A DNA stretch of 64,000 bases from Heptranchias perlo (taxonomy: Eukaryota). Below, piece after piece: positions 1 to 64,000 of this stretch (position 1 is its first letter; each line of letters begins with the position of its first letter). The translations under genes were made by a program, and so were the position numbers. The notes under the pieces are model-generated. The model searched no databases. It was not told where the DNA came from and saw only the letters and a list, made by a program, of their open reading frames with translations. Where the stretch lies: positions 39,060,001-39,124,000 of the forward strand of contig NC_090331.1 of NCBI RefSeq assembly GCF_035084215.1, in the 5' to 3' direction.

Positions 1-1420
1 GGGAGTGGTGCCAGAGGACTGGAAAATTGCAAATGTTACACCCTTGTTCAAAAAAGGGTGTAATGATAAATCCAGCAACTACAGGCCAGTCAGTTTAACC
101 TTGGTGGTGGGGAAACTTTTAGAAACGATAATCCGGGACAGAATTAGCAGTCACTTGGACAAGTGTGGATTGATTAGGAAAAGCCAGCACGGATTTGTTA
201 AAGGCAAATCAGGTTTAACTAACCTGATGGAGTTTTTTGATGAGGTAACAGAGAGAGTAGATGAGGACAATGCAGTTGATGTAGTATATATGGACTTTCA
301 AAAGGTGTTTGATAAAGTGCCACATGGATTAAGGGGGCAGTAGCAACAGGGATGCAGAATTGGCCAAGGGACAGGGAACAGACTGTAGTGGTGAACGGTT
401 GTTTTTCAGACTGGAAGGAGGTGTTCCCCAGGGGTCGGTGCTGGGACCACTGTTTTTCTTGATATATATTAATGACTTGGACTTGGGTGTACAAGGCACA
501 ATGACACAAAACTTGGAAGAATGGTAAACAGTGAGGAGGATAGTGATAGACTTCAAGAGGATATTGACAGGTGGGTGGCATGGGCAGCCATGTGGCAGAT
601 TAAATTTAACACAGAAAAATGCGAAGTGATACATTTCGGTAAGAAGAACGAGGAGAGGCAACATAAACTAGAGGACACAACTCTAAAAGGGATTCAGGAA
701 GAGAGAGATCTTGGGGTATATGTGCACAAATCGTTGAAGGTGGCAGGGCATGTTGAGAAAGCGGTTACAAAAGCATACAGGATCCTGGGCTTTATAAATA
801 GAGGCATAGAGTACAAAAGTATGGAAGTCATGTTGAACCTTTATAAAACACTGGTTTGGCCACAACTGGAGTATTGTGTCCAGTTCTGGGCACTGCACTT
901 TAGGAAGGATATGAAATCCTTAGAGGGTGCAAGACAGATTTACTAGAATGATTCCAAGGATGAGGGACTTTAGTTACTTGGATAGACTGGAGAAGCTGGG
1001 GTTGTTCTCCTTGGAACAGAGACGGTTGCGAAAAGATTTGATAGAGGTATTTAAAATCATGAAGGGTCTGGACAGAGTAGATACAGAGAAACTGTTCCTA
1101 TTGGCGGCAGGATCAAGAACCAGAGGACATAGATTTAAGGTGATTGGCAAAAGAACCAAAGGTGACAAGAGGATAAACTTTTTTTTTTACACAGCAAGTG
1201 GTTAGGATCTGGAATGCACTGCCTGAGGGGGTGGTGGAGGCAGATTCAATTATGGCCTTCAAAAGGGAACTGGATAAGTACTTGAAAGGCAAAAATTTGC
1301 AGGGCTACGGAGATAGGGCGGGGGAGTGGGACTAGCTGGATTGCTGTTGCATAGAGCCGGCGTGGAGTCGATGGGCTAAATGGCCTCCTTCGGTGCTGTA
1401 ACCTTTCTATGATTCTATGA
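1..1420 (+). mobile_element. CR1 LINE, degraded RT and 3' end (ATTCTATG-tail family)
   Basis: Broken ORFs with NYRPVSLT, QHGF, DFQKVFDKVPH and LEYCVQFW. Ends in ttctatgattctatga. Confidence 0.9.
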
Positions 1421-1674
1421 ATTTCTTCACTCAGAGGCTTGTGAATCTTTGGAATTCTCTACCCCAGGGTCTGTTGTTGCTCAGTCGTTGAGTATATTCA
1501 AAACTGGAGATCGATAGATTTTTGGACTTTAAGGGAATCAAGAGTTATGGGGATCCGGCAGGAAAGTGGAGTTGAGGTCGAAGATCAGCCATGATCTTAT
1601 TAAATGGTGGAGCAGGCTCGAGGGGCCATATGGCTTACTCCTGCTCCTATTTCTTATGTTCTTATGTTCTTATG
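1421..1674 (+). mobile_element. CR1 LINE 3' end (TTCTTATG-tail family)
   Basis: ggagcagg...cctgctcc hairpin and (ttcttatg)3 tail. Directly abuts the tail of the preceding CR1. Confidence 0.85.
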
Positions 1675-2461
1675 ACAACAAACCTCATTGACAGTTTACC
1701 TGCATGATGTATTTTGGGATAAACATATTTTAGGCATAAGATTTGTATTTGTGATTGTTTAAAATGGTTTAATGATCTGAACAAATTGTTAATAGCCTCT
1801 TTTCTGCTGAGTCAATTACCACTCCACTCCCACACAGATATAAATGCATTGTGAGACTGCTGAACAGCACACAGCTAAAAAAAAATCAGATGGCTCTTCT
1901 GCTCAAAAATAGTGCCTGCCAGTGCTAATTATGAAATGGTGGATTTCTACAGTGTGCATGTTGCACTGATGCAGAAACAGTTTGCAATGTCAGATTTGTT
2001 TCTCGAGATTGAATTCTTTGAGAATATGGCTGACTCTCTCTCAGTCTAAATTTTTCATGCTATATATAACATCTTTAATGCATGCATTGATGAAACAGGA
2101 AGAGTAATCTTGCAGCACTACTAAAGCTCTATTGTAAGTAATGGTTATTCTCTGGAGAGCTACTAATATGCTGCAGTCTGCCTTTTCTGAATATTGCAGT
2201 GCATTCCATATTCTCAGCCTACAGTGTGTGGGCAGATGATTCATACTGAAGCATCTTTCATCCTGTATCTGGCATAAACATCCTGAGAAATCCTTTAATG
2301 TTCATCAATTTGGGAATGAGGTAACGTTTTTTAATAATCAGACTTGAACATAATGGGAATAGATGATTAAATCTTTGCTCCTGCTTTGAAACTAGAGGTT
2401 TTTTTTTAAAAAGATTTACTGGAGATCAATTTGTATATACAGAATAGCATTTTAACACTAC

Positions 2462-4860
2462 ACAGGAACAGGAGTAGTTCTTTTAGCCTCTCGAGCCTGT
2501 TCCACCATTCAATTAGATCATGGCTGATCTGTATCCTAACTCCATCTACCCACCTTGGTCACTTTACCCTTAATACCCTTGCCTAACAAAAATCTATCAA
2601 TCTCAGTATTGATATTTTCAATTGGCCCAGCCTCAATGGTTATTTTTTTTGGGGGGGGTGCGGGAATAAAGAGTTCCAGATTTCCACTATCCTTTGTGTG
2701 AAGAAATGCTTTCTGACATCACCCCTGAATGGCCTAGCTCTAATTTTAAGGTTATGCCTCCCACCAGAAGAAATACTTTCTCTCCATCTACCCTATCAAA
2801 TTCTTTAACATCAAACACTTCAATTAAATCACCCCTTAGTCTTCTAAGTTCAAGGGAACACAAGCCTCGTCGATGCAACCTGTCCTCATAATTTAACCCT
2901 TCTAGCAACTCCAACAACACTCAAGAAGCTCGACACCATCCAGGACAAAACAGCCCACTTGATTAGCACCTCATCCATCACCCTAAACACTCACTCCCTT
3001 CACCACCGGTGCACCGTGGTTGCAGTGTGTACCATCCACAGGATGCACTGCAGCAACTCGCCAAGGCTTCTTCGACAGCACCTGCCAAACCCACGACCTC
3101 TACCACCTAGAAGGACAAGGGTAGCAGGCACATGGGAACAACACCACCTGCACGTTCCCCTCCAAGTCACACACCATCCCAACTTGGAAATATCGCCGTT
3201 CCTTCATCGTCACTGGGTCAAAATCCTGGAACTCTCTACCTAACAGCACTGTGGGAGAACCTTCACCACACGGACTGCAGCAGTTCAAGAAGGCGGCTCA
3301 CCACCACCTTCTCAAGGGCAATTAGGGATGGGCAATAAATGCTGGCCTTGCCAGCGATGCCCACATCCCATGCACGAATAAAAAAAAGCCCCTGTATCAT
3401 TCTGGTGAATCTGCACTGCACCCCCTCCAAGGCCAATACATCCTTCCTGAGGTACGGTGCCCAGAACTGAATGCAGTGCTCCAGATGGGATCTAACCAGA
3501 GCTCTGTACAGCTGCAACATAACTTCCATCCCTTTTTATCCCAGCCCTCTTGAGAGAAAGGCCAACATTCCATTAGCCTTTTTAATTATTTTTTGTATCT
3601 GTTCACTAGCTTTTAGTGATTTCTGTACTTGGACCCCTAAATCTCTCTGCTCATCCACAGTACCTAGCTTCTTGCCAGTTAGAAAATACTCAGATCTATC
3701 TTTCTCAGATCCAAAGTGGATGACCTCACACTTTTCTACATTGAACTCCATCTGCCACAGTTTTGCCCACTCACTTAATCTGGCAACATCCCTTTGCAAA
3801 TTTTTGTTCTCATCTACACTATTTACTGTGCTACCTAAGCAACCTTAGATATACGGCTCTCTATTCCTTCATCCAAATCATTTATAAATATAGTGAAAAG
3901 CTGTTGCCCCAGTACAGATCCTTGGGGGACACCACTAGTCACATCCTGCCAATTTGAATAAATACCCATTATTCCTACTTTCTTTCTCCTCCCTCCTAAC
4001 CAATTCCCTATCCAAGCCAATAGGTTGCCTCCAATTCTATGCGCACTCATTTTTGTTAACAGTCTCTTATGTGGAATCTTGTTGAATGCCTTCTGGAAGT
4101 CCATATAAATAACATCCTTAGATACTCCCTCATCTACCATGTTAGTTACCGCCTCAAAAAATTCAACTAGGTTTATTAGATGTGACTTACCCTTCACAAA
4201 TCCACGCTGGCTCTCTCTGATCTGCTCGTATCAGTCCAAATATTCAGTCATTCTGATCCTAATAACAGATTCCCAACTGAAGTAAAACTAATAGGCCTAT
4301 AATTTCCTAGTTTACCTCTCTTACCGTTCTTAAACAGTGGAGTGACATTGGCAATTTTTCAATTCCTGAATCGAGTGTATTTTGCAATATCATGACGAAC
4401 GCATCAACAATTTCCTCACCTACTTCTTTTAATATACTGGGGTGAAAACCATTGGGTCCTGGATATTTGTCTATCTTTAATAACATTAGGTTTCTCCATC
4501 ACCATGTTTTTATTTATATTGAATCGAGTTAGTTCCTCCTGCTGATTTATTTTTAGTTTTCTTTGTATCTCTGGTTTTTATAATCATCTTCTACTGTGAA
4601 GACCGATACAAAGTAGCTATTTTGTCAGTCTGCTATTTTCTGATTTCCAATTACAATATAACTGCGTCTGTCATTAAGGGACTCACATTACTCTTAGCCA
4701 CCCTCTTTCTCTTAATATATTTGTAAAAACCTTTAGTGTTGTCCTTGATATCCCTCACAAGCTTTTTCTCATATTCCCTTTCTGCAGCTCTGACTACTTT
4801 CTTTGTAACCATTTGCTGTTCTTTATATCTCTTCAGTCCAGGGGATCTCTACTGTTCTTT
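2462..4860 (-). mobile_element. CR1 LINE fragment, interrupted at 2905-3388
   Basis: Minus-strand ORF pieces [23 protein letters not shown] and LRGDLIEVF. 3' hairpin near 2465-2500. Confidence 0.88.
2905..3388 (+). mobile_element. 3' fragment of a different non-LTR retrotransposon (CR1/L2 supergroup) with A tail
   Basis: RT C-terminal-like text (SLHHRCTVVAVCTIHRMHC) ending gctggccttgccagcgatgcccacatcccatgcacgaataaaaaaaa. The host CR1 is collinear across it. Confidence 0.75.
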
Positions 4861-7151
4861 GCCAAGAAAAAATATTTGCAAGTCCATTTTACAATAAAGA
4901 CCATATGCAGGTTGGATTTTATGAAGCTGCAGAAGGTTCGCTTACTTAAGACTCACACTTTTCCGGCTGGACAATCAGCTATTAATTTAAGTGTACACTT
5001 GATATGCCTTCTCTTAAACTCTTACATGCAGTAAACAAATATCCATTTAGACTCAAAACCATGCAGTGTGTTTTTGAGGCTGAAACATCACTGAAATAGG
5101 AAAAGGAATTTAACTCGATAATGAAAATCAACTAATTCACCTGGTCAGTCACATGGTAGGGTGGGCAAGGTTGAAAATCAAAATCCAGGTCTTGACAGAC
5201 AGTAGTAACCAAATTGATCAGCCCTCATCATGGGAATTCATTCATTAGCGGACGAGGTGGGGACAGAAGGCAAAGAAAGAAGTGGAGGGGTGACATGAGG
5301 TCCTTCATCTAGTAATCTAAATGAGAATCAATAAAAATCACCCATTGGGAATAGTTGAACTGGATTTACACTCTACCAACGTAGGGAATCTCCATCAGTC
5401 TTTAAAGTTACAGTCACTTTACAACTTGATATTCATTGGTGTGCATCCTCTACTAAATAAGTCACACCTCTTTTACAGAATGTTATGGAATCTTTAGTTT
5501 ATTTCCCACTTTTTCTATAAATCACTCACTTTAACATTATATTTTCCAAATAATCTGTTAATCTTACAGTACTTTGGTTTTGCCAATTCAAATTGTTTTC
5601 CATTTGCTTTTTCTTCTTTTAAACTTGCAGTGGAGGCCAAGGACATCACACCACTGCTCAAAAGCAGCACGTCCTTGTTTTACATCTACCCAAGTTAACT
5701 AAAAATAAAATGCTTCATTAAAACATAGGAACAGGAGTAGGCCATTCAGCCCCTCATACTTGCTCCGCCAATGATAAGATCATGGCTGATCTGTGACCTT
5801 GCTCCCTAACTCAAATAAAGAATTTAGAAATGGGGACAAAAATTACTAGTTAAACTCTCAGGAATATTGAGATAATGATCATAAGATGCATTTGTTTGTA
5901 GGTAAATTTGAAATTTTCTTGCCGGCTGCTGCTTGGGCATTTTGACTTACTGTAATAGACATTTGCAGCAAATGTATATATGGAGATACAATTATATATC
6001 ATTAAAAAAAATTTTTTTTTAAAAAGGGGATTATGAGGACATTTTATTGGACATGCACAGTTGTATTCAACCCTCTGTGTAGATGTGAAAGTGTGTAAGG
6101 GATCCTGAGAAACATACTAATTGCCATCTGTTTGTTACTAGAAAACACTGGCTTTAGGGGCTAATGGTTTTTTCTGTCTTTCTCAGTGGTATGTTTTTTC
6201 TTTAAAAAGTGAAACGTACAGTAAATTCCGCAGATTTCTAGAAAATTGAAAAGCTGGTCTGACATAATTGCATGAGATGTAATGCAACTGCATTAGTGTG
6301 CGGTTGACTTTTTAAACTTTATATTTAAATGTTTTAAAGAAACACACTACACTAATTCTACGAAAGAGCTGATTAACCATGTTCTTTGCACTCACTGGAA
6401 AGCTTACCAGTCTATTTTGCATCCACAGAGATGTTGTTTTCTTTCAACTCCACTGCATTATTTGGAAGGCCATACTATCTCAAGAGGACAGTGATCAACC
6501 ATAGGAAAGTGAAGAACCCTCTGGCGATGGGAAATCCTCAGTAGTTACTGAACACATCACTTAGGAATAGAATCCACACTGTGCTACTGAATGGCACGAG
6601 CATCCTTTACCTGTCACAGAATACTCCACAAGCTGTTCCCTGGCTACAATAAACATGCTCCTGGATCTGCAACAGAAGATAAAGGACATTTCATACATAC
6701 AGTGCAGGCCCTTTTACACCCTGCCCTTACCATCCAAAAGCTTTATGTAGGAGGGTACTGCATGTATCTGTTCAAGCAGACTACTGACAATGTCCATATC
6801 GATATCTGATTCAGAGTCACTCAGCGGTATACTGGTTTGATCAAATACCTTACACTTGTTCAATTGGGAGCTGATGAACTCTTTTGTCAACCTGTTTGCC
6901 ACAAACGTTCACAATCAGTAACCCTCCTACATATTGCTCCTGGATCTTGACATTCAGGACTTCGAGTCATTTGCTGGCTTTTCTGCAGGGGTGCATAGTC
7001 CAGCATCTGTATTACTTTGTATCTGTATCTTTATCCGAATGAACGCTTTGCTTGTCAGTGTCTTTTTTGGAACAACAAATTGGGCAATGCTCAAATAGCA
7101 CTTCAAATCATTGTCAGCAATTTTGTCATCTCTGAATCTTACAAAGACACT

Positions 7152-7342
7152 GGGGTAAGTTTAACCTAACCTGCCCGGTGAGAAACTGACAGGATTGGGT
7201 TGACCCACACCCGCCGAATATACTCTACCCCATTTTACTCTCCACTACCTTCAATGGGGAGTAAAATCGGGCAGGGTGTGAAATGGACAGCTGACCCCAT
7301 CCCGTCAGTTTCCCACCAGGCGGGTTAGGTTAAAATTACCCC
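7152..7342. mobile_element. Hairpin MITE (GGGGTAA...TTACCCC termini)
   Basis: ggggtaagtttaacctaacctgcccggtgagaaactgac pairs with gtcagtttcccaccaggcgggttaggttaaaattacccc. Confidence 0.75.
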
Positions 7343-10229
7343 CAGATTTGTTATAGCTTTTCCAACATGAGGTTGTCTTGACTTATGCTAGTTATAACAG
7401 CAAATAGTTCACCCATGTAAATGAAGTGCATATATCCATTTTTCATATGTACATATAATTTGATATAAAAAGAGTTTTCATGATGCTATTCATCAATATT
7501 TGCATGACACCTCTGTATGGTATGCCAATTTTTTTAAGTTTTCATCTTCTGCACTATGATGGTGAATAAATAATTGTACTGTGGTACAGCCATAATTGTA
7601 ACAAATACAGAAATTTGGTCCTGTGTATTTTTGTAAATGACTTAGTCAAAATGGACACTGTGCTAGGTTTACACCCATTGCCTCAATATCGGAGAATAGA
7701 CAATTAATTTTGATCAGGAATTACTTAAGACAAAGACATGCTTTGATCTAATTAGGAATTAGGTTGTGCACTATAGGTTATTGTGAGCTAGAGTTGTAAC
7801 TGATGATTGAGGACTTAAATTCCATACAACGTGTTTTTACCTTTTTAGTAGCAGTTCACTGGATCGCCCTCAGTAATGACTGTGCATTACCACCAAAGTC
7901 AAATTTCACCCCCATAGAATTCCATGAACATTTGGATTCATAGATCCCACATGTAATACCTTTACTTTAAGGATCCAGCTTGAGGCTGTACTCCATTTTC
8001 AAAATGATGAGAAGGGTCATCTGTTTCATCCTAAAAAAGAATTGTGTTCCAAGAAACTAAAAAAAAAGTTGGGAACAAGCTTTTCTAGACTGTTGATTTT
8101 AGCCAAAGACAGTCTAAACTTGAAAAGGGTAAATGAATGCCTTATGGTCAACAGCATCTACATTCCCATTGCTTTTTCTTAACTTTATTTGCACTTTTCT
8201 AAGCATAACACTTTAAAATTCCTTACTTACTTTGTTACTTCTCCTTCTTGACTATCATTGCAGAAGCAGAGCAACTTTCAAAGAAATTGCCAAAGGCTGG
8301 TTTTCAGCCAATCAAAATCCCAAGCACTGAATGTTGATCTCATTACATCATAGGCAGGAGCAAGTCAATCTATTACAAAAAAAAAGGTCAAAACAGGAAA
8401 ACCTACTGAATGAACTCAATATTGGCTTACAAGACAAGAGCAGATCTGGGTAAATAAAATTGTCTGTAGCATACTAAAGGCTAGATAATCAATTTCCATT
8501 AAGTTGCTTTTGTGCCTCCTGTGCAAAGTTAAGGAATGGTTTGATTATGTTCTTGCCCCAGCTACAATGCTGTGTGAAAATGTAGTAAGACAAAAGTTAA
8601 TTGGACCTGACTCCTAATAATTGATTTAAGTGGTATTTTACTTGATTAACACTACAGCTTTCTCATTGCGTCAAACCCATGTTTGTAATTGCTTATGGGC
8701 AACAATATTGCCCAGTGCACTTTTACACCTAGCCAACTATTTTCTGTACGGTAATCCATTGCTGTTTAGGTGGAAATTTACCCTACAAGGTCTTGAATAA
8801 ATGTTGTGTGTATTTCATATATGTTGATTAGATGCTTGATTGGGCTGCTGTTAATTAGCATCAAGTTATCTGACAGCAACCCAATCAGTATACCCTTAAA
8901 CATTTATAGGACAAAATGATCCCCAGATAATGAACAACAAATTCTTGGTGGATGAGATGGGTACTCCCTTGAGTACTGTAGTAAAATTTCAATAATTTAT
9001 TTAAAGATAAATAATCCCCAGAGGACACTGAAAAGAGATTCATTTTCCACTTGTTTGCTCTATTTTTGGGTCTCAAAAGGGTTAATTCAGTACAGCTGCA
9101 AGAACTCCTTCAAATCCACCAGGATTACTAATCCATGCTTATTCTATCTGAGTAATAAAACTGTGGAGTATTTAAAAATGAAATATGCAATAACTTAATA
9201 AGATTTGTAATTCTAGATGATGATGGATTTAATGCAGGATTACTGCTCATCCATATTTGTTAAATCTAGCTAACCTTCACTTCAAATTTCAGACACACAT
9301 ATTTTAGTTCTGAAATCAATAACAATACTGCTGTTACAGGTTTGTGATGTTCATGTGACAATATAACCAAGGGTATTAAATATATTTTATTCCTTTTTTT
9401 TTCTTCCTTTATGAAAATGCAGTAAATTTAATCCCACCAAATATTTTATTAACATAAATAGTTTGAAATACTTACTACAATTATAGCCTTTAAAATTGTG
9501 TTCAAACAGTAAAACAAGAGTGCAGGAGATCAAAGGCAAGGGGAGAAATCAGAAAGAAAAATTATGTCTTAGTAGTCTCTGGCATTTCAAGGCAGACGGC
9601 TACAGGGGACTTTGGTAGCAACCTGTGGACAGGCTGTTCACTCACCCTCTTGATTGCAGGTGTCAAGCGATGTGACAAAGACAAAGGGATAAAAATACCA
9701 AAAACAAAGGGAAGAACTGTGGTGTTGATTATGCTCAGTTCTGATGTGCCACACAATGAATGTACTTCAGGCTCATAGTCAAGCCTTCGAATTCTCTTCT
9801 CAGATATCAGCTTGTATAATAGAAAGTTAAAACAAGTGTAAATCAACCACCTTACAAATTTGTGCTGGTTGAATCAATATTGTGCTAAGACTCTCTGGTG
9901 AGAGGGTGAAACTTCTTGCCACTCTCTTACACATTGCCTGAATTGCCAAAAGCAACTTTATGTTTTGAGGAACGACCTCATTTGATTTTTGTAGATGAAG
10001 TATATAGACAGTCCATAGCTTTCATTTTCTAAGGTACTCTAGTTTCTGATCAGTTGAAGTCACTTGCAGTGTGGATAAAATAAAAAAATAGTAATTATTT
10101 AGAAATGCATTGAAACATATGGGAGCGATATGTTCTCTATAATCTATGCATAAAAAACTATAACTACATTTATATAGAGTATATTCATGATTTTGCTACA
10201 CATAGCTGACACAGAGCTCTCCAACTCTG

Positions 10230-10597
10230 AAAATTCACATTAGCTCCTCGCATCAAGTTTAAAATCCTCAACCTATTTTTAAAATCCCACTATGACCTCA
10301 CCCCACATACCTCTGGAGCCTCATCCAGCCTTAAGTCCCATTTCAGGCCCTTTGGCCCTCCGTTGCATCCCTTCCTCCCTCTGCTTCACTATTGGCAGCA
10401 GAAGATTCAGCAATATTAGGCCTAAATCCTTTCAACTTGCTACCTCTCTCCTCACCGTTAAAAGATTCTATTCAACCATGCTTTTGGTCAACTCTCTAAA
10501 CTTTCCTACAGCTGCTCACCATCTGTTTTTACCTTGGGACTTTGGAAGTGCCTTGGGATTTTCTCTACGTTAAGGCGTCATGAAAATATTGTTGTTA
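10230..10597 (+). mobile_element. L2-clade LINE 3' fragment, highly diverged
   Basis: Resembles 19930-20344. Ends ctacgttaaggcg...ttgttgtt. Confidence 0.6.
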
Positions 10598-11919
10598 AAC
10601 CCAGCTGCAGAGATCTCTCTATTGTTTTTCTCATAGAGATGGGGCTGGAAATACTTCAAACAGAAAGTATTCCTCTTGGACTTTCCTATGTTTAATGTGG
10701 TATTCATAAACAGGAATAAAACAAATCCTCCTGCTATTGCTAATAGCATATGGGAATTAAAAATAATTATTGAAGTGACAAATTAAGCTTCAAGGACAGA
10801 ATAATTATGAACAGCTAAGCATGATGATTTCTCATACACTCATGTTTGCAAGAAGTCTAAAGTCTGCTGATAGGATCTCAATGATTAAATATAGAATAAT
10901 GGGATGTATATCATCCTGGGTTCCGCAGTGCCAGGTCCATGGGGTTCTGTAGTTGATGGAAAAATAAATGTTCCTGTGGCAAAAAGACAGATACTCTCCC
11001 CATTAACTGAGAGAGAGCGCGTTTAATATAATGCACACATTGAATAATTGGGACTTTAATTATTGACTTTAAAATATATATATAGACCAAATTATTTCCT
11101 CATATCAATCCAATGATTTTTGCTTAATAAACTTGCAGCAATTATGTCATTATTGTGATGTCTTCATGTATGAAGAACATGGAGGAAACTGGCCAACAGT
11201 ATCTGCCCATGATAGGCACTGACAGAAGAAAAAAGACCCAAAACAGCATACAATTACCCTACAAACTTCAAATTAAAAATAATGGACACCCTGACCGATT
11301 CAAAGGATCTAATCTCACCTTGTGGTTTAATAATGGCTAAAAATTGCTCATTCTTCACCTTTTCAGTTTATGACATTGTCTGGAACTTCTCAGTGAAATT
11401 CATGACTCGTAACTACTCCTATATATATATCCAATCAAGGAAACTGGATTTAATTTTGTTGTTTTACAGGCATGCAAATCTTTTGATAAAAACTCAGGCA
11501 GATTATAAACAGCAATACTTTGTGGCCTATTTGTGCAAATCCCCAGTCCCCACACAAATGTTTTATGTTCATCCATTCAGTTGAGGACAACATAATTGTA
11601 GGGACTACATTCAGGCAGCAGGGGGAAGTGCTCAAATTGGGAGAATTTACAAAGCAAATCAATATGCTGTAAAATGTTGGCAAACTTAATGGAGAATAAT
11701 AACTACTTGGAGATGCTTTCAAGGCAGTAATCTAATTGAAAGGTTCAGAGGTTAATTCTTAACTTCTAGAGTTGCTGCCAGCAATGCCACCAATAAGACA
11801 AATAATTAACAGTCACTGGTGCAACCCATGTGCAGAATGACACTTTGCTGGACAATAATATAGTTACCATACTGCTCAGGTCAGTGGCAAATAACAGACT
11901 AATCAGCAGGGAAATAGTC

Positions 11920-12668
11920 TTTTGACCACCACCACAAACTTTGTTTCCTCTCGACCAATTCCATCCCCCTCCCTGGCCATTGTCTCAGGCTGAACCGGAC
12001 TATTTGCAGTCTTGGTGTTGAGTTTCCAACCTCCGTCACAAAGACTGTCTACTTCCACCTCCGTAACATTGCCTGCCTCTGCCTCTCCCTCTGCCTTAGC
12101 CCATCTGCCGCTGAAAACCTCACTGATGCCTTTGTCACCTCCAGACTCAACTATTCCAATGTTCTCCTGGCTGGCCTCTCATCTTCCACCCTCCGTAAAG
12201 TTTAGCTCATCCAAAACTGCTGCCTGTTTCCTATCTCGCATCATGTCCCATTCACCCATCACTCCTGTCCTCGCTGACCTACATTTGTTCCCAGTCCCCC
12301 AATTTAAAATTCCCATCTTTGAGTTTAACTCCCTTCATGGCCTTTCTCTGTAACCTCATCCAGGCCTACAACCATCTAAGAACTCTCCATTCCTCTGATT
12401 CTGGCCTTTAGTGCATCTCCCCCTCCTTCACCCCATCATTGGCATCCATGCCTTCAGTTGTCTAGGCACGACACTCTAGAATTCCATTCCTAAACCCCTT
12501 TGCCGCCACCTTTAAGGCACTTCTTAAAACTCACCTCTTTGACCAAGCTTTTGGTCACCTCTCCTAACTTCTTTGTCTCAGCATCCATTTTTGTCTGATT
12601 ATGGCTTTGTGAAAAGCCTTGGGATGTTTGTTTCCATTAAAGGTGCTATATAAATTTAAGTTGTTGTT
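11920..12668 (+). mobile_element. L2-clade LINE 3' fragment
   Basis: gctgaaaacctc...gcctttgtcacctccagactcaactattcc (AFVTSRL.Y). Tail ataaatttaagttgttgtt. Confidence 0.8.
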
Positions 12669-13395
12669 ATAACATTACTGAACTGCCTTTGTAACCCAGT
12701 TACTTATTTCATCAATTAAACCATCTACCAATAATTTGCATATTCAATGTTAAAGTGCTGCTAATTATGATTCTAAGGTTAATAAACAATTGTTCATTCA
12801 TGACTTTGTTGTCTGAATTGTTCTTTGATAATCAGCAAGGACTACTTCATTCACTCAGTAGCTTGTGCAGATCCTATAGGAGGATGGTAGTGTAAATGCT
12901 CATATAATCCAAACCGTTTGATCTAAAACAGTTCAGCTAGCCAAATTTGGGCATCATTCACTCCTAGGCATAAACTCGGTGGTAAACTCCAAACAGTTCC
13001 TTAACGATGAGATAAGCTGAATGGATTAGGATTCATCTGGTAGCCTTGATAAATATTCTTGTCCGGGTATAGATCCCAGTGTTATTACATACTGCACTAA
13101 ATACTTTGAACAGGACATTTTTACAGGATTTGAAGTCCTGATTGGGACTATTTGGTCTGTGACGACACAGACCAGATGTACCTCAGAAACTGTGCCCAGC
13201 ACCAGTGGACTGTAAGGAGATGTCACTGTCTATTCGGAGAATGGCAATGAACCAGTTTCCTTAATACCTCCTCCAATACCTTCACATGAAAGATCTACAA
13301 ACTTGGCATTGGTAATTCTTTTCTACCGCAACTGCTAAACTGCCAGAAAATGATTCCTCCGCGACAGCAGCTACCCTGAGCTAAGAGTAACATCA

Positions 13396-13760
13396 GGGGC
13401 ATGATTTTAGCATGGAGCCGGGAACTGAGCAGCTGGGTAGATTATCGCATGGAAATCAAGTGAACGCACTGGAATCTGTGATCGCAACTCAACTGAAGGA
13501 AATTGATTTTACTTCCGGGTTTCCTGTGCAACAACCAGCCAGGTTGACAGGCTGGCTGCCGGGGATTGGATGCCAGGTATGAGATCAGGAGGGGAGTGGG
13601 GGGTCAGAGGCATCGCAGGGGCTGGTGGGGAGGGGTCAGCCATTGGGGGGGGGGGGTTCTCAGCCGTTGGGAGGGGGCGTTTCAGCCATTAGAGTGGTCT
13701 CGGCCAACGGTGAGGGCTCAGGATGAATGTTAGTTTGAATCCTAACCAGCAATTTCTGAG
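13396..13760 (+). mobile_element. Non-autonomous DNA-transposon-like fragment related to 40909-41100
   Basis: Shares gatcgcaac...ttccgggtttc...ttgacaggctggctgccg and a G-rich interior. Confidence 0.55.
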
Positions 13761-13959
13761 ATGGGGGTGGTTGGGGGGTGAATGAGAGTTTGTATTCCAA
13801 AGCCAGAATTTCTGCTCAGTGGTGGGGAGGAGAAGGTTTGTTGTCCTATCATGGATTTCCACGGATGTTTTCTCTTTGCTGGTTACACATCTTTAAGGCA
13901 CTTCCTTATGTTTACAAAGAACTTTAGGCTTTTTATTACTGACTGTATATTGGTGGGGA

Positions 13960-14111
13960 GAAGCCAGTAGACAACATAGATGGGTATAGAGGGATATGGG
14001 CCAAGTGCAGGCAATTGGGACTAGCTTAGTGGTATAAACTGGGCGACATGGACATGTTGGGCCGAAGGGCCTGTTTCCATGTTGTAAACTTCTATGATTC
14101 TATGATTCTAT
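13960..14111 (+). mobile_element. CR1 3' tail fragment
   Basis: gggccgaagggcctgtttcc...ttctatgattctatgattcta. Confidence 0.75.
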
Positions 14112-16589
14112 ATACCAATATTAAACAAGAAAAGACCTGCAGGCAATGTACTGAAGTTGAGCAGGGAGTCAATGGGAGCCACCAGAATCTTGATCCCACT
14201 GCAGTACATGTTGGTCTACATTGAGGCTGCACAGGGAGGAGGATATGAAGAGCTAGCTCCAGATTCAGGCCAGGAATAAGGAACATATATCCGGGTGAGC
14301 AGCAGAGAAGCACTTTGATGATCAGTGCAATATAAGTAACATTCATATTTTGAAATTCCTAACAGCACCAGCATGAGCATAAGCATTAAAAGATGAAAAG
14401 CATAACGGATGTCTCTGGCAGTTATTTCCTGTTGCATATTGGAAATGTGGTGGATTCAATCAAAGGGCCTGTCAACCACTGATGAGGGAAGACTCAGCTG
14501 AGGAACAAGAAGGGCCTTTAGGAGCTCTGGTGTGGAAAGTAGATTTATCAGGGCAGATATGACAGAGAAGGAGAACATTAGAGAAAGGAATGAACTATTT
14601 ACTGGAAGTGGGGAGCAAAGAAACACAATCCAAATAGTTGTGGGAGTCCAAGCATGTAATAAAAATCTATGGAAAGCCTATTGCTTAAGATGGAGAGAGG
14701 AAAAGCCAGAAAATAAAGGGAAGAGATGGACCACACAAAGGCAAAGAATGGATGAGAATTGTAAACATATTTGGATTGCTCTAATTTATATTATCAACAG
14801 AGCCAAGTTGTTATAAAATTTTATGATTATTTCAAGTAACTTGACTGCAGAATATTCCAATATTTCAGATATTGTCATCATTCTTAAAAATATAAGCTTG
14901 TGCACATACTCAAGATTGATTCAGGATGTTAACAATTTATTATTTTCTGTATATTTTAATTAAATTGAGTGATGGCTGGAAGAGTGAATGGAGACCCAAC
15001 ACAAACAACTCTCAGCCAAACATTTGTCTGAGAGAACTGAGAGACCAGCTGCAATCCCTGTGCTTTTCTTGAGATGTGTCAATCACAGGTTTAAAGGGCC
15101 AAATCAACTTCTGCATGAATCTCGCCTCCGTTTCACTGGCGAGATTGAGAAGCCATGGGAAATCCATGCAGGTAAGGTTAAATTTGTTTCAGGTTCAGAA
15201 TCCACAAAAAATTACCTACCTTAAGGATTTCAAGTAGGTAAATTAGCCCGTTAACAATCCGCCCGCCAGTATTAATAGGGGATGTGATTTCCAGCTTTCC
15301 GCTGCAAAACACACTTGGGTTAAACGTCCCGGAAGTGGGCGCATTGGATCCGGGTTGCGGTCCCGCTGATGAAATTTACAATTTTGACGAGCCACCCACC
15401 CTCAGCCCAGCCATTCTTGGGGGTTAAAATTACCCCCCAGGTCTCTAAGACTCCAGGGGAACCATCTCAGCTACCCATCGCTCAACTTCATCTCACTCAG
15501 GGACCATTTCATAGAAGTAATAGATTAGGAATTGAAGTAAGTTAGTTAGCTGGTACAAAGGGGAGTCACAGTGTTAAATAGTTGTAGAAAGGGAGAATGG
15601 ATTTTGTTCACGCTTCCTGGTGCATGTTGCTTAAAGACACCTTGATCAAATAGAGGTGTGAGTTATTTTTTGTGTTTGATTTCAGTTTTTGGGAGTTGAA
15701 TGATGACAGTGGAAATGTAGACTTCCATCTTATTAAGGATCTTAGCAGAACTATTGGACAGTGAGTGACTTTATGAGTGTGCGAGGGCATGCAGGTATAA
15801 AATAATTTTATTTGGTGAGTCAACTTTTATTGAAAGTTCTGGGCTATCATTAATGCTCTCCTTGTTTTGGCTCTCATATTCTACTTCCTCCTTCATGTGC
15901 ACTTCCTTCGTACTGCAAGGGAGCCTATGCAAGACCTTCTTGGCCTGTGGACAGTGATGATTGAATGTGTATGTGTAGGGAAGAGATACCTTTGGAGATG
16001 CCTGATTCTAAAAGCTGTCAACCTAGCTTTTCCAAGTCTTCATCTCCCTCCTCCTGACATTAAAATAAAGGTATTGCTATTGAGAACACAATCTCTAGAG
16101 TGTAAAACAGTACTTTGAGCAGAGCTGAGTAAAGGTAATAGCTAAAGTCCTGACTCAACTCGAATAAAAAGATCGATATGCAGGCATAAAAACAATAACC
16201 TTCAGTAGCAGCACACAAAGTGGCCTCTTCATTATGGTATCCACCTCAGGGATACTTTGCAGCAGCTCTTACCACCACTGATAAGAGTGGCAGTAATTAT
16301 TTGGTGTGATTTTAAAGTGGAAATGGATGGGAATGTGGCAGAAGGGTTAGCCACGTCCCCTTGACCCCCATATAAATGTGGCACAGTGGGCTTCTGGTGG
16401 GCCTTAAAGGGATCTGGTAGTTTTATGTGAGAAGAATGCAAGTGTCAGGTTTTTTTTTGTGGTGCATTTGAGGTGATAGCCTTTAAGAATGCATTTTACT
16501 TTGTTTACTATCCCAGATCCAAAATGAGCAGTAATTCAAAGGAAAATCCAGGCCATTTTGTCCTGGCACAAAGCTGACCCAAAACAGAA

Positions 16590-16760
16590 TAACAACATCA
16601 ATAACTTGATTTATGGATCACCTTTATTATAGAAAAGGATACCATGGTGCTTCACAGATACACAAGGAAAACAGATGGTGAGCCATAGAAGAGATTGGGA
16701 GGGGTGACCAAAAGCTTGGCAAAAAGTGGTGTGATTTAAGGAGGAGAAAGAGATGGAGGG
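16590..16760 (-). mobile_element. L2-clade 3' fragment
   Basis: Reverse complement of the L2 tail (ggtgcttcacag, ggtgaccaaaagcttgg). Confidence 0.55.
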
Positions 16761-17546
16761 GTAAAGAGGAGGGAGCCAAAGACAGATCTTTAGAGGACTC
16801 CAGTGATAATGATGTAGCCACGGGAAGAAAAACCATTGCAGTAATTCAGCTGTAACTGTATGCGGACTAGAAATTTACAGTTGAGATTAATGTCCGAGAT
16901 TGATATAAATTCATGAAATTAATTTTGGATTAAACTCCTTAGATAGCTGATAAGTTAACAGCATTAAATAGCCAGTCTGTTAAATAGATTAAAGTATATA
17001 TGCTCATAGTTAGCATATAGAACTTATACAACCTTGTCCTTATGAGTTGGCATGGATTGATTTGTTGCCTCACCTTCCTCTGGGAGGATGTTAGTGAGTG
17101 TTGTTAATCTTACTTGTGCACTCAGTATTGATTAAATAAAAATAGTCTGGGCCACTGAACTCAAAAGAGATAGTTTTATTCACCTACTTAAACATAGCAC
17201 TACCAACTAAAAGCAAAGATATAGGCAATCGCAATGCCTAAGAGTAAATATTACTACAATAATTAAGACAAAGATAGGTTTAAAACAATACAATCTTAAT
17301 AGCTGTGCTAGGAGAAGGTGATCAGTCTTCCTCCTGTCAGCACCAACGTCATGGTTGTCTTGAAAATTGTAATTCACTGGGGTCTTTGGCTGTTTTTATA
17401 TTGAGTTTGTACACCATCCCCCCCCACCTTTCATCTTATCTAGTGCGTTTGCATGACACCATAATTCTTTTATAGAGTTGCTGTTTTTAACTCTTTATCT
17501 TGGATATGCACTGGGCCTGGAAGTATGATCTCATTCCCCAGACAAT

Positions 17547-18783
17547 GGGTTTCATTTTAGCACCCGCTATCGGGTGCGTTCCTGGCGGGGGGGGGCTCCG
17601 AAAATCGGGGAATCCCGGAGCGGGTCGGGAGCCCGGCTCCAACCCACCCACTTCCGGGTTCCCCACAGACGCGCCGACGTGCGCGCAGCCCCCGCATGTG
17701 GGACTCCCGCAGGCAATTAAAGCCGGCGGGGTGCCACTTGACAATATTTAACAGACCTGATTAAGGGATTGTGTGAGGAGGGGTGGGATTTTACAGACAA
17801 CTGGGACTGTTTCTCATACTGGGGGAAACACTCTCAGTTGAAATGGACGTGTTGCAGCTGTCAGCCTGTGGCAGTTGCAAAGGTCCATTTAACAGGTGGG
17901 AGGGGGGGGGGGGGGGGGAGACCCTCACTCATTGCAGGAGGCCACTCTGTCACTTGGGACAAAGTTTGGCCTCCACCACCCTCCTCCTGACAAGAAAATT
18001 CACCAACTTGCACACTTACCCCGGGGTCCAGAGACATGTACCTACCTTGTGGACCCCCTCAGATGTACATCTTCCGGATGGGGGCCGCTGTAGCTGCAGT
18101 CATGACCTCCTCGGAGGGCGAACAGCATCACCAGCCTCACTGGCCAGGCCGTCCACCTCTGACACGTGGAGCTCCACAACAGAGTGCTGTGACACATCCA
18201 CCTGCACAGTGCAGAAGGAGATGTGGGGTGGGGGTGGTGATGTGGCAGACGGAGTGTAGGGGACTGAGTAAGTGTACTCACTTTGGCTGACCTACTTAGG
18301 TCATTGCAGGGCCTCCTGCACTATGCAGGTGGGTGATAGGTTGGTGGTGCAGGTGACCTCCTCTGCCACCTCAAGCCAGGCCTTCCTGGTGGCAGAGGCA
18401 CGCCGCTTCCTCCCGCCCACCGGGGGAAAGATCTCTGTCCTCCCCCTCCTCCTCACCCTATCTAATGATACCTGGAGTGAGGCATCATTAGACTGGGAGC
18501 AGCCTTCCCCCTGGGCTGCTCCATGCTGTAATTTTTGCTATTTCTTGCAGCATCTGTCAGTGGAGGACTGCCCCTTTAAATAGAGCTCCTCCAGCTGACA
18601 GAGCTTACTGTGCATGCGCAGTCCGCCCGACGCTCAGATCAGCAGTGGGGAACCCGGAAGACCAGGTAAGTGGATCCAATTAGGCTGCGATCACACGCGG
18701 GTCAGACTGATTTCACCGGGCGCGTTACCCATGTGCCCAATAGCCCCCCGCCACGAACCCGCAGCCCTGGTACTATTGGGCCC
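17547..18783. mobile_element. Internally deleted PIF/Harbinger-type DNA transposon
   Basis: GGG...CCC termini, subterminal inverted repeats (tggcggggggggct / agccccccgcca), 3-bp duplication AAT on both flanks, and a Myb/SANT-like ORF remnant on the minus strand. Confidence 0.7.
18282..18524 (-). pseudogene. Myb/SANT-like DNA-binding protein remnant of the Harbinger element
   Basis: MEQPRGKAAP(frameshift)NDASLQV...RRRGRTEIFPPVGGRKRRASATRKAWLEVAEEVTCTTN...NDLSRSAK|gtgagt. Confidence 0.7.
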
Positions 18784-19714
18784 AATGGATATTCACAACA
18801 TACACAAGGCTGTCTTTTAGCAGACCCTGAAACTTGAAACTGATAATATATCCCATGGAAGCTGTAAGTTTGCAGTTTTACAAACGCTGTTCTTGCAGCT
18901 TTAAGTAATAAACACACCCATGAGCCTATGTTTAGCCTAATTCCCTCAGTTTAGCCTAATTCCCAAAGCATGCTGGATAACGGTACTGGATTCCTCTCTC
19001 ACAATGTTGTTTGCCTTCTGAGATATTAGAGTGATGAATCTCCACCTGTAGAACTGCTATCCATTCCTTCTGGATCCTCTGCTTTGCACTGGTAGCAGTA
19101 TCTGGACTAGTTGGTTTAAATCTCACCTCTTGATCTCAGGGAAACTTGTATATCAAAGTGACACACATATCTGCCTGTATCTGGCTGATAGAGCTGTACA
19201 ATGTTAACTTCAAAAACCTTCTCTCCTTCAGACATGCACTTTCCAATTTTACAGAGAAGCCCTTCTGCATATACTACATAAAGTAGGAACTAAAAGCTAA
19301 GGACTGAAGACTGAAAACTGAGACTTGAGACTGATCTTTAGCGTCAAAATCGCTTTCTTATTTCTCCTTAATTTCCAGAGACACCTTCCCAATTCTATTG
19401 GTAAATCTGAGTGACACGTGTTAGAAGAGTTCAGCCCTTCTGGTGTCAATCACCTAATATAGCTCTGTTGGTGCCCTTGAATAAAGTACCAGTACCTTGT
19501 AGTCCGCAGGTCTACCGGATTCTATTGAAGCTGCTAATATGCTTGATGGCAATTGCTATTGGGAATTTAAGGGATGTTTTCCACGAGGTTAAGGAGTGTA
19601 GTTGACAGCAATCTTGAGAGGCGTTCTGGTTAAAAGATCCAATGTCAGAGTATGCATCTATTAATAACAAATGTCATGACTCAATGTGCATCTTTAAACA
19701 GAAATCTTGAATAA

Positions 19715-20344
19715 TGTCTGCCTCAGCTCATCGACTGCTGAAACTCTCATCCATGCCTTTGTTACCTCTAGACTCGACTATTCCAATATTCTCCTAGCCG
19801 ACCTCCGATCTTCCACCCTCCATAAACTTAAGCTCATCCAAAACTCTGCTGCTCGTATCCTAACTCACACCAAGTCCCGTTCACCTATCACCTCTGTACT
19901 CACTGACCTACACTGGCTCCCAGTCCGGAAAAGCCTTGATTATAAAATTCTCATCCTTGTTTTTCAAATCCCTCCATGGCCTCGCCCTTCCCTATCTCTG
20001 TAACCTCCTCCAGCCCTACAACCCTCTGAGATCTCTGCGTTCCTCCAATTCTTGCCTCTTGCGCATCCCTGATTTTCATTGCTCCATCATTGGCGGTTGT
20101 GCCTTCAACTGCCTAGGTCCTAAGCTCTGGAATTCTCTCCCTAAACCTCTCAGCCTCTCTACCTCGCTCTCCTTCTTTAAGACGTTCCTTAAAACCTACC
20201 TCTTTGACCAAGCTTTTGGTTACCTGTCCTAATATCTCCTTATGTGGCTTGATGTCAAATTTTGTTTGATAATCGCTCCTGTGAAGCACCATGGGACATT
20301 TTACTACGTTAAAGGCGCTACATAAATGCAAGTTGTTGTTGTTG
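19715..20344 (+). mobile_element. L2-clade LINE 3' fragment
   Basis: AETLIHAFVTSRLDYSN...LIQNSAARILT...LHWLPV...FKTFLKTYLF. Tail ataaatgcaa(gtt)n. Confidence 0.9.
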
Positions 20345-20717
20345 TAATCAATGATATGTTTGTATTAGTCATCATGATTAAATTAGCATTAGGCCTTTCC
20401 TTTCCTAGCATTCAATCATACTACTGACTCCACTCTGAGGACACATTTAAGGCAATTCTTAGGGCCTTTCTCCTACAAGCATTGTTAGCTGCCACACCAC
20501 AAGCCACCAATAGCTTTAGGAGCTTTAGGAGCTCTTCCTGGTGTCTTGATGCTGTAACAATACAGGCTGGGTTAACAATGAAATTATCTCAGTGACTGGA
20601 AGGTTCCTTTATTTCGAGCTTCGCCATGTGATAAACCCTCTGTCTCCTATTTACATCCTCTTGATGGGTATATCCAGGATGATGATTCAATAAGCAAGCC
20701 GCCATGACAGAGTCATT

Positions 20718-21541
20718 GGGGGGGAAATCTTAATCCCCCAGGACAGTCGGGAGAGGGGTTGGGGTGGCGGGTTAAAATTTTGATAATCGAAACCTGACCC
20801 CAACCCACCTCCAACGAGTTGGGAGGTGGGCGACTAACCCACTCTGCAGAGGTGGGTCCATGAATTAAATATTTTAATGAGGCTGCATGCCTCAGATTTG
20901 TACAGACTTTCAGGTTTAATTGCTGTGGGCCCGGTTTCCCAGGGCTCGGGAAAACCGGCAGCTGAAGGGAGGCAAGAACAGCCGGGCCCAGCAGGTAAGT
21001 GCTTCCAGTACTGCTTGTAGGCCAGGAGGAGCAGAAATGTTTCCCCCTGGCCCCTCAAGCTAATATGCTTCTCACCCTGCGATCAGACACTCACCCCCGC
21101 GATCGGACCCCCCCTCCCCGCCAATGTCCCTCACGGCACGCGATCTTCTCCGTCCTCCCCCTCCTGCAATGTTCCTCAATGTGATCACCGGCCCCTCCCC
21201 CAATGTTCCTCATGGCCGCAGCCCGAAATCACCACTCTCACCCGCCCGACATTTCCAACTCCACCCCCCGATGTCTCTGGCCCCACCCTGATGTCTCCAC
21301 CCACCCGATGTCACTGGCGCCCCTGATCAATCCACAGTCCCCCACCCATATCCCCCTCCGCAATCTCTTCCTCCCTCCCTCCTCTGTACTCCGCTCCACG
21401 GCTGCAGCCACAGGCTTTCCCGTCCGAAAACCAGCCAGCCGTTAAATTCCGCAGGACCTCCGGAAAACCCATGGTTCTGGGTTTCCCAGCCACTACACCT
21501 CCCCCCAGCTCCATCCCCAACTCCCCGTAAATATCGGAGCC
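20718..21541. mobile_element. MITE-like non-autonomous DNA element with C-rich interior
   Basis: GC-rich island with a GGG-rich start, a CC end and internal gatc/C-run repeats like the other MITE-family copies. Confidence 0.55.
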
Positions 21542-22731
21542 ATGGAAGCAGGTGCCAGAATGGACATTCTGGAGCTGCCAGACTGTTTGTTAGATCCTCC
21601 TTTTTGTAAACAGCTAGTACCTGTAAGGGTCACAAAGGTCATTCATTTTTGGAAGAAACACTCTTAGTCGTGATTCAGAAGAAGTGACCGAGCACTGATA
21701 GGAGGCCTTACAATGAATTAGAATGTTTAAAGACAGTAATTATTCACAATACTTAAAGCAATCCATTCCATGAACAACCTGATCATGGCAGCTTTCCTGC
21801 AACTTCTCCATCCCTCTCCCCAGTATGTCTGCCAAGGACTTGAGTAACTTACCTCTCGCATGTACTTAAGGGTCTGATGGTTGCCATGGCATTCCTTTGT
21901 CGATGATTAGAAAGGCTATTGATTGAATTTCATCCAGATATTTGCAGACATTCCAGAGTTATAATGCTTTCAGGTGCAGGCTATGCACCAATCTCCACAC
22001 TTTTCTCTCCAATAATATCACCCTAGTTCTCAGGAAGTGTGATAAGGAATAACGGATTGGTGTGAGGGGGGTACATGAAAAGGGTTGGTGAGGAATCTAA
22101 CATGTAGTACCTGTCTCATTTGTCTCATTTACGCTGTGTAGACACAGATGGTGTGAAAGTGAGTTATGCTTCCAGCATTATTTCAGGATCTGCACGGGGA
22201 CTCGTGCCTTCACTTATCTTAGCCACCACAGGGAGGTCATTAAAATGTTTATGGCACTGTAATTCACACACTCCTAAGATCACCCTTTCAGTGTTTCCAG
22301 ACCCCAGCTGTGGCACTAATACTCCCAGGCTTCAGGACCTCCTTCTCAGAGCTGCCTCCATGCTTCCAGACGCAGGAGCTTATCTTCCCAATGGTCTGAG
22401 ATCCCAAGAGCTGCCCCAGCACCCTGATAACCCCTCTCGGCAGTGCCCTGGAATCCCGTCTCCCCTTCTCAATGCTGACAGACTCTGGATCCACAACTCA
22501 CAGCTGCTGCTAATGCTGACAAATCAGGATTCCTGACAATGTTATTTGGCATAACACCCCTGTTCTTATAAATCCTCTGCCTGATTGTGAATAATGCAAC
22601 AAGACATCAGTTCAAATATTATATATAAAACAGTCTTAAGACTACCACATGTCTGGCATATTCCAGACATCACACAAAGGAAAGGGAAAGAACAATTAGG
22701 CCCTCCCAAATATGGAATTTTAACTGCAAAA

Positions 22732-22804
22732 ATGATGCAAATAAATGGGATTTATATCGTATTATGATACAAATAAATGGGATTTATAGTTTTATGATAC
22801 AAAT
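22732..22804. repeat. Short tandem repeat, ~31 bp unit x2.3
   Basis: atgat(g/a)caaataaatgggatttata occurs twice, followed by a partial third copy. Confidence 0.75.
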
Positions 22805-23048
22805 TATCTAAATTTTATGTGAAAATACACAGCACTAAAAATATAAGCAATTGTGAGTTATGACACAAGAAAGCTATACTTGGGAAAAGCATGATCACCT
22901 AATAGTCAGAAAAGCTTTGTACATGCAAGACTTTACAAATGAGTGCTTTATCTACTCAGATAAACCAAAAAATAAATTAAATTGTTTTCTCCAGTCTGAA
23001 ATGAACAATATGTGGAACAGATTTTCAAGATTGTCTATTGACAACTGT

Positions 23049-23249
23049 AAATAAAACAAATTTTTACAGTATTTATATTTTCTCTTAGAAAATTCAAACA
23101 CATATTTTGAGCATTTCAAGCAATTTGCAACATATCCTGTACAGTCCGATCTTACAGCACACAGTATCTATTTGAATCAGGAAACTCAAAAGAAAAAAAC
23201 TTCTTCGTTAGCTGCAAACTAGGAAGAATGAGGTATTTCTGAGCAATTT
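23049..23249. repeat. ~200 bp diverged direct copy of 23953-24153
   Basis: Both read aaataaaacaaatttttacagtatttatattt...gcatttcaagcaatttgcaacatatcctgtacagtc...gttagctgcaaactagga.gaatgaggt. Confidence 0.9.
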
Positions 23250-23309
23250 GACTTATTGACAACTCTGCAATATCGAGACAACAAAAAAATCCACACGAAG
23301 TCAGAGTCA

Positions 23310-25458
23310 TTACGTACAATAAAAAAAGATTTATTCTGATAGCTTGTTTCTGTAATGTAGTCTTACCATTACTTACGGTAATATTAGCATTATCCTGCAT
23401 GCAGTTCACTAATACACTACAAGTCAATAGGCTTAATAAAAGGAGTTTACATTTAACATCTCTTTGTGTAAGAAAACACAAAATAACCTGGGTGTGATTA
23501 AACAAGATCAACTTTGTTCTTGTGAAAAAAAACTGTGGACCCATTTTCCATTTCAATCAGTTCTAGTGCAGCATGAATCATTTCACAAGACAAAAATGTC
23601 TGTATAAATGGACACCATGAAGAATCAAGGATTTTTGTAGCAATAAGGATTTCCTTGATACCTTCAATGCAGGCAGTGCTTTAGATTTGGATAATATTCC
23701 TCTCATTTTTTCTGGATATCACTTTGCAGAAGGAAGTGAATTATGGTCCCAATTTTATACAAATTAAGTTTTGTTATACTAAAAATGTGTGCATTTATTA
23801 AAAAGTTAACTAAAATTGACTGTCCTTTTGTTTCTCTTTTTGGGAAGTTCATTGATGAAAAAGTGCTATGGATCAAAGTAAAAAAAAGTGTCTGTGGTAC
23901 TGACCTGAAGTAATTCTCATTAGCGTTTTATATGTACAAATGCTGAAAAGAAAAATAAAACAAATTTTTACAGTATTTATATTTTTTCTTAGAAAATTCA
24001 ACCATATATTGTGAGCATTTCAAGCAATTTGCAACATATCCTGTACAGTCTGGTCTTACAGCATACAGTATCCATTTGAATCTGGAAACTCAAAAGAAAA
24101 AAGCTTCTTAGTTAGCTGCAAACTAGGAGGAATGAGGTCTTATTGGGCAATTTCTTAGTTTACCACTGGCTTATGGCTTCCCATCTTTCAAACACTTCTG
24201 GACAGTGGAAGGAGCAGTGTACAGCAGAAAAGGCAATATAAACATGCATCAGTGACAGCATCCAAACTATGTATAATGATACAGAATACATCATATTACC
24301 TTGCAAAAGCTTGCAAACTAGACTTAATGTGGTGCATATTTGATGCAATGAATGCTGTGCCTGGGTTACATTTTTGCTCAAATATGCACCACAGTGTGAA
24401 GTAACTATTTACACAACAGAGGGATTTCTTTGTCATGTACAATGTCAATCTTGTTGAGAGCTGATGATGGCTAAACAATACTGCATGATAAAGCAGAGCA
24501 ATTTCTGTTAAAGTTTAATTTTGGTCAATTCAGTTTTGTTGAGCAGATCCCTTCTGTGTTTCTTTGTTTATATCCACCCATGGCAGTATAAAAGGAATAA
24601 ATAGTGATTGTGAGTCCAGAACTTGCACTAAAATTGCAGCTGCTGAGAGTTGTTTGTAAATGATCCACATAAAAATACCCATCAACTCTCAGTTTAGGGG
24701 TTATAAATAACTAACAGGCACATATTAGAACTGTTCAAATATAACACAACACATTTAGTAAAGCACCTTGGACATCAGGGCCACCCTGAAACACTAAATA
24801 GATAAAAATATTTTGTTTGATTTGTGAGTTAATGATTTCTCATGCACGATGAATGAGTGCAGCATGCTTCCATGCAGAACACTTTTGTACATGTTAAACA
24901 CATTTTTCTAAACTTGTGGGGTGAACCTCTTAGCTTAAAAGTAGTGCTTGAAACCCCTTCCCAAAAACATAAAGCCCCCCCTCCCATTTAGAAAAATAGT
25001 CACATATAATATATAACTCGTGAATTATAAAATAATGCGTGAATTGTTATGGGCCTGGTATAAACTGTGGAACGGTGGCAATTGGAATGCAAAATACAGG
25101 GTCAAAAGATACTAGTGCTGCACATTAATTGACACACAAACAAGTAAAATTTTCTGATCCCTTTGTCTGGTCCCTACAGTCTAAGTAGCCATTGTGACTC
25201 TCCTCTTCAGCAGTGTCAACTGGTAGTGGAAACAGTAATCTCCTGTCCAGGTTGCTGACTCCCCCCTGCTGTACAGAGTCACAGTCTCCTGACGAGGGTC
25301 ACTACCTTTTCTAGGCACTGACTTTATAATGTATTAATTGTCAGTTTGGCATAGATCTCCAAATGGAGTCTTGGTGATGCAGTTGGGTCACGCTTATAAG
25401 GCTGTAAACAATGTCATACAAGTGGATCTTTTTTTAAAATTTGTTTGCATTTTACATT
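23310..25458 (-). promoter_or_regulatory. 3'UTR of the sodium channel gene
   Basis: Repeat-free sequence after the stop codon. Carries TGTTTACA (25403-25410), TGCATG x4, TGTAHATA x2, and AATAAA at 23330-23335 followed by a GU/U-rich tract. Confidence 0.75.
23330..23335 (-). terminator. Putative polyadenylation signal AATAAA
   Basis: Plus-strand tttatt. The minus strand continues into U-rich and then GTGTGGATTTTTTTGTTGT sequence, resembling a downstream element. Confidence 0.55.
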
Positions 25459-26627
25459 TTATACTCCCTTACATCTGTCTTCTTTTTCTTTCTCCTCTCT
25501 GGCTTTCTCTGGTTTTGTTACACTGTCATAGGATGGTGGAGATGTGGTAGAAGGAGTCATATCAGTTTTGTCAGTGGTGGAGATTTCATTAAACTTATCT
25601 ATTACCATTTCTTCTTTGCCAGGTAAAAGCTCACTTGTTTTACCTTTTTCTTTGAACATGAAAGAGGCTTGTTTCAATGTTCGCCTAATCAGATAGCGCC
25701 TGAAAGCTCTTTGAATTATAGTTGCAGACACATGTTCCTGTTTACGTCGTAGAGTGGTTGTAATTGGCTCATATGATACCTTGGACGGATTGGATGCCAT
25801 AAAGCGTTCTTCCATCTGTTGTCGAAGAGCATCCATTTCTCCACCCTCACCCAGCACACGCTTTGTAAATGCGAATAAGATATCAAGACAATGAATTCTA
25901 TCTCCACTAACCATGGGCAAGTCCATAGCTATAAGTTGTACTTTGTTGGGTTTTGCCACACGAAGAGGTGGTTCCAAGGCATCTGCAAAATCATGCAATC
26001 TACCATACTCCATAAATTGAGTTGCATCTGAATCAAACTTTTCCCAAACTTCATAAAACATCTCAAAGTCATCCTCACTCAGTGGTTCAGCACTTTCCTC
26101 TGTAGCAACACTGAAATTCTCCAAAATAACAGCAATGTACATATTTATGACAATCAAGAAAGATATTATGATGTAACTGACAAAGAAGAAAATTGCAACC
26201 GGTGGGTTACCACAATCTCCTTTGATAAGACTGCCTGGGTTATCTTTTGTTGGGTCACAGTCTGGTGGCGCACTGTTTAGAATTGGAGCCAGTAAGCCAT
26301 CCCAGCCAGCAGATGTAGTGATCTGAAACAGACAGATCATGCTGTTTCCAAAAGTTTCAAAGTTGAACATATCATCAATACCAGATTCCTTCTTCACATA
26401 AGCAAAATTAGACATCGCAAATATGGCATAAATGAACATGACTAAGAAAAGCAACAGACCAATGTTGAACAAGGCAGGAAGAGACATCATCAATGCAAAC
26501 AGCAACGTACGAATTCCTTTAGCGCCCTTGATTAAACGTAGGATACGACCAATCCTGGCTAGTCGGATAACTCTAAATAATGTTGGTGACACAAAGTATT
26601 CTTCAATGATTTCATCTAAGAACATGC
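25459..26627 (-). CDS. scn2a: Voltage-gated sodium channel alpha subunit (SCN1A/2A/3A lineage, SCN2A-like), terminal coding exon: DIV S3-S6 and C-terminus
   Basis: Translation [44 protein letters not shown] (DIV S4), TTSAGWDG pore loop, [10 protein letters not shown] motif, PPSYDSV PY motif, TAA at 25459-25461. Acceptor ttttcttttag|GC at 26628/26627. The exact paralogue name is uncertain. Confidence 0.95.
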
Positions 26628-27482
26628 CTAAAAGAAAAAAAAGATATTCATGCATTAGCCACAGTTTTGCCTAACAGTAATTTTAGTGTGATAATACATC
26701 GAGTATCATAAATAACCTGCAATATGTTTCAAAACAGTAACACATTGAAGAATTGAGAAAATGTCACAAACTACAAGAGCAAAGCTCAGGCTATTTTCTA
26801 ATCACCTTAATACCAAGATATGTTACTGCCTTAGGCCAAATTCCAGTCAGTGTATGCTACTTTCTTTATAACATATATACAAACTTCAAGATTTTTTTTA
26901 CTGTTTTTCACTAAATGCTTTCTATTTTTCATATTTGATAGTTAAAGTATCATAGCAGACAGTAATAAATGTCAGGCCCTTATGAGAGAATTGTCAATTT
27001 TTGCAAGCATTGAAATTGTACCATATGATTTAACAAATAGTAATACTGGGATTTATTTAACTAAATGAAACGGGACAATATCAAAATATCACAGCCTTTA
27101 TCTTATTATAAATAATTGCTAATGAATCCCAACTTTACATTTAAGTAAATCTTCTGTGTTAACTTCTACAAATGTTTTCTACATTGCATTAATAGTTGAA
27201 CAATACTACAAAACTGTAAATTCATTCCTTTCGAAATTAATAACAGTGGCAATTATGTAATTTTTTGTTTTAGTCTTGCAGAATGCAATGCATTTTTGAA
27301 CTACCTGCAAGCATTTATTAAGTTTTGTTAAATAATACTCATGTTACATAACTTTTCACATAATAACTTCAATTGCTGGTATTTTGTCAAACATCAAAAC
27401 CAGTACATTCAATTCCAAAGACAGAAAAATTTGAAGGAATAATTATTTTTGAACATTGCTTTAAACCAAATAATTTTCTTAC

Positions 27483-27753
27483 CTATAATCGAAAGAATGA
27501 CCACCACAAAGTCGAAAATATTCCAGCCTATTGTAAAGTAATAATAGCGGAGTGCAATCATTTTAAGCACACACTCGCTTGTGAAAAGGACAATGAAAAC
27601 CAGGTTGATCCAAGATAAGATGTCGTTCATCTCGTCACTTTGATCATCAGTCTCCACCATCATGGTGACCATGTTAAGGCAGATGAGAATCATGATGGTG
27701 ATATCAAAGACTTGCTGGGTTACAAAATCAAACACCATCCCTTGGATCTTGTT
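27483..27753 (-). CDS. scn2a: Nav alpha subunit exon (271 bp): DIV S1-S3
   Basis: ttttatag|AAC AAG ATC CAA GGG ATG: [39 protein letters not shown]...VVILSII G|gtaaga. Its phase joins the next exon as G|GC. Confidence 0.95.
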
Positions 27754-28624
27754 CTATAAAATAAGGTAAATAATACCAGAAAACTTAATTATTCTCAGTA
27801 GCAACTGCAAGGAATACGCATTGTTTGTTAACACCAATATATTTAAATACAGTAAAAAAATCATATCTTTCAACATATACACTCGGATATAATGTAGTCA
27901 CTGATATAATTTAGTCACAGGTGAGAAAAAATAGTTGTTTAAAAAAATATTCACGAAGAATTTTGAGCAATTGTGGAAATCCATTGGCCAGATTGGGTGA
28001 TTATATTCTCACTATAAAATAGCAGCTATTGTGCATCACACGGACTGTGACAGGGAAGCATGGCACTTGGAACAGTGAAAACACCTATTGCAATGCCACC
28101 TACAGGCATAGTAAGTACTGCAGGTACTTATAATGAGTTTCAGTGAAAAACACATTACCAATAAGTCAACAAATACAGAAAAATATAGAATTCTGATGAT
28201 CTCAGGGATCCCTGGAATTTCTTCATGGACTACCTAGGGCTCAGGAACTCTAGTGTGAAAATGTCTGGATTATATCACCATAATGTGGCATTGCATTATA
28301 TATCTGGAGGTTCATTGTGGGAGATGGAGGAAGTCTTGGGATAATGGGAGATGTTTTCTGCTTTAGAAAACAGGTTACTAATCTCACCACTTTTTGTTTA
28401 TTTTAATAGCATTGAATAGAAATGCTGATGACTTCAGTTTTCCGCTAGGTGAGTTAATTTAATAGAATTTCATGAGCTTTACCAGCAGAAACCTGTTTGC
28501 CTTAATGCTCATTTTATGCTTCTCAAGTGGCTTAATAGCCATTTATCTAGCCAAGCAATGATGAATGTTGGTATAACTCTGAACAATGAAAGATTGTACG
28601 AAATTAAGCAGAGCAATAAATTCA

Positions 28625-28815
28625 TACAGTGCAATTCACTGACATGGCCATTTATAGAACCAAACACAGAGAAAGCACAGGAATCCCCCTCAGCGGCCTG
28701 TATAAAGGAACAGCAGAGAGAGAGAAAGAGAGAAAAAGAGAGAGAGCAGAGAAAGCGTGGGACTCCTCCTCCCGCCCCAGCCCCCCACCACCCCGGCCAT
28801 GTATAAAGGAGCAGC

Positions 28816-28847
<32 letters not shown>

Positions 28848-31800
28848 CGAGAGAGAAAGAGAGAGAGCAGACAAAGCGTGGGGCTGCCCCCTCCCCAACC
28901 CCGGCCCGGTATAATGGAGCAGCGGAGAGAGAGAGAGAGCAGAGAGAGAGAAAGAGAGAGAGCAGACAAAGCGTGGGACTGCCCCCTTCCCACCCCCGGC
29001 CTGGTATAATGGAGCAGCGGAGAGAGAGACAAAAAATAATCAAAGGTGACGTAACAGGACAGCAGGTAGGGTGATTGGTTGGTGAGTATAACCTTTTTTT
29101 TTGCTAAGCTAGGGCACTGGTTTAAACTAAGAGCTGGGAAACTATAACTATTACTTTATTAAATTAGCAACTTAACTAGATGAACTAATTAGATAATAAA
29201 ACTAAAAACATTGAGTGAATAAAAACTCTAAATAAATAAATAAATAAAACAATGTTAGGTTGGGATGGCAGGGCAGGTGGTGTGTCGTAACTGCAGCATA
29301 TGGGAGTTTGTGGAAACCAGTGAGATCCCAGGCAACCACATCTGCAGTAAGTGTCTGCAACTCTAGGAACTTCGGCTCAGAGTTGTTGAGCTGGAGTCCG
29401 AGCTGCAGACATTGCGATGCATCAGGGAGGGGTGAGTTATCGGGACACTTTGACCCAGGAGGCAGTCACACCCCTTAGGATAGGTAGTAGTTTAGATTTG
29501 GTCAGTGATCAGGGGCAGGAGGATGTGACTGCAAGACAGGATGCAGTGATGGAGGAGCCTCAGCCTTTGACCTTGTCCAACAGGTTTGAGGTGGTAAGGG
29601 ATAGTATAGTCAGGGGGTCAGATACTGTTCTCTGCAGCCGCGACCGAGAGTCCCGAAGGCTTTCCCGGTGCCAGGGTTAAGGATATCTCCTCGCAGCTGG
29701 AAAAGAACTAGGAGCATGAGGTGGAGGATCCAGTTGTTGTGGTCCATGTAGGAACCAACGACATAGGCAGAACTAGGAATGAGGTTCTGCTGAGGGAGTG
29801 TAAGGAGCTAGGGTCCAAATTAATAAGAAGAACCTCAAAGGTAATGGTCTCTAGATTACTACCTCAGCCATGTGCAAATTGGCATAGGGTCAGACAGACC
29901 AGAGAGTTAAATGTGTAGCTCAAAGCGAGGTGTGGGAGACAGGGGTTTTGATTCATGGGGCACTGGCACCAGTACTGGGGAAAGAGGGAGCTGTTCCCTT
30001 GGGATGGGCTCTACTTAAACTGGGTTGGGACCAGTGTCCTGGCGAATAGAATAACTAGGGCTGTAGATAGGGCTTTAAACTAAAAAGGGGGGGGGAGGGG
30101 TCAGGTGAGGGGAAATTTAGAAATCTAAAGAGAAAATTCAAGGCAACAGAGCAGCGTAACAATTAGGGTAAAGATAAGCAGAGTGTGGCAGGAAGGGACA
30201 GAGAGTTTAACAGTAATAATGCATCAGCGAATAAGGTCAAAGCACGGAAAAATGCTAAAAGTTAAAATTAAAGGCGCTTTGTCTGAATGCACGAAGCATT
30301 CGTATCAAGATAGACAAATTAATGGCACAGAGATAAATAGGTTTGATCTAATAGTAATTACAGAGACGTGGTTGCAAGGTGACCACGGTTGGGAACTAAA
30401 TATTCCAGGGTAGTTGATGTTTCAAAAAGACAGACAAAATGGAAAGTCGGGGTGGGGGGGTGGGGGTTAACCTGATAATGAAGGATGACCTAAGGACAGT
30501 AGTGAGAAAGGATTTGGCTCGGAAGATCAGGAAGTAGAATCAGTATGGGTGGAGATAAAAAATAACAAGGGGCCGAAAACACTGGTGGGAGTGGTTTATA
30601 GGCCCCCTAACAGTAGTTATACTGTTGAAGAGAGTATTGATCAAGAAATAAGAGAAGCATGTAACAAAGGTAATGCAATAATCATGGGGGACTTTAATTT
30701 TCATATAGACTGGACAAATCAAATTGGCAAAGGTAGATTGGAGGATGAGTTCATGGAATGCATTCGAGATAGTTTCCCAGAACAATACGTTGTGGAACCA
30801 ACCAGGGAATAGGTTATTTTAGATCTTGTATTGTGTAATGATTCAGGGTTAATTAATAATTACATAGTAAAGGATTCTCTGAGGAAGAGTGATCATAATA
30901 TGATAGAATTTCACATTGTGTTCGAGAGTGATGTACTTAAGCCCGAAACTAGTCTTAAATTTAAATAAAGTCAGTTACATAGGTATGAGGGACGAGTTGG
31001 CTAAGGTAGATTGGGAAATTAGATTAAAAGGTATGACGATAGATAAGCAATGACAAACATTTAAAGAAATATTTCAAAATTCTCAACAAATATATATTCC
31101 ATTGAGGAATACAAACTCCACGGGAAAAGTGATCCATCCATGGCTAACTAAAAAAGTTAAGGATAGTACTGGATTAAAAGAAGAGGCTTTTAACGTTGCC
31201 AAGAAGAGTAGTAAGCCTGAGGATTAGGAAAGTTTTAGAACCCAGCAGAGGATGACCAAAAAATGGATTAAAAAGAGAGAAAATAGAATGAGAGTAAACT
31301 AGCAGGAAATATAAAAACAGATTGTGAGGGCTTCTACAAGTATGTAAAAAGGAAGAGAGTAGCGAAAGTAAACATAGATCCCCAAAAGGCTGAGACAGGA
31401 GAAATTATAATGGGGAATAAGGAAATGGCAGACACATGAAACAAATATTTTGTATTTGTCTTCACAGTAGAAGACACAAAAAACATACCAGTAATAGTGG
31501 GGAACCAAAAGGATAATGAGTGTGAGGAACTTAAAGTAAATAATATTAGTAAAGAAAAAGTACTAGAGAAATTAATGGAACTAAAAGCTGACAAATCCCC
31601 TGGACCTGAACGCCTACCCTATGGGTTCTAAAAAAAGTGGCTGCAGAGATAGTGGATGCATTGGCTGTGATCTTCCAAAATTCCCTAGATTCTAGAACGG
31701 TCCCAGTGGATTGGAAGATAGCAAAAGTAACGCTGATATTCAAGAAAGGAGGGAGAAAGAAAACAGGGAACTACAGGCCAGTTAGCCTGACATCGGTTGT

Positions 31801-33129
31801 TGGGAAAATGCTGGAATCCATTATTAAGGAAGTGGTATCAGTGCACTTAGAAAATCATAATATGATTAGGCAGAGTCAACATGGTTTTATGAAAGGGAAA
31901 TCGTGTTTGATAAATCTGTTAGAGTTTTTTGAGGATGTAACTAGCAAGTTAGATTTAGATTTTCACAAGGTGTTCGATAAGATGCCACATAAAAGGCTGT
32001 TACACAAGATAAGGGCTCATTGGGTTGTGGGGGGTGATAAATTAGCATAGATAGAGGATTGGTTAATGGACGGAAAATAGAGAGTAGGAATAAACGGGTC
32101 ATTTTCAGGTTGGTAGGCTATAATGAGTTGGGTGCCGCAAGGATGAGTGCTAGGGCCTCATTTACAATCTGTACTAATGACTTAGATGAAGGGACCAAGT
32201 GTAATGTATCCAAGTTTGCTGACGATACAAGCTAGGTGGGAGAGTAAGCTGTGAGGAGGACGCAAAGACTCAGCAAAGGGATATAGACAGGTTAAGTGAG
32301 TGGGCAAGAAGGCGGCAGATGAAGTATAATGTGGGGAAATGTGAGGTTATTCACTGGTAGGAAGAATAGAAAAATAGAATATTTTTTAAATGGTGAGAAA
32401 CTATTAAATGTTGGCATTCAGAGGGATTTGGGTGTCCTCGTATACTAAACACAGAAAATTAACATGCAGATAAAGCAAGCAATTAGGAAGGCAAATGGCA
32501 TGTTGATCTTTATTGCAAGGAAGTTGGAGTACAAGAGTAAGGAAGTCTTGCTACAATTGTATAGAGCCTTAATGAGACCACACCTGGAGTACTGTTCACC
32601 GTTTTGGTCTCCTTATCTAAGGAAGGATATACTTGCCTTAGAGGCGGTGCAACGAAGGTTCACTAGATTGATTTCTGGGATGAGAGGGTTGTCCTATGAG
32701 GAGAGATTGAGTAGAATGGGCCTATACTCTCTGGAGTGTAGGAGAATGAGAGGTGATCTCATTGAAACATAAGATTCTGAGAAGGCTTGACATGGTAGGT
32801 GCTGAGAGGCTGTTTCTTCTGGCTGGACTGTCCAGAAACACGAGGTATAGTCTCAGGAGAAGGGGTCAGCCATTTAAGACTGAAATGAGGAGGAATTTCT
32901 TCACGCAGAGGGTTGTGAATCTTTGGAATTCTCTACCCCAGAGGGCTGTGGATGCTCAGACCTTGAGTATATTCAAGGCTGTGATCAATAGATTTTTGGA
33001 ACCTAAGGGAATCTAGGGATATGGGGATTGGGCGGGAAAGTGGAGTCGAAGTAGAAGATCAGCCAAGACTTGCAAAGCATGCTCGAGGGGTCGTACGGCC
33101 TACTCCCGCTCCTATTTCTTATGTTCTTA
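28625..33129 (+). mobile_element. Near full-length, degraded CR1 LINE (5'UTR repeats, ORF1, ORF2, 3' tail)
   Basis: ORF1 from 29265 (MAGQVVCRNCSIWEF...HICSKC zinc finger, then SGNH-esterase-like DSIVRG, VHVGTND) to TAA 30083. ORF2 pieces ITETWL, VYRPP, MGDFN and NYRPVSLTS. Tail ttcttatgttctta. Confidence 0.92.
28694..29030 (+). repeat. Tandem ~100 bp units in the CR1 5'UTR
   Basis: Units of cggcc.gtata(a/t).ggagcagcg-(GA)n-aaagcgtggg-C-rich, about 3.3 copies. Confidence 0.85.
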
Positions 33130-33184
33130 AACACTGAAACCAAAGTATTTGCTCTTATGTGTGTAATCAACCGTTGAATTTTGA

Positions 33185-33376
33185 TGTGGAGATGCCGGTG
33201 ATGGACTGGGGTGGACAAATGTAAGGAATCTTACAACACCAGGTTATAGTCCAACAAATTTATTTTAAAATCACAAGCTTTCGGAGATTATCTCCTTCGT
33301 CAGATGATTGAATGAAAAGGTTCTCAAATCGCATATCTTATACGATGTTGGGACAGCATCACACCAATCAAAAGGT
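33185..33376 (-). mobile_element. Short Penelope-derived element with hammerhead ribozyme
   Basis: Shares the tail ccccagtccatcaccggcatctccacatca with 55736-57318. 12-bp target duplication gttgaattttga at 33173-33184 and 33377-33388. Confidence 0.85.
33269..33309 (-). ncRNA. Minimal type I hammerhead ribozyme
   Basis: AATCAT CTGACGA A GGAG ataat CTCC GAAA GCTT GTGATT. Confidence 0.8.
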
Positions 33377-34143
33377 GTTGAATTTTGAGATCAGGAACAA
33401 AAATTAAATTACATTTCATATTTGAAAAATTGTGTAGTGTCTCGTTGTGTAGATTGTATTTATCATATATTAACTTTGGTAATTGGTGCACACATACCAT
33501 TGAAGTCTCCTATGTCAACTGGCCCCTTTTGGAAAATCCCATAATAAAATTGTCCACATTTACCTACAACACCTGTTATGCCTACAGGTGGTGCTATGAT
33601 AGGTATTTTCAATGTTATGTGTCATGGTTTTGCCTGTCATATAATGCTTGATGTCACATAATAGTTGCTATTGTAAACTGAGACTGTATGATAAAAAGAA
33701 ATGCTTAACTCCACATATGGTTACAGGCTTTGGCCACTGGGTATTGCAATAGAGCAGTTTAAGTTTCTGAGCTTCCAGTTTGTCAGCCATATTGGTAAAG
33801 AAAGTTTCATAGCTAATTTTGCATTTAAATCTAATTTTCTGCATTTAACCCATGAATTGGCTGCTCTTCCAGTGCCCAGCCTGCCTCTCTGCTGCCCTCC
33901 CCTCTTCAAAACAGCTGCTGTACTGGTGGCCCGATTATTATTCCCCTGGTGCTGGCCTGATGTTCCACTTGTTCACAGGCTACATTGCTGTTACGCTTGG
34001 CTTCCACTCCTCACATTCTTCCACCAATCTTCTGCTCATTCTCTGTTCAATTGCTGGGCTGTTGTTGGGTTCTTAGATAGCAATTTTTAAAAAATTCCTG
34101 GGCCCTTTCATAGACAGTCTCTGCCTCAACTGTAATTTTGCGA

Positions 34144-35018
34144 ACAAATGAACATACGAATTAAGTGCAGGAGTAGGCCATTCGGCCCCTCAAGCCTGCT
34201 CTGCCATTTGATAAGATCATGGCTGATCTGATTGTGACCTCAACCCTACTTTCCCGTCTACCTATTATAATCTTTGACTCCCTTGTTAATCAGGAATCCA
34301 TCTAACTCAGTCTTAAAAATATTCAATGACCCTGCCTCCACCGTTCTGCGGGGAAGGGAGTTCCACAGACTCAAGACCCTCTGAGAGAAAAAATTCTCCT
34401 CATCTCCGTCTTAAATGGGAGACTCCTTATTTTTAAACTGTGGCCCCAAGTTCTAGTCTCTCCCACAAGGAGAAACACCCTCTCAGCATCTACCCCTTCT
34501 AGTCCCCTCAGGATCTTACATGTTTCAATAAGATCACCTCTCATTCTTCTAAACTCCAGTGTATACAGGCCCAACTTGTCCAATCTTTCCTCATAAGATA
34601 ACCCCCTCATCCCAGGAATCAGTCGAGTGAACCTTCTCTGAACCGCCTCTAAAGCAATTATGTCCTTTCTTAAACAAGGAGACCAAAACTGCACAAGGTA
34701 TTCTAGATGTGGCCTCACCCTGTGCAACTGTAGCAAAACATCTCTACTTTTATATTCCATTCCATTCCCCTTGCAATAAATGACAACATTCCATTTGCCT
34801 TCCTAATCACTTGCTGTACCTGCATACTAACTTCTTGTGATTCATGTATTAGGACACCCAGATCCCTCTGTACCTCACAGTTCTGCAATCTCACTCCATT
34901 TAAATAATATACTGCTCTCCTATTCCTCCAGCCAAAGTGGACAAGTTCACATTTTCCCACATTATACTCCATGTACCAAATTTTTGCCCACTCACTTAAC
35001 CTATCTATATCCCTTTGC
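34144..35018 (-). mobile_element. CR1 LINE 3' fragment
   Basis: ORFs 34371-34760 and 34715-34972 (RPHLEY, RMRGDLIE). Confidence 0.9.
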
Positions 35019-35580
35019 AGACAAATTTTCTTTGAATTCTTGGGCCTGTTCTCAGGCTGGTTTCTACTGTTACTTTTTTTTTTACTCTTGTGGCTGTTCT
35101 TAGCTGCTCTCTACTCATTATCAGATTTCAGCACTATTATGATTCAATAATTTCTTTCAGAAGTCTTGGAAACTCAACTGAAAGTTTGTTGTGTACAAAG
35201 TTTCACTGTTGTAATTTCCTTCTCTTCCTCATTGCAAAGCAATTCATTTTTTGAATATCTGATTTAAAAAGGAACTGTAATTCTACTATAGCTTCTCTCC
35301 CCACCTCTAGCTTTGCTCTATCTTCACTCCTAGTCCCGTATGGCCTTCAACATTAAAGCTTTCCTTTCGTCCTTGTCTACCCTGCTCTATAAGCCCATTT
35401 CACCCAAGGATTATTATTCATCTTAATTCCCTCTGTGCGACACCATGAGAGATCGATTAGTTAAGACTTATATTTAAATGAATTTCTTGTGATTGTTCTT
35501 TCCTTCTTTCTACGTGTAATGATTAATTTAAACACCCAGACCGTGAAGTTCTGATTTACCATGAAGGAGAATTAGGTACA

Positions 35581-36046
35581 GAACCATAGAACCATAGAAA
35601 AGATACAGCACAGAAGGGGACCATTCGGCCCATCGTGTCTGTGCCGGCTTGAAGAACAACCAGGTGCCCATCCTAATCCCACCTCCCAGCACCTGGTCTG
35701 TAGCCCTGCAGCTTACAGCACTTTAGGTGCAGGTCCAGGTACTTTTTAAAAGAACTGAGGGTCCCTGCCTCCACCACCAATTCAGGCAGCAAATTCCATA
35801 CACCCACCACCCTCTGGGTAAAAAAGCTTCTCCTCATGTCCCCTCTAATCCTTCCGCCAATCAGCTTCAATCTATGTCCTCTAGTTCTTGAACTCTCTGC
35901 TAGGGGAAACGGGTACTTCCTGTCTACTCTATCTAGGCCCCTCATAATTTTGTACACTTCAATCAAGTCTCCCCTCAGCCTCCTCTGCTCCAAGGAAACA
36001 ACCCCAGCCTATCCAATCTCTCCTCGTAGCTGCAATTTTCAAGCCC
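35581..36046 (-). mobile_element. CR1 LINE 3' fragment (TTCTATGG tail)
   Basis: ORF 35673-35993 (RLRGDLIEVYKI...FFTQRVV). Tail gaaccatagaaccataga on the plus strand. Confidence 0.88.
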
Positions 36047-36864
36047 TGTATATTGTTGTTGTACATTAACGTTTTTCAACGGCTTATTGTTCAACATGCA
36101 CCCAAACCCAGCACTGCTCAGCTGATTAGAGTGCTGGTGATCAGTGCAGTTTCATCGTTCATTGGCAAGTGTTGGGTTAAGTACTTAATCTCTGGTGGAG
36201 CCTGAATGGCTAGACAGCCTTCTCCCACCAACCGTAGCACTGAACCAGTTAATATAAATATAATATTGTATAAAATTCATGTTGAAAAAATAATCTAAAA
36301 AGAGTTTAGCTGCTCCCTTTTTGAATTAACACTAGCTGAGCAGATACATTAATTGCTGCCTGGTCATTTAAATTTCCCCTATTGGAAAACTACTGCATCT
36401 TTCCCTGAAAGCTCAATAACAAAGTATTAAAAGACAACAGCAGATTTTTCAAAAGAGATTTTGCTACCAATTTCACTCCTTTTGTTGGGGAGGGGAGGGT
36501 GGGGGGGGTCAGAAAAGAAGGAATGGCACAGAAAACATTACAAAAAACAGGGGGTTCGAACTGATTTTCCAGTTTTAATACCCAACTATTAATCAAGAGC
36601 AAAAGCACTCCCATTTCAGTTCTAGTTGCTGGTTTCATAATTTTTTCACACATTTATTCATTTTCTAAATGTCTATACTTATTGTACATAACCTCTACTT
36701 AGTGGATAAGTGGATTAAACTCCATTCCATGGTTAACCACTACAGCAGGCGCATCCTTTGCTCCTTAGTGTGTTCTTCATGTGAACTCTGTACTTTGTAA
36801 GCATAACAGTACAAATTGTTTAATTCATCGATTATTTTTGCTATATTAAACTATTAGCTCTTAC

Positions 36865-36969
36865 CAAGGGCCTGGGTATAGGTTTCTGTGGTTTCTTGGA
36901 GCCAAGCTTTTTCATAGCATTGTAATATTTCTTTTGTTCTTCAGTCATGAAAATATCTTGACCTCCAAA
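36865..36969 (-). CDS. scn2a: Nav alpha subunit exon (105 bp): DIII-DIV linker with IFM fast-inactivation motif
   Basis: [35 protein letters not shown]. Acceptor ...cactttac|TTT (AC), donor TTG|gtaaga. Not in the ORF track. Confidence 0.95.
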
Positions 36970-37738
36970 GTAAAGTGACAAAGCAAACTGGTTATAACCA
37001 CATACATAGCAAACTGTCAATTTTACAACATTCAGTTAGACTTTTATAAAATACACCCCTTACTTTTATCTCAATAAAAGTGAGACCACATGAACTGTAT
37101 TGGTAAACTATGGAACATATATGATTACCTCTAAAGTATGAAATCTTTCACAAAATGATTTTTTAAAGTCTGTAAATATAATGGTACTTTGGAAATTTAT
37201 TAGGAAAAAATACTAGAAATTTTGCTTTTGGATTTTTCTATTGTACATTTGAAATTATAAAATGTTCTTTCCTTTTCCTTTTATAACTTTGCACCAGCCT
37301 GAAACCTTATTGCCCAGCATCTTTTGCACCAATTAATTTATGTGTCACAGATCTTTTGCCTTGGTCTTCCAGCAGTAATTCCTGGTGATAATTAATCCGA
37401 GTTTCACCTGGTCTTAATTGAGCCAGACTACATAAGTTCAGGCAAGTGAACAGTCAAGACAAATTCTTTAGGGGATTGAGAAACACAACACTGTTATTAA
37501 GAGAAGGCTTTTTTTTAAAAAAACTAGCAATAGAACTAATTTGTGCAATTCAATTTTAAATTCATCTTCCATTAATATTGAGATTTGCTTCTGAGTTTTA
37601 TATGTTCATTTCAACACTGTTTTTCTTATTCTGTAATGTAACTGAATTTAGTAACGTTTAATCTTCCCTTATCACCATGCAGCTCAATAAGTTGGATTTT
37701 ATGCTGTTTTATAAGAAGTATTGTGACAAAAATTATAA

Positions 37739-38326
37739 AGCTGATTTTCTTAGAGCAAACAGTAGGTAGGTGGTGGGCAAACAATTGCACTGCCCACCCA
37801 ATGGCTCTAGCAAAAAGTCTGAACCATTTGTATAGTTGGGCGTCACTTAATGGAATAAGTAAGTTGCCAGCACTCAGTGAGCATTGACTGGCAGCTTGCT
37901 CATTGGAAGAGTGGGGGGAACCTGATGGCTCCTGTGCAGAGCCTAACCAGAAGTCAAAACTTAAAGGAGGGTGGGATGTATTCCTGGTGAGGGACCAATG
38001 AGCAGCCTGCAGTGAGTGGGAAGAATTTTGTGGGTCACAGGTCTTTTGGGTGTTTGGGAGCAGCCTCCATTGATCAGGTCACTCTACGTCAAATACCACT
38101 GGGCAGAGCACGCACAGCACAATACTCTCCCCATTGGTACATGAGAATTGTGTCAGGGTCCTGTAACCGATGTAGTACTCCGATTTTAATAAGGCCTGAA
38201 CCTGCATTTTGAGGTCTGATTGAAAATTGAATTGGGTTGCCAGTAGGCGAGAGATCATTAAAAAAAATTCTGCCAACTGCCCCATTTACAGTGCTAATGG
38301 GACAGAAGACAGATGAAAATTGCCCC
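37739..38326. mobile_element. Degraded MITE-like element
   Basis: gctgattttc...gaaaattgcccc termini with a GC-richer interior. Confidence 0.4.
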
Positions 38327-41144
38327 TGATGTATATTTGTTTGGTGGTTGCCCCTTTAAAGCTCAGTCATTGTACAGATAGTTTGACAGCTAGCTTGGGC
38401 CAGGGTTTTATACCAGGCCTGTCACAATACAATCATGTGAGTTTGTTGTAGTCTCCCTTGTAATGTTCTTAAATAATCTAACACTACATTTTCAAATGTA
38501 TAAAGATTTAGTGATTGGTTCAGTTTGTATCTGAATGCAATTCCCTTTTGAGAGGTTAGATATTCAAAATCCAGGTACCTAATAACTCTTTTTTGTTCCG
38601 TTGGGACGGGCTCCACTTAAACCGCGTCCTGGCGAATCAAATAACTAGGGCTGTAGATAGGGCTTTACAATATAAAGGGGGAGGGGGAGAGGTCAGGTGA
38701 GGGGAAACTTAGAAATCTAATGAGAAAATTCAAGGCAACAGAACAGTGTAGTGATTTGGGTAAAGATAAGCAGAGTGTGGCAGGAAGGGACAGAGAGTGG
38801 CAGGAAGGGACAGAGAGTTTATCAATAATAGAGCATCGACAATTAAGGTCAAAGCAGGGAAAAATGGTTAAAAAGTCAAAATTAAACATTATTTATCTGA
38901 ATGCATGGAGCATTCGTAACAAGATAGATGAATTAGTCGCACAAATAGAGATAAATGGGTTTGATCTAATAGCTGTTACAGAGACATGGTTACAAAATGA
39001 CCAAGATTGGGAACTAAATATTCCAGGGTACATGACGTTTAGAAAAGGCAGAATGGAAAAGGAAAGGGTGTTGCCCTAATAATAAAGGATGATATAAGAA
39101 CAGCGGTGAAAAAGGATCTTCGCTCGGAAGATCAGGAAGCAGAATCAGTATGGGTGGAAATAAGAAATAACAAGAGGCAGAAAACATTGGTGGGAGTAGT
39201 TTATAGGCCCCCTAATAGTAGCTATACCATTGGACAGAGTATTAATCATGAAATAATAGGAGTTTGTAACAAAGGTAATGCAGTAATCATGGGGGACTTT
39301 AATCTTCATATGGACTGGTTAAATCAAATTGGCAAAAAGTAATTTGGAGGACGAGTTCATGGAATCCATTCAAGATGGCTTCCTCGAGCAATACCACATG
39401 GAACCAACCAGGGAACAGGCTAGTTTAGATCTTGTATTGTGCAATGAGATAGGGTTAATTAGTAATCTCACAGTAAAGGATCCTCTGCGGAAGAGTGATT
39501 ATAATATGATAGAATTTCACATTGAGTTTGAGAGTGACGTACTTAAATCTGAAACTAGAGTCTTAAAGTTAAATAAACCCAATTACATAGGTACATAGGT
39601 ATGATGGGCAAGTCAGCGAAGGTAGATTGGGAAATTAAATTAAAGAGTATGATGGATGAAAAGCAATGGCAAAAATTTAAAGAAATATTTCAATATTCTC
39701 AACAAATGTACATTCCATTGAGAACTAAAAACTTCATGGGAAAAGTGATCCACCCGTGGCTAACTAAAGAAGTTAAAGATAATTAGATTAAAACAAGAGG
39801 ACTATAATGTTGCCAAGAAGAGTAATAAGCCTGAGGATTGAAAGAGTTTTAGAAACCAACAAAGGACAACCAAAAAATTGATCAAAAGGGAGAAAATAGA
39901 ATATGAAAGTAAACTAGCAAGAAATATAAAAACAGATTGTAAGAGCTTCTACAAGTATATAAAAAGGAAGAGAGTAGCAAAAGTAAATGTTGGTCCCCTA
40001 GAGGCTGAGACAGGAGAAATTATAATGGGGAATTAGGAAATGGCAGATGCGTTAAACAAATATTTTGTATCTGTCTTCACAGTCGACGGCACAAAAAGCA
40101 TACCAGAAATAGTGGGGAACCAAGGGGCTAATGAGAGTGAGGAACTTGAAGTCATTAGTATCTGTAGAGGAAAAAGTCCTTCAGAAACTAATGGGACTAA
40201 AAGCCGATAAATCCCCTGAACCTGATGGTCTACATCCTAGGGTTCTAAAAGCGGTGGCTGCAGAGATAGTGGATGCATTGGTTATGATCTTCCAAAATTC
40301 CCTAGATTCCAGAACGGTCCAAGTGGAGTGGAAGGTGGCAAATGTAACCCTGCTATTCAAGAAAGGAGGGAGAGAGAAAACGGGGAAAGATAGGCCAGTT
40401 AGCCTAACATCAGTTGTCGGGAAAATGCTGGAATCCATTATTAAGAAAGTGTAACAGGGCATTTAGAACATCATATTAAGATTTGGCAGAGTCAAGATGG
40501 TTTTATGAAATGGAAATTGTGTTTGACAAATTTATTAGCGTTTTTTGAGGATGTAACTAACAGCGAAGATAAAGGGGAACCAGTGAATGCAGTGTATTTG
40601 GATTTTCAAAAGGCATTCGATAAGGTGCCACATAAAAGGTTGTCATGCAAGATAAGGGCTCATGGGGTTGGGAGTGGAATATTATCATGGATAGAGAATT
40701 GGTTAACGGAAAGAAAAGAGAGTAGGGATGAATGGGTCATTTTCAGGTTGGCAGGTTGTAACTAGTGGGATACCGCAAGGATCGGTGCTTGGGCCTCAGC
40801 TATTCACAATCCATATTAATTAATTTGATGAATGGACCGAGTGTAGTGTATCCAAGTTTGCTGACAATAAAAGCTAGGTGGGAAAGTAAGCTGTAAGGAG
40901 GACACAAAGGGCTCAATTTTGAAACGGTGGTGTGTTGGCAGCGGAGGGGTGAATATTCACGTGGCAAACCTGAATAAAAAAAACTTAGTGATTCCGACGC
41001 GATCGCAACGTAATTGATGGTGATTAAATTTCTTTTCGGGTTTCGCGTCCGGCAGCCAATAATGATTGACAGGCTGGCTGCCGACAGGAGCTGCAACACC
41101 AAGGGGAGAGAAAGAGAGAGAGAGAGACATCATCCGGCGCTGGA

Positions 41145-41655
41145 ACGGAAGATCGGGGGGTGGGGGGGGGAGATCGGGGGGAGAGGGGAAGGTTGGGGGA
41201 ACATGGTGGGTGAGAGGGGCAGATCGGGGGGGAGAGTGGAAGATCGGGGGACATGAGGGGGGAGAGGGGAACATGGGGGGGGAGAGTGGAAGATCGGGGG
41301 GCAAGGGGAACATCAGGGGGACATGGGGGGAGAGGGGAACATCGGGGGGGGGAAGAGTGGAAGATCAGGGGGACATGGGGGGGAGAGGGGAAGATCGGGG
41401 GGAGAGGGGAAGATCGGGGGGAGAGGGGAAGATCGGGGGGAGAGTGGAAGATCGGGGGGACATGGGGAGGAGAGGGAAAGGTCGGGGGGACATGGGGAGG
41501 AGAGGGAAAGATCGGGGGGAGGGGAAGATCGGGGGTCATGGGGGAGAGGGGGAGATCGGGAGGTGAAGAGGGGGAGATCGGGGGGACATCGGGGGGTGAA
41601 GAGGGGGAGATTGGGGGGACATCGGGGGGTGAAGAGGGGGAGATCAGGGGGTAGA
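41145..41655. repeat. G-rich minisatellite (gatcggggg / ggagaggggaa / acatggggg units)
   Basis: Visible imperfect tandem units within a MITE-like left end that starts at 40909. Confidence 0.85.
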
Positions 41656-42327
41656 ATGACCACCGCACAGTCCTCGTGGAGATAAAGTCCCGACTTCACA
41701 CTGAGGACACCATCCAACGTGTTGTGTGGCACTACCACCGTGCTAAATGGGATAGATTCAGAACAGATCTAGCAGCTCAAAACTGGGCATCCATGAGGCA
41801 CTGTGGGCCATCAGCAGCAGCAGAATTGTATTCCAACACAATCTGTAACCTGGTGTTGTAAGATTCCTTACATTTGTCCACCCCAGTCCATCACCGGCAT
41901 CTCCACATCATATCTAAGGGAGGATATACTTGCCTTAGAGACGCAGCAACGAAGGTTCACTAGATTATTTCCTGGGATGAGAGGGTTGCCCTATGAGGAG
42001 AGATTGAGTAGATTGCGCCTATACTCTTTGGAGTTTAGAAGAATGAGAGGGGATCTCATTGAAACATATTAGATTCTGAGGGGGCTTGACAGTGCAGAGG
42101 CTGAGATGTTGCTTCCCCTGGCTGGAGAGTCTAGAACTAGAGAGCATAGTAGCAGAATAAGGGGTCGGCCATTTAAGACTGAGATGAGGAGGCATTTCTT
42201 CACTCAGAGGGTTGTGAATCTTTGGAATTCTCTACCCCACAGGGCTGTGGATGCTGAGTCATTGAGAATATTCAAATGTAAGGAATCTTACAACACCAGG
42301 TTATAGTCCAACTGTTTTATTTGAAAA

Positions 42328-42364
42328 TCACAAGCTTTCGGAGGCTTTCTCTTTCATCAGGTGA
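42328..42364 (-). ncRNA. Hammerhead ribozyme motif with a stem II mismatch
   Basis: TCAC CTGATGA A AGAG aaagc CTCC GAAA GCTT GTGA. A G>A change breaks the first stem II pair. Confidence 0.6.
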
Positions 42365-42382
42365 GTGTGGGACTCAAAACAC

Positions 42383-42419
42383 TCACCTGACGAAGGAGAA
42401 AGCCTCCGAAAGCTTGTGA
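42383..42419 (+). ncRNA. Minimal type I hammerhead ribozyme
   Basis: TCAC CTGACGA A GGAG aaagc CTCC GAAA GCTT GTGA. Confidence 0.8.
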
Positions 42420-44534
42420 TTTTCAAATAAAACAGTTGGACTATAACCTGGTGTTGTAAGATTCCTTACATTTGTCAACCCCAGTCCATCACCGGCATCT
42501 CCACATAGAGAATATTCAAGGCTGAGATAGATACATTTTTGGACTCTAGGGGAATCAAGAGATCTGGGGATCGGGCAGGAAAGTGGAGTTGAGGTCAAAG
42601 ATCAGCCATGATCTTATTGAATGGCGGAGCAGGCTCGAGGGGTCATATGGCCTACTCCTGCTCCTATTTCTTATGTTCTTATGTTCTGGGATGAAAGTAA
42701 CAATTCTCTTTGAATCTGTACATTTGGAAAGTACTGTTTCTTTTTATATTTTCTTAAGGGTGGCACAGAAATTTGCATTAGACAGTATGCGATGTCCGAA
42801 GTGTGACTCACAGCTGAAGTACGAAGGACAGAAAGTGCTCAAGTGCATAAAATTTTTATAATTTGATATGGATTGAAGGATAGAGCAGTGCTACTTCCCA
42901 GAAATCCATTACGGTTCAATTCCAGTAATTATGCAATGTTTATCTCATAATTTGTATTTTTGGCAAGGATTTCATCAAGCATTCCAGATCTATCTATCTT
43001 GCTGATTGTTGCTTTCGTTGACAATGTATCAAGTCTACTTAAACTCTCTTTCATTTTCACCCGTAGCTTTTTCATTACCATTTGTTGAGTACACATGATG
43101 ACCACTGTTGCTTAATATGTGCAATAATTTATACATATATTTCATCTGCCACTGTTCTGTCCACCTGCGTATTTTATATAACTAAATCTGTGTCCCTGGC
43201 TATCTCCTTAGTTTTGTATCATCTGCAAATTTGACCAGTTTGCATTGAGCTTCTGAATCCAAAATGGTAATGTAAATTAGCAACAGTAAGGTTTCCAAAT
43301 CTGATCTCTGGGGTACTCCACTCTGACATCGTTCTCCCAACATGTACTTCCTGCTTCAACTATTTGTTATTCATTCCCAGGTTTAATCTTGAATCCCTTC
43401 CCAGGTTTTATCTTTACTCCTCTGCATCAATTACACTCACTGCTGTGGTTATTTAAATATTTAAATATGTACGTTCTGTCCAGCATTGCCAAGGCAGTAA
43501 TGATGTTGTGAATCACAGTCTTATTTGAATACGCTGACCTGTCTTTGGGCAGGGGTTTTGGCATCCAGTGGAATTGATAATGGCTGCATAAATAGGTGGA
43601 GATACAGTAGTATAGGTCCCTGCCCAATTTTGTATCCCTGTCTGCCTGAGTAACATTGGAAAATGGGCACTAAACTGGAGAAAAAAACAGCCTTTTATGT
43701 TTACTTTCTTAACAGATTGTTTAACTCATCAAGAAATGTAGCAGGGCATTTGCACCAAAATCAAATGTATACAAAGATTAAAATATTCATTTTATTCTAA
43801 AAATACTATGGGACTAAAATTCTGGGGAGCACAGAAAACTAGGATGAACCAAATTTGGGATAGAATCCAGATCAGCCAGGTTCCCACCCCATTTGCTCGG
43901 CATTGCAATTCTGATCATGGGTGTGGGGAGGTGGGGGGGCGGGAGAGACATGTGCAGGCATACTTTGAGTGTGCGTCTGGGACATTCTTGCCCTACAATG
44001 TGAATTCCATCCAGCTTGCCACTTTTAGGTCCAGCAGATCCAATGCCAGCTGAGAGAAGGCATAGGTTCCAAGACTTCAAAGATTTTAAGGCAAAAAATA
44101 ATAAATCCCAATTACCTTCTGAATTCTGCCCCACTGTTGCTGCAGGTAATGATGTTTCTTTTTTAACGTTATCCTTCGGCCTGATAGTGACCTTGGGCTC
44201 CCCCCTTGCAGAAGCAGGGGGCTGCTCTGATTTTCTAGCGGCACCACAGGGTGGGAACCTCTATTGCAAGCATGGGCTACCTGCCCTCAGTCTGGGCCAC
44301 CTGCCCTCAGTCTGGGCCATCAGCCCTCAGTATGTAAATTAACCTGTCTCCACAAGGCCCCTCTCAAAAGGGTCGGCAGAATTTTGGACCTTGAATTAAG
44401 AAATGTTCTCTGATTCTGTACATGCCTGTAATTTAAGTTTTATAACATTGTTCATTAAAATTACAAAATTTAAATTAAAATTACAAAAATAGATCAGTTT
44501 TTGAGCTGGAATAGGAAGAAAAGAGATACATACA

Positions 44535-44824
44535 TGGCAGAAGGGTCAGAGGGCACAGATATAAGGTGGTTGGCAAAAGAACCAGAGGCGTCATGTGGAA
44601 TCATTTTTATGCACAGCGAGTTGTTATGCTCTGGAATATACTGCCTGAAAGGGTGGTGGGAGCAGATTCAATTGTAACTTTCAAAAGGGAATTGGATAAA
44701 TACTTGAAGGGAAAAAAATTAGGGCCTTTGGGGAGTAGGACTAATTGGATGATAGCTCTTCCAAAGGGCCAGCACAGGCATGATGGGCCGAATAGCCTCC
44801 TTCTGTGCTGTAACATACTATGAT
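44535..44824 (+). mobile_element. CR1 3' fragment
   Basis: GKRTRG...QRVV...FKRELDKYL, then gggccgaatagcctccttctgtgctg. Confidence 0.8.
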
Positions 44825-45468
44825 ACAGAAGACCCTTGTTATATTGCAGTTTTTGGGAGTCAATCAAAAAACATGCTGTTGTGAGGGAAGTGCGGTCTCA
44901 TTCAGTAAAGTGTAGTTTTCAATGTAATGGACCTGGCAGCTTCATAGTGTTTGAGTCATTCATGGTTGCTACCCTCATCAATAGTTCTTCTCCCTGCTGA
45001 TACCGCCCTTAATTCTGCAATCACTGTCTTTCAGCCACAAAGAACACAGAATTGGACAAACAGGAGAAGAGTAGACTAGGTAAACAGAACAGGGAAAAGT
45101 GAACAGAGCATCAGGTAGACAGAACAAAGAGTTGCGTTTAAAGAACAGAGAATCAGATAAACTTAATGGAGAAAAAACATTGGTCAAATACTGAATGAAG
45201 ACTCGGTTTATAGAAAACCAGAAAACAACAAAGAATCAAAACCACCAAATGGAGAATTGGATCCAAAAGTAGAGAATCAGATTCATATGATGAAGAAAAT
45301 GCAAAACAGAATCAGATGACCGGGTGAGGAATCAGAATTAGGGAGCAGAGAAACAGGAAAACAAAACAGAGGCTAATAAATATAGAATGAAGAATCATAA
45401 GCACAAAATATAAAATCATAAAGCATGGAACCGAGAATCAGATATAAGTAACAGAGATACAGACCTAT

Positions 45469-46061
45469 GGGGGTAATTTCTCACCTGAAAAGGGCTGGCG
45501 ACAATTAAAAATCAGTGGTGGGGTGGTTGGAGCTTGCCTGATGCAATTTTAAGGCAGGTCGGTAAATAATTCAGCGGCTTGTCCACCTGAAACCAGCGTG
45601 AGGCTACTTAAATATGCAAATCAGGGCCCTATGCCAATTGTAGGACCCTGATTGCAATTTTCAGTTACAATTGGCTGCTCTTGCCATTTGTACCAGGCAT
45701 GAGCAGTCGCTCACAAAACGGCCCAAGAAACTTTCAATTTTTTCTTCAGTGAGCAAGAGTGCTCCTCCTGGGGTCCCAAAAAGACTCCGACCCACATAGG
45801 GCTTAGTCGAAGCCCTCCCCTGGGATCACCTTCCCCCCCAATCCCTGGTCCGTACCTGCTGGCTGACTCAATGTGGGAGCCAGCTGATTCACTGCCCTCC
45901 CAGAACTGGTGAGCTGCATTGGGGCACCTGTTTGATACAAACAGCTAATAAGGACTGGGCCTCAAAATGGCTCAGGCCTTGCACTGGCATGAATGGGCAG
46001 AGCGAAGCAGAAGCTTTGCCAACTCTGCGCTCGTTTCAGGCACTACCTGAAAATCGTGCCC
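45469..46061. mobile_element. MITE-like element
   Basis: ggggtaatttctcacctgaaa ... tttcaggcactacctgaaaatcgtgccc. GC-rich island inside an A-rich tract. Confidence 0.55.
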
Positions 46062-46728
46062 ATAGGATACACCATCTGATAGACAGAATATAGAATCAGT
46101 GACACAAAAGAGAATCGGACAGATACATTGTAGAATCAGATTCACAAATACAGAAAAACACAGAACAGATACACAGGATATAGAATTAGTTTAAAAAAAA
46201 GAACGTGGCAAAGAACAACAGAAAATGAGGAACACATGAGAGAGCATCAAATATACAGAATAGTGCATCAAATATAAAGTAGAACCATATATAGAGCAGA
46301 GACTTCCATAAAGAGCACAGAAGCAAAAGAACAGAAAAACAATAGATACATAAAGGCTATTAAGAAAAAGCAGTAGAGTATACCAAATGTTCCTATGTTC
46401 CTAAATGTAGTGAATAAGAATGAAAAATATACTCTACAATTACTACACATATAGGGAACACAAGCTATAACAAAAGTTACTGCAGAGGTGATAGATGGAA
46501 AAGAATATCCTTAAAAAGACAGTAAATTGATAAATGCAGATTTTGAGAAAAAGGAAATATCCCCCATAGTGTTTTTATCCCTTGGAAAATTACAGATCTG
46601 ACCTTGAGGGAAATCCGCACAAAATTGCAGTCCTACTGGAACTTTATAAACACAATTTTAAGGCATTATATTGCTCTATGACCATAAATATTAGTTGTGT
46701 TTATTTTCTTATCAGGCAAAATACTTAT

Positions 46729-46866
46729 CTTTTTCTTCTGTTGATTGAAGTTGTCAATAATGACACCAATAAACAGATTTAAGGTGAAGAAAGATCCAAA
46801 GATGATGAAAATGACAAAGTAAAAATACATGTACAGGTTGACTTCATGGGAGGGTTGCTGCTCCAC
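46729..46866 (-). CDS. scn2a: Nav alpha subunit exon (138 bp): DIII pore-S6
   Basis: ctttag|GTG GAG CAG: [46 protein letters not shown]|ataagt (AT donor). Confidence 0.95.
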
Positions 46867-47355
46867 CTAAAGAAAGACATAATTTAGGGCAAAGAACTTA
46901 AAAATACTGAAAATAAATGCTATATACATTTTGTTTTATATTTATTTGACATTCATGCTTTTAAGCACTGTACATAACATTAAAATGACAATATAGTCCA
47001 CACCAGCTAAATTCAGAACCCTTCCAGAATTGTAATTTTTTTTCAGCCTTGTTTTATATGGTCATGTTTTTATATGTATTATAACATGGAGCAAGATTGT
47101 TACTGTAGATCAGAATAAATTTATATGCTATTGCCTCATGAAAGTACCTATTATTTTTAATGAAGTGTACAGTTTTGTGTTCAAAATATGCAAAGCACAC
47201 GAATAGCAGGAAAATACTCCAATTTTCACTTTTAAAAGTGGTTAATCAGTAAAATGTGACCATGTGATAATTAATAGTTCATTATTAGAACAGCCTCATG
47301 TGTCAAAGTCAATTTAGAGATGAGACTGTCCTGAGAGTGAATAATTCTTCCTTCA

Positions 47356-47792
47356 GAGATTGAGAAAAATGGACCTATATTCTTTGGAGTTCAAAAGAAT
47401 GAGAAGTGATGTCATTGAAACGCATAAAATTCTTAGAGGACTTGACAGGGTAGATGCGGACAGGCTGTTTGCCCTGGCTGGAGAGCCTAGAACTAGGGGG
47501 CATAGTCTCAGGGTAAAGGTGGACGATTCAGGACTGAGATGTGGATGAATTTCTTCACTCAGAGGGTGGTGAATCTTTGGAATTCTCTACCCCAGAAGGT
47601 TGTGGATGCTCAGTCGTTGAGTATATTCAAGACTGAGACCAATAGATTTTTGGACTCTAAGGGAATCAAGGGAAAAGGGGCTTGGGCGGGAAAGTGGAGT
47701 TGAGGTTGAAGATCAGCCATGATCTTATTAAATGGCGGAGCAGGCTCAAGGGGCCGTATGGCCTACCCCTGCAGCTATTTCTTATGTTCTTA
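47356..47792 (+). mobile_element. CR1 3' fragment
   Basis: LYSLEFKRMRSDVIE... and ttcttatgttctta tail. Confidence 0.85.
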
Positions 47793-47859
47793 AGCTTTGT
47801 AAAATGATTAACCTATTTATTATAAATAAAATGAAAGTAGTGGCTCTTGGCGATATAGC

Positions 47860-48780
47860 TTTTTAAAAACTTGTTCCCAGGACCATCCCTCTATTCATGT
47901 GGACACATTCCCCTTAATTACATGTGCCAGTATCTTTGCCATAAGAGCCCTGTGTGGAACTTAATCAAATGTTCTTTTTTGAAAACCTGTATAAACCACA
48001 TCCACTACAAATCCTTTACCTATCCTCTTTGTTATTTCTTCAAAGAATTCGATAAAGTTGGTCAAGCACGACCTACCTTTTAGCAATCCATGCTGGTTAT
48101 GATAGTTTCTGGCCCTGATTAGTAATTTCATGCCATATTATCAACTTTGGTAGTTTACCAACCACTGTCTTTTTTGCCACTCTCCAGTCCTCTGTCACAA
48201 TTTTCCTTTTCACAGAATTTTGGAAAATTATGGTCTAGCTCCATTTCCAGATCAGTTACCTATCTCCTCCTTGGTAAAAACTGAGGCAAAAAGCGTATTT
48301 ATCATTTTTGCAGTATCATTTGCCATGTCCTCACCTGGTGCCACTTTCAGTGGCCTCACTCCATTCTTCGCTTTTCTTTTTCTCTTAATATAACTAAAAA
48401 ACTTGTTTATTATTATCCTTCACTTCTTTTGCCATATTTAATTTTTTAAAAATTATTTGCCATTCTGATGCCTTTTTTACACTTCTGGCTTGCCTTTTCA
48501 AACTGAATCCATCTTAGTTCTGTGTCATTTTTCTTCATGGCCTTAGTGCCTTTTTTTCCTTCTTTATGAGTTGCTTGGTAGTCCCGTTCAACCAGGCAGG
48601 AGGCAGGAGTGCCCATAAACTAGTTACCTTTGCTTTGCATGGGTGCACATTGCTCTAGTGCATTCATAATCACCTCTTGAAGGAACTTCATAGTTCCTCC
48701 ACTCCCCTAGCCATTTTCAAACCTTCCAGGCTCACTCTGGCACGAATTTTCAAGCGGTCATATTATGATCACTAGTACTT
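47860..48780 (-). mobile_element. Very old CR1-like fragment, probably continuing at ~52905-53270
   Basis: Decayed QHG/LTN, DL.K.F and SDHNM-like motifs on the minus strand. Confidence 0.55.
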
Positions 48781-48857
48781 AAAGCCTCAGCCACCTTTGA
48801 ATTGAAGATTTCATTGTCCCCATTAAAACAACAACAACAACAACAACAACAACAATA

Positions 48858-49358
48858 GTGATAGGGGACTCAATTGTAAGGGGAATAGACAGGCGTTTCT
48901 GCGGCTGCAACCGAGACTCCAGGATGGTGTGTTGCCTCCCTGGTGCAAGGATCAAGGATGTCTCGGAGCGGCTACAGAACATTTTGGAGGGGGAGGGCGA
49001 ACAGCCAGCTGTCGTGGTGCACATAGGCACCAACGATATAGGTAAAAAAGGGGATGAGGTCCTAAAAGCAGAATATAGGGAGTTAGGAGGTAAATTAAAA
49101 AATAGGACCTCAAAGGTAGTAATCTCAGGATTGCTGCCAGTGCCACGTGCTAGTCAGAGTAGAAATAGGAGGATATTTCAAATGAATACGTGGCTAGAGG
49201 AATGGTGCAAGGGGGAGGGATTCAAATTCCTGGGACACTGGAAACGGTTCTGGGGGAGGTGGGACCAGTACAAACCGGATGGTCTGCACCTGGGCAGGGC
49301 CGGGACCGCTGTCCTAGGAGGAGTGTTTGCTAGTGCTGTTGGGGAGGGTTTAAACTAA
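48858..49358 (+). CDS. CR1 ORF1 C-terminal SGNH-esterase-like domain (5' truncated)
   Basis: IGDSIVRG, CLPGA, VHIGTND and DGLHL blocks. Ends GLN-TAA. Confidence 0.88.
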   Translation: MIGDSIVRGIDRRFCGCNRDSRMVCCLPGARIKDVSERLQNILEGEGEQPAVVVHIGTNDIGKKGDEVLKAEYRELGGKLKNRTSKVVISGLLPVPRASQSRNRRIFQMNTWLEEWCKGEGFKFLGHWKRFWGRWDQYKPDGLHLGRAGTAVLGGVFASAVGEGLN

Positions 49359-49441
49359 AGTGGCAGGGGGTTGGGAACCTGAGCAGGGAGAGAGAGGAAA
49401 GCGTAACAGGAAGGGACAGAAGGTATGGAGTAATAGGTAAA

Positions 49442-52297
49442 GTGTTAAAAAAGGAAAAAGCAGGAACTAAGCGTCACAAAACAGATTTGAAAGTTCTTTA
49501 TCTGAATGCACGTAGCATTCGTAATAAAATGGACGAGTTAACGGCACAAATAACTACGTATGGGTATGATCTTGTGGCCATTACAGAAACATGGCTGCAG
49601 GGTGACAACGACTGGGAATTAAATATGCCAGGGTATTTAACAATCAGGAAGGACAGGCAGGAAGGAAGGGGAGGTGGGGTGGCTATGTTAATAAAGGAAG
49701 GAATCACTGTAATACAGAGAAATGATATTGGGACAAAGCATCAAGATAATGAAACAGTTTGGGTGGAGATAAGGAATAATAAGGGAAAAAAAACATTAGT
49801 GGGCGTAGTATATAGGCCTCCTAATAGTTGCAACTCTGCTGGAAGAAGTATTAATCAGGAGATAGTCGGGGCATGTAATAAGGGAACAGCCATAATTATG
49901 GGGGATTTTAATTATCATATTAACTGGACAAATCAAATTGGGCAGAGCAGCCTTGAGGACGAGTTCATTGAGTGCATCAGGGATGGATTTCTTGAGCAGT
50001 ATGTAACTGATCCTACAAGGGGGCAGGCAACCTTGGACCTGGTCCTGTGTAATGAGTCAGGATTAATTAATAATGTCCTAGTTAAGGATCCCCTTGGAAC
50101 GAGCGACCACAACATGGTTGAATTCCATATCCAATTAGAGGGTGAGAAGGTTGATTCTCAAACAAGCATACTGAGCTTGAATAAAGGAGACTATGATGGT
50201 ATGAGAGCGGAATTGATTAAAGTGGACTGGGAAAATAGATTAAAGGGTAAGACGGTACATGAGCAGTGGTGTTCATTTAGGGAGTTATTTTACAACTTTC
50301 AAAATAAATATATTCCACTGAGGAAAAAAGGGTGTAAAAGAAATGACAGCCATCCGTGGCTAAGTAAAGAAATCAAGGATAGTATCCGACTAAAAACAAG
50401 GACATATAAGGTAGCCAAACTTAGTGGGAGGATAGAAGATTGGGAATTCTTCAAAAGACAGCAAAAAGTAACTAAAGGATTGATTAAGAAAGGGAAGTTA
50501 GATTATGAAAAGAAATTAGCAAAAAATATAAAAACAGATAGCAAGAGTTTCTACAGTTATATAAAAAGAAAAAGGGTGGCTAAGGCAAACATAGGTCCCT
50601 TAGAGGATGAGACCGGGAAATTAATGGTGGGAAACATGGAGATGGCAAAAATGCTGAACAAATATTTTGTTTCAGTCTTTACAGTAGAGGACACTAAGAA
50701 TATCCCAACACTGGACAAACAGGGGACTCTCGGGGGGGAGGAGCTAAATACGATTAAAATCACTCAGGAGATGGTACTCAGTAAAATAATGGGACTCAAG
50801 GCGGATAAATCCCCTGGACCTGATGGCTTCCATCCTAGGGTCTTGAGGGAAGTGGCAGTAGGGATTGTGGATGCTTTGGTGATAGTTTTCCAAAATTCCC
50901 TGGACTCAGGAGAGGTCCCGGCAGATTGGAAAACTGCTAATGTAACACCGTTATTTAAAAAGGGTAGTAGGCAGAAGGCTGGAAATTATAGGCCAGTTAG
51001 CTTAACATCTGTGGTGGGTAAAATTTTGGAGTCTATTATTAAGGAGACAGTAACGGAACATTTAGATAAGCATAATTTAATAGGACAAAGTCAGCATGGC
51101 TTTATGAAGGGGAAGTCATGTCTGACAAATTTGCTTGAGTTCTTCGAGGATATAACGTATAGGGTGGATAAAGGGGAACCAGTGGACATAGTGTATTTAG
51201 ACTTCCAGAAGGCATTCGACAAGGTGCCACATAAAAGATTATTACTTAAGATAAAAAATCACGGGATTGGGGGTAATATTCTGGCATGGGTGGAGGATTG
51301 GTTATCGAACAGGAAGCAGAGAGTTGGGATAAATGGTTCATTTTCGGACTGGCAACCAGTAACCAGTGGTGTTCCACAGGGGTCGGTGCTGGGTCCCCAA
51401 CTCTTTACAATCTATATTAACGATTTGGAGGAGGGGACCGAGTGCAACATATCAAAATTTGCAGATGATACAAAGATGGGAGGGAAAGTAGAGAGTGAGG
51501 AGGACATAAAAAACCTGCAAGGGGATATAGACAGGCTGGGTGAGTGGGCGGAGATTTGGCAGATGCAATATAATATTGGAAAATGTGAGGTTATGCACTT
51601 TGGCAGGAAAAATCAGAGAGCAAGTTATTTTCTTAATGGCGAGAGACTGGAAAGTACTGCAGTACAAAGGGATCTGGGGGTCCTAGTGCAAGAAAATCAA
51701 AAAGTTGGTATGCAGGTGCAGCAGGTGATCAAGAAAGCCAACGGAATGTTGGCTTTTATTGCTAGGGGGATAGAATATAAAAACAAGGAGGTATTGCTGC
51801 AGTTATATAAGGTATTGGTGAGACCGCACCTGGAATACTGCATACAGTTTTGGTCTCCATACTTAAGAAAAGACATACTTGCTCTCGAGGCAGTACAAAG
51901 AAGGTTCACTCGGTTAATCCCGGGGATGAGGGGGCGGACATATGAGGAGAGGTTGAGTAGATTGGGACTCTACTCATTGGAGTTCAGAAGAATGAGAGGC
52001 GATCTTATTGAAACATATAAGATTGTGAAGGGTCTTGATCGGGTGGATGCAGTAAGGATGTTCCCAAAGATGGGTGAAACTAGAACTAGGGGGCATAATC
52101 TTAGAATAAGGGGCTGCTCTTTCAAAACTGAGATGAGGAGAAACTTCTTCACTCAGAGGGTAGTAGATCTGTGGAATTTGCTGCCCCAGGAAGCTGTGGA
52201 AGCTACATCATTAGATAAATTTAAAACAGAAATAGACAGTTTCCTAGAAGTAAAGGGAATTAGGGGTTATGGGGAGCGGGCAGGAAATTGGACATGA
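49442..52297 (+). CDS. CR1 ORF2: APE endonuclease + reverse transcriptase (frame is open from 49334)
   Basis: YLNARS, ITETWL, VYRPP, MGDFN and SDH endonuclease motifs. RT motifs [27 protein letters not shown] and KFADD. Confidence 0.95.
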   Translation: MLKKEKAGTKRHKTDLKVLYLNARSIRNKMDELTAQITTYGYDLVAITETWLQGDNDWELNMPGYLTIRKDRQEGRGGGVAMLIKEGITVIQRNDIGTKHQDNETVWVEIRNNKGKKTLVGVVYRPPNSCNSAGRSINQEIVGACNKGTAIIMGDFNYHINWTNQIGQSSLEDEFIECIRDGFLEQYVTDPTRGQATLDLVLCNESGLINNVLVKDPLGTSDHNMVEFHIQLEGEKVDSQTSILSLNKGDYDGMRAELIKVDWENRLKGKTVHEQWCSFRELFYNFQNKYIPLRKKGCKRNDSHPWLSKEIKDSIRLKTRTYKVAKLSGRIEDWEFFKRQQKVTKGLIKKGKLDYEKKLAKNIKTDSKSFYSYIKRKRVAKANIGPLEDETGKLMVGNMEMAKMLNKYFVSVFTVEDTKNIPTLDKQGTLGGEELNTIKITQEMVLSKIMGLKADKSPGPDGFHPRVLREVAVGIVDALVIVFQNSLDSGEVPADWKTANVTPLFKKGSRQKAGNYRPVSLTSVVGKILESIIKETVTEHLDKHNLIGQSQHGFMKGKSCLTNLLEFFEDITYRVDKGEPVDIVYLDFQKAFDKVPHKRLLLKIKNHGIGGNILAWVEDWLSNRKQRVGINGSFSDWQPVTSGVPQGSVLGPQLFTIYINDLEEGTECNISKFADDTKMGGKVESEEDIKNLQGDIDRLGEWAEIWQMQYNIGKCEVMHFGRKNQRASYFLNGERLESTAVQRDLGVLVQENQKVGMQVQQVIKKANGMLAFIARGIEYKNKEVLLQLYKVLVRPHLEYCIQFWSPYLRKDILALEAVQRRFTRLIPGMRGRTYEERLSRLGLYSLEFRRMRGDLIETYKIVKGLDRVDAVRMFPKMGETRTRGHNLRIRGCSFKTEMRRNFFTQRVVDLWNLLPQEAVEATSLDKFKTEIDSFLEVKGIRGYGERAGNWT

Positions 52298-52489
52298 AGC
52301 TGAGTTCGGATCGGTCAATGCCCTGTGGGTGGCGGAGAGGGCCCAGGGGCTATGTGGCCGGGTCCTGCTCCGACTTCTTGTGTTCTTTAGATTTGTGGTT
52401 GGGATCAGATCAGCCATGATCTTATTGAATGGCGGAGCAGGCTCGAGGGGCCGATTGGCCTACTCCTGCTCCAATTTCTTATGTTCTTA

Positions 52490-52900
52490 ACAACAACAAC
52501 GTGCATTTATATAGCACCTTTAACATAGTAAAATGTCCCAAGGTGCTTCACAGGAGCATAATCAGACAAAAAAAAATTGACACCGAGCCAAAGAAGGAGA
52601 CATTAGGGCAGGTGACCAAAAGCTTGATCAAATAGGTAGGTTTTAAGAAGCATCTTAAAAGAGGAGAGAGAGCAGTTGAGAGACAGAGAGGTTTAGGGAG
52701 GAAATTCAAGAGCTTAGGGCCTAGACAGCTGAAGGCATGGCTGCCAATGGTGGGGCAAAGGAAGTTGGGGATGCACAAGAGGCCAGAATTGGAGGAATGC
52801 AGAGTTCTCAGAGGGATGTAGGGCTAGAGGAGGTTACAGAGCTATGGAGGGGCGAGGCCATTGAGGGATAAGAATTTTAAATTTGAGGTGTTGGTACACT
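52490..52900 (-). mobile_element. L2-clade 3' fragment whose (CAA)n tail was split by the young CR1
   Basis: caacaacaacgtgcatttatatagcacc is the reverse complement of the L2 tail seen at 20310-20344. More (caa)n lies at 48826-48855. Confidence 0.85.
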
Positions 52901-53924
52901 AGGAGCAATAAATCTAAGTTTATTTCTCCCCTGGTTGGCTTTTTTACAAACTGAGTCATAAAACAATCTTTTATTAACACTAGAAATCCCTTCCCTACCT
53001 TACCAGTAGAAACATAATTGTCACAGCCAATTTCAGGTAAGTTAAAATCTCCAATTACAACAGTTGGTCCCTTACTATTCGCCTTTCTTATCTCATCCCA
53101 CAGTTCCTTATCAAGGCTGCCACCCTGCTCCTGGGGTTCTGTAGCATAATAGTTTACCTCTGTTACCGTCTATTAATTCTACCCAAAGTGATTTGGTGTC
53201 TGCCCTTTCCTTTTTTATATCCTCTCTCACTTGTGCTTCAATACTGCAGTATATATATAATATATATATATACTGCCACATCACCCCCTTTCCTCCCAAT
53301 ACGAGTTAGGGTTAAAGGGCACTGATTGCCAAAAGATCAGGTGACAGAGGAAGAGGAAGGTTAGGGGTGCAGAGTGCTTGATGGTGAATGCAAAAAATGT
53401 TATGAGATGCAAGTGTGAAGAGGTTAGAGTGGTGATGACGGAGAAAATGGTATGGGTAAAGGTATGAAGTAAATTGGAAAAAAAACTCACCGTTGTCACA
53501 AGATAAACAATTAGTGGGAGAGGTATGACAGTTTTGGGAGAGGGGTGCCAGGATGTGGGAGAAAAGGGTGTGGATTTGTGGGATTCAGCAGTAACGCAGG
53601 TTGTTTTGTGTAGTGGTAGTACTGGGGATGAGGTTGTGGAATATGGTCGTATTGAGGACCTGGGGTGTGGGAGTATGAGCTGGGCCTCAGGGTTAGACGT
53701 GGGATGGGAGTCCCTAGGTGTAGGCCAGGTGGGAGGGGAGGTCCTAGCATTAGAGCAATGGCAAAGGTTATTGGGGTAAGGGAGCAATGGAAAACCAAGG
53801 TGTCGTGGGACTAGTAATAGGATGTCTTAGTCTGGGAGCAAAAGGTGACGAGGTGTCTTGGAATGTGTCAAGATGCTTGCTCTGAGTAGGAACTCAGCTT
53901 TAAAGTTTCTTAAGTGTTGAAAAC

Positions 53925-55280
53925 AAAAAATAAAGGGGAGAGCTGAAAAAGGAAATAAGAGGGGTAAAGAGAGTGTATGAGAATAAATTAGTGGGTAATA
54001 TGAAAGGGAATCCAAAAGTCTTTTATAAACATACAAATAGTAAAAGAGTAGTCAAAGGAAGGGTGGGGCCGGTTAGGGACCAAGAAGGTTTTCTTATGGA
54101 GGCAGAGGGCATAGCTGAGGTATCAAACAATTACTTTGCATCTGTCTTCACTGAAGAAGAGGATGCTGCCACTATCACAGTAAAGGAGGAGGTAGTAGAG
54201 TAATTGGATATAATAAGAATAGATAAAGAGGATGTACTTAAAAGATTGGCAGCGCTCAAAGTAGAAAAGTCATCCAATCCGGTTGGGATACATCCTAGGT
54301 TGCTGAGGGAAGTAAGGGTGCAAATTGAGGAGGCTCTGGCCGTGGGTATAGAGGGTAAAATTTCAAAGTTTGCAGATAACACAAAATTCGAAAATATAGT
54401 AAACAGTGAGGAGGATAGTAACAGACTTCAGGAGGACATAGACTGACTGGTAAAATAGGCAAACACATGGCAGATGAAATTTAACGGCTGAGAAGTGGGA
54501 AGTGATACATTTTGGAAGGAAGAAGATAGAGAAGGAATATAAACTAAATGATACAATTTTAAAGCGGGTGCAGGAACAGAGAGACCTGGGGATGCACATA
54601 CACAAATCTTTGAAGGTGTCAGGACAAATTGAGAAGGCTGTTAAAAATGCATAGGGGATCCTGGGCTTTATGAATAGAGTCATAGAGTACAAAAGCAAGG
54701 AAGTTATGCTAAACCTTTATAAAACACTGGTTAGGCCTCAAGTGGAGAACTGTGTTCAATTCTGAGCACCACACTTTAGGAAGGATGTCAAGGCCTTAGA
54801 GAGGGTGCAGAAGAGATTTGGCGGGATGGTGCCAGGGATGAGAGACTTCAGTCATGTGGAGAAGCTGGGGTTGATCTCCTTAGAGCAGAGAAGGTTAAGA
54901 GGAGATTTGATAGAGGTGTTCAAAATCATGAAGGGTTTTGATAGAGTAAATAAGGAGAAGCTGTTTCCAGTGTCAGAAGGGTCAGTAACCAAAAGACACA
55001 GATTTAAGATAATTGGCAAAAGAACCAGAGACGACATGAGGAAAAAAAAATTATGCAGTGAGTTATAATGATCTGAAATGCACTGCGTGAAAGGGTGGTG
55101 GATGCAGATTCAATAATTATCTTCAAAAGGGGACTGGATAAATACTTGAAGGGGAAAAAATTGCAGGGCGATGGGGAAAGAGCAGGGGAGTGGGACAAAT
55201 TGGATAGCTCTTTCAAAGAGCCGGTACAGGCGCGATGGGCCGAATGGCCTCCTTCTGTGCTGTATCATTCTATGATTCTA
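53925..55280 (+). mobile_element. CR1 fragment with internal deletion (ATTCTATG-tail family)
   Basis: NPKVFYK...GIHPRLLRE joined directly to KISKFADN. Tail attctatgattcta. Confidence 0.88.
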
Positions 55281-55793
55281 AGTTTTCTCAGCACAGTGTG
55301 AACCAATGCAGGCACGAAGATGAAAATGGCAAAATGCAATCAGCCTCACCTGTACTGGTGCTGTCAACACACTGTCACATGGCTTGGAAACACAAATTAG
55401 AAAGACTCACATGTAGCACCAGAGCTTGGAGATTGGAGTTGGAGGAATCAAGGAAAAGTAATCAAATGAATCTGTAAATTCTCATGTGACAGAAAAGCAT
55501 GAGGTAAAATAGCATGATGGAAATAGAGTGGCCGGAAGTGTGTAATAGAAATAGGCATGACAGCTACAGGAAATAAGAGTTACACTTACAGGAATAATGT
55601 GCATATGCAAGAATATATATTTTTTTCCACTCAGCATGCTTAAACAGTAACTCTGAATGAAAGCCTTTCCAGGTTAATTTTTACTCTGATGAGTTTCTTT
55701 CAATATATTCATATTCTCTATTCTCTTCACCCATGATGTGGAGATGCCGGTGATGGACTGGGGTTGACAATTGTAAACAATTTTACAACACCA

Positions 55794-57008
55794 AAGAACT
55801 TTACCCAAACACACGGAACAGCCATAGGGACCAAATTCGCACCCCAATACGCCAACATTTTCATGCACAAGTTCGAGCAGGACTTCTTCACTGCACAGGA
55901 CCTCCAACCAACACTATACACCAGATACATCGACGACATTTTCTTTCTATGGACCCACGGTGAGGAATCACTGAAGAGACTACACGATAACATCAACAAG
56001 TTCCATCCCACCATCAAGCTCACCATGGACTACTCCTCAGGATCGGTTTCTTTCTTGGACACACGAATCTCCATCAAAGACGGGCACCTCAGCACCTCAC
56101 TCTACCGCAAGCCCACGGACAATCTCACAATGCTCCACTTTTCCAGCTTCCACCCTAACCACGTCAAAGAGGCCATCCCCTATGGACAGGCCCTGCGAAT
56201 ACACAGGGTCTGCTCAGACGAGGAGGAACGCGATGGACACCTACAGACGCTGAAAGACGCCCTAGTAAGAACGGGATATGATGCTCGACTCATCGATCGA
56301 CAGTTCCGACGGGCCACAGCGAAAAATCGCGTAGACCTCCTCAGAAGACTAACACGGGACGCAACCAACAGAGTACCCTTCGTCGTCCAGTACTTCCCCG
56401 GAGCGGAGAAACTACGCCATGTTCTCCGCAGCCTTCAACATGTCATCAATGATGACGAACACCTCGCTATGGCCATCCCCACACCTCCACTACTCGCCTT
56501 TAAACAGCCACCCAACCTCAAACAAACCATCGTTCGCAGCAAATTACCCAGCCTTCAGGAGAACAGCGTCCACGACACCACACAACCCTGCCACGGTAAC
56601 CTCTGCAAGACATGCCAGATCATCGACACAGATACCACCATCACACGAGAGGACACCACCCACCAGGTGCACGGTTCATACTCCTGTGACTCGGCCAACG
56701 TTGTCTACCTCATACGTTGCAGGAAAGGATGCCCCAGAGCATGGTACATTGGCGAGACCATGCAGACGCTGCGACAACGGATGAACGGACACCGCGCAAC
56801 AATCGCCAAACAGGAGGGTTCTCTCCCTGTCGGGGAACACTTCAGCAGTCATGGACATTCAGCCACCGACCTTCCGGTAAGCATACTCCAAGGCGGCCTT
56901 CGAGACACACGACAACGCAAAATCGTCGAGCAGAAACTGATAGCCAAGTTCCGCACCCATGAGGACGGCCTCAACCTGGATCTTGGGTTCATGTCACACT
57001 ACACGTAA
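55794..57008 (+). CDS. Penelope-like RT (partial) + Cys-rich linker + GIY-YIG endonuclease
   Basis: QTHGTAIGT, RYIDDIF, FLD, YRKPT, PCHGNLCKTC, VVYLIRC...WYIGET...RMNGH and GLN. No internal stop. Confidence 0.92.
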   Translation, partial: KNFTQTHGTAIGTKFAPQYANIFMHKFEQDFFTAQDLQPTLYTRYIDDIFFLWTHGEESLKRLHDNINKFHPTIKLTMDYSSGSVSFLDTRISIKDGHLSTSLYRKPTDNLTMLHFSSFHPNHVKEAIPYGQALRIHRVCSDEEERDGHLQTLKDALVRTGYDARLIDRQFRRATAKNRVDLLRRLTRDATNRVPFVVQYFPGAEKLRHVLRSLQHVINDDEHLAMAIPTPPLLAFKQPPNLKQTIVRSKLPSLQENSVHDTTQPCHGNLCKTCQIIDTDTTITREDTTHQVHGSYSCDSANVVYLIRCRKGCPRAWYIGETMQTLRQRMNGHRATIAKQEGSLPVGEHFSSHGHSATDLPVSILQGGLRDTRQRKIVEQKLIAKFRTHEDGLNLDLGFMSHYT

Positions 57009-57228
57009 CCCCACCAGCGAACAAATGTTATCTGTTTTTAATATAACGGGTCATTGACTGTCTTCCTTATCTCTCTCTCTCTTTTTTTGGGGGGTTTGTA
57101 TATTCGGTGGCCTTTTTAGGTGACACCTTTCTGTCTGCTCACTGTGATTGCCTTGGCAACGGGCAGTAATCACCAGGCATTGTTATGTGATCTTAAAATG
57201 CGAAGGATTCGAAAATGTCATTTCCACA

Positions 57229-57265
57229 CCGCCTGAGGAAGGGGAAAGCCCCCGAAAGCTTGTGG
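57229..57265 (+). ncRNA. Minimal type I hammerhead ribozyme in the Penelope 3' repeat
   Basis: CCGC CTGAGGA A GGGG aaagc CCCC GAAA GCTT GTGG, followed by AATAAA. Confidence 0.82.
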
Positions 57266-57332
57266 GATTAAAAATAAAATTGCTGGACTATAACTTGGTG
57301 TTGTAAAATTGTTTACAACTCTTCACCCATGT

Positions 57333-60300
57333 CATAGGAACATAGGAACAGGATTAGGCTATTTAGCTCCTCGAACCTGTTTTGCCATTCAATGAGATCA
57401 TGGCTGATCTGTGACCTAACTCCATATACCCACCTTAGCCCCATATCCCTTAGTACCTTTGGTTAACAAAAATCTATCATTTGATAAGGTGCCACATTAA
57501 AGGTTGTTACGCAAGATAAGGGCTCATGGGGCTGGGGATAACATACTAGCATGGAGAGAGGATTGGTTAACAGACAGAAAACAGAGAGTAGGGATAAACG
57601 GATCATTTTCAGGGTGGCAGGCTGTAACTCATGGGGTACTGCAAGGATTGGTGCTTGGGCCTCAGCTATTTACAATCTATATCAATGATTTGGATGAAGG
57701 GACCGAGTGTAATGTATCCAATTTTTCCGATGATACAAAGCTAGATGAGAAATTAAGCTGAGAGGAGGACACAAAGGGTCGGTAAAGGGATATAGACAGG
57801 TTAAGTGAGTGGGCAAGAAGGTGACAGATGGGGTATAATTTGAGGAAATGTGAGGAAGAATAGAAAAACAGAGTATTTTTTAAATGGTGAGAAACTATTA
57901 AATGTTAGTGTCCAGAGAGACTTGGGTGTCCTGCTACAAGAAACACAAAAAGTTAGCATGCAGGTACAGCAGGCAATTAGGAAAGCAAATGGCATGTTGG
58001 CCTTTATTGCAAGGGGGTTGGAGTACAAGAATAAGGACGTCTTACTACAATTGTGCAGGGCTTTGGTGAGACCTCACCTGGAGTACTTCATATAGTTTTG
58101 GTCTCCTTATCTAAGGAAGGATATACTTGTCTTAGAGGCGGTGCAACGGAGGTTCACTAGATTAATTCCTGGGATGAGAGGGTTGTCCTATGAGGAAAGG
58201 TTGTGTAGAATGAACCTATAATCTCTGGGATTTAGAAGAATGAGAGGTGATCTCATTGAAACATATAAGATTCTGAGGGGGCTTGACAGGGTAGATGCTG
58301 AGAGGTTGTTTCCCCTGGCTGGAGTGTCTAGAACTAGGGGGCATAGTCGCAGGATAAGGGGCGGCCATTTAAGATTGAGATGAGGAGGAATTTCTTCACT
58401 CAGAGGGTTGTGAATCTTTGGGATTCTCTACCCCAGAGGGCTGTGGATGCTGAGTTGTTGAGTATATTCAAGGCTGAGATTTTTGCACCCTAGGGGAATG
58501 AAGGGGTATGGGGATCGGGCTGGAAAGTGGAGTTGTGGTTGAAGATCAGCCATGATTTGATTGAATGGCGGAGCAGGCTTGAGGCCTACTCCCGCTCCTA
58601 TTTCTTACGTTCTGATCTCAGATTTAAAATTAACAATTGAGCTAGTATTAACTGCTGTTAGCAGAAGAGAGTTCCAAACTTCTACCACCCTTTGCAAGTC
58701 GAAGTGTTTCCTAACTACACTCCTGAAAGTCTTGGCTCTAATTTTTACACTATGTCTCCTAGTCCTAGACTCCCCAACCAGCAGAAATAGTGTCTCTCTA
58801 TCTACCCTATCAGTTCCCCTAAATATCTTGAAAACTTCGCTCAAATCACCCCTTAATCTTCTAAATTCCAGGGAATACAACCCTTGTTTATGTAATCTCT
58901 CCTCGTAATTTAACCCTTGGAGTCCAGGTATTATTCTAGTAAATCTACGCTGCACTCCCTCCAAGGCCAATATATCCTTCCTAATTTGCGGTGCCTAGAA
59001 CTGAACACAGTACTCCAGGTGAGGTCTAACCAGGGCTTTGTATAGCTGTAGCATAACTTCTATCCCCTTGTATTCTAGTCTTCTAGATATAAAGGCCAGC
59101 ATTCTATTAGCCTTTTTGATTATTTTCTGTACCTGTCCATGACATTTTAATGATCTACATACATGGACACGTAAGCCTCTTTGGACCTCCACTGTTTTGA
59201 CCATTTAGAAAGTACACTGATCTATTCTTTTTAGGTCCAAAGTGGATGACCTCACACTTGCCTACACTGACATCCATTTGCCACAGTTTTGCCCATTCAC
59301 TTAATCTATTAATATATATCTGTAATTTTATGCTTCCATCTACACTGCTTATGATGTTGCCTATCTTTGTGTCATCGGCAAATTTGGATATGTGGCTCTC
59401 TATCCTGTCATCTAAGTCGTTAACAAATATAGTGAATAATTGTGGCCCCAACACAGATTCCTGTGGGACACCACCAGTGACATCCTGCCAACTTGAGCAC
59501 TTGCCCATTATCCCTACTCTCTGTCTCCTGCTGCACAGCCAATTTCCTAATCAAGTCAATAATTTGCCCTCCATTCCATGAGCTGCAACTTTAGCTAACA
59601 GTCTCTTATGAGGGACTTTATCAAATGCCTTCTGGAAGTCCATATGAATAACATCCATAGACATTCCCCTGTCCACTACTTTAGTCACCTCTTCAAAAAA
59701 TTCATTCAGGTTCATCAGACATGACCTACCCATTACTAATCCATGTTGGCTCTCTCTGATCAGCTGAAATTTTTCAAGGTGTTAATTATAGACTCTAGTA
59801 ATTTCCCAACAACAGATGTTAGGCTAACTGGTCTTTAATTCCCTAGTTTCCCTCTCTCTCCTTTCTTAAACAGCAGAGTGATATTTGCAATTTTCCAATC
59901 TAAAGGAACGGTTTCTGAATCGAGAGAACTTTGGAAGATTATAGTTAGGCTTGTGCAGTGTTCTCATCTACTTCCTTTAAAACTCTGGGATGAAAACCAT
60001 CTGGTCCTGGGGATTTGTCACTCTTTATTGTCATTATTTTCTTCATTAATTTCTTAATTTGCTTATGTTAATTATGGTGAGTTCCCGTTCCTGATTCAAA
60101 ATTAGTTTTCTTGGGGCGTCTGGCATGCTATCCTCTTCCTCCACTGTAAATATTGACGCAAAGTAACTATTTAACATGTCCGCCATTTCCTTATTTTCAT
60201 TTACAATATCACAATTATCAGTTTTTAAGGGGCCCACATTGCTCTTGATCACCCTCTTCTTCCTAATATAATAGTAAAATTCTTTTGTGTTGATTTTGAT

Positions 60301-62700
60301 ATTCCTTATGAGTTTCTTTTCATACTCCCTTTTTGTAGCTCTAACTATCTGTTTTGTCACCCTTTGCTGTTCTTTGTATCTCTCCCAGTCACCAGCATCA
60401 AGTAGACTCTTGCCCTTTAGGGGTATAAATTGGTTCTGCATCACGTTAAATTCTTTTTTGAAGACCTCCCACTGATCTTGTGTTGTTTTACCCATTAACA
60501 GATTTGCCTAGTTTACTGTGGACAGTCTCTATCTCATCCCATTGAAGTCGGCCATACCTAAATTTAGAATCTTAGTAGCTGTTATGGACTTCTCCTTTTC
60601 AAACACAACGTTGAACTCAATCATATTATGATCGCTATTACATAAATGTTCACGCACCGTTCGGCTGTTAACTAAATCTGGCTCATTACTCATTACTAAA
60701 TCTAATATGGCCTGCCCCCTTGTTGGTTCAAGGAAGTATTGTTGCAGAAAGCTGTCCTGAACACACACAAGAAATTCACTACCTTTCTGACATGAGCTCG
60801 TCTGCTTATCTCAATCTATATGAAAGTTAAAATCCCCCATTAAGACCATTCTGCCTTTGCTATATGCTTGTCTAATCTCTGCATTTATACATTCTGCCAC
60901 TTCACAGCTGCTACCAGGGGCCCTATATACAACTCCCACTACAGTCTTCCATCCTTTTCTATTTCTTATTTCTACCCAAAGTCTCCACTGTCTGCTTATC
61001 TCTCATTATATCCTCTCTTATTTTTGAAGTAATTTCATCTTTTATCAGTATGGATACTTCTCCCCCTCTACCAGTATCCCTATCCTTCCTGTAGACCTTG
61101 TAACCTGGTATATTCAGTTCCCAGTCCTGACCGTCTTGCAGCCATGTCTCAGTAATGGCTACCTTGTCGTAACCTCTAAGTCGAATTTGCGCCTGCGATT
61201 CATTCAATTTGTTCCTTATACTCCATGCGTTTGTATAAAGAACGCTTATTTGGGCCACACACTCTAACCTGTCCTTCTGCTCTAATGTTATTTTTTCTCA
61301 CACACTTCTTAAATCACTGCTGATTTAATTACTTTACATCTTTTAGTGTTTCCTTTACCTGTAATGTCGAAAGGATAATTTCTGACTGTTACTGTACTCT
61401 CTTCCTTTTCATTTGTTTTAGAATTATTATTTATAGTACCTTTTCCACCTGAGCCCTCCCCCCTCCACCATTTTAAAGTCCTTGTAGCTGCTCTATTTAT
61501 CCTTTCCGCTAGGACCCTGGTCCCAGCCCGGTTCAGGTGGAGCCCTTCTCAATGGTACAGTTCCCTCCTGTCCCAGTACTGGTACCAATGTCCCATGAAA
61601 TGGAACCTCTCTTTCCCACACCACTCCTTCAGCCACATGTTCACCTCCCGAATCTGCTTATCCCCATGCCAATTTGCACGTGGCATGGGTAATAATCCAG
61701 AGATTATAACCCTTGAGGTCCTGTTTTTTAATTTAGCTCCATCTCTGAACAGGACCTCTTGCCTACTCTTTCCTAATTTTGTTGCTCCCAACATGGACCA
61801 CGATGACTGGATCCTCCCCCTCCCTCTCCAATATCCATTCAAGCCGGTTCGAGATGTCCCTCACCCTGGCACCAGGTAGGCAACATACCACGAGGGACTC
61901 TCAATCCTGCTTACAAAGGATGCTATCTGACCCCTAATTATTGAATCCCCTACAATTACCACATAGCGCTTCTCCTCCTCCTCTTCCTCCTCCTCCTCCT
62001 CCCTTTGGCCAGCGTCCTGCTCCAAGGTGCCATGGTCAGCATTCTGGCAGTCTTCTGACAGTCTTTATCCTGATCCTCACAGGTAGCAAGTACATTGTTC
62101 CTGTTGAAACGGATCAATTTCTGCGGATCCTTGTTCTCTATCTCACCTGGATTCCCCTTACTCTCTACACTATCGGTCACACCAACCCCGTTCTGATCCT
62201 GTACCTCTCTACGAGGTGTGACCAAGGTCTGGAGCAAACTGTCCAGATACTCCTCCCCCTCCCTTATGTGTTGGGGTGTTTCCAACTCACCCTCCAGCTG
62301 AATGACTCTGAGCTGGAGAGATTCGAGACGGAGACATCTACTGTAGATGTGTTCGCTTGGGATAGCCTTGTTGTGCACAAACTCCCACATACTGCAGTCC
62401 AGACACACAACCTGCTCTGCCATATCTTAATCTATGTTTATTTATCGACAATTACTTTTTAGTCTGTTTTTTTTGCTTTTTTTAGAAAATAAATTTAGCA
62501 CCTCTTTCCCCTATTTTGGCAATCACTTACAGCTGATTGACTGTTAACTGTTAACTGCCAGAGACTTGCAGTTTCTGTTGACTGTTTAAAACTTTAAAAG
62601 AAACTGCAAGTTAGTTAAGTTCTAAGTTAAATTTTAAACTGAATTTTAATTTCAATTCACCCACTACTTTACCACAGAGTCCCACTCTCACCAAATTCTC
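57333..62700 (-). mobile_element. Near full-length degraded CR1, interrupted at 57480-58614
   Basis: ORF1 MAEQVVCLDCSMWEF (62423) and endonuclease/RT pieces. Its 3' end (57333-57479) is collinear with 58615 onward (aaatctatca|atctcag). Confidence 0.88.
57480..58614 (+). mobile_element. CR1 3' fragment nested in the minus-strand CR1
   Basis: [12 protein letters not shown]...[12 protein letters not shown] and ttcttacgttct tail. Confidence 0.88.
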
Positions 62701-63679
62701 AAGTTCCCACTCGGTTCACGATCCACTCCATTCAAGATGCGCTCTGTGCTTCAAATGGAATAGGGTGGGTGATATTTTTATCCATAAAAAACAATGGTGT
62801 TCCATTCCAGGACTATCTTCCTGGACTAGATGCACACTGTATATCAGGCAGTCTTGTATCTCTGTGATGCACTAAAAGAATTTTGAGTTCAGTGCTACCA
62901 ACAGTCATATATGTAAACTTCATATCAACATCAACTTTTATTGCTTCTGATTCATTTCAGATGACCAGTCAGTTAAAATTAGTTTTTTTTCAAGTAGCAA
63001 TTTTTCAGAATGTCCTTGGAGTAAATGATTGTACACCTATGGTTCACACAACATCTGCCGAGAATGAAGTGGGCTTCAGATCGAGAAAGCATTTCCATTA
63101 TATGTTTGCACAGGTGGTGTGACAATATCCTGATTTATTTCTCAGGAACCACAAGTAACTCTTACATACGAGCCAACTTCAAGTATCTGATTGTTAGATT
63201 ACATTAATTCCTAATTACATTTGAAGTGAATACAGTCATCTTATTTATGATTTTGTTAAGTCCCCTAAACCAGTTCTTTCATTAGTTTCATTAGCCTCGC
63301 CACACTTCCCTCAGCAACTGCTCACCAAATGTCACTAGCCCAGAATTTCCTAAACGGTGTGATCTGCAATTTGCGCCACAAATTACGCCATTTAGTGCTC
63401 CGATCTTCCTGTTGTGAACGTACTCCAGAATTTCCTGGAAAAGTAATTTGAATACGCACAGAGACCATAAAGGCGAATCAGGGACCTCAGAAGGCAACAC
63501 AGCCAATAGCTTTCCCCATCTGCATCAGTGAACTAATTAAGCAGATTAATATTGACATGACCTGAGTCATATAATTTCAAATCCTTTCACCATCCTGCAC
63601 TTGGTCACTTGCAGAAATTTGTATCAGTTCTGAACATACTCAGCTGCTGTACTCAGTTTTTTTTTTACCATTTATTTAG

Positions 63680-64000
63680 AAGGTGACAGGGTAGATGCTG
63701 AGATGTTGTTTCCAATAGCTAAAGAGTCTAGAACTAGGGGGCTTAGTCTCAGGATAAGGGGTCGGCCATTTAAGATTTAGATGAGGAGGAGTTTCTTCAC
63801 ACTGAGGGTTGTGCATCTTTGGTATTCTCTAACCCAGAGGGCTGTGGATACTGAGTCATTGAATATATTCAAGGTTGAGAATCATAGATTTTTGGACTCA
63901 AGGGGAACCAAGGGATATGGGGATCGGGCAGGAAATGGAGTTGAGGTCGAAGCCATGATCTTACCGAATGGCGGAACAGGCTTGAGGGGCTCTACAGCCT
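63680..64000 (+). mobile_element. CR1 3' fragment
   Basis: gacagggtagatgctgag...tctagaactagggg...atggcggaacaggc. Confidence 0.85.

Follow-up and report, generated by a model that had tools for sequence, protein, structure and literature searches.

A sodium-channel gene carries in one of its introns a 232-bp palindrome, hereafter the stub, with a hammerhead ribozyme motif on each strand. The locus raises the question of whether such a structure is a unit that propagates itself, a hairpin kept by the host for the sake of the channel transcript, or the product of one insertion by a larger element. Its anatomy, its parent element and its relatives in the genome argue for the last of these, and we are highly confident in identifying it as a one-off stub of a Penelope element (PLE). 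Very probably it is a single insertion, likely a dead end, in which two copies of the element's leader stand head to head.

Anatomy of the insertion and its host intron

Within the window, the whole 64,000-nt stretch of DNA that was analysed, positions 42276-42507 form a 232-bp insertion with inverted arms, a centre, a one-sided tail and a flanking target duplication. The parts of the insertion and the sequences that contain it are as follows.

42264..42275, plus strand: left target-site duplication, 12 nt
42276..42368, minus strand: tail-less arm, a copy of the element's 5' leader (element sense is channel pre-mRNA sense)
42369..42378, strandless: centre, 10 nt
42379..42474, plus strand: tail-bearing arm, a second leader copy, starting 8 nt before the hammerhead core
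42475..42507, plus strand: one-sided tail, 33 nt, ending 1 base before the start-codon position of the autonomous element
42508..42519, plus strand: right target-site duplication, 12 nt, identical to the left
41911..42687, plus strand: older CR1-like LINE (3' part), into which the stub has inserted
36970..46728, minus strand: host intron, 9,759 nt, with AT...AC ends, of a Nav1.2-like sodium-channel alpha gene

The two arms pair over 96 nt each (42273-42368 with 42379-42474) at 98% complementarity across a 10-nt gap, and their mismatches are confined to positions 42352 and 42356 (2 of 96 sites). Pairing of the tail-less arm reaches 3 nt into the target duplication; since the left duplication covers the first 3 nt of that arm, the part owned by the insertion is 93 nt. 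The plus-strand RNA of the palindrome has a predicted fold of -181.1 kcal/mol (z -25.9), a value equalled by none of 200 shuffles, and all six reading frames contain stop codons. These results bear out the preliminary description of the locus, which had reported two inverted arms of about 96 bp around a 10-nt loop, a 33-nt one-sided tail, a clean 12-bp target duplication and no coding capacity.

The same description had placed the palindrome inside an older LINE and inside an AT-AC intron of a channel gene, and both placements hold. The two flanks of the stub match the C-terminal end of a 987-aa ORF2 that belongs to a LINE at another place in the window (72% and 43%). Contigs derived from further copies of the host repeat skip exactly 244 nt, the sum of the 232-bp insertion and one 12-nt duplication. 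The host LINE is probably a CR1. Four presumed-RNA contig sets from other organisms, compared with positions 41900-43400, yielded repeat-derived contigs only and left most of the unique flank uncovered. Among sequencing runs recorded as RNA, none contains the stretch.

Other repeats surround the locus. An unbroken LINE ORF2 of 987 codons, with endonuclease and reverse transcriptase recognised by eye, lies at 49334-52297 on the plus strand, inside a channel-gene intron and in antisense orientation to the gene, and is probably a young copy. Upstream of the host LINE, a G-rich tandem array with a period of ~11 nt occupies 41130-41656. A 66-nt tail-bearing fragment of the stub's own family (41843-41908) has a piece of a different repeat on one side and the host LINE on the other. 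No duplication was found for this fragment, which could pair with the left arm of the stub over 34 nt.

The channel gene was recognised from its last exon, whose nearest solved structure is Nav1.2 (E 4.9e-221) and which matches the Pfam family Ion_trans. Splicing of the host intron is deduced from the reading frame of its two exons and from the known intron position given in PMC4209135. The ends themselves are AT and AC, with a donor ATAAGT at 46728 and an acceptor ending in TAC, and the intron between them is filled with repeats. According to PMC1557818, U2-type AT-AC II introns are found mostly in the Nav gene family, and the host intron, judged by its sequence, fits this class. A U12-type minor intron, and with it any U12 link, was considered and rejected, the donor ATAAGT lacking the ATATCCT consensus. 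The distance from the stub is 4.2 kb to the donor and 5.3 kb to the acceptor, and nothing ties the stub to the AT-AC splice sites.

The parent element and its leader

By sequence comparison, each arm is a copy of the untranslated leader of an abundant autonomous PLE whose long copies encode a protein of ~900 aa with a reverse transcriptase and a GIY-YIG-type domain. Among 30 loci whose tail is slightly longer, six continue into a long ORF, and the tail of the stub stops at the start codon, which identifies the arms as leader. One such ORF (L170) runs unbroken for 902 aa and matches RVT_1 at E 3.3e-10 in Pfam; another copy (L169) has the order hammerhead-ORF-hammerhead, with its ATG 121 nt after the core. 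Read by eye, the ORF protein has the motifs DKG and YIDD and ends in a GIY-YIG-like segment that contains two inner cysteines. Pfam gave no GIY-YIG match for the ORF at E ≤ 0.001, and the domain was read by motif.

A C-x4-C-x2-C linker is present in the ORFs of L169, L171 and the window copy at 55737-57008 and is altered in L170. PMC8557442 describes a CX2-5CxxC linker motif before the nuclease as a mark of Neptune and Nematis that is absent in Penelope and Poseidon. Judged by these linker cysteines, the parent element is of Neptune/Nematis type. A Poseidon-clade identity had been entertained for the parent and was dropped on the presence of the same motif.

The stub itself has the features of an EN+ PLE insertion, with an inverted head-to-head 5'-truncated copy, a 33-nt tail at one end and a 12-nt target-site duplication. 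EN+ insertions described in PMC3846280 and PMC8557442 have an inverted pLTR, a one-sided tail of 30-40 bp and a target-site duplication, and share with the stub the head-to-head inverted 5'-truncated copy, the tail on one arm, the duplication and the pLTR hammerhead. The examples presented there mostly retain an ORF or a whole pLTR, whereas the arms of the stub are a leader of ~100-130 nt without an ORF. The earlier reading of the palindrome as a non-autonomous Penelope product is supported.

A 5'-truncated PLE of a related subfamily lies in the same window at 55723-57331. It repeats the stub's layout with unequal arms: a 1.5-kb tail-less arm, a 58-nt inverted tail arm and a 13-nt duplication, together with a pLTR that has a hammerhead at 57233 and an open frame of 423 codons with the end of the reverse transcriptase and nuclease motifs.

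Genomic copies and the origin of the palindrome

The preliminary description had offered two readings of the palindrome, a self-propagating retrozyme-like unit or a one-off inversion product, and had proposed a genome search for the same loop with new target duplications. A self-propagating palindrome would be transcribed from either strand, cleave itself and be re-inserted whole. The 22-nt pattern of the stub's centre has a single match in the 3.25-Gb genome when up to 1 mismatch is allowed. All of the 30 best full-length matches, drawn from 40 scored among 1,543 candidates, are palindromes, each with its own duplication of 8-15 nt (12 nt in 15 of the 30), and the stub's centre occurs in 0 of the 29 closest other copies. 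The centre is thus unique and the duplications of the other copies are their own, so that the refutation test set in the preliminary description came out on the side of a one-off product.

Palindromes of this kind are abundant. Exact patterns counted at least 1,077 head-to-head double cores within 30 nt in the genome, comprising 738 with loop-II type A in both arms, 327 with type B in both and 12 of mixed type; the stub itself, altered in stem II, is missed by these patterns. The border of arm and tail is spanned by a 30-nt motif that has 11,334 exact matches. More than a thousand palindromes of similar size, and five centres that recur at loci with different flanks, are what a propagating unit might leave behind. 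The centres as a whole speak against it, however: 103 double-core palindromes reduce to 91 with distinct flanks (90 after removal of one missed duplicate), and among these 84 centres are distinct. Of the recurrent centres, two groups cross subfamilies (L058/L077 and L079/L114) and the rest share no private changes, a pattern that would arise if one joint were reached repeatedly and independently because short overlaps promote it.

The sole run of six identical centres, on C2, was tried as a candidate copied unit and rejected. These six loci (L163-L168, G000:C2:3.6-5.7 Mb) are segmental duplicates of one palindrome, with flanks 99.3-99.8% identical. Five of them have the centre in one orientation and L163 has it in the other, a sign of arm-to-arm recombination after insertion.

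Layout also separates the stub from non-LTR retrozymes. As described in bioRxiv 10.64898/2026.07.22.740005, these resemble it in being non-coding, PLE-derived and equipped with a type I hammerhead, but they are head-to-tail tandems with a hammerhead on one strand per unit. The stub is a single head-to-head pair with a motif on each strand and no sign of amplification as a unit; no tandem head-to-tail units were found, it has no TATA-like box, and its motifs are predicted to be masked, one of them being mutated. Its unique centre largely refutes self-propagation, which we consider extremely improbable. The description as a one-off inversion product, by contrast, is supported by that centre and by the 84 of 90 that are distinct.

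Where the arms begin bears on how a single insertion could acquire this form. Among 46 distinct upstream sequences of long copies, spanning several subfamilies, 38 have a TATA-like box that starts 35-47 nt ahead of the core. With the standard spacing of a TATA box, RNA would start roughly 5-12 nt before the core. Arm starts were collected from sets none of which was picked by centre (the best matches to the last 68 nt and, for each of two tail patterns, the 30 loci that come first by position); from 90 input loci, three were dropped as duplicates, two of which were actually ORF read-through copies, and four had no anchor. At the 83 resulting loci, the tail arm starts inside the leader in 13, within the 22 nt between -16 and +5 in 40, in the next 43 nt in 4 and beyond -60 in 26. 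The two position-ordered sets alone (53 loci) gave 11, 21, 3 and 18 in the same zones. Arm starts thus cluster about 22-45 nt behind the TATA-like box, as measured against a reference set that was selected by a motif adjoining this box. Of 87 loci, 47 are short palindromes; for the plain position-ordered set the figure is 11 of 30.

In the stub, the two arms begin at -8 and -12 and are separated by 6 unmatched bases; 4 nt of the centre prolong the template of the tail-less arm and the other 6 nt have no match in the reference upstream sequences. The pile-up of arm starts fits run-off at the 5' end of a transcript. From the box motif and the pile-up together, we infer that the RNA of the parent element starts about 30 nt behind the TATA-like box, just before the hammerhead. 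Hammerhead cleavage was rejected as the source of the short arms, the core being retained and few starts lying near the cut site at about +29.

Biochemistry on PAc, a Poseidon-clade element of Anolis carolinensis, offers a template for the insertion step. Its protein, a predicted dimer, nicks and extends both strands with uncleaved RNA as the template, and reverse transcription begins at two internal RNA sites whose spacing equals the tail (PMC11167929). The likeness to the stub lies in a tail that corresponds to the span between two internal start sites of reverse transcription near the RNA start, and the uncleaved template fits arms that retain the core. The two elements differ in that the ORF of PAc starts at stem II, with reverse transcription starting inside the ORF (PMC11167929), whereas the stub's parent has its start codon 121 nt after the core and a tail that ends just before it. 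The linker cysteine motif is present in the parent and absent in Poseidon. Counting against a transfer of the model, the biochemistry comes from a clade other than that of the stub's parent.

A mechanism of twin cDNAs and run-off modelled on these data is, in our judgement, somewhat favoured. A staggered cut would produce nicks 12 nt apart, and cDNA primed at the outer RNA site would become the tail arm while that from the inner site would become the tail-less arm. On a unit-length transcript, the cDNA of each nick would extend for only ~100-130 nt before running off the 5' end of the RNA, and end-joining, using short overlaps or filler, would then fuse the two cDNA ends. Long-armed versions such as the one at window 55723-57331 would stem from transcripts that read through tandem copies.

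The main competitor is a snap-back, in which one cDNA (or an antisense template) folds back at the 5' end of the element and is copied into the mirror arm, as proposed for head-to-head PLE palindromes in PMC3846280. The likeness of the arms agrees with it: arms differ by 2.5% within a palindrome and by 7.4% between loci, 99% of double-core palindromes have one loop-II type, and mixed arms number 12 of 1,077 against about 460 given by random pairing (hand arithmetic). With arms so alike and so few mixed, one template copied twice or a snap-back fits as well as two cDNAs from the same source. Arm likeness may, however, also rise later by arm-to-arm recombination, and one of the six duplicated copies has a flipped centre. 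The centres are similarly two-sided. Many are overlaps of 1-9 nt, several of them at a near-self-complementary stretch upstream of the core, which counts towards a snap-back, but many others contain filler or short templated snippets. A snap-back alone, moreover, yields no unequal outer ends, whereas the one-sided tail matches the two start sites of reverse transcription (PMC11167929). Finally, 11 of the 12 palindromes of mixed type (L141-L152) are complete with one duplication by eye. Weighing these points, we regard a snap-back as rather unlikely.

Two details of these sets deserve separate mention. Some centres, including those of L053, L072 and L090, contain short snippets copied from stem-II sequence close by, the kind of templated insertion that end-joining is expected to leave. 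Among L141-L152 it is mostly loop II alone that differs, so conversion or template switching could also account for the mixing.

The broader proposal drawn from the twin-cDNA mechanism is that the stub family records how PLEs make inverted repeats, with a dimer priming two cDNAs that would each run off a TATA-set start, and with the 12 palindromes that combine arms of two subfamilies within one target duplication representing two RNAs in one insertion; we give it an even chance. PMC8557442 calls the way in which PLEs form inverted repeats undefined. A literature search in a collection with few subscription papers found no paper stating a model of twin priming and run-off for PLE palindromes. 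The value of the stub set is that it turns the matter into countable tests, namely the position of arm starts relative to the TATA-like box, the rate of subfamily mixing and the joining at centres.

Hammerhead motifs and the channel transcript

One hammerhead core lies on each strand of the stub, at 42387 on the plus strand and at 42360 on the minus strand, the two being 26 nt apart.

42383..42419, plus strand: minimal type I hammerhead motif as defined in PMC4209133, antisense to the channel pre-mRNA
42328..42364, minus strand: minimal type I hammerhead motif with G10.1 changed to A at 42352, in pre-mRNA sense

The plus-strand motif consists of a 4-bp stem I, the core at 42387-42393, an extra A, a 4-bp stem II and a palindromic stem III. 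It thereby has every element of a minimal type I hammerhead: the core boxes, an extra base after A9, the G10.1-C11.1 pair and the palindromic stem III. The minus-strand copy lacks the conserved stem-II pair and, when isolated, folds otherwise than as a hammerhead. An isolated plus-strand arm is predicted to fold into stems I and II, and neither strand's fold beats shuffles. A search of the whole window with Rfam at the gathering threshold returned no match, and the hammerhead call therefore rests on the motif and on PMC4209133.

Minimal type I hammerheads of metazoan PLEs, as presented in PMC4209133, share with the stub the short stem I, the extra base between A9 and G10.1 and the palindromic 15.2-16.2. 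Stem II is 4 bp in the stub versus 7-8 bp in Schistosoma. Dual motifs on opposite strands, 100-700 bp apart, were already reported in the same source; the cores of the stub are only 26 nt apart and one copy lacks G10.1. The layout of the stub, including pairs of hammerheads on opposite strands, is thus already published, and a single stub is ordinary. On its own it carries little weight, being one of more than a thousand, and nothing indicates that it plays a part in the channel gene.

The claim that a ribozyme motif is produced whichever strand is transcribed stands in part: each strand has one motif, but the copy in pre-mRNA sense is damaged at G10.1. That the ribozyme would be masked in a long hairpin is supported as a prediction by the fold of the plus-strand RNA. 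The full complement of the minus-strand hammerhead would be transcribed first, so that the motif would already be base-paired on emergence. As for the class in general, PMC4209133 reports that a single minimal motif showed no cleavage as a monomer, and according to PMC11167929 the hammerhead does not cleave unless the protein of the element is present. The stub's hammerhead is unlikely to cut the channel pre-mRNA, because the sense motif is mutated and predicted to be paired on emergence, and because the class is reported to need a partner or protein.

Within the channel pre-mRNA, the stub would form a hairpin of ~95 bp, a plausible substrate for ADAR editing or dicing. A very stable predicted fold inside an intron of a Nav1.2-like gene invites the thought that the host has kept the hairpin as a regulator of the sodium-channel transcript, acting by way of ADAR editing, products of Dicer or an influence on how the AT-AC intron is spliced. 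The circumstances of the locus weigh against this. The stub is one among more than a thousand alike and lies within an older repeat; at 4.2 and 5.3 kb from the splice sites, it pairs with itself and not with an exon; and its arm divergence, 2 of 96 sites, is like that of other copies (2.5%) and bears no mark of conservation. We consider a host-kept hairpin highly improbable, and any A-to-I editing of the stub would likely be a by-product. If such hairpins were shown to be edited, the stubs would correspond in this lineage to inverted pairs of Alu elements.

The next intron of the channel gene contains a non-inverted 192-nt copy of the stub's family at 33173-33388, with the tail and a 12-nt duplication. 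Its hammerhead (core at 33303, minus strand) is intact and in pre-mRNA sense, and no inverted arm is present to mask it. With an intact, sense and unmasked motif, this copy is a better candidate for pre-mRNA cleavage than the palindrome.

What the first reader, a model, noticed from the sequence alone, without database searches (positions are those of the whole stretch)
49334..49400. Candidate -1 ribosomal frameshift signal (U_UUA_AAC + G-rich tract) at the CR1 ORF1/ORF2 junction
Seen: ORF1 of the intact CR1 ends GGT TTA AAC TAA, so T_TTA_AAC (49349-49355) is phased as X_XXY_YYZ. ORF2 is open from 49334 in the -1 frame. Its first ATG (49529) lies after the YLNARS endonuclease motif, so initiation there would truncate the domain. 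A G-run tract (tggcagggggttgggaacctgagcaggg) follows the heptamer. A clearly different CR1 family has the same heptamer before its ORF1 stop (30074-30080), followed 6 nt later by G-runs. Decayed copies keep the G tract (38664-38705; 61455-61480 minus). Established: U_UUA_AAC is the coronavirus slippery sequence, and a structure 5-9 nt downstream stimulates -1 frameshifting. Inference: these LINEs make an ORF1-ORF2 fusion by frameshifting, possibly G-quadruplex-stimulated. I cannot tell whether this has been described for CR1.
Basis: partly seen in the sequence, partly recalled or inferred. Interest (0 to 1): 0.8.

Follow-up and report, generated by a model that had tools for sequence, protein, structure and literature searches.

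The report
Conserved frameshift signal in CR1 retrotransposons
An abundant vertebrate jumping gene (CR1 LINE) ends its first gene with a classic ribosome-slippage sequence, a stop codon and a run of five Gs at a fixed distance, so its enzyme gene is most likely made by ribosomes slipping back one base, as in retroviruses; this is inferred from sequence conservation and has not been measured.

Summary
Observation confirmed, with one correction: the window copy is 5'-truncated, not intact. The signal is T_TTA_AAC_TAR-N7-GGGGG. It is invariant in 11 of 11 CR1 lineages examined (9 in this cartilaginous-fish genome, 2 from other organisms found without using the heptamer), while nearby synonymous sites vary. 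In young or intact lineages ORF2 runs stop-free in the -1 frame from the heptamer to the endonuclease through linkers of 99-276 nt, all multiples of three. Two of three young families have no ATG before the endonuclease Asn. ORF1 homologues from sharks to birds end in x-L-N; unnamed distant lineages switch to Q-G-N, K-N or G-F/F-F, matching other known slippery heptamers (protein-level inference). Programmed -1 frameshifting to an ORF1-ORF2 fusion is likely (0.85) but unmeasured. A G-quadruplex stimulator is doubtful: only five Gs are conserved, there is no three-tier G4 in the window copy and no conserved hairpin. The 10-nt spacing resembles protein-stimulated frameshifts. One young family has a UAAUG stop-start (rival). 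No CR1 frameshift report turned up in 10 literature searches, but the 1997 primary papers were unreadable; -1 frameshifting is stated for Dictyostelium TRE elements. This scan noted the same idea before in another genome (e1-8041403).

The parts
48855..52489 (+). 5'-truncated copy of a young CR1 LINE family (family A), inserted in an (ACA)n run
   Evidence: 40 of 40 scored genome matches 100% identical over 401 nt
48855..49358 (+). 3' part of ORF1 (last 167 of 316 codons, SGNH esterase domain) with stop TAA
   Evidence: Pfam PF13472; full ORF1 in L006:709-1656; profile matches ZfL2-1 esterase 4C1B, E 1.8e-46
49349..49355 (+). slippery heptamer T_TTA_AAC (X_XXY_YYZ)
   Evidence: invariant in 11 of 11 lineages; TTA 10 of 10 and AAC 9 of 9 while other conserved Leu/Gly codons vary
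49356..49358 (+). ORF1 stop directly 3' of the heptamer (TAA or TAG, never TGA in the 11 representatives)
49366..49370 (+). GGGGG box at +11..+15, candidate stimulator
   Evidence: invariant in 11 of 11 lineages, including two synonymous third positions of the -1 frame; 31 of 31, 53 of 55 and 25 of 27 heptamer-bearing copies in the three young families
49349..49498 (+). 150-nt stop-free linker in the -1 frame, no ATG, unalignable between families after the G box
49499..49516 (+). YLNARS, first strand of the APE endonuclease; its Asn aligns with LINE-1 endonuclease residue 14
   Evidence: 1VYB, E 2.9e-7
49529..49531 (+). first in-frame ATG of ORF2, inside the endonuclease; Val in family E
49334..52297 (+). 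ORF2, endonuclease + reverse transcriptase, intact, -1 frame
30074..30095 (+). same signal in an older family (B): heptamer, TAA, G9
38661..38705 (+). decayed family-B-like junction, heptamer destroyed, G tract kept
61450..61477 (-). decayed family C junction (TTTAAAA, stop lost); sister copies have TTTAAAC-TAG

Best explanation
Esterase-type CR1 elements express ORF2 mainly as an ORF1-ORF2 fusion by programmed -1 ribosomal frameshifting. Most ribosomes translate the 316-aa ORF1p and stop at UAR. A minority slip back one base on U_UUA_AAC (tRNA-Leu UUA to UUU, tRNA-Asn AAC to AAA) and read on through a variable linker into endonuclease and RT, giving about 1,296 aa with the junction ...VGEGLN-LKWQG... 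This sets a Gag:Gag-Pol-like excess of ORF1p. Shown: motif, phase, frame continuity, nucleotide-level conservation. Inferred: the slip, the fusion, the ratio. The pause is probably supplied by the adjacent stop codon together with the GGGGG box 10 nt downstream, at the mRNA entry channel. My odds for how the box works: bound protein, as with the arterivirus C-rich box, 0.35; direct effect on the ribosome or a minor helper of the stop-codon pause 0.30; two-tier or intermolecular G4 0.20; long-range pairing 0.15.
For: (1) T_TTA_AAC_TAR-N7-GGGGG invariant in 11 of 11 lineages; L111 and L124 were retrieved by a pattern lacking the heptamer. (2) Control: 11 of 12 other near-invariant amino-acid columns of the ORF1 end vary in codon, 4-fold sites differ by 0.18-1.0 between lineages on 5-22 sites; chance of the heptamer given x-L-N is about 0.02 per lineage. 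(3) Linkers 150, 135, 165/159, 177, 276, 174, 126, 99 nt are all multiples of 3; 207 is the mode in the old families B and D. (4) The -1 frame is closed by a stop 5-6 codons upstream in 9 of 11, so the conserved F-K cannot be explained as ORF2 coding. (5) Young families A and E have no ATG before the endonuclease Asn; in E the first Met is 100 codons inside it. (6) 85 of 120 ORF1 homologues end in LN, with named sources from sharks, rays, coelacanth, a teleost, frogs, turtles, squamates and hoatzin. (7) Among 50%-representatives, 11 end in GN, 9 of them QGN, whereas Q precedes LN in 0 of 45; 39 of 61 non-LN ends hold a slippery-compatible tripeptide at the same place vs 118 of 1312 background windows; GN, KN and GF/FF ends are interleaved on the tree. 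U_UUA_AAC, G_GGA_AAC, A_AAA_AAC and G_GGU_UUU are named the most shifty heptamers in PMC5009743.
Against: No translation product or efficiency measured. No conserved hairpin or pseudoknot: z-scores of the 80 nt downstream are +0.07 to -2.05, no Rfam match. Family F has TAATG overlapping the stop; 5 of 11 representatives, two stork gene models and P0132 have an in-frame Met before the endonuclease. Old families B, C, D mostly lose frame through G-run indels; the family C linker length is not resolved (modal 242 nt in 4 copies, representative 243) and the B representative was picked for its intact frame. Lineages are related: about four deep groups. Depletion of E/Q/K/M/W before LN is not significant after redundancy removal (1 of 27, p 0.09). 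GN/KN/GF ends have no DNA and no taxon names; 22 of 61 non-LN ends show no compatible tripeptide. One frameshifted protein record (P0190) does not fit a fifth G. 730 genome matches lack the first T, many G_TTA_AAC in family H next to expanded G runs.
Confidence: 0.85

Rival explanations
1. Termination-reinitiation (SART1- or LINE-1-like): ribosomes stop at UAR and restart just downstream in the -1 frame, at an AUG where there is one or without AUG.
For: Family F has UAAUG exactly as SART1 (PMC3708506, PMC5972666); LINE-1 ORF2 initiation is described as AUG-independent (PMC5009743); the downstream element in SART1 also lies 3' of the stop; stop-anchored restart would also keep frame.
Against: The codon after the stop is ATG in 1 of 11 lineages (AAG, ACT, GTA, GAG, ATT, AAT, GAT, GAA elsewhere). 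It does not explain a perfect X_XXY_YYZ at synonymous positions nor the apparent switches to G_GGA_AAC and A_AAA_AAC. A UGGGA motif upstream of the stop is absent from the young families A, E, F.
Confidence: 0.09
2. Protein-level constraint: ORF1p needs a C-terminal Leu-Asn, and ORF2 starts independently at GTG 49442, CTG 49379 or an ATG in the linker.
For: LN is nearly invariant at the protein level; near-cognate codons exist in most linkers; bird and P0132 lineages have a Met 11-15 residues before the endonuclease strand.
Against: Leu is TTA in 10 of 10 and Asn AAC in 9 of 9 against usage of 0.26 and 0.34; start-codon positions are not shared and L111 has none; the solved ZfL2-1 esterase chain ends without LN; the linker is stop-free and in frame right back to the heptamer.
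Confidence: 0.03
3. RNA-level fusion: splicing or polymerase slippage (one added base in TTT/AAA or a neighbouring G run) creates an in-frame ORF1-ORF2 message.
For: Donor-like GGTGAGTA twice in the family A 5' UTR; some family E copies are in-frame fusions through the length of the upstream G run.
Against: T3/A3 runs are short for slippage; splicing would not need a phased heptamer; fused copies are scattered single insertions, while 48 of 51 family E copies with a located endonuclease keep the -1 arrangement.
Confidence: 0.03

Closest known systems
Dictyostelium TRE5-A / TRE3-A (APE-type non-LTR retrotransposons)
   Same: A review legend states both require a -1 frameshift for ORF2 translation (PMC5911963, passage).
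   Different: Different clade and ORF1; the passage gives no slippery site, stimulator or measurement; I did not see the primary papers.
Coronavirus 1a/1b (IBV) and retroviral gag-pol -1 frameshifts
   Same: Same heptamer U_UUA_AAC; structural protein in excess, polymerase as fusion (PMC5009743, passages).
   Different: No pseudoknot or stem-loop 5-9 nt downstream; stop codon abuts the heptamer; host-genome LINE, not a virus.
Arterivirus (PRRSV) nsp2 -2/-1 frameshift stimulated by nsp1beta + PCBP
   Same: Unstructured short sequence box about 11 nt downstream of the slip site (PMC7939443, passages); here GGGGG starts at +11.
   Different: G-rich rather than C-rich; no binding protein identified; only the -1 frame is open to the enzyme.
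G-quadruplex-stimulated -1 frameshifting (synthetic, Yu et al.)
   Same: G-rich tract 6-10 nt downstream; optimum spacer 6-8 nt fits the GG at +7 in some families (PMC3919603, part 2 of 4).
   Different: Those are three-tier (G3U)4; fewer tiers gave less shifting; here only one G5 run is universal.
SART1 UAAUG translational coupling and LINE-1 unconventional ORF2 initiation
   Same: The established routes to ORF2 in bicistronic LINEs (PMC2881922, PMC5972666, passages); family F has UAAUG.
   Different: They give a separate ORF2p and need no slippery heptamer.

Membership tests
CR1 LINE with esterase ORF1 | ORF2 with APE endonuclease and RT | tested here: met
   PF03372, PF00078; L1 and TRAS1 endonuclease matches
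CR1 LINE with esterase ORF1 | ORF1 with Cys finger, coiled coil and SGNH esterase | tested here: met
   L006 ORF1, PF13472, homologues in turtles, birds, frogs; the window copy lacks the 5' half
CR1 LINE with esterase ORF1 | RT phylogeny places it in canonical CR1 rather than L2 | not tested
   assigned from ORF1 homologues and a short 3' terminal repeat only
Canonical -1 programmed ribosomal frameshift | X_XXY_YYZ heptamer in the zero frame | tested here: met
Canonical -1 programmed ribosomal frameshift | overlapping -1 ORF open from the heptamer to a functional domain | tested here: met
Canonical -1 programmed ribosomal frameshift | conservation at synonymous positions | tested here: met
Canonical -1 programmed ribosomal frameshift | stem-loop or pseudoknot 5-9 nt downstream | tested here: not met
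   z +0.07 to -2.05, no shared fold; pseudoknots and long-range pairs not excluded
Canonical -1 programmed ribosomal frameshift | measured trans-frame product | not testable with these tools
   needs reporter, ribosome profiling or mass spectrometry
G-quadruplex-stimulated frameshift | four G3 tracts with short loops 6-8 nt downstream, conserved | tested here: not met
   three-tier pattern in 1 of 11, two-tier in 8 of 11, none in 3 of 11
Protein-transactivated frameshift (PRRSV type) | short unstructured box 10-11 nt downstream at fixed spacing | tested here: met
   GGGGG at +11..+15 in 11 of 11
Protein-transactivated frameshift (PRRSV type) | a protein binds the box and is required | not testable with these tools
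   no binding data
UAAUG termination-reinitiation (SART1 type) | AUG overlapping or adjacent to the ORF1 stop | tested here: not met
   absent in the window family; present in 1 of 11 lineages

The most novel reading that the evidence does not exclude
Esterase-ORF1 CR1 elements across vertebrates and several unnamed (probably invertebrate) lineages have used -1 frameshifting for hundreds of millions of years, swapping among U_UUA_AAC, G_GGA_AAC, A_AAA_AAC and G_GGU_UUU, and the vertebrate signal is driven by a structure-free, protein-bound GGGGG box plus the adjacent stop: a host-genome counterpart of the arterivirus transactivated frameshift, possibly read by a host G-run-binding protein or by ORF1p itself as feedback, yielding a Gag-Pol-like esterase-endonuclease-RT fusion.
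Probability: 0.3. Interest if true: 0.9.

Novelty: new variant of a known kind. Interest (0 to 1): 0.76.

Why it matters
How bicistronic LINEs make ORF2p is settled only for a few elements (reinitiation in L1 and SART1). CR1-group elements are the dominant retrotransposons of most vertebrates (PMC13343379, abstract and passages). A conserved -1 frameshift would give them a retrovirus-like expression logic, imply an ORF2p carrying a membrane-binding esterase at its N-terminus, correct ORF2 annotations that start at an internal Met, and offer a compact natural frameshift signal with a non-structural stimulator that a simple reporter can dissect. It also predicts sensitivity to frameshift inhibitors such as Shiftless (inference).

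Tried and rejected
Random genome sampling (200 kb) gave one further junction. Viral-contig, plasmid and phage searches gave no CR1. The metagenome and prokaryote pattern scans returned 20 loci each, of which 2 and 0 were CR1, so cross-species DNA is limited to L111 and L124. Sequencing runs: no RNA holder listed. Contigs of four runs laid on L006:480-2400 showed no GT..AG joint among the 15 of 18 joints listed and no listed change at the heptamer, but 371 of 411 difference rows were hidden, so this is uninformative. A search for longer homologues found only gene-model chimeras, no natural single-ORF family. In-frame fused genomic copies checked were family E copies with an altered G run upstream (4 of 6 stretches showed a junction). 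A duplex scan of the G box against the family A element gave only imperfect partners, none tested for conservation. A TURBS-like UGGGA is not shared. Per-copy conservation in old families shows no excess at the heptamer, as expected for neutral decay. The pattern had one N too many and is uninformative. Four singleton clusters (L153, L172, L178, L075; two lack the heptamer) were left out of the 11-lineage table as decayed copies. Haas 1997, Kajikawa 1997, Kojima 2005 and Kapitonov and Jurka 2003 were not held.

Full report
Observation. The window reads GGT TTA AAC TAA at 49347-49358, so TTTAAAC (49349-55) is phased T_TTA_AAC. A 987-codon frame with endonuclease and RT is open from 49334 in the -1 frame. 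Its first ATG (49529) lies ten codons after the start of YLNARS, whose Asn aligns with residue 14 of the LINE-1 endonuclease (that this Asn is needed for activity is recalled). The bare heptamer is common (23 vs 16.6 expected), but TTTAAAC-TAR-N7-GGGGG occurs in the window only at 30074 and 49349. The copy is not intact: it starts at about 48855 and keeps 167 of 316 ORF1 codons, so it cannot express ORF1 itself. It belongs to a young family: 40 of 40 scored matches are identical over 401 nt and 12 of 30 fetched loci have the whole ORF1. Closest named ORF1 proteins are from sharks and rays. The copy lies antisense and upstream of several sodium-channel exons, probably in an intron.

Families in this genome. 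From loci gathered with DNA queries (these include the junction and are biased towards it) and ORF1 protein queries, 212 junction records fell into 14 clusters; 190 of 212 hold TTTAAAC near the predicted ORF1 end. I kept nine genome families (A-I), left out four decayed singletons, and added two elements from other organisms, L111 and L124, found with a pattern that does not contain the heptamer. In 11 of 11 representatives the invariant bases are TTTAAAC, TA, and GGGGG at +11..+15; all other positions from -14 to +25 vary. Genome-wide the motif has 19,453 matches against 14 for its reversed control, and 730 with another first base; in 12 such G_TTA_AAC copies of family H the site abuts an expanded G run in decayed sequence, so these are probably later mutations, though an active sub-lineage is not excluded.

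Nucleotide, not protein, conservation. In the last 60 ORF1 codons of ten lineages, 11 of 12 other near-invariant columns vary in codon, while the terminal Leu is TTA in 10 of 10 and Asn AAC in 9 of 9; four-fold sites differ by 0.18-1.0 on 5-22 sites per pair. With family A codon usage the heptamer has a chance of about 0.02 per lineage given x-L-N; for about four deep groups this is of the order 1e-5 to 1e-7. The -1 frame is closed by a stop 5-6 codons upstream in 9 of 11, so the conserved F-K is not ORF2 coding. In the G box, +11 and +14 are synonymous third positions and +15 stays G while the residue changes among D, V, E and G.

Frame continuity. From heptamer to endonuclease motif the linkers measure 150 (31 of 31 copies), 135 (48 copies, 3 with 134), 165/159 (22 copies, 1 with 164), 177, 276, 174, 126 and 99 nt; 207 is the mode in the old families B and D; family C is unresolved. 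The linkers are unalignable after the G box, yet keep frame. Six of 11 representatives have no in-frame ATG before the endonuclease, among them young families A and E; five have one, at codons 3, 18, 46, 52 and 74. Family F's is TAATG, the SART1 stop-start.

Wider range, protein level. Of 120 ORF1 homologues 85 end in LN, with named sources across sharks, rays, coelacanth, a teleost, frogs, turtles and squamates and a bird. Six records that run into the -1 frame begin FKL (P0040, P0079, P0132, P0167, P0168, P0190); five fit GGGGG at +11, one not at the fifth G; three have a Met shortly before the endonuclease. Among 150 representatives at 50% identity, 106 have the DGLHL motif with a tail; 45 end in LN (44 preceded by a residue that can end in T) and 11 in GN (9 QGN, all compatible with G_GGA_AAC); Q never precedes LN (p 7e-9, uncorrected for kinship). 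Of 61 non-LN ends, 39 have a slippery-compatible tripeptide at +20..+29 against 118 of 1312 background windows. On a tree of 102 esterase cores without the terminal motif, GN, KN and GF/FF ends are interleaved. These match the heptamers named most shifty in PMC5009743. Caveats: profile built from LN proteins, window chosen after looking, no DNA and no taxa for these lineages; the simpler depletion test is not significant without redundancy (p 0.09).

Stimulator. The 80 nt downstream do not fold better than shuffles in any consistent way (z +0.07 to -2.05); a three-tier G4 pattern is found in 1 of 11, two-tier in 8 of 11, none in H, L111, L124. In synthetic tests the best three-tier G4 gave 7% and fewer tiers gave less (PMC3919603). 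A single short box starting 11 nt downstream without structure is what PRRSV uses with bound proteins (PMC7939443). I therefore rank a bound protein or direct ribosome effect, helped by the abutting stop, above a G4.

Mechanism. Most ribosomes end at UAR; a few slip -1 and make a fusion of about 1,296 aa (316 + 980). Confidence 0.85. Rivals: termination-reinitiation 0.09, protein constraint with independent start 0.03, RNA-level fusion 0.03. Both frameshift and reinitiation could operate in family F.

Prior knowledge. Ten searches of the held library found no paper describing frameshifting in CR1. Term searches within PMC13343379, PMC4316615, PMC4120745, PMC3708506, PMC3905857, PMC2734521 and PMC2881922 gave no relevant frameshift passage, and the first 300,000 characters of PMC5009743 do not contain CR1; I saw passages only, no supplements, which may bear on this. 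PMC5009743 called natural G4-stimulated frameshifting not known in 2016; a 2026 paper on G4s and codon-repeat frameshifting in human genes was seen as a listing only. A review legend says Dictyostelium TRE5-A and TRE3-A need a -1 frameshift (PMC5911963), and +1 shifting or reinitiation was suggested for Paramecium elements (PMC5405496). The 1997 and 2003 primary CR1 papers could not be read and may have remarked on the overlap.

Verdict. Real, conserved and probably functional -1 frameshift signal; new variant of a known kind; interest 0.76.

Noticed in passing
window 25459-26670, about 27500-27700, 36880-36950, 46740-46760 (all minus): Exons of a voltage-gated sodium channel gene; the CR1 copy lies antisense, probably intronic.
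   Followed up: partly
window 55737-57008 (+): RT-like frame with a C-terminal GIY-YIG-like stretch, probably a Penelope-like element (Pfam RVT_1 weak; GIY-YIG label by eye and recalled).
   Followed up: no
L240:2028-2050 and family F: Young family F has TAATG, an AUG overlapping the ORF1 stop in the ORF2 frame, together with the intact heptamer and G box.
   Followed up: partly
L272-L274, L277: Family E copies with an altered G run just 5' of the heptamer; some give one frame of 1,195-1,290 codons; mutation or assembly error.
   Followed up: partly
L278-L289: Family H copies with G_TTA_AAC next to expanded G runs; G_UUA is named as the equine arteritis virus variant in PMC5009743.
   Followed up: partly
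L006:130-708: Family A 5' UTR has tandem repeats of about 40-50 nt, a TGACGTCA motif and two donor-like GGTGAGTA sites.
   Followed up: no
window 49331-49333 and equivalents: A -1-frame stop five codons upstream of the heptamer is shared by 8 of 11 lineages (six codons in a ninth).
   Followed up: no
P0006: A CR1 ORF1 protein 63% identical to the query is filed under Pseudomonas aeruginosa in NCBI, probably host contamination.
   Followed up: no

Follow-up and report, generated by a model that had tools for sequence, protein, structure and literature searches.

The motif at 57229-57265 of the shark DNA analysed here, a window of 64,000 nucleotides from Heptranchias perlo (contig NC_090331.1), is very probably the pLTR minimal hammerhead of a young, abundant Neptune-type Penelope-like element (PLE), one that is likely to cut slowly and to depend on a partner or a protein, and whose copies in the genome derive mainly from uncut RNA. 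The motif class has already been published (Cervera 2014; Frangieh 2024), and the original prediction that identified this motif was a real observation, correctly named. Minimal hammerheads that have the extra base and the palindromic stem III, and that covary, were described in PLEs of fish, amphibians and reptiles by Cervera and De la Pena (2014, PMC4209133), and the role of hammerheads in PLEs is called an open question in PMC8557442 and PMC11167929. The present analysis adds a pile-up of 5' ends at a subfamily-specific start, a pair of 3'-end sites, and copy ends that form no spike at the predicted cut. Because the family has intact 902-aa ORFs and some 86,000 copies that are nearly identical, it puts genome-scale numbers on the role of the hammerhead. 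The fold is selected, yet about 0.2% of copies start at the cut, which argues against cleavage making the usual template. As a fossil record of events in vivo, the genome also lends support, from a second clade, to the internal priming demonstrated in vitro with an anole element.

Penelope-like insertions of the window

The motif is a plus-strand minimal type I hammerhead of the subfamily with a G-C pair in stem II, a stem II type with 2,530 exact matches in the genome. Its stem I pairs CCGC (57229-32) with GTGG (57262-65); the core CTGAGGA (57233-39) is followed by an extra unpaired A (57240), by stem II (GGGG at 57241-44, loop AAAGC, CCCC at 57250-53) and by GAAAGCTT (57254-61), which runs into the 3' strand of stem I. 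Motif and stems were confirmed as first described, and cleavage after CUU, predicted between 57261 and 57262, is upheld as a prediction. Stem III had been given as the palindrome AAGCTT. Its inner AGCU (A15.1-G-C-U16.1) can pair, but the outer A and U lie outside helix III, and we take them to be core positions A14 and U17 of the standard hammerhead numbering. The palindromic stretch with positions 15.2-16.2, A-G-C-U at 57257-60, is invariant in recurrent haplotypes, and there is no intramolecular helix III.

The form CTGANGA-N5-30-GAAAGCTT occurs four times in the window, at 57233 (+), 42387 (+), 42360 (-) and 33303 (-); among 300 dinucleotide shuffles of the window, 286 had no such motif, 14 had one and none had more. 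The four motifs of the original prediction (CTGANGA-A-stem II-GAAAGCTT) are present in number beyond any shuffle, one of them with its GGAG starting at 42395 instead of the 42394 first given. They represent three independent insertions, since 42360- and 42387+ belong to one, and the 42360- arm has AGAG/CTCC, an A.C mismatch where the conserved G10.1-C11.1 pair is expected; the prediction was silent on both points. An Rfam scan of the window at E up to 1 returned no hammerhead family and three weak unrelated matches. Folding of single motifs was uninformative, being no better than that of shuffles (z -1.6 to +0.4).

The 57229-57265 motif lies in an ORF-bearing insertion that spans 55736-57318 between 13-bp target-site duplications (left copy 55723..55735, right copy 57319-57331). 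On the plus strand a 5'-truncated Penelope-like ORF (55797..57008; RVT_1, E 5e-6) encodes the end of the reverse transcriptase (RT) core, the thumb, a C-x4-C-x2-C linker and a putative C-terminal endonuclease domain, and 388 of its 402 amino acids are identical to residues 490-891 of protein P0001. The hammerhead core is 225 nt 3' of the stop of this ORF, which is 97% identical to an intact 902-aa ORF of a tandem array, and the identity of the motif as a PLE minimal type I hammerhead is thereby borne out. Between ORF and core lie a TATA-like box of the pLTR, CTTAAAA (57192..57198, +), a putative promoter element that aligns with the TATAAA/TATATA boxes of other subfamilies, and an initiator-like GTCATTT (57217..57223, +), whose A at 57220 is the likely transcription start and coincides with the modal 5' end of the subfamily's short copies. 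The 3' part of the pLTR (57262..57318, +) ends at the putative RT start site 1, 57 nt past the predicted cut. The tail is on a short inverted arm (55736..55794, -), which consists of 24 nt of pLTR end and a tail of about 36 nt reaching to the putative RT start site 2. The insertion is truncated and dead, it runs antisense to a sodium-channel gene, and its motif has no same-strand partner within it.

The insertion at 42276..42507, between copies of a 12-bp target duplication (42264-75 and 42508-19), is a head-to-head stub with two hammerhead arms, 42360- broken and 42387+ intact, and carries its tail on the plus arm. The arms are 98% complementary, and the whole folds as one hairpin of about 96 bp that buries both motifs (-169.8 kcal/mol, z -24.7); this near-perfect intronic hairpin would be present in transcripts of either strand, and tens of thousands of such head-to-head hairpins could be editing or small-RNA substrates. 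A solo stub on the minus strand (33185..33376; target duplication 33173-84 and 33377-88) has an intact hammerhead (core 33303-33275) and a tail. Finally, a tail-bearing pLTR end fragment without a hammerhead lies at 41843..41911 (+); a search for a target duplication around it found none.

The host gene encodes a voltage-gated sodium-channel alpha subunit on the minus strand, with its last-exon ORF at 25459-26670, Ion_trans matches at 27412-27753 and 46669-46866 (minus) and an SCN5A-like IQ match also among its exons; an exon at about 36865-36970 (minus) presumably encodes the inactivation-gate linker. The 33303- stub, sense to this gene, and the 42.3-kb insertion are intronic. The 57233 copy is likely intronic too, but a scan of 49 of the 91 unmasked minus-strand ORFs turned up no upstream sodium-channel exon at 46.9-64 kb. 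The idea that the window copies were co-opted to regulate sodium-channel pre-mRNA might draw on the 33303- copy, whose intact motif lies in an intron in sense orientation, but it deserves next to no credence and was rejected: four motifs in 64 kb come close to the mean density of the genome (about 26 per Mb), two of them (57233+ and 42387+) point antisense to the gene, the broken 42360- lies hidden in a hairpin, and no intact same-strand partner lies nearby.

The rest of the window holds LINE fragments with RT and APE-type endonuclease, which we take to be CR1-like, and LINE and Penelope pieces crowd the sodium-channel introns. A frame of 987 aa at 49334-52297 (+), which is unbroken and has domains for endonuclease and RT, looks young and is presumably a CR1-like LINE ORF2; the frame upstream of it (48801-49358) we assume to be esterase-like. 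A G-rich degenerate tandem repeat with units of 8-20 nt occupies 41156-41624, and a weak Rfam match to the Histone3 stem-loop at 12579-12623 (-; 24 bits, below the gathering score) is likely due to chance.

The family and selection on the hammerhead fold

The genome-wide motif search proposed with the original prediction was carried out as a pattern search of the 3.25-Gb genome, in which a loose pattern gave 85,893 matches against 15 with a reversed control. A tight 32-nt pattern gave 76,026 matches, and a 3' anchor search recovered 98,948 pLTR pieces (59,123 + 39,825). Tandem and inverted arrays of full 3081-bp units, 99.5-100% alike, were found at L031:3000-9250, L033, L034-L035 and L038. 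The first of these has three same-strand motifs 3081 bp apart and two intact 902-aa ORFs; in tandem units the ORF's ATG comes directly after the tail, about 92 nt past the predicted cut. Because full units with intact ORFs are so alike, the family looks recently active. Long copies of different subfamilies have ORF ends with 83-100% identity but differ strongly in the 30-45 nt from TATA box to hammerhead, which may point to turnover of the promoter or to exchange of pLTRs.

The protein of the element has DKG and YIDD motifs and the C-x4-C-x2-C linker (in P0001 and the window ORF). We take its C-terminal endonuclease to be of the GIY-YIG type, having recognised it by eye from its motif; a Pfam search with the element protein at E up to 1 detected RVT_1 only and not the endonuclease domain. 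A CX2-5CxxC linker between RT and endonuclease is described as a mark of Neptune and Nematis (PMC8557442), and by this one motif the element is probably a Neptune-type PLE. Other features of EN+ PLEs were found as well, namely tandem pLTR-ORF units, an inverted arm, a tail of 30-40 nt and a target duplication.

Conservation of the fold was assessed in 23 haplotypes seen at least twice, out of 52 with at least nine matched upstream bases. In all 23 the core is invariant except at N7 (CUGANGA ... GAAA ... UH, in type I order, with H17 being U). The unpaired nucleotide between 9 and 10.1 (A at 57240) is likewise invariant across recurrent haplotypes, and the G10.1-C11.1 pair is present in 23/23 haplotypes and in three of the four window copies, having been lost at 42360-. 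Pairing was found in 93% of the cells of the haplotype table, a level that 0 of 500 shuffles matched and that compares with 20-56% in slid controls; pair 1.5-2.5, the fifth of stem I, is unpaired in 12 of the 23. Changes on both sides of a pair occur at two pairs, both from the G-C lineage, with several wobble changes besides, and by the count of both-sided pairs 452 of 500 shuffles did as well. For stem II pair 10.3-11.3, exact genome counts were 6,566 G-U, 2,530 G-C and 77 A.C, the remainder being mostly A-U (92 among the first 100 tight-pattern matches listed). Since neutral transitions after insertion would give about as many G-U as A.C, we infer that source elements with wobble or compensated pairs were the ones amplified, and those with A.C were not.

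The covariation claimed in the original prediction thus holds genome-wide, whereas the window alone offers just two compensatory pairs between lineages. The claim of selection for catalysis has to be divided. The pair counts and haplotypes show selection for the hammerhead shape in the source elements, not in these dead copies; selection for cutting itself may be read from the conserved shape, and the ends of genomic copies are without a spike at the cut.

Ends of the genomic copies and the predicted cut site

Ends were mapped in a sample of contig C1 that comprised 241 distinct motif copies, taken from the top of each pattern's list of matches: 97 of 100 tight-pattern places, the first 30 loci and 40 regions of the G-C type, and 40 regions of the G-U type. 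This sample is purposely enriched for the two minor types and counts the two arms of an inverted pair separately; where 150-nt flanks were identical, or where less than 150 nt of flank was available, copies were merged or dropped, and 60 loci from the 3' anchor search were excluded. Measured upstream of C3, 140 of the 241 copies end at 0-20 nt, 10 at 21-40, 9 at 41-116 and 82 at 117 nt or more. Among the first 132 copies, breaks numbered 0.025 per base within 20 nt of C3 and 0.001-0.002 past 40 nt. Short copies of the G-C subfamily begin 13 nt before C3 in 13 of 58 cases and at 12-14 nt in 26 of 58. The mode is 16-17 nt in the subfamily whose TATA box is 46-47 nt upstream and 10 nt in that with the box 39-40 nt upstream. 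Starts at 12-14 versus 15-17 nt are distributed 26/3 and 3/16 in the 13-nt and 16-17-nt subfamilies (Fisher p 3e-7). An earlier comparison of the median 5'-end position with TATA spacing, on fewer copies, was not significant (p 0.54), whereas this modal test on the larger sample was. The modal 5' ends are initiator-like and lie 27-30 nt from the TATA-like box, and they likely mark a subfamily-specific transcription start. Transcription of Drosophila Penelope is reported to start inside the pLTR (PMC2377424), and rotifer pLTRs are reported to carry TATA plus Inr motifs (PMC3846280).

The pile-up might instead reflect RT stalling, stem I fold-back or an endonuclease nick just upstream. Such causes would suit ends that are scattered across 0-20 nt, the joining of 6 of 30 inspected +1 copies to their partner via stem I microhomology, and medians that did not follow TATA spacing. 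We consider them rather unlikely, however, as the modal end shifts with the initiator-like sequence (13, 16-17 and 10 nt) while stem I is fixed, and few 5' ends lie beyond the initiator position.

Past the cut, 123 of the 241 copies have their 3' end at +50 to +62, 93 at +84 to +100, 10 beyond and 15 elsewhere, so that two sites stand out, about 56 and 92 nt after the cut and about 36 nt apart. By analogy with the anole element these would be internal RT start sites. A head-to-head partner accompanies 112 of 150 short copies; 95 of these 112 combine a site-1 arm with a tail arm, 3 are site-1/site-1, none is tail/tail and 14 are unclear. At one locus (L153, G000:C1:2628657-2628798) the head-to-head joint runs exactly through the AAGCTT palindrome.

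Copies starting at the predicted cut were counted exactly for the two major 3' sequence types, leaving aside the G-C subfamily, with patterns that by design miss about half of true breaks: 172 start at +1, 195 at +2 and 99 at -1, and 73,490 read through. Genome-wide, these two types have no spike of starts at +1 (172 versus 195 at +2, p 0.25). By raw count, starts at the predicted cut make up about 0.2% of comparable copies, and more than 99% run through it. Starts at +1 do exceed those at -1 (172 versus 99, p 1e-5), a possible weak footprint of cutting. Breaks anywhere from +22 to -6 affect about 7,000 of the 98,948 pieces (about 10,000 corrected, some indels included), and 2 of 30 loci broken in this interval ended at +1. 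These counts suggest that nearly all sampled cDNAs came from RNA intact at the cut site. Short internal deletions spanning or starting at the predicted cut were seen in a break-selected search at L114, L115, L130, L242 and L260; they could be RT jumps over a nicked template.

Proposed mechanism and comparison with known elements

In the mechanism that we propose, the TATA/initiator promoter of the pLTR would start RNA 10-17 nt before the core and so place the motif in the 5' leader. In tandem arrays a second motif lies 3081 nt downstream on the same strand, and helix III (AGCU) is predicted to be formable solely between two copies, either motifs 3081 nt apart or motifs in trans. Lunse et al. 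reportedly described dimer cleavage. Cutting after CUU would yield unit-length uncapped RNA. RT would start at the internal sites about 56 and 92 nt past the cut, and from the first pLTR it would copy just 100-140 nt or so to the RNA 5' end; that RT starting in the first pLTR soon meets this end would explain why stubs whose motif is intact exist in the tens of thousands. The energy model ranks the double-hammerhead fold behind the best fold of two strands, by 3-12 kcal/mol, and so unfavoured a dimer agrees with the low dimer activity described in PMC4209133 and the need for protein described in PMC11167929. Dimer cleavage of minimal hammerheads is also cited in PMC6765202.

Two other accounts of the fold bear on this mechanism. 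The fold could be a non-cutting structural signal in the 5' leader, for protein binding, packaging or translation, that derives from a hammerhead and in which cleavage is vestigial. It would then be natural that more than 99% of copies run through the cut site, that the double-hammerhead fold is not the most stable, that the anole ribozyme is described as dispensable for insertion in vitro, with no RNA ends at its cut site (PMC11167929), and that Naiad elements are described as thriving without a hammerhead (PMC8557442). Such a signal is quite improbable, since 23/23 haplotypes have the same catalytic core, with variation instead at N7, in loop 2 and in the sequence upstream, and since the anole motif is reported to cut with protein and to obey C3/G8 rescue (PMC11167929). 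In the model of Cervera and De la Pena, conversely, the ribozyme cuts tandem RNA to units that form circles for rolling-circle RT, and once religated, the junction would pass for an uncut site. The model fits the tandem arrays, whose 3081-bp units are perfect, and also the 82 of 241 copies that reach at least 117 nt upstream, past the probable start. A circle is endless, but in 140 of 241 copies the 5' end falls no more than 20 nt upstream of the core, at the initiator position of the subfamily, and we find the model highly improbable here, although it could apply to the long minority of copies.

The preferred reading, a minimal pLTR hammerhead that cuts slowly and with help while most copies come from uncut RNA, might be extended by supposing that each insertion is made by a two-RT complex using both internal start sites, and that two RNAs are held in it, so that trans cleavage would occur only inside the element's particle and serve as a template timer. 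This extension, which is prompted by the 95 of 112 head-to-head stubs that pair a site-1 arm with a tail arm, both copied from one stretch of RNA that reaches to the transcription start, is unlikely. If it were true, a complex with two RNAs would bring two minimal hammerheads together, trans cleavage after or beside reverse transcription would destroy or uncap the template, and the approximately 86,000 copies would record in the genome where transcription and priming start and when cleavage happens.

Our literature search found no report of the present shark family or of the 5'-end pile-up. Cartilaginous fish are not named in the results and discussion of PMC4209133; its supplements, and those of a 2026 preprint (bioRxiv 10.64898/2026.07.22.740005), may list chondrichthyan motifs. 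The minimal hammerheads of metazoan PLEs, as described in PMC4209133, resemble those found here in their type I core, unpaired base between 9 and 10.1, G10.1-C11.1 pair, palindromic 15.2-16.2, helix I of 4-6 bp, pLTR location and families with compensatory changes, and in occurring mostly as solo copies with some close opposite-strand pairs. The same source gives a helix II of 7-8 bp in Schistosoma, versus 4-5 bp here, and about 4,000 copies in coelacanth and 9,000 in Xenopus, versus about 86,000 here. Non-LTR retrozymes, reported in one chondrichthyan species (bioRxiv 10.64898/2026.07.22.740005), are likewise described as short non-coding type I hammerhead pieces from PLE pLTRs. They form head-to-tail non-coding arrays, whereas the present stubs are solo or head-to-head (112/150) and the tandem units carry an ORF. 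Retrozyme identity was rejected because no head-to-tail non-coding array was found; there was one doubtful stub repeat, 2.2 kb apart, in L037.

The Neptune and Nematis EN+ PLEs, as presented in PMC8557442 and PMC3846280, share with the present family the CX2-5CxxC linker, 5' truncation, the inverted arm, a tail of 30-40 nt on one arm, target duplication, and TATA and Inr-like motifs in the pLTR, and probably also the C-terminal endonuclease. The target duplications are 12-13 bp in the window versus 8-10 bp in the rotifer elements. PAc, the Poseidon element of Anolis carolinensis (Frangieh et al. 2024, PMC11167929), is described from biochemical evidence, whereas the evidence on the present family is genomic. 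Poseidon is without the Cys linker of Neptune and Nematis that is present here, and the PAc ORF starts within the ribozyme, in contrast to an ATG about 92 nt after the cut in the shark element. Like the shark family, PAc has tandem pLTR-ORF units with a hammerhead near the ORF start. Its main RT start, 85-92 nt past the cut, compares with a tail end about 92 nt past the cut here. In PAc two internal RT start sites define the tail and uncut RNA is the main template, and both appear to hold for the shark family too.
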